A DNA stretch of 64,000 nucleotides, taken from the NCBI GenBank assembly GCA_963693365.1, contig CAVNZM010000016.1:5262543-5326542 (forward strand), in the 5' to 3' direction. Source of the stretch: Amoebidium appalachense (lineage: Eukaryota; Protista; Ichthyosporea). Made by a program: the position numbers and the translations under genes. Of the stretch, positions 1 through 64,000 are shown in pieces; within the stretch, counting starts at the first letter, position 1, and each line of letters opens with the position of its first letter. The notes under the pieces were generated by a model, which was not told the origin of the DNA, did no database searches, and saw nothing but the letters and a program-made list of their open reading frames with translations.

Positions 1-1223
1 CTAGTAACGAACACATATGATTGCTTGAAGGCAGGTGCAAGAATGCTGCATGTGCTTCAAAGCTCAAGTATGATTGGTTCGAGAGAGCTACAAGAATGCT
101 GCACATGCCCTTTTGAACACTCACATATGGCTGGACTATGTGCTTCCCAAACAACCTTCTCCTTTATCGACCCCCCTCCCCCCCCCCCCCCCCCTTTCGC
201 CCCCCTCCTCCCCCACCCAAAAAAAAAAAGATCCCCCCCTCCCCCCCCCCCCCCCCCTCTCCCCCCCTCCTTCCCCCCCCCCCCCCCCCCCCCCCCCCTC
301 CTCCCCCACAAAAAAAAAAAAAAAAAAAGAAAAAGAAACGAACAGGAAAAAAAAAAGGAAAGAGAAAAAAAGAAAAGAAAACCACCCTGTGCAAAACGTG
401 ATGATGATACCTATACTAGAGGCGCCCGATGGAACATGGGGGGCATTATTGACCTGGACATTGGAAGGAAAGAAATCGTTTTGGGGAGGGGGGGAGAGGG
501 GGAAGGGGGGATAGTGCACCAGGCCGGCCAACTTGAGCGGTGCTGCTGCAAACCAATTGACGACCCAAATTGGTAGCGTGAATATGCCCAAGATCAGAAT
601 GGCTGGGGGGGATGGGGGGGGGGGGATTTATGAACAAGTGTGGGTGAGGAAACGAGGAGACCAACTAGAGGAGGGAAGGGGAATGGCAGAGCCTCCTGCC
701 ACCCATTCCCCTTCCCTGTGGTGGTGGGGGGGGGGGGGGATGGTCAAAGCTATGAGTTATTCAAAGTTATACGAGCCACCAAAAAAAGTTGATTTCAATG
801 GCTGGAGTTGCTCAGAGGGTAGGTAACTAGGAGGCAGAAAGGGGGGCAGAAAGGGGGAAGGGAATAGGGGGGGGGGGGGGGGGGGGGGGGGGGGGTGGTG
901 CAGGTTACAAAGTAAGGGGAGAGGGGATTTTGTTTGGTTTTTGTGTGTGTGGGGGGAGGGGGGAAGGGGAGGAGAGTTGTGTTTGTTACAATATGTGGAT
1001 GCGTTTTGCGTGTTTGACTAAGAATTGCTGCTAAATTAGGAGATGGAGCATGTTGGGAACGGACAGAGGGGTAGAGGAAGGGAGGGGGGGGGGGGGGGGA
1101 GGGGGGGAGGGTAGTCAAGTAACACACCTCTTTGAGCCCACGCGCCAACTTGTCTTCTCTGGCCGGCACCGTATGCCTGGGCACACAGCGTATCCATGGC
1201 AGTGGCTGTGCGCGCGTGTGTTT

Positions 1224-1266
<43 letters not shown>

Positions 1267-2347
1267 CGCGCATGCGCGCGTGTGTGTGTGTGTGTGTGTG
1301 TGCGTGCGCGCATGCGCGTGCGTGCGTGCGTGTGTGCGTGTGTTAACCCAATTATGACGTTAAGTGCAACCGTTAGATAACTTTGCAAACGCCAAAGGTT
1401 TAATCTATAGGCGATATCGTTTTATGCAGACATGACGTGTGCCTCCCGCCGGGACCACCACAATCGCAAACCGTATATGATTGTAGATAGGACCAGCCTC
1501 ATTAAATTAGTGATAACAAGTTAAAATCCGTGGTGGGTGTGGCTGTTTCATCTATACATGTGCATGCACATAGAATAAAGGTTATATTTATGTGTACCCA
1601 CTCAGGCTGTAACACAACCCTGGGGGAAAGGATGGGGGGAGGGGGTGGGGAGGGGGAAGGAGGGACTCCGAGGGGGCTCACTTAGACCAATGCCAACCGA
1701 GAAGCCTGTCACGTTCATAAACTACAACGAGGGAAGGTTAGGTTTGCCTGTGTGTTCTGATGCGTGCGTGGGGGGCAAGATGGGTGGGGAGAAGGGGGGG
1801 GGGGGGGGGGGGGGGGGACGGGTGGTTATGGTGGTGGTAGATGGAGGAAAGACAGCTTCCGGGAGTGGTGACATGAAAATTAATCGTTTTTGTTCGCCGC
1901 TTGCTGTCACAGTGGATGCCATTGGGTGGGTATGGGTGTTACTGGGTGTGTGTGGGTCTGTGTGTGGGTGTGGGACGGATGTGTGTGGGACGGATGTGGG
2001 ATGTGGGAAAAGGTGCCGGAGGAGGAGGGGAGTGGGGGACGGGGAGGGGAGAGGGGGAGGGGGGGGGGGGGGAGGGCAGTAAATTGCACGGTTTTACCTG
2101 GGCAGGCAAGAGGAACACCCACACACCAACGCACGCCCCTTCACCCCTCTATAATCCCTCCACTACTGAGGTTTATAGCAGGTACAGCAATGGGCAGAAA
2201 AAGAAACGGAGGCCAAAATTCGTGTAAAGATTTTTTTTATCCCGTCCAGACTTCCCGGAAGTTCAACTCTGGGGATCCGGGCTGGTGCTTCAGTGAACGT
2301 GCTGTGGTGGTCGTGGTGGTGGTAATGGTGGTGGTGGTGGTGGTGGT

Positions 2348-2403
<56 letters not shown>

Positions 2404-3508
2404 GGGGGGGATGTTACCATGGTGCCCATTGCTGCGCCATCCAGATATTCCTTTTTAGGAAGGTGGCCGAGAAATATGGACGTTACTATGGAGGGGAACA
2501 CCTCGAGAATGAAAGTGAGCACCTGCATGTTGAGTGGACGAGATATGACAGGGATGAGATATACCTGGTAAGTTATGTGTTGCTCAACCGTCGACAGCAT
2601 AAGCCTTATGATAGTCACTGAATATCACGCGGAAATTGCAGCATGACTGGACATTAAGACATAATGCCGGAGAGGGTGAACCCATGATGATCGGTCTCCA
2701 GGGCATTATTGTCGTCTGTGGTACATGGGAATAGCACGAGGGCAAGCACCTTGAAAACGTTAAAAATAACATGGCGGTGTCTCGAGTATATCATAGTACT
2801 CAATCGTTATGATGTACAGTACTTGATACTGCGGTTTACCGGCTCATGATTTACTATCATAACCCAAAAAAACTATCAGTGGGAGTTGGAGGTGCGCAGG
2901 TGGGGAGGGCGGGTGGCATGTTCATGTCATGAGTATTTGCAGGCAGAGGGTGTTGGCTTTTGGGGGGGAGGGAGAGGGGGGAGGGGTGGTGGTGGTGGTG
3001 GTGGTGGTGGTGGTGGGTGGGGGGGGGGGGGGGGGGGGGGGGAGGCACTGACCACCGGCCAGGCGAGGGAGCTCAGAGTTTTGAGTTCATGTTTGTACGA
3101 TAGGGGGGTGGAGTCTAGGATGAGGGCATTCTCATCCCTGAAACTGGATGATGTCTCCCTGAGGCTCTCCTAATGAAAGGTCGCACAGGACGGGTGTGTT
3201 TTGGGGGGCAGGGGGAGGGGAGGGGAAGGGGGGGTGAGGGGGGGGGGGGGGGGGGTTAGAAGGAACCACACTCACAGTGAGCGAGGTACACATTCACGAC
3301 GGACAAATTAATGCAGATGTTGCAGAGCATACACGAAGTCTTAAGAGTGTGTCGCATGCTATGACAAGTAGATCAACTCCTCATGATCAGAGGGGCCCTA
3401 AGCCATCCATATTGAACAATAGCATCCGGGGGAAGGGTGAGAGGGAGCTAGAGACGGGGAGATAGGGACTTGAAACCTCCCCCCCCCCCCCCCCCCCCCC
3501 CCGGGGGA

Positions 3509-3542
<34 letters not shown>

Positions 3543-4015
3543 AGATTGCCCGACTGCACCAGCCCCTCCCCCTCCTCCCCCCCCACCCCGCCCCCCACCC
3601 TTCCTCCCCCCCCTCTCCCCAACCAAAAAAAAGAAAACATGCACTGTCAGCTTAGTGGAGTATGCATCCCTTGAAAAGCCACCCATTCACTTCAAGCACC
3701 TTTGCCCGCCGCAGTGACGCAGTAAAACAACACAATTAACTCAGAGAATGACAGCATTTACGTACAGCGTCACGTCCTCCCCCCCCCCCCCCCCCCCCTC
3801 CCCCCCGGCCCCCCTGCTTCTTGGCACCAGGTGATTCGAAACATGCGGCTGCTCACTGTGACGGTGCCACAGATTGTGAATATCATAAGTTAATACCACA
3901 CACCGCGACTGGTGGACACAAACACAGACAAACGCACACACACGCACACGACACATGCAACACACACACACACACCCTGTGACACTGACGTGACACAATT
4001 GACAAACACACAGTA

Positions 4016-4050
<35 letters not shown>

Positions 4051-4241
4051 CGTAACATACATACACACACACACCGTGACACACACACACACGCACACAC
4101 GCACACACACACACACACACACACCGTAACATCGTGACACACACACACACACCGGTGATACATACACGCACACACCCTCACACACACACACACACACCCA
4201 CACACACAAACACACACGCACACACACACACACACACGCAC

Positions 4242-4277
<36 letters not shown>

Positions 4278-4367
4278 TCTAAGCTCACAACCTTGTCAAA
4301 CAGAGTCACGTACCCACAGTCACGTGCCGTGTATATACACACACACACATGATATGCATTATGATAG

Positions 4368-4414
<47 letters not shown>

Positions 4415-4974
4415 GCCACACACGCACGGGCCGTGACACGCCGTGACACACCGTTACACACAGTCTCACAACAAATCGGAGTCACCGTCCACAGTGTGTA
4501 CACACTATGGCACACACACGTGCACACTGACATGGTCACACACACACACACACTGTGACACACACACCCACACACACACCCACCCACCCACCCACCCACA
4601 CACACACACACCGTGGCACACACAAATTCAGAACATATTAATGAACACATGTACACACACCCGCCGCGCGCGCACAAGCACATGTTCACTACCGTGACAC
4701 ATGCACATGCACATACACACCCACACTGGCACCGTACAAACACACAGACACACACACACACTGTGACACACACACAGACATGCACAAACATGCACACACA
4801 CACACACACGTGACAGTCACCGTGCACACACATTCCCTACCATAGCGGCGTTCGCACACACGTGCCCGTCCCCCTCCCCTCCCCCTCCCCCCTTTGCCCC
4901 ACACCCACCAACCCACATGCACCCAATCCACACATGCACACACACTGTGACATAAACACGGACACACACACACA

Positions 4975-5006
<32 letters not shown>

Positions 5007-5019
5007 CACACACACATGT

Positions 5020-5088
<69 letters not shown>

Positions 5089-5185
5089 GCGCGCGCACAC
5101 ACACACACACCTCTGCCTGGGGCGGGATAATGACCACGTCCGCCTGGGGCGGGAATGTGTTGTCCACGTCTTTGAGTTTTTCCAT
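1..5185 (-). CDS. MATE (SLC47/DTX-like) efflux transporter, 5' part; continues off the left edge
   Basis: GT-AG exons in consistent phase: 5185-5111 (MEKLKDVD...PQAE), 3169-3053 (...[15 protein letters not shown]), 2522-2418 ([35 protein letters not shown]), 1721-1682 ([13 protein letters not shown]), 1205-1128 ([25 protein letters not shown]), 602-520 ([27 protein letters not shown]). NVTGFS and DTLCxQAYGA are eukaryotic MATE signatures. Confidence 0.9.
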
Positions 5186-5559
5186 GATTCCACTGCAGCC
5201 ACACAGAATACATGACATTGTTAGGCAATGGCTCGGAGTATGCAATATATTCGAGATAATTTACGGTAGAAATTTCAATTTGAGATTCAACGGTTTACGA
5301 CACTTGTCTTTTGGATGCAAGCAATAAATTCAAGTCAAAAAATATATGAACAATGGGGGTCCTCCTCCTCGGTACGGGAAAAAAAAAAACATGCTGAGAT
5401 TCAAACGTTATGATGACGCCAACACGGGGGGTGGACAGAGCGGTTTCCAACATCAGGTTGGACATCGATGATCAAGACGAAGCCCATGGCCCACACCGTG
5501 TGACTCTCGCCCGGGACCAGTGCGAACACTCCGTGACTTACCAGTCTGAGCTGGCATAA

Positions 5560-6345
5560 GCCGCTGAGCAGACAGCAAGGGATGGCCAGGTACGATCACG
5601 TGCACAGTACTTGTGAAACACGTGATAACGGACGCTGAGTGTGGTGACAGCGGACGGTCGGAGAAAAAAATTAATGCCTTATACGAAGTGTGCTACTGAC
5701 TGTAGCCTTGAACTCTCCTGCAAGCTTTGATGTTCAGGCTAAAAAATTCATTCGCCTGGAGCTGAGCGGCGCTGGGAAGGTGGAATGAAGATGGTATGTG
5801 CTGTTTATCGGCCTAGGCATTTCTACAGGCATTTCTGGTTAAAATTTTAGGCTTGCACAGCTCGGTAGGGGGTTTACCTGTGAGACAATTACGAATCGCG
5901 CGCACCAGCTCGTAGAACAGGTGCGAAGCGGTTACCTTGGCAGGGTTTAAATTTACTGCGACATGTACACCAACGACACATGATACGTCAGCGTATGGGC
6001 CTTTTCCGAGGCGCTTAATTGCTGATGGCCATCGATCTTCATACAGGGAAATTATTATAAGGCTAGCTCGGCCCGGATGGTGGTGTCTAAATGGTTAGAG
6101 TAATAAGACTTTCTGCCCAAAAAGTAGCCACTCCAAGTGCTCCTATCTATAGCGATTGAATATCATGATACGCTGAACTTGTTGTCGCATTCCGATGATG
6201 ATCACGCGTAGCTCTGAAGACCAGCGGCTGGTGCTGAGCTCGAGAGTAGAGTCGACACTCGAGAGGGCCGTAATCAGACCAGTGAATCAGATTCCTGGCT
6301 TGCGCAAGGGGATAGCTGATCTGATCATGTTCAATATTCCTACTT
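5560..6345 (+). repeat. Old diverged dispersed repeat or decayed coding element (family B), copy 1
   Basis: Collinear blocks shared with the reverse complement of 17240-17367 plus 18511-19340, e.g. gagaaaaaa..tgccttatacgaag, ggctaaaaaa, gctgtttatc..cctagg, aatatcatgata, gttgtcgcat.ccgatg. Many stops and frameshifts. Confidence 0.55.
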
Positions 6346-6350
6346 TTTTT

Positions 6351-7191
<841 letters not shown>

Positions 7192-8296
7192 TTACTGTTC
7201 TATTACTGCCATCACTGATGATGACGCTATTTCAATCTTACTAAAATGTCTTCAGGCCTACAAAACTTTGTACTAGGCCTGAGTTGACCCAAATGGCACA
7301 AGGGTATATATATGAGTCCTGTTAATCGATGTGTGATAGACTTCAAGTGAGTCCGAGCTGTGGGTCGGCGCCCTCGTCTAGCACGGTGTGGCCATGCTAG
7401 TCACTTTCTGAGTGCTGTCTCCCTGCGGCTCTCAAACATACCTTGTAGGTTCCGGACCCTGGGGTCACTCGCAAAGGCCAACTGGTAGTGCCCGGCCACT
7501 TACGTAAGTAAGTGGGTACAAAGCCATGCAGGCTATAGTATAAATGTACACGAGCTCGCACCCATGCATGGTTTCCCAAAATATGCCATTGTCCATGTAC
7601 TGTTGGCCTTGGTGCGGCGGCGGATGACTCCTCATCACAGCTCACATACATGCCGTTTTGAAACTGCACACTACTAAGGAACTTCCCTCCACTGCCGCCT
7701 TCCCAGTGACATAACTGAAAGCAAACATTTTCATCGGATTATTTTGGAATTTTGTTTTACATTCCAAAGTCCACAAGTATTTCAAAGTTTATTTGGCCAA
7801 TCGCTGGGCGGCTTTTTTAGCCGAGCCCTATAGCTATGAAATAGCTCCTCCCGTTTGAACTCCCGTTACACATGTCATTTCGCAGGGCGATAGGTCTGCA
7901 TATGTATGTAAGGCACACGCGGTCCATTCAGAGTGAGCGAGTCTCTGAATGCCTGGGGGTTCTTATACTCAGGGACGGTCAGTCGCTAATATTAGCTCCA
8001 AGGTTTCGGATCATGTTCTGGCCGCGGATCGGGTTCATCCGCGACCAGAAACGACCTTCGTCCAGATGCCATGTCCAATGATATCTATGGGTGGGTGGGT
8101 GGGTGGGCGGGGGGAGGGGGGGAGGGGGGGGGGGGGGGGAGGGGGGGGATGTGCTGTTTATTAGGTGAGCTGTGATGAGTTGTCGGCACCAAGGCCAACA
8201 GTACTTCCAACCAACAAGATATACATACACACACACACACACACATGTGCGCGCGCATGCGAACCGCAAACAAGCAGCTACATGCCCCCCTCCTTC

Positions 8297-8348
<52 letters not shown>

Positions 8349-8753
8349 TCCTGCCTGCCCCCTTCGCCCAAGCTCCCTCTTCCGCCAACTCAACCACTCA
8401 TCCCATCCCCTTGCCATCACTACCACCATCATTTACACCATCTGTCCATTATATCTACACACACATATCTCCACGCCCACCTATATCCTCTTTACCTCCC
8501 CTACAAAACCCTTATCGACACCATTTTATAAAACTTTGAAAGGCACCAACGATAACCTGCATGTGCACACACACACACACCATTATACAAAACCACACGA
8601 CACATATATTTGCTGATAAACATACACACAGACACACACAGGCAAACCCAAGCAAAAATCACTCCTTGATAAACACACAAGCACACACGAACGGCCTGGA
8701 CTAGGAATAAACGAAACCAGGACACACACCATCGAACACAGACGTCCATGTTA

Positions 8754-8785
<32 letters not shown>

Positions 8786-9378
8786 CCTCCCCCTCCCCCC
8801 CCCCCCCCCCCCCCCGCCCGCGTCCCATCCCATCCCACCACCCCAAACACCCACGCACAACACACACACGTGTTTGCTCAAAACACCCACACAACACACA
8901 CGCGTGTTTGCTCAAAACACCTACGTGTCCTTTTGTGCATACTTACGCAGTGTCCAAGATGTCTCACAACTTGTGAAAACAACACACACATATCATTTAT
9001 CACAGAGAGGTTCTCACAAAATCTACCTCCCCCCCCCCCCCCCCCCCCCCTCTCCCCATCTCGCCGCCCTCCCTTAAACTAACGACCGCCTCTGCCAATT
9101 TAGCCGACTGTGCGACGAGCCACATTGGTCACGTCATTCATTAACAAATGTCACGAAGCCGTTTTGGCGCTTAGCTTTAAAAAAACCCTAAAATATATGT
9201 TGGCATTGGCAATGTGACATGACATTATAACGTCTCTTGATTGGTGCAAGACATCTTAGAAGTGTGGCTCTCGGCTGCTCACCGCCCCAAACGTCAAAAT
9301 GATAGAAGCGGTGGTTGGTTTAAGAAATTTAGAAGAAAAATTAAAGATGCAAGCAATTTCCTGTGAGTGCACACGTAC

Positions 9379-15354
<5,976 letters not shown>

Positions 15355-15836
15355 AGTGGCTGTAGGTTTTATTTGTGGAATTTATTGACATGAATATTTT
15401 TCTGGGTAAACACGTAGGATGGGTGTTCAGTATCGACATATACATGTAGGCTTCGTTTCGTGTTTTAGCAGCTTGCAGTTGGCTGCCCGCACACGGGCAC
15501 CTATTAGCCAATCAAAACGTCAGATTCCACATATCCTTAGACCGATCGCGATTTTGATTGGCTCGGATCAGATTTCACATATCACTAGATCGATTCTGAT
15601 TGGCTCGGATCGGTAGGCTTAGGTATATAAGCACGACAGTTTTTAGCAGATCAGCAAGCTACAAACACATCTTCTGTGTTGAGCACCTACAGCCCTTACC
15701 GCTATATTTCTTTTCACCCACCCACCTACACCCACACTCAATCCCCATTGATCCACACATACGTGCTGTTTTTTCACGGGGCGAAGACTTCCCCCGTTTT
15801 TTGGGCACAAGGAACTCACGGATCAATAAATTGATG

Positions 15837-15932
15837 ACTGGGGGCTTGCCGTGGTTTACAACCATTGCAGGTTCACTTTCGTCCAAGGGGATGTTCCCCT
15901 AGAGGCAACACACGTCCCGGAGTAGTTTTCAT
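15837..15932 (-). repeat. ~96 bp dispersed repeat (family C), copy 1; possible retroposon 3' tail
   Basis: Almost identical reverse complement of 33989-34084. Confidence 0.75.
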
Positions 15933-15962
15933 GGAACCTGTGGTTGTGTGAGTGTGATTATA

Positions 15963-16057
<95 letters not shown>

Positions 16058-16212
16058 TGTGTGTCACGGTGTGTGTTTGTACTGTTGGGGGATGTGTACG
16101 GGAGGAGAAAGTGGAGTCGGTAGGTGTACGGTGGACAATCACGAAGGTCAGCGGAAGAAAAGGTGAGTAAGCCTTGTGTCGGGTAAAAGAGGAAACGTGT
16201 GAGCGACCGCGT

Positions 16213-16243
<31 letters not shown>

Positions 16244-16544
16244 TAAAGAGTAAAAGATGGGTGGTCAGATTGGGATAGAAGGAAGAAGTTGCCAAGGGTA
16301 GTGAAGCTGGGTAGTGAGTGCACGCGTTTGTGAATGTGAGTGTGCGTATGCATGCGCGTATTTGCGTGCTCCCTCTCTCTATGCATGTGTGTGTGGATGT
16401 GTTTGTGTGAGTTCGCCCGTTCTGTGAATATGCCTGTGTGCGTGGGTGTGCGTGTATGTCCGCAAGTGCGCCAGCATATGTGCCCCCAGCTGTGCGTGTA
16501 CGATCAAGTTTAACGGAGCGAGATAAGTTATAAGGCACACCTTC

Positions 16545-16870
16545 GGTTTTGGGATGACGATGACAAAAGTTCTTGAACCAACCCCTTGAAGCCTTGACAC
16601 TTGAACTCGCCTTCAGCCTGATCCCATGGCTGAGTGCCGCTGGCAGTTCTTGAACCAACCCCTTGAAGCCTTGAGCTCGCCTTCAGATATCACAATCCCC
16701 TGGCTGTGTGCCAGCGCCTGAGCCTAGGCCTGCCTGCGGGTGTCTGCCCCTCTGTAGTTCAAACCCCTGCCCCTCCTGTGATAGACCACCCACACGTAAA
16801 CAGCTTTTTCCAAAACAAGAAATTTGGGTGAGCGATTAATGTGTGCCTTAGACGAAACTTTCTTTGAAAA
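16545..16870 (-). mobile_element. pogo/Tigger-like (CENP-B HTH) DNA transposase remnant
   Basis: Reverse strand reads ...KFLVLEKAVYVWV... then AQALAHSQGIVISEGELKASRGWFKN; KASRGWF is typical of the Tc5/CENP-B HTH. The motif is locally duplicated; stop and frameshift present. Confidence 0.7.
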
Positions 16871-17239
16871 GTTACACCGTAACCTTAAGAGAGTCTAGTA
16901 ATTTTACCAGCTCAGTGTTATTTTGTTGACATAGGTGTAAGTGATAGCCGTTTTGCTCACCTTGGCAACCCAAACGAAAGCCCTGCTGTCAAGTTCCGAA
17001 CTTTATTAGTACTTGCGCGTGCTCTTCATTTTTCAGGTAGCGCGCTTTCCCCTTCCCTTTTCTCACCCTTGTTCACTTGGTTCCCTCTTTTTCTTGTTTT
17101 TACCTCCCCATAACCGTAGTACTCTTACTTTGCAAGGAGGTTTTCGTTTTTGTTTTCCGCTCGAATCGTTCAAAAAGACTAAATAAGGTAATGGCGGGAA
17201 GAGGTTAATTTAAAACTCAGTCCTGAGGGCAGGGTATAT

Positions 17240-17598
17240 AATGGATATTGCACTACCTATCATGATCACGGCCCACGAGAGCTCTGTCCCACGCGTGTTC
17301 ACATCCGCTAGTCTAGTAGGCCCTCCGTGATCACCATGGTGCATCGGATGCGACAACAGATAGCTGTGGGGGTTTACGCTGTTTACTCAAGGCATAGAGA
17401 GACCAGTCTCAGGTATGGGGGGTTTTTGCTCGGAATATCCCCTCAGCGGTGTATCATGATCACGTACGTAGATGTCGGGTGATGATTATATATCAGGGTT
17501 TACTTTCTCTATGAGTCACCATAAAGACTAAGAAAAAATCAATTAGGTGGGGTTCCCCATTTTTTTTTCGGGCTCCCCTGGGACACTCGGTACCAGCT

Positions 17599-17683
<85 letters not shown>

Positions 17684-19340
17684 GTGCTAGAGTTTTGTAA
17701 TGATGTGTTTCTCAAGCCAATCAATACATCTAATAGACAGGTCGTAGTTACGAGTGTTTAGTATAAAGTCAAGGATGTTGTAATTTTCAGGTAGGCTATC
17801 TTTCTGGGTGTCTGTTGTGAATGTGACGTGTGTGTGTTGCGGTATTATGTGGTCTATCAAACTACATTTGGCGATACATGACCGTTTAAACTGGTGTGTG
17901 TGTGTGTGTGTTGTTTGGGCATGCAAACGATGCCACCTTATACTTATTACATCTCCACTGCATAGCACGTGTACAGTAAAAGCGTGGTATGTAATCAATA
18001 ATACCATCAGCTAGAGAAAGACCAATCCTACAGGAAGGTAATATGTATTTAGGTGTTACACATTTGCGAGTGCCATATTTGGTAATATGGTTAAGGCGGT
18101 CATTATATATAAAACGAGACATAATAAGGCGTAGTTTTTCAAGGTGTATGCTTTCATTGGGTCTGGTGTTGTGTGGTATCTTTTTCCATTTGTTATATTG
18201 CGTAATTATCTTGTGATTGTGTACATGTCTAATAAGTAAGTGGCAGTCCAAAGTCACACGCACACTTTTGCGGGGTTTATTTGTATTTGTGCCCGGGGGA
18301 AAAGGAGAGAGAGAGGGAAGGAGAGCGGGGAGAGGTGAGGAGGGAACAGGTCGGATAGAGAAGAGAGGGTGGGAGGGCAAATACTTCTTTAAGCGGCTTA
18401 TGTGCTTTTTTAATTTCAGCGCGAGATGGGATACTCTAGCAGCTATTGGGACCAGACCATATATCGAGAGCGTTACAGGCCCAGGTTTACAACAGTTGTT
18501 ACAAAGGAGTTGTAAGATAGCTGTCAGTATGATGTAATATCATGATATTTAGGCAGCAAGTAGCGCTACTCAGTTTGGGTAGAAAGAAACTAATTATCAA
18601 ACCATTCAGAAAGCATCCTCCGAAGCCTTGTAATAATTATCCTGCTACAGTCACTATCTATGATGTGTCGTACGTCTGGGACATGACATGTCGATCACAT
18701 TCACGGTAGACCGTCGACATGCACATACCTACCCGATCCAAAATTTTAAACCAGATTCTCCAGATATGCCAGCATCATGGCACATGTTCCCCAATCACCA
18801 AAAAAAACGCCATGCGCCTGTTGTGGCAGGTTGCGAACCTTTTATGGTTAACAATGAGTTTTGTGGAATGTGGTGGGGCCCTGAGTTGGCCACCAACCCT
18901 CGACTTGGTCAGCGAGTCACCACGCCGCCTCACAATATACAGGTATATTCCTAGGCCATTAGTTAGTAAACATGTAAAACCTTGTGGGACATGCTTTAGA
19001 AGAAGCGCCGCTCGTGTTTTTAAAGGTGATATCATCGTTATAAAGTCGACATACTAGTTAAAAAAAAAAAAGTTGGAGTGATTTTATGGCGACATTTTTG
19101 CATGCCCATGAGATGATTTGTGGCGACAATCAAATTGCCGTGTCCGACAATACCTAGGATGATAAACAGCGCATTCCAAGTATATTCTGCACATTCCATT
19201 TCCGCCTTCAGAAGTGGGTTTTTTAGCCACAACATTTCCAAGGGACCTTCATATGAGGCATTTTTTCTCACCGCCCGTTGTTACGACATGGCTCATCACG
19301 ACCCCTTACCGTGTGTGAGGATCATTCTGCGTGAACACTG
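17240..19340 (-). repeat. Family B copy 2, interrupted by LINE copy 2
   Basis: Similarity to 5560-6345 resumes on both sides of the LINE insertion. Confidence 0.5.
17368..18510 (-). mobile_element. 5'-truncated LINE family A, copy 2, with ~10 bp target-site duplication
   Basis: Reverse complement of 58250-59406; agatagctgt occurs just outside both ends (~17358-17367 and ~18515-18524). Confidence 0.8.
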
Positions 19341-19854
19341 GGCCACTAGCCCGGGCCCGTAGCAGCTAATAGTATCTGTTGGATCAGTGCACATGAGACA
19401 CGCGTACGTGTCAAAATATCTGCACACGTCATCATGGTCTTAGCCTGCTATCAGAAGTTCGTTTTATTTTCAACGGTTTGAATCCCTGTGTGTATCTTCT
19501 GTTGTGCTCTGTGTTTTCTGTATTCATGTCATAGCATGTATCTCGCGTGTTTGTGCTTCACACGGTCACTGATAAGGAATGTTGTTTATCTTGGTATGTA
19601 TCATGGTTGTTTCTCAAAAGTCGATTCCGATTGGTCCTTTTGAGAACTCTATATTTGCCTTTAGCGTAGTGTCACAGTCTTTGATTTCGACAAGCAGAAA
19701 ATTTATAATTATGTTTCTGTAGAGGAATATTATATATATTTGGAACCGTATTTTGAGAAAAATAGTTTTAGAAATGAGAAATGTTGCGAACAATGAAGTT
19801 CAACTAGTATGTGTACACCTACAATTTTACCCTGCGGTTAAAAGAAATTTATAT

Positions 19855-19884
19855 TCTTTGCCTCGAGTAAACAGCGTAAACCCC
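19855..19884 (+). mobile_element. 30-bp extreme 3' tail of LINE family A
   Basis: tctttgcctcgagtaaacagcgtaaacccc, identical to the family A end; flanked by the imperfect direct repeat aaatttatat / aaattatat. Confidence 0.65.
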
Positions 19885-20099
19885 AAATTATATCAGTGTC
19901 CGAGAAACCTTCGTGTGTCCGCTGTGTATATCACAACACCATGGCATGTGCAGTTGCACTCTGACTTTCAGGCACCATAGAAATGCTTGAGCTAACGTTA
20001 ACCCCCCCCCCCCCCCCCCCCCTCCTTCCCCCCTCCTCCCCTCCCCTCTGGGGGTGGGGACCCCACCGTTCACTAGGCCCTGTGACCCCCACTCCCCCC

Positions 20100-20130
<31 letters not shown>

Positions 20131-20597
20131 CCCCACCCGAATATCTTTTTCGCGATCTTACAAGATTAGGCAGGTCGGCGATTTACTTAGTATGTTTGAC
20201 TTGTGTTTGATAACAATAAAGGTGTCTAATGCCGACTAGAGCTCACGCCTGCCAGTGCATGCGCACGTGTACCATTTATGACACCACGGCGACGGACCTC
20301 AAGTCTTCAACCAACCAGATCGTCTCAGCATGATTCCCAACCCGGGCCCAGGCTGTACAGCCGCTCAAAGCTTTGTTTTGGCTTTTAATTTTAGCCCTTC
20401 AACACCGTGACACGTATTGTATATAAACGCCCACGACACTGTTCTTCTACCCTCACAAAACTACAAGTTGTTGTGGAATCCTCTGGCCAAAGCCCGAAAC
20501 TACATCCTGCTCCCAGAATCTACGAGATTGTTCATCTTCTCAGCGACGTGACTGTCCGACCTTACCTGTGCTCCTATTTTGTGACATCCTTGGCAAC

Positions 20598-21506
20598 ATG
20601 GCACGCCTTCACGTTAGCCCCATTCCATACAACTGGAAGGAGGGAGAGCTAACGGGCTTCTTTTCTTCGTATGGGATACCCAAGAACATCATCGTCAAGG
20701 ACGGCTTCGGTAGGTGGCAAAAGCTTCACACCATTGTTTCACACCATGTGACAAAAGTTTGCTGTTCACATGGCATGATTTGATTTTGGTTGACGAATCC
20801 ACCTCTCTTGTCGACCAGCCCTGTCTATACCTTGTGTCACCATCGTCTCCAAGTGATTCAGCATTTCTCGACAACATCCTTGTTCTAGACATTAGCAAAA
20901 ATTACTTTGGGTTTCCCCCTCCCCCGGCCATCGCAATAACCCCCCTCCTTGCCCTTTTGGCAGCTGCTCTCTAACCGACCAAGTTCCATCATGCTTAGAA
21001 GTAACTATCTAATTCAGAGTAGTTCAGTTAACCTTTTCCTGTCCTCCCTTCCAAGAATCCCTCTTCCTCCCACATTCCACATGTCCAAAAACAGAAGTCA
21101 CAGTGTTGTCTGACCCGTTTTGTGCAACCACCCCCATGGCGCCACTGAAGTCTTTTCCTTCGTTCATCTTTTTCATCCACACACGATTCTTTCCGCACCA
21201 GGGTTCTCCCCTCTCACCACAACTTGGGCTACCACACGACCACCAACCTCACTCCCCCTGCACCTCCCCCCAGCCCTCCTCCTTCCCTCTTCCATCTCAC
21301 CTCCTCCCATTTCATTCCCTTCATTTCCCCCGCCACGTCACCCCACCAACACACACTGGCACACACACACACACACACACTCACACACACTCACACACTG
21401 ACACACAAACCCTCAGCATCTCACCTGCTCTCCCAACTCTCACTCACTCCCCCACTCCTCCCCCCCCCCCCCCCCCCCCCGCCCCACCCAAAAAAAAGCT
21501 CCCATC

Positions 21507-21537
<31 letters not shown>

Positions 21538-22301
21538 CACACACACTCATGCAGGGTTCATCGAGTATGACACCATAGAGGAGACCAAGCGGGCCCAGAA
21601 GGAGCTGCAGGACAGAGACCTCGGCAGGGGCCCAGTCAGCATCACTATCATCCGCCAGCCTGAGCCTTGTACGTGTTTCTGGGGGTTTCTGGGTGTTTGT
21701 ATGCCTAAGGCCCTTTCTAGATACCTGTGGGTTCTGACCGTGTTATCTGAACCTGACTTTACTACCCCCCCCACCCCCCCCCTCCCCCCCCCCCCTTCTT
21801 CCCCCCCCCTCAACCTCCCCCCCCCCCCTCCCGCCGGCCCTGTCATCCTTTCTGCCCATCGACTCCCACCCGTCCTCCTACCGTTGACCCCTCTCACCGT
21901 TGCGGGTAGTGGGGTGTGGTGGGAGGAGGGACGGAGTGGGGGGGAGAGGGGACACACCCCATCGACTCGGACACAGAATACAAACCCATACACTTTCCCC
22001 CTCCCCAGTTTTACCTTGCCCGAAATCCCCCCCCCCCCCCCCCCCTCCCCCCCCCCCCCCCCCCCTCCCACACACAAATGCGCATAAAAAATGATGACAA
22101 AGCCAACAATAATGAAAATATCAACAATATCAATAACAGCAACACAACTGCGAACATACAATACACATCAAATCCCCTATGTGTTGCACTGCCACTTTGA
22201 ACATGCACCAGGTGGGCCTAGAGTCTGATGGTGGGTGGTTGCAGACAAGCAGGTCGAGAAGCGCAGGCACGAGAGTCCCGAAGCAAGAACGGATCGTGAG
22301 G

Positions 22302-22334
<33 letters not shown>

Positions 22335-23420
22335 CACAAGCCTCCGATCCCTTTTGCCATTTCGGCTCTTCTCTACCGCTACCCTCTGTATTACCCCCCT
22401 CCCCCCCACCCGTGTTTTTTCCTCTTCCATTGGGTTGTCCATCCTATCAGGACGCCCCCCTCCCCACCTAGGCGCCCCTCTCTCTACCAGTTTCGTGTAT
22501 TCATATGCTCTTTCTGATTACACGTCCCCCCTCCCTTCCCCCCCCACCCTCTCCTCCCCCCCCCCCTCCCCCCCCCCCCCCCCCTCATCCCCTTTCCCTC
22601 CTTTGCCACAGAAATCCAATGTTCTTCTGTACCCTTCCCTCCCCTCCCCTCCTCCGGCTCCCTTTACATTGCCCGTTCCGCTTTTCCGACTCACGCACCC
22701 CCCCCCCTCCCCCCCCCCCCCCCCCCCCCCCCCCGCCACCCTCCCCCCTCTCCCCCCACTCCCACCCACTCTTAAGCCTTCCCAAAGCCCATTTCCATAT
22801 CTTTTGTGGGCCTACTGGCTCTTCTAATATGTTCTGTGCAACTCTGCTCGTTTTCTCGTCATCCATGTGTGTGCCTTACACACACAGCCCTATGGGTCTG
22901 TCTATTCTCTCTTCGTAAAGAAAGCCCTCTGCTCATGAAATTCTCATCTTGCTCCTCCCCCCCCCCCCCCCGCCCCCCCCCCCAAACACACACACTCACA
23001 CCTGTCCACACCCACTCATCCCCCCCCCCCCCCCCCCATACCCGCCTGCTTACCCGCCTTCTTTCCGCAACGCCCCATCTTCCCACCTATGACACCCACC
23101 TCCCAGCTACCCCCTCCCCACCCACCCTAACCCCCCTTCCCTTCCCTCTTCTCGCCTTCCCCTTCCCCTCTTCCATTTTGGTTCTAGGAGAACACAGGGA
23201 CGGTGGAGAAAGTGGGAGGGACTAAGTAGAGAGCCGGTTGGGTGGATGGCTGGGACTAGGTGTATGGACACACCCACACCCACACACACACACACACACC
23301 CACACACACACACACACACCGTCTCGCCCCTCCCTCCCCCTTCCCTTTTTTCTCATTCTCTCTCTCTCTCTCGCAAGGTAGAGTTCTCCCCCTCCCAGCT
23401 CTGTCTCCCCCCCCCCCCCC

Positions 23421-23453
<33 letters not shown>

Positions 23454-26400
23454 ACACACACACACAATACTTAACCCCTATCTGCCACCCCCACAGCTTC
23501 GGATGGAAAAGGCAGCCAAGGAGATACTCGAGTGTGTGGGTGAGGACCCGGACAGGGAGGGTACGTCACAACTATCCCCCCCTCCCCCCCTCGTCCCCCT
23601 CCCCAACCCCCCCCCCCCCCCCCCGGGCCCCCCATAGCCCGTTTTCCGGCCTGCCCCCCCCCCCCCCCCCCCCCCCCCCCACACACACACACGTGACAAC
23701 CACATAAACACCCTCGATCTCTATAACTACATACCTATATGCCCACCCAGTGAGTCCCACCTAATCCATCCCCACTTCCGGTATTGTTTGCATCTGTGTA
23801 GTCTATCTATAGCTAACGCACAGTTTTTTGCCTTCAAAGTTATTCTTCGTATGGTGGACAGTCTTTTGACCCCCTGCTCGTACCATTGAACCCCACCCCC
23901 AACACCACCACCATCACCCCATCCACCCACACACACAACCTCCAACTTCCCTTCCTTCCCTGCTCACATTTTCTCCCCGCCCGGACTCGCCGAAAGACAC
24001 ACACACACCATCATACACACACACACGCACGCACACACGCACCTCAGTTCCTACTTTTCCCCCTCCCTCTCTCTCCCCCCCCCCATGTCTCTGTTAGTGA
24101 CACTGACAACGTGCATGTTTCAGGCCTTCTCAAGACACCTCTGCGTATGGCCCAGGCTATGCTCTTCTTTACTAAGGGCTACCAACAGACCCCGGCTGGT
24201 ATTTAACCATACTCCCCCCCTCCCCTCCCCCCCCCTCCCCCCCCCCCCCCCCGCCCCCCGCCCCTCTCCCCCTGGACTTTCTTTGTGCCATGTGCTTTGC
24301 AAACTTTGCATTGTTGTCCGTCGTGAATGCCAGTGTACTTCGTTCACTCCAACACATTATAATCCCCCCCCCCCCCCCCCCCCCCCCCCCCTTCTCCCCC
24401 CCCCCCCCCCCCCCCTGCGCGCCCCCAGCCCCGCCCCCGCCCCCGGATTCAGGTTGGCTGGGTCACTGAGTGTATAAGCTGGATGGTCGGGTTACATGTA
24501 TGTTCAGTGTTCTTCAGAGTTCTTGGGTTGAAATCATGTTTAGCCTTAAGGAGAAAGGGTTCATTTTGAAATTTCACTATGTAATTGATCAAATTTCATA
24601 TGTAGGATTATCGGCCCCCACTGAGTGTCGGAAGTTAGGGAGTATGGGGGATTACGATCTGCCGTTATGCACATGCATGGTTCATGGCCGCACTCAATTT
24701 GATTGGTGGAGATATAACGGACCAATAGTCTCATATACCATATATGGTATATGAGGAAATTTAGTTTTGAACCCTTTCTCCTTAATGGATTCACGGTGCG
24801 TGTGTTTATGGGATGTGGTTCGTGGGTTAAAGGGCATACTCTGGAGGAGCCCTGAAGGGAATATAGCAGGGTGCTATTCAATTGATTTTCACACATGTGA
24901 CGAGGGTTTAAGGGATACTATATCAGGGCGCTCTTTCAATTGATTTTCACACATGCGACATGGGTTTTAAGGGATATATCAGGGCGCACATTTGATTGAA
25001 TTTCACACATGCGACGTGGGTGGCAAGGGATATATCAGGGCGCTCATTTGATTGATTCTCACACATGTGATGAGGGGTTTAAGGTAATATGTCAAAGGGC
25101 TGACCGATTGTACTATCACACATGTGCACGTGGGGTTCACTCGCACCCACCTATGCACACGTACACACAAGCGTGCACACGTACGTGTGGAACGACATAC
25201 ACACAAGCAGACACTGTAGACTCATGGCCGGGCAGGGCACATGCCACACACGTGGGCCAACATACACGTGAACATGACACAAGTTGTACACCGTGTCGGT
25301 GTCTTCCTCGCATCTGCACACCCACACAAACGGACACATGCAGTGCACGGCCATGTCAAACACACGTATGCAGACTTACACACACACACACATGTACACG
25401 AACACGTACACGTAGACACCCACACACACAAACAAAAACACACACGTATGCAGAGGTGATGAACGGTGCAGTGTTTACATGCACACATGCACACACATGC
25501 ACACACACACACACACGTGCACACACACACACACACACACACACGAACACGCACACGTACACGTACACTCTGACTGACACGTGCACGTATGCAGAGGTGA
25601 TGAACGGTGCCGTGTTCGAGGAGGACCATGACGACATGGTGATTGTGAGGGACATTGAGATCTTCTCCATGTGTGAGCACCACATGGTCCCCTTCACCGG
25701 CAAGGTGTGTGTGTGTGTGTCACAGTGTTTGGCCGTTTGGACGTGTGGGGGTGTGCGTGTGCGCGTGTACTAGTATGTGGCTGGGTGGGTGCTTGATTGG
25801 ATATGTATGTGTGTGTGTATCTGTGTGTGTGTGGCCTTCTGTGTGTGTATTTGTGTGTGTGTGTGTGTCCGTGTGCTACATATAAGTGTGTCGTGGGTGG
25901 TTGGGTGGGGTGATGGTGGTTGTTTGGTGGTGGTGGTAGGTATGGGGATTGGCTGGGAGAATGTATATAACATCGTCCGAGTCCCCCCTCCCCCCCTCCC
26001 CCCCTTGCCCCGCTTTTCGCCGCTCCCCTTCTAAGAATGGGTGCTACTTATGTTGCATGAAGTTATCCCTGTATGGATTTGTAGTCCATACTGTGAACAG
26101 CATTCTTAAAAAAAAACCCTGTTCCCCCAGATCCACATCGGCTACATCCCCTACAAGAAGGTGCTTGGTCTGAGCAAGGTGGCCCGCATTGCTGAAATTT
26201 ACAGCCGCAGGCTCCAGGTCCAGGTATCTACAAAACACCCCAAAAGAATATCTATAAACACCCCTGAAAAATACATATATACCTCATTAAACCCCCCTCC
26301 CCGCAAGAATATCATGATGCTCCCCTGAAAAACATCCAGGGTCCCGGGTTAAGTGTTTCCTGCATACTTCTTTTGGTCTCTTTTTTTGTCTTTGTTTCCT

Positions 26401-27260
26401 TTTATAGCCGTCCGCTGGGCCATGCCTTTTCCTTCGCTGTCCCCAACTTTCAACACATACATATCATTCCCCCCCCCCCCCCCCCCCCTGGTGCAGGAGC
26501 GGCTGACCAAGCAGATTGCTTGTGCTCTGATGGACACGGTGGAGCCCCGCGGTGTGGCCGTGGTCATGGAGGCAGCGTAAGTGTGTGTGTGTTTGTACGT
26601 GTACGTGTACGTGTGTGTGTGTGTGTGCGCACGTGAGTGTACGCGTATGTGTTGTGTACGTGTACGGGTGTGGGTGTACGTGTGTGCACCTCCTCTCTCT
26701 CTCTGTCTCTCTCTCTCTTTCTGTGTGTGTGTGTGCGTGTGTGTGTGTGTGTGAATGTACACGTGTGTACGAGTGAATGTGTGTGTGTGTATGTGTTTGT
26801 ATCTGTGTGCCGGCGTATATCCTCCCTCCCCCCTCCCCCCTTCCCCCCCTCCCCCACCTTTCAATCTGCTCGCCTGTGTCCTCGGCACTTCCTTCCTTAA
26901 AGCACCGGCTTGTTGATCCGTCCACTGGGCCCCTTCACACATGCTCCCCCCCCCCCCCTCCCCCCCCCCCCCCCCCCCCCCCCCCCCGGGCCTTCCCCTC
27001 TTCCCCCCGGGCGTCGTGTGCCTTTGTGCTCGGTTTGGTTGGTTTCAATATAACCCATACCCTCCACCCCCCCGACCCCACCCTCCCTCCGTGGCACACA
27101 CACACACACACACACACACAGGCACATGTGCATGGTGATGCGTGGAGTGCAGAAACCCCACGCCTCCACCACCACCAGTGTCATGCTTGGAGAATTCCGT
27201 GAGAGCAACAAGACCAGAGAGGAATTCCTGTCTCTGGTCAACCGCCCCTCTGCTAGGTAA
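20598..27260 (+). CDS. GCH1: GTP cyclohydrolase I with N-terminal RRM domain (9 exons, ~280 aa)
   Basis: Exons 20598-20709, 21555-21668, 22245-22300, 23497-23560, 24124-24198, 25595-25704, 26131-26223, 26497-26576, 27122-27260, all GT-AG and phase-compatible. GCH1 motifs [55 protein letters not shown] motifs LHVSPI (RNP2) and DGFGFIEY (RNP1). The enzyme call is near certain; the linker exon 22245-22300 is the least certain part. Confidence 0.9.
24860..25095. repeat. Minisatellite, ~55 bp unit, ~4 copies, inside a GCH1 intron
   Basis: Repeated ttgattttcacacatgcgacgtgggtttaagggatatatcagggcgc. Confidence 0.8.
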
Positions 27261-30183
27261 ACGACAGAAAAAGTGGGAAATTCGGGAAATGCAATAGCAG
27301 ATGTTGATGAAGATTGATAGTGTTGTAGATGCTATGTAGATTTGGTGAGCTGAAAACTATTAGTTTGAACGCTGCAAACATATATGTCAAGACTCCATTA
27401 TATTCTTACATTCGTCGACGCTTTATGATGGATCGATCATTATAGTATTTTGTTTTATTATTATTGGATTGGTGTGCCATAACACAATGGATGTAAAGGG
27501 GGGGGGGGGGGGTTACATAAATTTAAATGTGCCTTAAATTTTTAATGCCATTATTTTTAATGTGTATAGTTTGGCCGTCTGGTAACAGCCTAAGATGTGC
27601 GCTTTGGAGGCCTAGCATTAACCCGTCGTAGTTTGTTTTAACTGCACGAAGGCAGTATGACATTGTTTCCCTGAATGGCAGAAGTCCATTAGGGTCCATT
27701 TGTAACTGACTGCTCATAGGTTGAAGATCACGTCTTAATAAAGGCGCCTGCTAAGTTGGCTGGGTAACAGACACGGCCTGTGAGCAACAAAGAACCCCCC
27801 CCCCCCCCTCCCCCCTCCCCCCCCAAAAATGACTTTTGGCGCCGGTGATTATGTTTGTTGCATACAGGGGTAGGCTAAACTTGAGATTTTCCGAATGTCA
27901 GATTTTAGCGCTAGAAATTGGGAAAGTTAAGATTCTAATTAACTAGGCCCTACAAAATAATAAATTCAAGATTTTTTTCTTTTGTCCTTGTAGGGCTAGG
28001 GGGGTCCGAAAGCAATATTCTAGCTGGCTAGAGCCAAAAATCACGTAATCTTAATGTCGGCCTACCCTTGTACATACTACGCCTTGCTGATGTTGCATGC
28101 TTGAATGCTTTCTTTTGCATGTATCCTGCAACGTGTTTCTCATGGTACGCATTAGTGTCGGACTTTGTACCCTATTCCACATCGATCCCCCCCCCCCCCC
28201 CCCCCCCATCCCCTTACCCCCCTCCCCCCCCTCCCCCCCCCCCCCCCTCCTCTTCACCACCACAACCTCCATCGTGCATGTCTCGCTCCTCAACCGCCTC
28301 CCACTCCAACTGCTTACGTATACGTGTGATAAGAAATTTCGTATTCCAGAATTGTTTTTTTAGTGGGTTTGTCTTCGTTGCCAAGTCATGAACTTCAAGG
28401 TATGTCACTGAGAGATCTTACAGGGTACTACCCCCTATATGCATGGCGCTGCACGATTTACTGTATTCAAACCCGCAAATTGAATCCCCCCTCCCCCCCC
28501 CCCCCCCCCCCAGCTCCCCCCCCCCCCCCCCCCCCCCCGCTCGACACACACACCATGGACACGGTGAACAGGGTGATCATCTCAGTCTTGATCATGATGC
28601 CAGCACCGTCCGGCCTTATGGTACCATTGCAACTTGAAGGGTCATAGTCCAGCTAGCTATGATACAAACCCAGGAATTTCAAATACCACTCAATAACGGT
28701 GCACATGTTTTGTTGTGCTTGATAGCCATGCTACAACTCGTCCGTGTCAATTGCTGGAAATGTTATCTGGTTACGCCCCCTCCCCCCCCCCCCTCCCCTC
28801 TTCCCCCCCCCCCCTCCCCGCGCACACCCCCCCTCCCCCCCCCCCCCCCCCCCCCCAACTTGAACGGAGGGATGCAAGTGTGTGCATTTGGAGGTATATG
28901 GAGTACCACGATAAAACGTGCAGGGAAGATTCCACCAATTCAAAAACTAACATTAGAGTTCTGTGGATTGCTTCGGAATTCTACAGCCCTCCTCCCCCTC
29001 CTCCCCCTCCCCCCTCCCCCCCCCCCCATACGTGGCCATAATTCCCACCCAGCAGCTCAGAAATCTTACATGCTGCATGGATGCATGCAACTTGAAGTTT
29101 GCCACTCACACAAGCTATTAATATGCCAAGCTGATAACATGTGTTGTATGCACATTGGCATGCAAATGGCCTTAAAGTTTGCATGTTTCAGCTCGTAAAC
29201 AGGCAAGTATCCACATGCAGGCTTACAGGTGGGTCGTTCTGCACACACACAATGTCACACAAACATTTAAAGAGTCTTGGAAACACAGGTACGCGCACAT
29301 ATGTCGTTGTATTATTACACAAACTCTTTAGCGTGCGGCACACAAGAACACAATGCCATGTTGTACCCAGACACATGATTGGTCAAATTGAAATTTCATT
29401 CAGGGGGGAACCATTGCAAATTTAGGCACGCACAGCACCGGGCTGGCACGGTCTTTGCAACTTCACACACCGTGGCATGTGGTCAATGATCAGAGCTAGA
29501 GTAGGAACTGGTGTGGTGAAATTTTGGTGGGACTTGCAAGGTTTGTGGTGCTGGGCGGTAAAACCAGGCTTAGAAGGCCTTGCCTGTCTGAGCCTCCTCT
29601 GCTGCCCCCCCCATTACATTTTCATATGCCAAGCCAGCCTAGCCTACGGATAAAAAAGACATCAGTGCCACACCCGTGCCCCATACTTGAGCAGAGGCAA
29701 GTACTAAATGCTCTGGCAACAGCGCTTTGAGCAGTGAAGCGAGGCCTCACCACACAGTTCAGCTGCAGGGGCACTCAGCGGCCACCGTGCACTCTGAGTG
29801 AAAAAAAAAAAAAAAACCGTGAAAAAGTATGATAACGATCAGCGGCTCTGACAGAGAGCCGCATTTAAAGTCTAATAGAAGTGGTGTTTTGTTGTCTTGT
29901 AGAAATTGAGACCGTCGCAGTTTCTTAACAGCTTTAAAACCGCTTTTTCATTGGCGTCTAGCTTTTAAAAAAAAGTCGTTATAAATATTATGGGCTTTAT
30001 GGCAACATTCTACTTGTTGAAAGTCTTCCAACAAGAATGCAATCTGAAAAAAGAGGAATCTAATAGCCATGTCTACCTGATCTAAATAAAATATAGTATA
30101 AGAAACCCCCCCCCCCCCCCCCCTCAAATTTTGCCCTAGAAAACGGATATTTCAACGGCGTCTTCCGGCCCCGGGAGATAAAC

Positions 30184-32225
<2,042 letters not shown>

Positions 32226-32319
32226 AGGTATACCATGTTGTTGTGTGTGAATATTTTAGATAGTCCATGTTATTGTGTGTGAATATTCTTTGTTAATGTG
32301 AGTGTATGTTTCAGATAGC

Positions 32320-32665
32320 CAATGTTGTTGTGTGGATGTTCTAGGTAGCCATTGTTTTTGTGTGTGGATATTCTGCTTGTTGTTGTGTTGTGGATATTCT
32401 GCTTGTTGTTGTCATAGTGTGGATATTCTGCTTGTTGTTGTGTTGTGGATATTCTGCTTGTTCTTGTGTTGTGGACATTCTGCTTGTTGTTGGCACAGTG
32501 TGGATATTCTGCTAGTTCTTGTGTTGTGGATATTCTGCTTGTTGTTATGTTGTGGATATTCTGCTTGTTGTTATGTTGTGGATATTCTGCTAGTTCTTGT
32601 GTTATGAATATTCTGCATGTTGTTGTGTTGTGGAAATTCTGCTTGTTGCTGTGTTGTGGATATGA
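32320..32665. repeat. Minisatellite, ~27-34 bp unit, ~11 copies
   Basis: Repeated tgtgttgtggatattctgcttgttgt. Confidence 0.9.
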
Positions 32666-33988
32666 AAAACTATATAAGTATTCGGGGCAAGGACAGGGAA
32701 GCAGAGACACAGTGGTGCAGTGTAAAAACACCACAAACACACGGGAACAAGGAACAAGGAAAACAGGAACGATCGGAGCAGCGTACACAATGATGTCTGG
32801 ACACAACTGAAGGAGAGAAAGAAAAGAAAATAAAGAAGGAGAAAGGGAAAGGAGAAGAGAGCATAGATCAACAAACAAGATAGCAATAGTATAACTATAA
32901 CTAAAGATATTTATGTTACACACGAACATGTACACGTCTCTCCCTGAGTGGGTGGATCCGTGTACACACATATAAATATTCTAATCGATATTACAACACA
33001 CGATTAAAGCCGATACAACACGATTACAAGTATATAAGCATATCTGTAAACAACTGTACACATGAACTGTACATGTTTACTAAAGAATGTGAACTGATAG
33101 CACACGATTCGTGCTTTGTCATGAATGTCGCATATATTTTATGTCCGCGCCAATAGGAATCACTCTTACCTAAGAAGTGAACCATATATGGTTCTACCGC
33201 TGCATACCTGGTCCACATAAACAAAGTGAACCAATAAGATGTTTGCATAAATAGGACGAAGGTCTGACTGGCTCGGACCGCACCAGAATCACGAATGGCA
33301 CGTTGCCACCCGCGCTGGCCGCGGATGAACCAATCCTGGGCCTTGATCCGAAACCTGGGGGCTATATAACAAAGCCGTCCCAGTACGGGGATCACATCTG
33401 ATTCAGTGAAGTCTGAGACAGACTGAGTCGGCCCATAGTAAAAGCAACCTGGCCGCGTGTGCCTTTCTACCCGTTCTCTGGCTTTATTTTGATTCAGTTG
33501 CACTTGCCTTATCCTAACCAGTTCAACTGTTTACATTGGCGACCGCGCAGTTCAAGAATCTCGCATCCTTCGAATCTCACATCTTTCAATCAGTTCAAGA
33601 ATCTCACATCCTTCAATTACCCCAAGAATCTGCCATGGCCGATCACAATCCCTTTTACCACGATGATAGGCACATCCTTCCTTATCCGGCTTAGAATATA
33701 CACCGACAAGTTTGAAGTGGCCAGCCCACCTCTAAGAACTCGGAACGAATTGAAAGCATGAAAATCTTCTTTTGCTACGACACAAAAAATGTGAAGAAAA
33801 ACGAATACACAACGAAACAACGAATACACGAACAAACGAATAAAGAATTGCTAACGAAGCAATGAACCAACGAAAAACGAACCATCACGAATACACAACG
33901 AAATAACGAATCAACGACAAACGAATGCATAGAGGAAATACGAAATGCCATGCAACACGAAAACAAAACGAAGTAACGAATATTATCT

Positions 33989-34084
33989 ATGAAAACTACT
34001 CCGGGACGTGTGTTGCCTCTAGGGGGACATCCCCTTGGACGAAAGTGAACCTGCAATGGTTGTAAACCACGGCAAGCCCCCAGT
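33989..34084 (+). repeat. Family C copy 2, preceded by (ACGAA)-rich low-complexity sequence at ~33790-33980
   Basis: Reverse complement match to 15837-15932. Confidence 0.75.
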
Positions 34085-34189
34085 GTTGTAATACGTAGTA
34101 TCTACATATTGTAAGATCTTCTCAGTTCGTGTTATGTTTTCGTTCATTTGCTTAGTGTAAACATGCGCTCCTTGTACGTAAATTATGGC

Positions 34190-34697
34190 CAGGAAGATCA
34201 GTGGTTGCCTGAGTTTCATTTGGATTGCCCGTTTTCTATTCGTGCTTATGAGGCTAGATTAGTGCAGAGGGAGTTGCCTAGTGCTCCCTCTAGGCCGAAG
34301 AGAGTTATTCCTCAGTTTAATCGTGGTGTGAAAAAGTCGGTGGGGGAGGGGGCCGGGGGGGGGGGGAGTGATGCAAATACACGTAGACACACGGGGGGAG
34401 GGGGGGAGGGGGGGGGGGGAGACCGAGGAGGAGTGTGAACGTAGTCGTAGGAATTTAATTTATTATCATAGGTGTCTCCGTAGGTATCAAGCTTATCAAT
34501 TATGGTGTAGTTTAATTTATTATTTTTCTTCGTAATTTATTTAATTTAATTTTTTTTGGGAGACTGATTAGTCTATGTCTTTTAGGGGGTGTTAGATGTA
34601 ATGTCACTGAGGTGGGACTCAGCTTTTCCGGGGGCCGGGGGGGAGTTGACATATACTAATCCGTCTCAGCAGATCAACCTAAGTCTACGATCGAGAT

Positions 34698-34730
<33 letters not shown>

Positions 34731-35377
34731 GGCCCGGGTCCACAGATCATCAAGATCAAGTCCGGGGCCTCAAGATAGCTGACAGTGTACAGCTGCGTGC
34801 ATCTTGCCTCTGCCGGCGCAGGGCACTGGACCACGTCAGCTGGAGCAGCCGACCAATAGAATTCTAATTAGTGTGTAGGATAGATCATAGCAAAACTTTG
34901 GAATGTGATAAGTTCGGGCAGAAGCCCTTTGTAAATATTGGCAAGTTTTGATAGTGTATGCTGCCAAACGTATTTATATATTTCGATGTAGAGGAAAGGG
35001 GGGAGGGAGGGGGGGGAGGAGATAGTATGAAATGTAGAATTAGACTCTGCGGTGCCACAAGGGGAAGGGAGAGGGGTGAGACTTGGATGATTATATTAGT
35101 GTGAGCCGATCGACTTAGCTCGTGCAGGCGCACGATAAAGTTAGATCGGAATGTACGGAATGTGGCATCGTAGGGGGGCCAGGTGATGATGATCTTGTGG
35201 AGCACGGCCTTGATGGCCTCAGTTGTGACTTAGCCTCATTCCGTTCGGATCTAAGTTTGCCCGTCGGAGCCTGGTCTTAATAAACTTTACCGTTTTTCAG
35301 TACACGTTCGTTCCTTTCCGTGTATGTACTCTTAGTAGAGTGCCGCGTCTCTAATACATACACGTTAGGATACGACA
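34190..35377 (+). mobile_element. 5'-truncated Ty3/gypsy copy: chromodomain end, 3' UTR, polypurine tract and 3' LTR (34647-35377)
   Basis: QEDQWLPEFHLDCPFSIRAYEAR is identical to the integrase end of the full element; LTR runs TGACA...CGACA with several substitutions relative to 38331-39050; opposite orientation. Confidence 0.9.
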
Positions 35378-35562
35378 GCCGCTTTTACACTAAGTACATG
35401 AACTAAAACATAACACAAACTGAAAAGATCTTACATAATGTAGATACTACGTACTACAACATCCTCACTTAAGACTTTGAAGTTTGTGTTCTGACATATC
35501 CCCACTAAACTTATTAAATCTCCCCACTTGAGAACGGAAACGAAAAAGTAAAGTTTGTATCC

Positions 35563-35604
<42 letters not shown>

Positions 35605-35954
35605 GGGGGGAGGGGGGGGGGGGGGGGAGGGACAGACCAAACACACCAAAAAAAAATATAGATAAGAATATATAGAACTCACGGGCAAAGTACAAGGTAA
35701 TTACAGTTGGTGGTAAAAAAAAAAAAATAAGGTAAATTAGTGGTGGTAGAAACCTCCACATCTTGAAGTCAAAATTATTCCTCTCTCGAGGGGGGCAGAA
35801 GCAAACTCCTCAAACAAAGTCCACACACAAAGTCCACAAACAAAGTCCACAAGTGGGTGAAAACCCCGACGGTGGGCGCAAAACCCGAAGAAAACCTCCA
35901 GAAAGAAAGCACGATAAAGTCCCCACTGATGTTGAAGAAACTTTGAAAATCAAT

Positions 35955-36470
35955 TCACAATGTCGGGCACACACAGTCGGTCGCGGTGACGGACATGAGT
36001 CGGGCCGGGCAGAGGCTTTGCGAGGATGTCAGCCAGGTTGTGAGCTGACTCAACGTACTACGGATAACAATGTCCCCACTGGCAATGTAATCCTTGGTGT
36101 TGTGGTACCGTACAGCAATGTGTTTGGTACGGTGTTTGATGCCGGTGGAATTGACGATGGCAATTGTAGCCTGGTTGTCACAATGCACCGGGGTGGGGGA
36201 AAGCATGGGACAGCCGAGCTCCTTGAAGAGGTCACGGACCCAAACAACCTCCTGGGTGCCAGCATTGAGAGCTATAAGCTCGGCCTCGGTGGTGCTGGTG
36301 GCCGTGATGGGCTGGAGCTTGGAGTACCAGACGATGGGCATTCCGGCAAACTCGATGACGTAAGCGGTGGTAGACTTCTTGCTGTCAGCACAACCAGCAA
36401 AGTCAGCACCCGTGTAGCACTCGAGGATGGGGGCCTTGGTGGCAGAGTACTTGTAGTCAATGCCGACTGA
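35955..36470 (-). mobile_element. Ty1/copia RNase H remnant
   Basis: ECYTGADFAGCADSKKSTTAY...IVWYSKLQPITATSTTEAE...HCDNQATI...RTKHIAVRYH: standard copia RNase H motifs; frameshifted near the end. Confidence 0.9.
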
Positions 36471-36479
36471 CAGAGCCTC

Positions 36480-37270
36480 TGAGGTTGCTTCGTTTGGCGG
36501 TTGTGGTGTTTGTTGACAGCGATTTTAGTATGCGCGCGCTTTGTTTGCCGGCTTGCAGAAGTGGGTTGTTGAGAAGTTCACCCGCAAGTTATTCGCGCCA
36601 CTGCTCGTTTGAAAGTGCATTCTTGTCCCCGTCTGCAAAGAAATGCTTGTAGGACAGGTAGGTGTTTACAGACACCATACCAACTAACCCAGCAAAGGTG
36701 CAGTGCGCATGCCACGGCGTGTGGGGGACCCATGCCTGCTCGAGTGAACTGTTCCCTTGCCGGAGTTTGTTGTGTACGTCTGCACTGTTGAAATATGTGA
36801 AGTATTTGCGCACTGCTTTTGGCATGGCCACTTGTGTTCCGTTTTTTGTGATACGGGGAGCTCCTGCTTCCGTACTTCCTGCCGTCGTTACTACACGCAT
36901 GCTGAAATCCTTATCCTGCCAACGTATGGGGGGGGATGGGAGAGGGAGAGGGCGAGCCCCCCGCCCCCCTCCCCCCCCCTCCCCCCCCCCTCCCCCCTCC
37001 CCCCAATAAAAAGGATATATATGCCTTCGCACATCCCACAACTAGCTGAATCTCGATCCGTGGTACTTCTTCTACTTTCCCGTCGTAGTCTATGTGTACC
37101 AACCATTTATTGTTCTTTAATACTTGCACAGTTGTGCCTGTGAGCTGTTTCGTTTCCCATTCTTCGCCAAACTGCTCTTTACTCCAACGTTCATCATCGT
37201 TCCTGACTTTGCCATCAAAGATGCGGGCAAAAACCCAAACTCTCTGGTCTTTCCTTAAACGCCTAACCAT
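36480..37270 (-). mobile_element. piggyBac-like transposase remnant, probably internally deleted
   Basis: MPKAVRKYFTYFNSADVHNKLRQG...W...FAGLVGMVSVNTYLSYK...WRE*LAGELLNNP resembles the C-terminal part of the piggyBac DDE core. The upstream ORF 37270-37040 is possibly its N-terminus. No TIR or TTAA identified. Confidence 0.6.
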
Positions 37271-38330
37271 TTTCTTTTCTTTTCACCTATTTCTACCCTA
37301 ATTCTACCTTGTTCTTTTTGTTTTCTAGCGCGCAAACTATCATGCGGTGTCTTTTAGTTCTGAAACCAAACGGTGTCTGTGATCGGACAGTCGAACACCC
37401 CAAAACTGGGGGGAAACGGTTGCACCCATGATCTTTTGCGCGCCAAAAGCTACTCACCCTGCAGTCCTATTGGTTTCCTATGAAGACAAAAAAGGCAGGA
37501 AAATACTAGACCTCATTGGCCATACCCAGCTTGTGGGGTGATTCCTAGCGAAAACAACGCTAGCGATGCCGCCGAAAAAAATAGGACACTTTTGTTCTTT
37601 CTAGCCATTAATTAGGACCGACTGAGCGGCTGTTGCTGTTTTATACCTTCGGATCTCCCACAAATTGTGTGACAACAATTGTTGGGGATCTCAGCCAACC
37701 GTTACTCACTTACCCGAGCCTGATCTGGACAGCTAAATTGCTAGTCCAATCACGGAGCCCGTCTACCTCAATCTCTTGATGTACCTCCGATGCACAATAT
37801 AGTGACGTGTGCAGTCACCTGTCGGCGGGTGACACACGTGATACCGCCGCACGCAGATCATTGAACTGCGCGTGCCAAAACATGATATGACGGTGCGTCC
37901 GCCGTGTGGACGCGAGTGTCACATGTCAAGAGTGACAATTGGTGATCTACACATGATAATCACACGTGTTTTCATAATATAGCATGATCATGCACCTGCG
38001 GACACATGTCCTGGTGCTATGATCGTTTATTTTGGAGCAGTTCCATAAACCCCCCCCCAACCCCCCCCTCCCCCCCCCCCCCCTCCCTCCCTCCCCGCGC
38101 CTACAGTGCTAGGCTGCCATGATGCAGACACATGTCCTTCCTGCTACCGACTGTTGTTTTATTACCTTTTAGTTTTTTTTTAATTATGGTTGTCACTATA
38201 TATTTTAATATATATGTGTAAATGATATGATTTGTGTGGGGGGGGGGAGGGGGAGGAGGGGGGGGGGGGGTCAGGGGGTATCGCAGGAAGAAAGAGAGGA
38301 TGAGTAGAAATAGAGGGTTGGGGAACCCAT

Positions 38331-39050
38331 TGTCGTATCCTAATGTATGTGTACTAGAGACGCGGCACTCTACTAAGTGTACACACACGAAAAGGAACGA
38401 ACGTGTACGGAAAAACGGTAAAGTTTATTCAGACCAGGCTCCGACGGGCAAACTTAGATCCGTACGGAATGAGTCTAAGTTACAACTGAGGCCATCAAGG
38501 CCGTGCCCTCAAAGATCATCATCACCTGGCCCCCTACGATGCCACATTCCAAACATTCCGATCTACTTTTATCGTGCGCCTGCACGAGCTAAGTCGATCT
38601 ACTCAACTAATATATTTATCCATGTCTCACCCCTCACCCTCCCCCTAGTGGCACCGCAGAGTCTAAATCTACATTTCATACTATCCTCCCCCCCCCCCTC
38701 CCTCCCCCCTTTCCTCTACATCTAAATATATAAATACGTTTGGCAACATACACTATCAAACCTTGCCAATACTTACAAAAGGGCTTCTGCCCGAACAATC
38801 ACATTCCTAAGTCCTCCTACGATCTATCCTACACACTAATTAGAATTCTATTGGACGGCTGTCCCGGCTGACGTGGTCCAATGCCCTGCGCCGGCAGAGG
38901 CAAGATGCACGCAGCTGTACAGCTATCTTGAGGCCCCGGACTTGATCTTGATGATCTGTGGACCCGGGCCACCCCCCCCCCCCCCCCCCCCCCCCCCCGA
39001 TCTCGATCGTAGACTTAGGCTAATCTGCTGAGACGGATTAGTATATGTCA
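38331..39050 (-). repeat. 3' LTR
   Basis: Direct repeat of 45977-46695. Confidence 0.95.
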
Positions 39051-39232
39051 ACTCCCCCCCGGCCCCCGGAAAAGCTGAGTCCCACCTCAGTCACATTACA
39101 TCTAACACCCCCTAAAAAGACATAGACTAATCAGTCTCCTAAAAAAAATTAAATTAAATAAATTACGAAGAAAAATAATAAATTAATCTACACCATAAGC
39201 TTGATACCTACGGAGACACCTATGATAATAAA

Positions 39233-41044
39233 TTAAATTCCTACGACTACGTTCACACTCCTCCTCGGTCTCCCTCCCCCTCCCTCCCCCTCCCCCCGTG
39301 TGTCTACGTGTATTTGCATCACTCCCCCCCCGGCCCCCTCCCCCACCGACTTTTTCACACCACGATTAAACTGAGGAATAACTCTCTTTGGCCGAGAGGG
39401 AGCACTAGGCAACTCCCTCTGCACTAATCTAGCCTCATAAGCACGAATAGAAAACGGGCAATCCAAATGAAACTCAGGCAACCACTGATCTTCCTGATAA
39501 CCTCCCTCAAAACGAATTAAATAATAATTTACCTTACCTTCCTTACCTTCGATAACCTTTTTATCCATAATTTTATCTACTGCAGCCTCCGATACATCCA
39601 CCGACCCGTCATAGTCGGGGGTGAATGCATCTAACACTCGACGGCCCTCCGGCCGTTTAACCCTAAGGGCCCTATCATAATATTCCTTTATATCATCTAC
39701 ATTATAAAATCTAACATCACTCTCATTATCTAACCTCTGCACCTTATATTCCGTCGGACCTAACCTAGCCACTATTTTATACGGACCGATAAAAAGAGGC
39801 AACCATTTCTTACCATACTTACGAAGACCTTCACCTTCACCCTTACCTTCCTGCTCCTGCTTATATCTCTTTTTCCTAGTATGATCCCTAATTAAAACTA
39901 AAGTACCCTCGGCAAATTCACGTAACGGACGTGTGGACACGTCTGCACGTGCCTGTGCCTGCTGTGTACGGGCCAGAGCTGCATCACGTGCAGCCCGGGC
40001 CCGGGTTAGTAGCTGCTCCCGGAACTCAGTCCAGTGGGGATAAGTTAGTCGGTCAGCCCCCCCCATCGGCAAAAGTGCCGTATCTAACAAACTAATAGCC
40101 TCCTGCCCATAGACCAAATAAAACGGAGAAAAACCAGTCACAGCATGAGGGGTAGAATTATATGAATGAGCAATAAACCTAGACATATGATCCCAATCAT
40201 TAGCCTCCACATCCACCATTTTGCCAAAGGACTTCTGAAACACTGCATGCACACGTTCAGAGATGGCATTTGCTTGAGGGTGATATGCAGACGTAGTGAT
40301 ATGAGCTACCCTTAAAATTTTACACACCTCCGACACCAACTGATTTAAAAACACACGACTCCTATCCGTTAACAAAACACGAGGACAACCAAACCTAAGA
40401 CAAATTTCATCCACAAAAATACGAGCAAACAAAACGGCATTAGCAGTGGGGAGAGGAAAAACTTCAACCCAACGAGTGGCCACATCGGTGACGGTAACAA
40501 GAACAGTGTTACCCTCAACCGTAGAATTAAAAGGACCGACCACATCCACTGCTACCCTTTCAAACATACGAACATTAAAATCCCTAATAAACGACGGGCG
40601 GGAACGAGAGTGGGGACTCTCATTCCTTTCCTGACAATGCATGCATGACAACACATAATCCCTCACCTCCCTACTCATACCCGGCCAAAAATACGAACGA
40701 TTAACACGAAGCAACGTCCTATTTACACCTAAATGACCAGCCATGGGATGCTCATGCACCATATGCAAAACCTCAGGCACAAGTGCCGTCGGGACCCAAA
40801 CTCGGTGTCCGTCTGGCCCAGAACAATGATAAACTAAATCCTGCTCTACCTGACACATTTTTGCTAACTTAGCTACCTTAATCATCTGCCTTTTATTTTT
40901 AAATTTAATCGAATCAACCGGCCCCTTTAAATAATTCTTAACCAGACCAATCAACACATCTTCCTCCTGAGCTAAGATCAAAGCCGTAGGTGCTAAGGCA
41001 GGGGCCGAGCCATGAGACTCGGTCCCGACCTCAGACACTGACAA
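39233..41044 (-). CDS. Integrase with HHCC finger, DDE core, GPY/F motif and C-terminal chromodomain
   Basis: HEHPMAGH...CMHC, VAVDVVGP, LLTDRS, YHPQANAISE, FIGPYKI, VDKIMDKK...YYLIRFEGGYQEDQWLPEFHL. Confidence 0.95.
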   Translation of the reverse strand: MSVSEVGTESHGSAPALAPTALILAQEEDVLIGLVKNYLKGPVDSIKFKNKRQMIKVAKLAKMCQVEQDLVYHCSGPDGHRVWVPTALVPEVLHMVHEHPMAGHLGVNRTLLRVNRSYFWPGMSREVRDYVLSCMHCQERNESPHSRSRPSFIRDFNVRMFERVAVDVVGPFNSTVEGNTVLVTVTDVATRWVEVFPLPTANAVLFARIFVDEICLRFGCPRVLLTDRSRVFLNQLVSEVCKILRVAHITTSAYHPQANAISERVHAVFQKSFGKMVDVEANDWDHMSRFIAHSYNSTPHAVTGFSPFYLVYGQEAISLLDTALLPMGGADRLTYPHWTEFREQLLTRARAARDAALARTQQAQARADVSTRPLREFAEGTLVLIRDHTRKKRYKQEQEGKGEGEGLRKYGKKWLPLFIGPYKIVARLGPTEYKVQRLDNESDVRFYNVDDIKEYYDRALRVKRPEGRRVLDAFTPDYDGSVDVSEAAVDKIMDKKVIEGKEGKVNYYLIRFEGGYQEDQWLPEFHLDCPFSIRAYEARLVQRELPSAPSRPKRVIPQFNRGVKKSVGEGAGGGVMQIHVDTRGEGEGGGGRPRRSVNVVVGI

Positions 41045-41123
41045 ATACCTCCCCCCCCCCCTCTCCTACACTTATAAGCAAGCAACCCCGGAACCCAAGA
41101 AGACACATCCACAGACACAGCAT

Positions 41124-42718
41124 CTATTCCTTTCTGCTCACTCTCCCCCCCCTTCCCCCCCCTCCCCCCCCCCCGTCTCTCACTATCCCCCCCTCCCCCT
41201 CCTTCTCTTCTTCAAACAAAATATAAGCAGCACGAGAGAGAGCATCACAGTCAACCATTGTTTCACCCTTGGCATAAAACAATTTATAGGAGAACTCACC
41301 GAGAGCCGCGGCCCACTTCTGCATCCTCTCGTTGACCAGACGAGTGGTGCCGGCCATGGCTAGGCAGGGCTTGTGGTCGGTGTAGACCTCAAACGTCCTG
41401 CCTGCGAGTATATACCTCCATGCCTGTGAGACTGCCCAAAAGATAGCATGGGACTCTCTCTCCGGATTGCTATATCTACGTTCACTTTTACTAAATGAAC
41501 GACTAGCATAAGCAATCACTCTATCCTGCCCCTCCTGCACTTGATATAACACGGCCCCCTCAGCAACCTTACTTGCATCACACCGAACTTTAAACATCCC
41601 CCCCCCGGCCGAAAAATCAGGATGAACAAGCATACTCGAAGACTGCAAAGCTAACTTAAGCTTTTCGAAAGCAGAAACAGCATCAACATTCCAATCTATT
41701 CTATTCTTCTTCTCCCCCCCCCCGTCTGACTAGTTAACGGCAAAGCAAGCATACTATAATCCTTAATATAACGACGAAGATAATTAGTTAAACCTAAAAA
41801 TTGCCTTAGTTGAGTGACAGTCTGAGGACGGGGCCACTCAACTATGGCCCGGATTTTCTCCGGATCAGGGGAAAGACCATTACTAGACACAATATGACCT
41901 AAAAACTTAACCTCCGGCACACCAATCACAGTCTTGCTACCGCTAATACGAAGACCAGACTCACCCAAAGCTAAAAATACTTTTTCACAATTATTAACTA
42001 ACTCCTCAAATGACCTACCTTTAATTAAAACATCATCCAAATAAGGGTGGCATACATCCAAATGAGGGTGGAGAATTTTATACATTACCCGGCACAACAT
42101 AGCTGGAGAGGAGAGCAAACCCATCGGCACCACCTTGTACTGGAACAGCTGGTCACCCAGTGCAAAGGCAGTCTTCTCCTTGCTGCTCTCCTCCAACCTT
42201 ATCTGCCAAAAAGCTGCTTTTAAATCAAGTTTAGCAAAGTGAGTATAGCCGTGCAGCTGTGAAAGCTGCTCGTCTATGTTAGGGAGAGGCCATTGGTCTG
42301 CCTTAGTGATCCGATTCAGAGCCCTGTAATCGTTCACTAGACGCCAAGACCCGTCGGGCTTCTTAACCAATAGCACCGGACTTCTCCACGGACTCGAACT
42401 ATGCTCCACATGACCCTTTTTTAACATATCACTCACTATTATTAGCGCATCCGACAATTTATACTGCTCCATTCTATAGCTAGGCATCACTACCGGCCTA
42501 TTATCACCTGTGTCGATCTGCATTTCAAACCCTTTAACGAAGCCTACTTCGTTATCATCGGCCAGAAATGCAAACCGAGTCCTATCAAATAACTTAGCTA
42601 GCAATTTTTTCTGTTCTACCGTCCAATCCCCCTCCTTCATACCAAACGGCAATACTAACTCCGGGTTACCCCCATCACAAGTGGATGCATCCTTATTCAC
42701 CGGAGTGCCACTTAACAT
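41124..42718 (-). CDS. Reverse transcriptase and RNase H; apparent frameshift at the poly-C run ~41714-41722
   Basis: SPVLLVKKPDGSWRLVNDYRALN, LDLKAAFWQI, PMGL, YLDD, FLGH; RNase H CDAS, YASR, VYTDHK, DALSR. Confidence 0.95.
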
Positions 42719-42955
42719 TTCACCTCCTGTATTACATCGGTGCTGCTCGGGGTGAGGTTGAGGTACCTCCGGATATAGGCGGTCACCCTTAGCACCCCCC
42801 CTCCCCCCGGCACACCAATGCCCCCGGGCAATTCCTGATGAGTTAGTGCATGTATGTGGGGGGCCAGGTCTGTGGCCACCCTGCCCCCCACGGTGTTGGT
42901 TAACCCGTCAGATCCACGGGTTAGACCAACACCCTCCCCCCCTGCCTGCACATTC

Positions 42956-44482
42956 TCACACCCGGGGTGACCCTCCTTCCTCTTGGGGGTCGGGGGAGTG
43001 GGACCGGTGCTGTCCCGGTCCCCCCCCCCCATCGTGTCGGGTGACATTTTGGTGGCTAACGTTAAATAAAGTTGTTCCCCCTCCTCCTGAGTCACCCTTC
43101 GAGCCGGCATCCTCCTTTTGGGTAATAAGAGAGACCTCTATACTACCAATCTCATTAGTGAAACTACCGACGGAAACACCTGACCTAATCACTATAGGCT
43201 CGATGCCCGGATTCACTAATTCTATTTCTATTGTCTTATCCGGCCATACCCTACTAAGGGTCCATTGGGCCACCTCCTGAAATGGGGTTTTCGGAGTAAA
43301 AACCCCTAAATCCCCTATCCTAACATGATTGCCGGCCCGGACACGTACCGTTTGGCACTGATAAGGCTCGATTACTACTTCAGCTACCGTTCTAGCACCA
43401 GACTGATAACCGTCGAGCCCATCATGGGTTTTAATTTTAACGCCGGACTGCAATTCTAAAACATTCGTACGTTCAAACAAAGCATTCACATGTCTACGGA
43501 AAAATGGGGCTCCCAACAAAACACTTTGAGCTAAATCCTTAACCACATAACAAGCAATATGCATAGCCTGGCCACCTATCTCACACGGCAACACACAAAC
43601 ACCTTCCACAGACATACTACTATTATTAGCACTACCTAAGGCTGTGCTAGAAGCATCTAAAATAGGAATTTCCCCCCCGGCCTGATTAAAACGACGAATA
43701 AACGAAGCATGCACACAATTAACCTGAGCCCCTCCATCGAGCAAAGCAACAGCCTTCAACTTACCATCAGCTAACCATACGTCTATATAATGCCGGCTAA
43801 AACCAACTAAATCCTCCTCCAATTCAAGCAACACATCATCACTCACACCCAATCCCTGCCCACGAAGACTCACACCCTCGATACCTACGTGCAACATACC
43901 TACCTGTGGTGCCTGCACGGGTGGGGTGGGGTGTGTATGTGATGTGGGTGGTGGTGGAGTGTGTGTGTGTGGTGTGTGGGTGGGTGGTGTGTGTGTGTTT
44001 GGTGTATGTGTGGGTGTGTGTGTGGGTGTAGGTGTGTCTGCAACCGTCGTATGTTGTTGTGGTGGTGTGTTTCTACGTGTCTGTGCCTTCCCCCCCCTTC
44101 CCCCTTTACTCGTGTGTGTCCCCCCCCCTCCCGGAAACAATGGCACAGAAACCCCCTCCGGTGTGGTTAGAATAAACACCGGGTTGGGACAAGAAACACT
44201 GAGACCATCCACTTGTGGCTGGGGAACCTCCCCCAACCACAAAACATTCACACCATTCATACCTTTGGTAGAGTCACCCCACAAACATTCATGCCATACC
44301 ACCTCGACGCTGTCTTGAGGACCCACGACGATGCCCGGCTCCCACACGTATCGGGGCGGTGAGGGGGCAAAGGGAAGCTTAACCTGGGGTGGGGGAGGGT
44401 GAAGGTTCTCTGCAACCTGGGGGGGACCGATACTGTCCCCCCCCCCTCCCTCAGTGACCCCAGCTTCCCCCTCCCCCGGAAC
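42956..44482 (-). CDS. Aspartic protease region followed by a dUTPase-like segment; in frame with gag after one UGA
   Basis: ALLDGGAQVN and VLLGAPFF (retropepsin motifs); frame is open from 44482 to the stop at 42956. Confidence 0.8.
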   Translation of the reverse strand, partial: VPGEGEAGVTEGGGGDSIGPPQVAENLHPPPPQVKLPFAPSPPRYVWEPGIVVGPQDSVEVVWHECLWGDSTKGMNGVNVLWLGEVPQPQVDGLSVSCPNPVFILTTPEGVSVPLFPGGGGTHTSKGGRGGKAQTRRNTPPQQHTTVADTPTPTHTPTHTPNTHTPPTHTPHTHTPPPPTSHTHPTPPVQAPQVGMLHVGIEGVSLRGQGLGVSDDVLLELEEDLVGFSRHYIDVWLADGKLKAVALLDGGAQVNCVHASFIRRFNQAGGEIPILDASSTALGSANNSSMSVEGVCVLPCEIGGQAMHIACYVVKDLAQSVLLGAPFFRRHVNALFERTNVLELQSGVKIKTHDGLDGYQSGARTVAEVVIEPYQCQTVRVRAGNHVRIGDLGVFTPKTPFQEVAQWTLSRVWPDKTIEIELVNPGIEPIVIRSGVSVGSFTNEIGSIEVSLITQKEDAGSKGDSGGGGTTLFNVSHQNVTRHDGGGGPGQHRSHSPDPQEEGGSPRV

Positions 44483-45817
44483 TCAATAGCTCTTGTAACT
44501 ACGGCAATATGCAGCAGAGTGCCCTTGCCGGCCACAAAAGTAACATGCACCAAAGAAGGGGCCAGGGGGGACTTCAAAACCTTGGCGCAAAGCATAACCG
44601 GGAGCCCGGTCATGCTGGGGGGGCCCACCGTGTGCACCACGGCCCCCCCTTCCCCCCTGCCCCCCTCGGCCTCTCTCACCACCATTTCCACCCCTCCCTC
44701 TACCCTGCCCACCACCACGAGCAAGATAAGGGGCAAACCTCTCGGTGAACTGCTGCTGTTGTCCTCCACGTCCACCTCGGCCACGACCGCCGTGTCCACC
44801 CCGGTCGCCGCCACGGCCACCCCGGAAGCCGAAGCCCCCTCGGCCAGAAAAGACGGCCTGGGAGAGCTCGGCAACCTGCTTGACCAACATGGTGAGTGCA
44901 TCTGGCTGTTCACCCTCTTTTTTCTCTTTTTCCCCCTTCTGTCCACTCTCCTTCTTTTTCTTGTCTACTTCCATCACCTCCTTTTTATCCCTCTTATTGA
45001 ACTTCACCTCGTGCATGGCAAGCAAGTGACGTTTAACATGCAACACCACCTCATCTACATCATCATGCTCCCCAAACATGCGTGCAGTGTCTGTGTTTAC
45101 AGAGAGAGCCTTACGAGCAAACTCGAATTTTTCCCTATCACTCACGTCACCAGCTAACTCACAAAGGTCTTCAAAGACCCGATATTCCCTCTCAAAGAAT
45201 GCACGAGCTTCTACGGGGGACATATCTAAAGTGGGAAAGGTATACTTCCATTCTCTGAGCTGGGCCCGGAAGGTACGGCGCCGGTCGGCCGTCAGGTATC
45301 GGCCGACGAGCCGGGCCGTATACTCGAGCTCGTTTTCCGGCCGTGTGAAGGCCTCGAGCTCCCCGTCCACGTCGTCGGTGCTGTTCTCGTCCTCGTCGTC
45401 GGGGATGAACCGTGCGGCCAGACGTTTCTGGCCGAGCGTCCGGGACACCATCTCGTCCCTCCCCTCGTCGTACTGCTGCTCGTATATACGAGCCGTCACC
45501 TGGGGGGCCTGCTCGGCCCGGTACGGGTGCTCCTCCATCAGGGTGCATAAGTCGGCCATTGTTTTGTGGTCGATGCACTGTTTGATCATTAAGCACGAGG
45601 CCGCCACAGTGGGGGCCTTCTTTGTGTCTAACACTAGTGTGGGTGTGTTAGCTAGGAGTGTCCTAAGCCACCTAGGTATTTCCGAGTCGTGTTTGAGTGT
45701 AAAACTGAAAGCTGTGGTCTGTCTAACGTCTAGTGTATGAACCTGTGGTACCTGTGTGTGCAGGGAGCTATCCTCCGCTGCCAATGCGTAGAACATGTCT
45801 ACGTTAAACTTAGCCAT
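44483..45817 (-). CDS. gag: Gag with RGG-rich region and CCHC zinc knuckle
   Basis: Long ORF at the gag position; CYFCGRQGHSAAYC near the C-terminus. Confidence 0.9.
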   Translation of the reverse strand: MAKFNVDMFYALAAEDSSLHTQVPQVHTLDVRQTTAFSFTLKHDSEIPRWLRTLLANTPTLVLDTKKAPTVAASCLMIKQCIDHKTMADLCTLMEEHPYRAEQAPQVTARIYEQQYDEGRDEMVSRTLGQKRLAARFIPDDEDENSTDDVDGELEAFTRPENELEYTARLVGRYLTADRRRTFRAQLREWKYTFPTLDMSPVEARAFFEREYRVFEDLCELAGDVSDREKFEFARKALSVNTDTARMFGEHDDVDEVVLHVKRHLLAMHEVKFNKRDKKEVMEVDKKKKESGQKGEKEKKEGEQPDALTMLVKQVAELSQAVFSGRGGFGFRGGRGGDRGGHGGRGRGGRGGQQQQFTERFAPYLARGGGQGRGRGGNGGERGRGGQGGRGGRGAHGGPPQHDRAPGYALRQGFEVPPGPFFGACYFCGRQGHSAAYCRSYKSY

Positions 45818-45855
45818 TGTGTGGTGTGTGCCCGAACTCGTGTGGTTGTGTTTAT

Positions 45856-45887
<32 letters not shown>

Positions 45888-45976
45888 CTGTGTGTTTGAG
45901 GTGTAGCAACAGCCCAGAAGGAACTGTCACCGCGTTACCCTAGCGCGAAAAACCGCACTAAAAGAAAGGTGTAGCT

Positions 45977-46695
45977 TGTCGTATCCTAATGTATGTGTAC
46001 TAGAGACGCGGCACTCTACTAAGTGTACACACACGAAAAGGAACGAACGTGTACGGAAAAACGGTAAAGTTTATTCAGACCAGGCTCCGACGGGCAAAAC
46101 TTAGATCCGTACGGAATGAGTCTAAGTTACGACTGAGGCCATCAAGGCCGTGCCCTCAAAGATCATCATCACCTGGCCCCCTACGATGCCACATTCCATT
46201 AACATTCCGATCTACTTTTATCGTGCGCCTGCACGAGCTAAGTCGATCTACTCAACTAATATATTTATCCATGTCTCACCCCTCACCCTCCCCCTAGTGG
46301 CACCGCAGAGTCTAAATCTACATTTCATACTATCCTCCCCCCCCCCTCCCTCCCCCCCTTTCCTCTACATCTAAATATATAAATACGTTTGGCAACATAC
46401 ACTATCAAACCTTGCCAATACTTACAAAAGGGCTTCTGCCCGAACAATCACATTCCTAAGTCCTCCTACGATCTATCCTACACACTAATTAGAATTCTAT
46501 TGGACGGCTGTCCCGGCTGACGTGGTCCAATGCCCTGCGCCGGCAGAGGCAAGATGCACGCAGCTGTACAGCTATCTTGAGGCCCCGGACTTGATCTTGA
46601 TGATCTGTGGACCCGGCCCCCCCCCCCCCCCCCCCCCCCCCCCGATCTCGATCGTAGACTTAGGCTAATCTGCTGAGACGGATTAGTATATGTCA
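45977..46695 (-). repeat. 5' LTR
   Basis: Direct repeat of 38331-39050. Confidence 0.95.
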
Positions 46696-47140
46696 CCCAT
46701 TGACGAAAAAGAAAGTGCCAACAATCATTCTTAAGAGAAGCAAACTGCAAAGGACAGGATCCCCCATGCGCCCGCGCAGAGGGAGCGAGGGGGCAGTCAC
46801 GAAGGATGAGGATTTGGTGTGTGTGTTTGAGAGAGTGTGTGTGTGTTGTGGGTGTCACGTGTGGGTGTGTGCAGATCTCTCTGCTCATGTGTGTGTGTGA
46901 GGAGGGGGAAACAGGGGGGGAAGGGGCAGGTCCTGGAGAAAGCGAAGGGGGCCAAGGGGTTGTGGAGAGAGGCAGGGAAAGTGCACCGTGAACTGGAAGC
47001 ATGGAGATTGTGCAAGCGCGGCAGTGGTTAAACAAAACAATAACTAAAAGGAGTGCTAAAAACACGTCCAAAAAAGTAATATCACTCACGATCGTCCATC
47101 ATGTGACTGTGTGACCAGCTGCACTTACGAGTTATCCCCT

Positions 47141-47173
<33 letters not shown>

Positions 47174-47240
47174 TGACCCCCCTCCTCCCCAAGGCCACCC
47201 ACCCACCCACCCACCCACCCATATCACACGCGCGCGCGCG

Positions 47241-47410
<170 letters not shown>

Positions 47411-48765
47411 ACACACACACACACACTGTATCTACTTTTTATGAACACTTTGCTCATCGTCATTGAAATAATAGGCACAAACAGAATATGACGGTATTGT
47501 AACTGCGCATAAATATCACGATGTCACAACCGTTATAATAGGGCCTGTGATAATACAAAAATGTCGGTATTATCACAGGAATATCACCAAGTATTACTGT
47601 CATAAATTTAAAGACAGGTGAGTGCCGTGTTATTACTCCTGTTACACTCCAGCCACGCAAGTATGTCCGAGCACCTTTAAAGACAATGTTGCTTTATAAT
47701 TATACAACTTTCTTCAGCTGCTAGGCTATTAGTAAATCAAATCAAATACTGTTATCGATATCACAGGGACGCCACCATGCATCGTTTCAATAGTACGACC
47801 GTAATATTACGAAATATCACCACAACTACAACCCGCCTGGCTGTGTAATAATAATTTTCGGGCGTCATATTACCTAATATTACGCCACGGCAATATTCCA
47901 TGGCATATTGGGCTATATAGGGCATTTTTGAGTGTTAAAACACTTGTGTTATAACACTTTGTCTAGGATTTAGATTAGTTCATAACCTTTCAATTTCTAT
48001 ACTTTCTACCAATAGGGTAGCTCAGAAACCGAGGATCGATTTTTTCGAAGGGCCAGCCTATTTAATCTCTTGTCACCCCATAGTTCCCGTTTGCTTGTTG
48101 TTTATAGTTCGGGCAAATGTTACATGAGCCTTCATTACATATCATACCCAGAATGATAGCCATCTTGGGTTGTTGAGTTGAAGCAGCGGTCGTTTCTAGA
48201 TCTCTTTGCCATGTAGATCGATGTTTCCTGTTACCATAAGAGACATCACAATATCTGGATCTCCGGTTTTCTGGTGATTCGGGATGTGCGAAATTTAAAA
48301 GGCAAGATAATTGTTGGAATACGTAGCTGTGCACAAAATGCTTGAGTGCAAAATCTTTCTTATGTTATGCCAGACAAATAACAGGGAATCTACCAGGATA
48401 CACACTCTATTCAGAGACCAACAGTTCATGTAAAAATATAGATACATGCAAACTTTACACACCTGTATGTACAGACATGTACACAATCTATCACCAGATT
48501 ATTCAGTTGAATATACTGTTTGGGAAGGAGGGATGAAGGGGGGGGGGGGGGGGGGGGGGGGGGGGGAGGGCAATCCGGAAACACTCAGTCGCTCTTCGGG
48601 CATAGTAGTGCCTCCAGATCTCCTATCGGTTCTATGAGCCCACCAGTTATGGAAAAATATCAGCTGCAGTGACCTTGGAAGAGGACAGATTATGAGCACA
48701 GTACGGCAATGGACCCCTTTACCGGCCCTGACCCTTGAGTTCGGTTCGTGTTTCCAGGGGGGATT

Positions 48766-52920
<4,155 letters not shown>

Positions 52921-52977
52921 TCTAGATGTGAACACATATACAGCAGCTATTGGGGTAAATCATGGGGAGTGGAAGAA

Positions 52978-53015
<38 letters not shown>

Positions 53016-53039
53016 GGAGGGGGGTTGAGGGTATAGTGC

Positions 53040-53290
53040 CTCAAGGCTGAAGCCCTCCAAAATTGAAAAAATGAAAAAAAATACTTCCCGACGGTGGATT
53101 TGACATTTTTTTGGATGGATCGAAAGGCCTCGTCGAGATCTGTCGAATGACACACAAAACACAAAATGCGCCAATTTTGACCCCCCTCTCACCCGACCCG
53201 ACCCGACCCGATTACGTCATCAGAGCCTTCCGACCCGACCCGAAACGGGTCACCCTGGGCCAAACCTCTGCCCCGAGAGAGAGAGAGAGG

Positions 53291-53330
<40 letters not shown>

Positions 53331-54110
53331 ACACGGTGTCACACGCGTGGCACAAACACGGACAAACTGCGTAGAGACACACATGTGCATCTACACGCAC
53401 ACACATACACCAAACATATGAACATATTACTGGAAGCATATATCTCAAGTCTCTTGGGCCAGAGGCCGTGCGCATGCGGGTCCTGGCAATGGCTCCCCAA
53501 TCCCTCCCCCTCCCCCCCCCCCCTCCCCCCTCCCCCTTTCCCCCCCCCGTCCCCCCCCCCCCATACACACACACACACACACAGTGACAGACACAAACAC
53601 ATAGATGCACACATGTGATTCATTCCCATATGTGCTTGAACTCGCGCCCGGCCCGGACCGGATTAAAATGGATACCCGATGGATAACAGTGGGTTTGAAA
53701 TTACCCCCCCCCCCCCCCCCCCCCAGGGGGGTTCTTTATGTTGATGCAAATATCTCAGAAATTTTTGGGAAATTTTGAATTCTGAAAAAAGTTTCACCAG
53801 GAAGTCGGTGGCGCTGAGCACGTAGAACACCTTATTTTTGTAATAGCACCCCTCCTTCATTGTTTTCCAGAAAAGCGCCAATTTAGGGTCAATTAGTAAA
53901 AAAATCAAATTTTCAAACCAAAATTTCAAGATGTTCTCGCGGTGGCGCTGGGCAAGCATCCGGGTGCATTTGAAGTGACATCAAGACGGACATTTTGACG
54001 TGTCCATTTCTCAAATATCTCGATTCTATGGGGAGGCGACTTTGAGGTCTGAAATTGGATGCGATCAGGCTTGAGGCACCATAAGAAACCGAGGGAAAGG
54101 GAGGGCAATG
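53040..54110. other. Possible non-autonomous DNA transposon remnants
   Basis: (ACCCG)n clusters at ~53192-53250 and AT-rich non-coding sequence with semi-palindromic motifs; termini not defined. Confidence 0.25.
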
Positions 54111-54375
54111 CAAAGTATTCGGCAGGCCTTAGGTGTGGTTGGAGAAGGAAGAGGGGGGGGGGGGGGGGGGGGGAGGGGAGGGGGGGGGGAGGGGAGGGGG
54201 GGGGGGGGAGGAGAGTTGGCTTGTTGGGGCATAGGAAGGGAGGGGGGGAGGTCCTCTGACTTATCTCTTGTTCGTTTTTAGGTCACGGAATTGGGTTGAA
54301 ACACGACATCTGTTGTTACGGTTGGAAGAAGACAGCTAGGTGGAAAGAAAAAGGTGGGGGGGAGGGGGGAAGAAC

Positions 54376-54775
54376 CTTAAACAAGGTGGTGTGCCAGGAT
54401 TTTGGCTGTGTTTGGTTGTCGTCTGTGTGTGGGGGTCGGTATGGGGGTTGGGTGGAGAGAGAGTCTACCCGGGCAGAGAGTTGTTGGACGGTGGATTGGA
54501 GGGTGCGGAGGGTTTTGGAAAAGTCGGCAAACTTTTGCTCCTGTGTGCGTGTGTGTGTGCGTGTGTGTGTGTGTGTGCGTGCGTGTGCATGTGCGGGTGG
54601 GTATGCATGTGTGAGTGAGTGCTTATGTGTGCTCAATGGGTGCATGAGCGTGTGGGGGGGGGAGAATGCATTAAGTGGGGGAGGAGGAGGGGAGTACGGC
54701 GAGGGGAGGGGGGGGGGGGGGGGGGGGGGAGGGGGGTGGTTCAAAGGAAAACAAAAAGGGGGGGGGGGGGGGGAA

Positions 54776-54816
<41 letters not shown>

Positions 54817-56750
54817 GGAGAAAGGGAAGTTAATAGAACGAGAGCGGATGAGGAGTTAACGTTTACACAAGTCTTGAGCCCAAAAACATGCAAGCGGGTG
54901 AGGTTAGAGAGAGGGGAGGGGGAGTATTAACTGATGAAAAAGAGAATGGGGGTCGGTTCAGACGGAATCGTTTTCTGTCCTCCAACTCGTCCCTTCCCCC
55001 CCCCCCCCCCCTCCCCCACCCTGCCCCCCTGCCCCTCCCCCCCCCCCCCCCTCCCCCCGCCCCCCTCCCCCCCTCACCTCTCCCTCCTCCAACACACACA
55101 CACACACACACACAAGGTACCCTTTTGTTAGCTCCCACTCTGTATCAGGTCCTCCCCAACCTTTCTTTTTGTTTTTTAGTTCTATATCTATTATCTACTG
55201 ATCTTGTGTTATTATTTATTCCTCTGTTCTTCTCCCCGATTCCCAGAGCCCCCTTTCCAAACCCTCATGCCAGCTTCCCAACGCCTCTCCCTATGAAAAA
55301 AAGGACATACCTTCATACCCCCCCCCCCCCTCCCCCCTCCCCCCCCCCCCCCAAACACACACACACACACACAAACACACACATACATGATTTCTGTTCT
55401 CTCCTTTCACCCCCCTCCCAACTCTCTCTCCCCCCCTCCCCCCCCCCCCGACCTTTCTCCCTTCCCTTGTCTCCCACCAAACTCCATGCCTCTTAGCCCC
55501 CACACGATCTTTTCTTTGTCTCCAACAGGACTCAGTCTTTTACCGAAGCACCCCAGTCCTGGTTTTTGATGCACTAGCTACAAGATTCAATATGCTATCA
55601 TGAATAAGGAGGGGAGAGGGGGTGAGGTGGGAGGAAGGGGGGGGGGAGAAGGGGGGGGGGGGGGGGGGGGGGGAGGGGGGGGGAGGGGGGGGGGGGGGGA
55701 GCAAAAGGGGAGGTGGTGATGTGCATGTGGGTATAGCGGTACTGTACATGGAGAGGGCAGGGAGGTGAGGGAGTGGAAGCGAAGAAGAGCAAAGGCTGAC
55801 AGGGGGCGGTGGGGGGGGGGAAGGGGAGGAGGGGAGGGGAGGGGGGGGGGGGGGGGGGGGGGCGATCCTTGAAAGAAACGAAAGGAACATGCATGTTGGG
55901 AGCTGCAAAAGTACACAGTAAGAATTGGAAGTGCCATCGAATGCAGGCTGGAGTTGAGTCGGGAGGAAAGAGCGCTTCGCTTCGCACGTATGTATGTGAG
56001 CAAGTCTGCGTCTGACTTCTATTCTGTGTAAAATGCACGCGCATGTGTCGTGTGAGTGCATGGAAACAGATGGAGAAGGTCGGAGGGGAGGGGGCCATAC
56101 AATAGCAGGCACAAGCAATGTGAGTGTATGGACCATGGAAAGGGAGGGAGAGAGAAGGGGGGGAGGGGGGGAGGATAGGGGGCGGGGGGGGGATATCAGA
56201 CACGTACAAACATTTCCACGACCGCTTCCAGTTCCCCATGCTGAGCCTCCATCCTTGGCTGCCCTATGTGTGTCCGTTGACTCCTCTGGCCAAACCCCCC
56301 CACATCCACAACCGTGTGTGGTGGGTCCAAACGCACATCCCTACCAAGAACGACATCTAGATCGTTTTGCGTAAAAGGATCCCCGATGTGTTCTTCATGT
56401 CCGTGTTGGGTCGCGTGTGTGTATGTGTGTGTGAGTGTCTCATTAACCTCATGTTCTTGTGCATGGTTCCATTGGATTGATTCATCCGTGGTGATGTGCC
56501 CATTGATCGCATCGCTCGCGAGAAAGTGGGTGGGGTGAATGCTGTCAGTCATCTGTGAGGAAAACTCGTTTCTTGTGATAAAAAGTGTGTTTCTTGGTTG
56601 GGATGATTCTACCTGTTCAAGTATAGAGGTGCCATGTGCTCGTGATTTTGATGATGTCCCCCTAATCATCCCTGTGCGTGCGGGGTGGAGAGCGTAGGGG
56701 GTGGTCTGGCGCGCCTTCAACGGCGCCTTGACTGTTTTCATCTTTGTTTT
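54376..56750 (-). CDS. Hypothetical spliced gene with a coiled-coil exon
   Basis: Exon ~54540-54376 with AG/GT borders (EQKFADFSKTLRTLQSTVQQLSARVDSLSTQPP...TLFK); non-repetitive open segments at ~56750-56447 and ~56356-56207. Structure unresolved. Confidence 0.4.
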
Positions 56751-57344
56751 GCGTGTGTGTGCGTGTGTTGATGTCTCGATCTTTATAATTATCTTTGGCT
56801 TATGTATATGGGTCACGGTGTGAAACGTTAGGACTGAACGAAGACGGTTTGTGTGCAGTGCTCATGGTCATTTGCAATTGGGGCTCGCCGTATAATAATT
56901 ATACAAATATGATCGAGATAACGGCGAGATAACCACACCTCTCAACAATTCTTTGTTCTTCGCTCAATGAAGTCATAGCAAACTAAAACGAAACGAAGAG
57001 GTTTCTTTGCACGGTGCAGTTTTTTTTTTTTGAGAACCCCCCCTCCCCACCCCCCCCCCTTCCGAGTTGCTAAAATATAACCCCCCCGGCCCCCCCCCCC
57101 CCCCCCCCTTCTCCCCTCCCGCCCTCCCCCGTCCGCCCACCTTTTTTTTATTTTTCATCCCCCTCCTCATCAACCCCCCCCCCCCCCCGGGCCCCCCTCT
57201 CCCCCCTCCCCATTTTCATCGGGGCCCGGGGGGAGGGGGGAGGGGGGAGGTGGGGGTTATGATATTTCAACGACCCCCGACGGAGTGGGCACAGTTTGAA
57301 GAGTTCATCCACTAGCTGAGCAAGACTCAGCCTGCCACGGGGGG

Positions 57345-57381
<37 letters not shown>

Positions 57382-57749
57382 CCTTGAAGGTATTCCAGCA
57401 CCTATTAGTTGGCTCTTGGGGGAAGGATTTGAAGCTTCGCAACACTTGGTTAGTACTGAGTTCGAACGCAAGGCTTGGAAACAGCACACCCGTTAGGCTA
57501 ACATATGAATGTGCTGCATTTATATATTCATGTAAGTAATGGATGGTATTTATTTAGTGTACAGATAGGTATATTTGATGTGAAAATACTTTGCAAATAA
57601 TAAAAAACAAAATATCGCCACAAAAGATGTATATCTCATCACGTCGTTATCTATTATGTTTATTGAAGGGTGGAAGTATTGTGGGCTTTGGTGCCGGCAC
57701 CTAATTACAGCTCACATGTCGTGTTTTTTTAACAGCACATTTTTTTTCT

Positions 57750-59063
57750 TCTTTTGACTGGATGTATTCAACGGAAAAATATGCAAGTATGCACGGCATA
57801 CTGAGAAGGCAATAAAAACTTCACGAGTTATCCAGTAACAAGTGCATATTGAGGTACCTGAACACTGTGTGAAATCATATAGATACTCAATGTGACGACC
57901 AACAGAATTCAACAAGAAGTCTAAAGTGTTCACATTGCCAGCCAGTATAGCAGACACCCGTAGGGAAAGAGGCAAAACACGACATATAAAACTCACACCT
58001 ATCAACATGCGTTCGATTAAAAAGTTCAGCACAAGAGCGGCACCAACGGCGATGGAAATTCTAATAACAGCGCCACTGCACAACTTCCCAGCACATTTCC
58101 CCTAAAAAGATACCTATATCTAAAGATACAAATACTACAGCGATAGGAGTATCTACTATAGTACATCACCGCTTGGATCAAGAAAGAGAGAACTAGAGCG
58201 CTTAAACCCTTGGCAAATTTCCTTGAAGCAGAAGTTGCCTCCTTTCTATCTAACAACTGTTGTAAACCTGGGCCTGTAACGCTCTCGATATATGGTCTGG
58301 TCCCAATAGCTGCTAGAGTATCCTATCTCGCGCTGAAATTCAATAAGCACATAAGCCGCTTAAAGAAGTATTTGCCCTCCCACCCTCTCTTCTCTATCCG
58401 GACCTGTCCCCTCCTCACCTCTCCCCTCTTTCCTTCCGTCTCCCTCCCCTTCTCCCCTGGGCACAAATACAAATAAACCCCGCAATAGTGTGTGTGTGAC
58501 TTTGGACTGCCACTTACTTATTAAACATTTACACAATCACAAGATAATCACGCAATATAACAAATGGAAAAAGATACCACACGACACTAGACCCGATGAA
58601 AGCATACACCTTGAAAAACTAAGCCTTGTGTCTCGTTTTATATATACTGACCGCCTCAACCATATTGCCAAATATGGCACTCGCAAATGTATAACACCTA
58701 AATACATATTACCTTTCTGTAGAACTGGTCTTTCTCTAGCTGATGGTATTATTGATCAATTACCACGCTTTTACTGTACACGTGCTATACAGTGGAGATC
58801 TAATAAGTATAAGGTGGCATCATTTGCATGCCCAAACAACACACACACACACCAGTTTAACCGGTCATGTATCGCCAAATGTAGTTTAATAGACCACATA
58901 ATACCGCAACACACACACGTCACATTCACAACAGACACCCAGAAAGATAGCCTACCTGTAAATTACAACATCCTTGATTTTATACTAAACACGCGTAACT
59001 ACGACCTGTTTATTAGATGTATTGATTGGCTTGAGAAACACATCACTACAAAATTCTAGCGCA

Positions 59064-59144
<81 letters not shown>

Positions 59145-59175
59145 CCAGCTGATACCGAGTGTCCCAGGGGAGCCC

Positions 59176-59212
<37 letters not shown>

Positions 59213-59406
59213 GGGGAACCCCAACTAATTGATTTCTCCCTGTAGTCTTTATGGTGTCTCGTAGAGAAAGTAAACCCTGATATATAGTCATCACCCGACA
59301 TCTATGTACGTGATCATGATATACCGCTGAGGGGATATTCCGAGCAAAACCCCCCCCCATACCTGAGACTGGTTTCTCTTTGCCTCGAGTAAACAGCGTA
59401 AACCCC
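57750..59406 (+). mobile_element. LINE family A, copy 3 (longest); 5' boundary uncertain, firm from ~58250
   Basis: IYGLVPIAARVSYLALKFNKHISRL...HPL resembles the post-RT region of LINE ORF2; same (CA)n, A-run and tail as the other copies; degenerate ORF2-like sequence upstream. Confidence 0.7.
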
Positions 59407-59701
59407 CTATAGTACATCAGCCAATGATTGCTGCAGTATGGTCAATCTAGACTTGCATATTGACGAATGTATGGTACCTAAAGTCTGAGCAAACATCGGA
59501 TATATACAGACTTTACCGAATGATTATTAACAAACAAGCGTATAGAATGATTATATACAAACAACTATGATGTAGAGCAGAACTTGCACCTTTCTTACTG
59601 GTCAATATCATGCATATGTCAGCGTTTTCCTAAATTCATAGTTTTGACTAGACGTGGGTATGTGCATGATCAAGTATCAAACTGCCTAATTGTATGCCGC
59701 T

Positions 59702-59734
<33 letters not shown>

Positions 59735-59885
59735 GGAAGCAACAAGCAGCCAAAATGTTGCTTTCTCGTGTCGCCTATGAAAGGCCAAAAAAAGAAAAAA
59801 AAAGGAAAGAAAACAAAAGGAAAGAAAAAGAGAAAAAAGTCCCTTCACTTTCTCGCAGTGTACCACTACCATATGCAACCTAATT

Positions 59886-61655
59886 TCAAGCATCGATTCT
59901 CTTAAATCGCACCGGCATTCCATTTTTAGGCGAGAGTGCGACCCTAATTGTCCATTCCGGCTCTTCCTCCGATCCGGGCAACACCTCATATCGAAGGAAG
60001 AGAGAACTGATTACAGCTTTCATCTCAAAAAGCGCGATCCGAGATCCGATACACATGCGTGATCCAACGCCAAACGGGATATTTGCGAATTTGCGATCTC
60101 CCTCGTCCCCTGAAAGCTCCCCCCATCTCTCCGGCCGCAGCTTCTGCGCGTCTTCTGGCGTCGTGTTCCAAATTTCGGGATCGCGGCTCATGGCGTAGGT
60201 ATTTAGGACACACACCTGTGGATATGCCAGGGTTAGATAGATACACCAGAAACCAAGTAGCAGGTAGTGCGACACGGGTGGGTCTTCCGAAGTTCAAGAA
60301 AAGACATTATTGCTATTTTTCCGTTTTCTGAGAACATGGGTGGGGTGTGTGTGGGGAGGGGGCAAGAAAAAGGGGAGGAGCGCGGAAGAGGGGGGGAGGG
60401 CGGGGGGGGATAGAGTATCATGTATGGTAGCCAAAAAAACGAATCACTCACGTGCACCCACACAAGCACGACTGCTTCGAAGAACATGCCCACATGTACA
60501 GAGGCTCACTACCTTATTTTAACCCTACAGATTACATAGATAAGCCAAGCAACTTACCCCCCCCCCCCCCCCTTCCTCCCCACCCCACCAACACACACAC
60601 CAAACCATCCGAAGACTACCAAGACTCCATTGCAACGGGAAAAGCTGCATGGCCAGAGTGAGGCTTCCAACCCATTCAATCTTCTTAGATAAGGCCCGCT
60701 ATCATGGGTGTTAGCTTCCAGATGTACCGGGAAAAAAAGAGGGGGGGAGGGGGGAGGGGAGGGGGGGGGGGGGGGAGGAACTTCATGCTATGAACGAGTG
60801 ATGAGTGTGGGCCCATGTATGCATAAGAGCTAACAGTAATGTAACAAAAACAACTACAACATCGATAAAACTTCACATGAGTGCTCCCACCCACCGTGTT
60901 TTCCGGAACGAGATATTTCTGCTTCCCGTTGCCCACCACCACAGGTTTGGTTGTGGTGCGAGGAATGCCAAAGGCCACCGGCATCAAGCGCATGGTTTCC
61001 TTAACCACATGGTCGAAATATCTGGTATATCCAACCATGTGAGATATGCTAATGTGGTTGCATCATTGCATAGAAATTGTTCTTTTCTTTTTGTTTGTTT
61101 GTTTGTTGGCGGAAGGAGGGGGGAGGGGGGAGGGGGGGGGGGGGGGGGGGGGGGGGAGGACAGGAGGAAAGAGACAGATGCACATGCACACACGGACAAC
61201 CACACCCACACAACCCCCCCTCCCCCCCCTGCCCCCCCCCCCACACACACTGAGCCTCAAATCTAGGCTAAGAGGAAGAGGGTTTGGTGTGGTTGCCGTG
61301 TGTGTGTATGTGCACGCACGTGCACGTTTGTGTGTGTGCCTGTGTGTGATTGTGTGTGTGTGTGTGCAGGCGCTCATGTCTCTGGCGGTTACAACCTGAG
61401 AGAAATGGGGGGGGGGGGGGGGGGGGGGGGGGGGGATGGGTCTAAGCCTACGGTGCATGCATGCAGGAGTGAAGAATGGACTGTGTGTGTATGTGTGCAT
61501 TTGTTCGTGCGTTCGTTTGAGTGCGTGCGCGCGTGTGTGTGTGTTTGAGAGAATGCATGCATTTAAGTGCATGTGTGTGTGTGGTCTTTCGGGGAGAAGG
61601 GAGGAAGAGGGGAGAAAGGGAAGAAGGGGGAAAGGGCTGGCGTGCCGGTGGCGGG

Positions 61656-61691
<36 letters not shown>

Positions 61692-61950
61692 GGAAAGATT
61701 TTGCATACTGGGCATGCTGGAAGAGTGGTGCAGAAAGCCACGTCTCGCTTGCCAGTCCGGCATCATCCCTCACACCAACCAACTCTCTGCGTGCTTTTGC
61801 CTGCACCTGAAACCCGCACAGAAAAAATGCAAAAATACAGAATGTCATCAGTATATTATTCACCAGAGTCCGAATGTCGTCTATAAAGAAATGCCCTTCC
61901 TCCGAGATGTGTGTGCGTGTGTGGGTGGGTGGGTGGGTGGGTGGGTGGGT

Positions 61951-61990
<40 letters not shown>

Positions 61991-62096
61991 GGGGGAGGAG
62001 GGGGGGAGGGGATGTTCCCCGCCTCCATCGTGTTTTCTTTTATCTAACCTAGTCTCGTTCTTCTTTCTTTCTCTCTGACTTTCTTTTTCTTTTTTA

Positions 62097-62141
<45 letters not shown>

Positions 62142-62583
62142 GGGGGCGAGGGGGGGGGGGGGGGGGGGGAAGGCAGGGTTTGAAATACCTCAGGGTTGCG
62201 CGCGAGCAAGTCCAGAGCGGCGGATATGCTATTTATAGTGGTCTCGTAGGAGGCTATAAATAGAATGGCCAGGTTGTCATGCAGCAGCTCGCTGCCTATC
62301 TGCCCGTCGTGACTTACAGCCAATAGGAGAGCCGACATCATGTCACGTGTGGCTGCAGTGGCCTTTTCACCTGTGGCCATTTTCTGTGGAAACCACGGGG
62401 AAACGGGAGGGGGGGGGGGGGGGGGGGGGGGTAGTAAGAAAGCGTTATGGAGTACGGAGAATGTGTTAAAGAGTACTAAGAATGTGTCATAGAGTACAGA
62501 GTACACATTCAGGCAGGACAACACAGTGCAGAGTGCCAAACAGACATAACCAGTGTGCAGGCATCATAAGCAGAGCCCGTCCT

Positions 62584-62635
<52 letters not shown>

Positions 62636-62765
62636 TTGTCATCCTCAGTTTTAGAGTAGGCGCGGGGAGGAGGGGGGGGGGGGGGGTATGTCTTTGTATC
62701 TCCAAATTCCATTCTCGACCCTGCCACGGTGGCACATACATGCACACAAACATGCACACACAATC

Positions 62766-62798
<33 letters not shown>

Positions 62799-63288
62799 GT
62801 CAATTAGCCACCCCACCCCACACTTGCAACCCAACACAAAACACGAAAAACCCCCTCACCTCCATATCCTGTAGTCTCTCATCCACCAGCATCTGGCTGT
62901 ATTTTCGCACGATCTTTTCAGCCTCCCACACGCGACGGTTGGACGCAGTGGGTATGCACCACAGCGAGGGAAAAGGGGCCAACATGCGATTGGCTATGGC
63001 ATCACCAATCAGAAGCAGCGCATTAAGAAGATCCTGTAATTACGGATCAGGTTATGAGAGGTCAAATGCGATTGGATAAGACATGGCCAATCAAAAACAG
63101 CGCTTTAAGATCACGTGGTTACGAGCAACGGTTGTTGAGGTCTGATGATGCATATAGGGATGTGACGTTACCATGACGTCACTTCTACGTCAATGTGACG
63201 TCAGCTTCAATGGTAGTTTTGGCCATTCACGTACACAATACAGCCTGGGAATAAATAGAAAAATCCTATGTTGAAACTACCCCGAGAT

Positions 63289-63320
<32 letters not shown>

Positions 63321-64000
63321 CCTGTTTTTTATTCTTTCTTTTTCTTTTGGCCCGAAAAATAGCAAGGCCGATTGGGGCAACAGGTTTCCTAGTGACAGCT
63401 GTTGCTGCCCCCCTCCCCCCCCCCCCCCCCCCCACACACGTGCACACATACACACACAGAGCGAGAGAGAAAGAGAGGGAGAGAGAAAAGGGGTGTGTGT
63501 GTGTGTGTGTGTGTGTGAGGGGAGGGGAGAGAAAGAGGGGGGGGGGGGGGAGAGGGAGCGGGAGAGAGAGGGTTGGTGAGGAGGGGGGGGGGGGAGGGGG
63601 GAGGGGGAGGGGAGGAGGAGGGAGGGGGGATCCCACGTACCTCGCTCTCGCCCTTCATGGTACCGAAGTCATGGTCGTAGGCAAAGACGCCAAACACATC
63701 GACCAGAAAGCGTGCGAACAGACTGGTGACGTCAACGGGATCACCGTTTGCACTGTCAATAGTCTTTTCTGCCTGCGGGGGGGGGGGGGGGGGGGGGGGG
63801 AGGGGGGGGGGGGGGGGAGGGGGGGGGGGGGGGGTGGAAGGATCGTGTTAGGGTTCTTGGTGTTGACACTGCTTGGTCGAAAAAACTTTACAAAAGAAAC
63901 AAAGGGAAAAAACAAAACGAAAAACGAAAAACAAAAAAAACAAAAAAGATATTGAATGTTGGTTGGAATGAGAACCTGGTTGGGCAGAATGTGTGGTGTG
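59886..64000 (-). CDS. Cytochrome P450, 3' part; continues off the right edge
   Basis: Exons 63772-63641, 63033-62860, 62383-62189 (I-helix LFIASYETT), 61806-61709, 61021-60895 (KETMR, ExxR), 60215-59886 (RPERW and heme motif FGVGSRMCIG). All GT-AG and in phase. Confidence 0.95.

What the first reader, a model, noticed from the sequence alone, without database searches (positions are those of the whole stretch)
20598..27260. RRM RNA-binding domain fused to GTP cyclohydrolase I
Seen: exons 1-2 encode a compact RRM ([70 protein letters not shown]) with no stop. It splices in phase via [19 protein letters not shown] into a complete GCH1 with intact zinc ligands (CEHH, HMC). Known: GCH1/FolE is a homodecamer that starts folate, BH4 and bacterial 7-deazaguanine synthesis; eukaryotic N-terminal extensions are normally low-complexity, and I do not recall an RRM fusion. 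Inference: a decamer displaying up to ten RRMs could bind RNA multivalently (autoregulation, RNA-gated activity, granule targeting).
Basis: partly seen in the sequence, partly recalled or inferred. Interest (0 to 1): 0.82.

Follow-up and report, generated by a model that had tools for sequence, protein, structure and literature searches.

The report
RNA-recognition domain fused to GTP cyclohydrolase
In a group of single-celled relatives of animals, GTP cyclohydrolase I, the enzyme that starts folate and pterin synthesis, is spliced into one reading frame with an RNA-recognition domain that two other genera also carry, so this enzyme likely binds RNA and is likely regulated through it.

Summary
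Confirmed, and conserved beyond this genome. Nine GT-AG exons (20598-27260) give a 280-aa frame: RRM (1-71), linker, complete GCH1. One intron-free 1013-nt contig from a run with the same species label (about 94% identical) runs through exons 1-5, across both junctions in question. The two nearest GCH1 relatives found, from Sphaeroforma arctica and Creolimax fragrantissima (79% core identity; clade support 99/97), carry the same N-terminal domain, which their precomputed Pfam records do not flag; none of the other 227 GCH1 hits does. The Creolimax domain passes Pfam RRM_1 and models as an RRM. The three RNA-stacking positions are kept (His5, Phe/Tyr37, Phe39). The RRM replaces the tail and GLSWPS motif of six unfused holozoan-clade orthologues. 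The fusion therefore likely arose once in ichthyophonid Ichthyosporea. RNA binding is untested; an invariant Asp at RNP1 position 1 and a neutral charge count against it. My paper searches found no description, and the scan had not noted it before. New variant of a known kind; interest 0.66.

The parts
20598..20709 (+). Exon 1 (coding part): start ATG; RRM strand 1 with RNP2-like LHVSPI, helix 1, strand 2, start of RNP1
   Evidence: the orthologues start at the same Met; RNA contigs cover it, and one has a 1-nt insertion just upstream of the ATG, as fits a 5' UTR
21555..21668 (+). Exon 2: rest of RNP1, helix 2, strand 4 of the RRM, RQPEP hinge
22245..22300 (+). Exon 3: helical linker (QVEKRR motif shared by the three fusions); homologue of the helix before the core in unfused GCH1
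   Evidence: helix 79-85 in the Creolimax model
23497..23560 (+). Exon 4: first helix of the GCH1 core (holds Met97, ATG at 23503)
24124..24198 (+). Exon 5: GCH1 core
25595..25704 (+). Exon 6: GCH1 core with CEHH (Cys167, His169, His170)
   Evidence: (E 4e-13)
26131..26223 (+). Exon 7: GCH1 core, GLSK and SRRLQVQ motifs
   Evidence: (E 2e-11)
26497..26576 (+). Exon 8: GCH1 core
   Evidence: E 9e-6
27122..27260 (+). Exon 9 (coding part): HMC (His236, Cys238), C-terminal helix, stop TAA
   Evidence: (E 3e-11)

Best explanation
This is one spliced gene whose reading frame joins an RRM to a complete GTP cyclohydrolase I; the RRM likely binds a short single-stranded RNA on its beta-sheet, and in the predicted ten-subunit ring it would act as the enzyme's regulatory domain, in the place where other GCH1s carry a regulatory tail. 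Shown: the gene, the splicing of exons 1-5, the same architecture in two other ichthyophonid genera, the kept zinc and catalytic motifs, and the loss of the older tail motif. Predicted: the RRM fold (modelled on the orthologues). Inferred: a single gain in an ichthyophonid ancestor; assembly into the usual decamer; RRMs standing out from the rim on the long N-terminal helix, where ten weak sites would give avid binding to one RNA; and feedback between enzyme and RNA. The RNA I favour is an mRNA of the pterin/folate pathway, its own included, with binding tied to GTP or pterin occupancy (about 0.2-0.25 for that specific version).
For: Intron-free contig across exons 1-5. Orthologous fusion in P0187 and P0226: E 6e-10 and 1.5e-10 among 229 GCH1 hits, next best E 0.28; window plus these two form a clade at 99/97. 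Creolimax RRM_1 21.4 bits against cut-off 20.7. Sphaeroforma 1-78 matches RRM models at TM 0.80. [quoted passage not shown] With only 32-48% identity between the three RRMs, the 15 invariant residues cluster on strands (R3, H5, S7, K34, D35, G36, F39, S66, T68), with one in helix 1; that they face the RNA-binding side is inferred from strand alternation. The three stacking positions defined in PMC1635273 (passages) are His5, Phe/Tyr37, Phe39, and that paper reports a 160-fold affinity loss when the Fox-1 sheet histidine is mutated; the Fox-family protein ASD-1 aligns its RLHVSNIPF with the window's RLHVSPIPY. Strain differences in the RRM: 5 silent, 5 replacement, no stop, pN/pS 0.29, p 0.05 (weak). 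The GCH1 N-terminus is a regulatory site in animals and perhaps Plasmodium (PMC4005822, passages).
Against: No binding or enzyme data exist. RNP1 position 1 is Asp in all three (consensus Lys/Arg) and RNP2 position 5 is Pro (consensus Asn). The domains are neutral to acidic (K+R / D+E 10/10, 9/10, 9/12). The Sphaeroforma domain has no Pfam RRM_1 hit at E up to 1. The loop aromatic used by Fox-1 is Tyr/Phe in two but Thr in Creolimax. Only three sequences support the conservation pattern. The window's own spliced protein was not folded. Contigs cannot exclude a minor GCH1-only transcript or a start at Met97.
Confidence: 0.52

Rival explanations
1. The fusion is real, but the RRM sheet binds something other than RNA: a protein partner, the GCH1 core itself, or a small flat ligand such as GTP or a pterin stacked on His5/Phe39. 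It would then be a built-in allosteric domain doing the job that the tail and GFRP do in animals.
For: Invariant Asp at RNP1 position 1 and no net positive charge. The RRM replaces a motif (GLSWPS) found in 6 of 6 unfused holozoan-clade orthologues and in 102 of 217 GCH1 hits with CEHH, so it may have taken over that motif's role. Several close structural matches are RRMs solved in protein complexes (raver1-vinculin, cap-binding complex).
Against: All three canonical stacking positions are kept together with Arg3, Lys34 and Arg71, the pattern of a nucleic-acid-binding sheet. SR-type RRMs among my hits also lack Lys/Arg at RNP1 position 1 (KNG).
Confidence: 0.32
2. The RRM is a passenger, kept only as a folded cap (stability, solubility, an N-terminal start exon) with no ligand.
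For: It diverges much faster than the core (32-48% against 77-91% identity). N-terminal deletions of up to 100 residues do not impair Plasmodium GCH1 complementation (PMC4005822, passages).
Against: The invariant residues are polar or aromatic strand residues rather than core or helix residues. The domain has been kept in three lineages whose cores differ by about 20%.
Confidence: 0.13
3. Two separate genes, or a chance in-frame reading: the RRM exons belong to another transcript and GCH1 starts at its own ATG (23503).
For: Met97 exists and is conserved. The runs are one sample, kept as contigs, of a diverged strain, and their RNA status is the tool's guess.
Against: One contig bridges exons 2-3-4 with 45 or more letters in each piece. 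Exon 2 has no stop before its donor. Two independently annotated genomes give the same fused protein with the same spacing. The Met at that position is also present in unfused orthologues, where it lies inside the protein.
Confidence: 0.03

Closest known systems
Eukaryotic GTP cyclohydrolase I (type IA, FolE/GCH1/Fol2; PF01227; human 1fb1 and 6z86, rat 1is7)
   Same: Complete core; CEHH and HMC motifs; about 70% identity to fungal GCH1 hits; the orthologue's model fits rat and human GCH1 at TM 0.94-0.95, rmsd about 1.6.
   Different: A folded RRM stands where others have a low-complexity tail; the GLSWPS motif of fungi and unfused unicellular holozoans is gone.
Metazoan GCH1 regulated through its N-terminus and GFRP; Drosophila Punch isoforms with regulatory N-terminal extensions
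   Same: The added domain sits at the N-terminus, the known regulatory site (PMC4005822 passages; Higgins and Gross 2011 and Funderburk 2006 seen only as titles in its reference list).
   Different: Those tails are unstructured peptides controlled by a separate protein or by phosphorylation; here it is a globular nucleic-acid-binding fold. Whether ichthyosporeans have GFRP was not tested.
RRM1 of SRSF4/5/6 and Npl3, and the Fox-1/ASD-1 RRM
   Same: Best single-domain matches of the three-species profile: ASD-1 30.4 bits, Npl3 27-29, SRSF6 26.1, Fox-1 25. Start at Met1 and the short strand 2-3 turn are as in SRSF6/Npl3; LHVS is as in Fox.
   Different: No RS domain and no second RRM; the donor family cannot be told from these scores.
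Riboregulated folate-pathway enzyme SHMT1
   Same: RNA control of an oligomeric enzyme of folate metabolism (10.1101/2023.03.17.532973, abstract and outline seen).
   Different: By that outline SHMT1 binds RNA without sequence specificity, using its tetramer and a flap motif; here a dedicated RRM is fused on, and no regulation has been shown.
Sphaeroforma arctica SARC_07028 (XP_014154521.1) and Creolimax fragrantissima CFRG1158T1
   Same: Orthologues with the same architecture and length (277, 278 aa).
   Different: Named hypothetical protein or GTP cyclohydrolase 1; the precomputed Pfam column shows PF01227 only. I could not check whether InterPro or UniProt pages flag the RRM.

Membership tests
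GTP cyclohydrolase I type IA (PF01227) | Complete core domain | tested here: met
   Exons 4-9 cover profile 1-178 of 179; orthologues 251-254 bits
GTP cyclohydrolase I type IA (PF01227) | Zinc ligands and catalytic motifs (CEHH, HxC, GLSK, QERL) | tested here: met
   Cys167, His169, His170, His236, Cys238, Ser192-Lys193, Glu209 present; the residue roles are recalled from the family literature
GTP cyclohydrolase I type IA (PF01227) | T-fold structure | tested here: met
   Creolimax orthologue model (mean pLDDT 89.5) against rat and human GCH1, TM 0.94-0.95; the window's own protein was not folded
GTP cyclohydrolase I type IA (PF01227) | Homodecamer and conversion of GTP to dihydroneopterin triphosphate | not testable with these tools
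   Inferred from homology
RRM (PF00076) | [quoted passage not shown] | tested here: met
   Orthologue models: topology; Z 10.8; TM 0.80
RRM (PF00076) | Pfam RRM_1 gathering score | tested here: inconclusive
   Creolimax 21.4 against 20.7 passes; Sphaeroforma no hit; the window's two exons score 12.4 each, scanned apart
RRM (PF00076) | RNP1 octamer with aromatics at positions 3 and 5 | tested here: met
   DGFGFIEY / DGYAFVDF / DGFAFVDF: 7 of 8 positions fit the consensus of PMC1635273; position 1 is Asp
RRM (PF00076) | RNP2 hexamer with Phe/Tyr at position 2 | tested here: inconclusive
   His at position 2 in all three (as in Fox-family RRMs) and Pro at position 5
RRM (PF00076) | Binds single-stranded RNA | not testable with these tools
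   No data
SR proteins (SRSF4/5/6, Npl3) | RS-rich tail and second RRM (definition recalled) | tested here: not met
   The 280-aa protein has one RRM followed by GCH1; only the RRM1 resembles them
Fox-1 family | Fox-type RRM with sheet His and loop Phe | tested here: inconclusive
   His5 in 3 of 3, loop aromatic in 2 of 3; score barely above Npl3 and SRSF6

The most novel reading that the evidence does not exclude
Ichthyophonid GCH1 is a ten-armed, sequence-specific mRNA-binding enzyme: a canonical RRM fused to the gateway enzyme of folate and pterin synthesis lets the ring read its own GTP or pterin occupancy and pass it on to the translation, storage or location of target mRNAs, or lets an RNA switch the enzyme. 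That would be riboregulation hard-wired by domain fusion, replacing the protein-based control that animals use.
Probability: 0.3. Interest if true: 0.85.

Novelty: new variant of a known kind. Interest (0 to 1): 0.66.

Why it matters
GCH1 controls entry into folate and pterin synthesis, and animals regulate it through an N-terminal tail and GFRP. A close unicellular sister lineage appears to have put a folded RRM in that same position and kept it. If the domain binds RNA, this is a natural case of an enzyme-RNA feedback loop with a conventional, mutable RNA-binding module, which is easier to dissect than moonlighting enzymes whose RNA site overlaps the catalytic surface. The gene is present in two cultured laboratory species and the protein is small enough for routine biochemistry. 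The fusion also looks like a shared derived character of Ichthyophonida that the Pfam records I saw do not flag.

Tried and rejected
Whole genome: none is held for this window, so paralogues, a second unfused GCH1, GFRP and a donor RRM gene could not be sought in it; tblastn finds no second copy inside the window. Run search: no RNA holder listed as such; the three runs came by species label, with RNA status guessed; run X3 laid nothing. Word-index search with exon 1 found no candidate, although the two orthologues were in that database, so that blank carries no weight. The HMMER search of 1.84 billion representatives with exon 1 gave 8 hits, none a GCH1 fusion among the three RRM-like ones I read. 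The metagenome scan gave 2 loci, both false: an acyltransferase-like ORF read by eye and a stretch full of stops. The viral-contig scan could not be built from the alignment. Complex prediction of the Creolimax RRM with two cores gave no verdict (score 0.62, control 0.61). The first fold, on 8 sequences, modelled only the RRM well (core pLDDT under 50) and was repeated on 43. Alignments A1 and A3 misplaced short exons and were dropped. Donor family of the RRM: not resolved. Genus of the window's organism: Amoebidium is a guess from an intron-rich, transposon-bearing genome (PMC11244446 passages), not tested. Earlier scan notes: none on this fusion.
Full report
Observation. The region is a eukaryotic gene with short exons and C-rich, repeat-rich introns. 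Joining nine exons at GT-AG boundaries gives 843 nt and 280 aa without a stop (one search had off-by-one boundaries). Third-position GC is 0.64-0.86 in all nine exons, including the two RRM exons. Pfam, run on 8 of the 9 exons separately, places exon 1 on RRM_1 positions 3-30 and exon 2 on 43-65 (12.4 bits each, E 0.15), and exons 4-9 on GTP_cyclohydroI 1-178 of 179.

Transcript. Three runs were listed by species label; none is on record as RNA and all come from one sample. They were laid on 20400-24400. Record 7 of run X2, 1013 nt, matches exon 1 at record 1-96, exon 2 at 97-210, exon 3 at 215-259, exon 4 at 264-331 and exon 5 at 332-404. The small gaps in record numbering are differing letters at exon 3's ends, and the spacing equals the predicted spliced length. 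Run X1 shows the exon 2/3 and 4/5 joints at depth about 2500-3000 and one contig across exons 1-2; X3 laid nothing. The contig differs at 24 of 396 aligned letters, so it comes from another strain or a close species. It lacks four introns exactly, which marks it as spliced. The ten listed differences in the RRM are 5 silent and 5 replacement, with no stop; pN/pS 0.29, one-sided p 0.05, weak evidence of constraint.

Relatives. Two searches returned the best 120 of 3519 and the best 120 of 7934 GCH1 hits; together 229 proteins, a biased sample and not a census. None has RRM_1 in its precomputed Pfam column. The two most similar cores are P0187 (Sphaeroforma arctica SARC_07028, 79%) and P0226 (Creolimax fragrantissima CFRG1158T1, 79%; names). 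These two, and only these 2 of 229, match the window's first 94 residues (E 6e-10 and 1.5e-10; next 0.28). Residues 1-71 alone score 23.1 and 26.5 bits against a best of 5.9 in 1000 shuffles. A tree of 40 rows that I chose (window residues 76-280, last 215 residues of the others) groups the three at 99/97, inside a nine-row clade at 99/99 with Chromosphaera, Sphaerothecum, two EukProt rows (Clim and Colp12; Corallochytrium and Syssomonas from recall) and two unnamed rows. Sphaeroforma and Creolimax are Ichthyophonida. The six unfused rows of that clade all have a low-complexity tail ending in GLSWPS, a motif found in 102 of 217 hits with CEHH and absent from the three fusions. The residues after it align with exon 3. 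The simplest reading is one gain of an RRM in an ichthyophonid ancestor, replacing the tail up to the helix before the core; the window's organism is likely an ichthyophonid. The order within the nine-row clade is unresolved, and other lineages were not surveyed for independent fusions.

The domain. The Creolimax N-terminus passes the Pfam RRM_1 cut-off (21.4 against 20.7); the Sphaeroforma one gets no hit; 1 of the 43 rows of the folding alignment hits RRM_1. A profile of the three N-termini matches 62 PDB sequences at E up to 0.01; the 60 shown are RNA-binding proteins, led among single domains by ASD-1 (Fox family), Npl3, SRSF6 and Fox-1. The Atlas model of P0187 residues 1-78 matches RRM models at TM 0.80. 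AlphaFold2 of P0226 gives strands 2-7, 35-38, 41-46, 68-72 and helices 15-26, 49-58, then linker helices 79-85 and 89-109 and the core; mean pLDDT 89.5, pTM 0.80. The domain aligns to solved RRMs with Z up to 10.8 (first model) and the core to rat and human GCH1 at TM 0.94-0.95. The three RRMs share 22 of 69, 22 of 69 and 35 of 73 residues; the cores 142 of 181, 141 of 182 and 164 of 181. Invariant in the RRM: M1 R3 H5 S7 P8 L18 K34 D35 G36 F39 T44 R58 S66 T68 R71; in the linker Q78 E80 K81 R82 R83 E88 R93. By the definitions in PMC1635273 (passages) the stacking positions are RNP2-2, RNP1-3 and RNP1-5; here His5, Phe/Tyr37 and Phe39. That paper gives a 160-fold loss on mutating the Fox-1 sheet histidine. 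Against RNA binding: Asp at RNP1-1, Pro at RNP2-5, and no net positive charge.

Mechanism. Shown: one frame, spliced across the RRM-GCH1 junctions, conserved in three lineages, catalytic motifs intact. Inferred from the family: an active decamer whose N-terminal helices lie at the rim (recalled from GCH1 structures), which would leave up to ten RRMs outside the active sites and off the faces where GFRP binds. I give 0.52 to the RRM binding RNA and serving as the regulatory domain, 0.32 to its sheet binding a protein, the core or a flat small ligand such as GTP or a pterin, 0.13 to a passenger and 0.03 to an artefact. The N-terminus is the regulatory site of animal GCH1 (PMC4005822, passages), and RNA control of a folate-pathway enzyme has a precedent in SHMT1 (10.1101/2023.03.17.532973, abstract and outline); neither bears directly on this protein.

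Is it in print? Full-text searches for GTP cyclohydrolase + RRM + fusion (18 papers, 17 listed), GTP cyclohydrolase I + RNA recognition motif (6), Ichthyosporea + cyclohydrolase (0), GCH1 + RNA interactome terms (0), Sphaeroforma/Creolimax + domain fusion/RRM (1) and cyclohydrolase with the three genus names (20 of 68 listed, none with the word cyclohydrolase) showed nothing on this fusion, judged from listings and abstracts. Term searches in the held supplements of PMC5560861, PMC4739763 and PMC6855841 found no cyclohydrolase entry, which may only mean that those tables use other identifiers. The library holds open-licence papers only, preprint supplements were closed, and InterPro and UniProt pages could not be seen, so an automatic annotation may exist. 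The scan's own notes hold nothing on it.

Verdict. Both parts are known families; their union appears undescribed. New variant of a known kind, interest 0.66; if RNA-based feedback is shown (probability about 0.3), 0.85.

Noticed in passing
window 24546-25086 (intron 5): Four tandem copies of a 56-nt unit (24861-25086, 63-84% alike) and a 30-nt inverted pair (24546-24575 / 24756-24785), like a small non-autonomous element.
   Followed up: partly
window 25445-25469: A 25-nt copy of the exon 6 acceptor and first codons lies 141 nt upstream of the true one, in frame; if used, it would add 47 low-complexity residues inside the GCH1 core. No read evidence either way.
   Followed up: no
window 36063-36464 (-) and 41301-41399 (-): Retrotransposon pieces: a copia-like RNase H stretch (read by eye, no matching Pfam hit) and an RT_RNaseH match at E 9e-5.
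   Followed up: no
window 60892-61020 (-): Exon of a cytochrome P450 gene (Pfam p450, E 2e-6).
   Followed up: no
protein P0088 (UniRef, Aceria tosichella, 774 aa): Aromatic amino-acid decarboxylase joined to GCH1 in one record; could be a chimeric transcript or a real monoamine-pathway fusion.
   Followed up: no
proteins P0020, P0130-P0134 and many fungal GCH1 hits: A conserved GLSWPS motif just before the linker helix in fungi and unicellular holozoans (102 of 217 hits with CEHH), missing from the C. elegans row shown and from the three RRM fusions; its role is unknown to me.
   Followed up: partly
protein P0136 (Rozella): Internal duplication of about 29 residues in the GCH1 core, possibly a gene-model error.
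   Followed up: no
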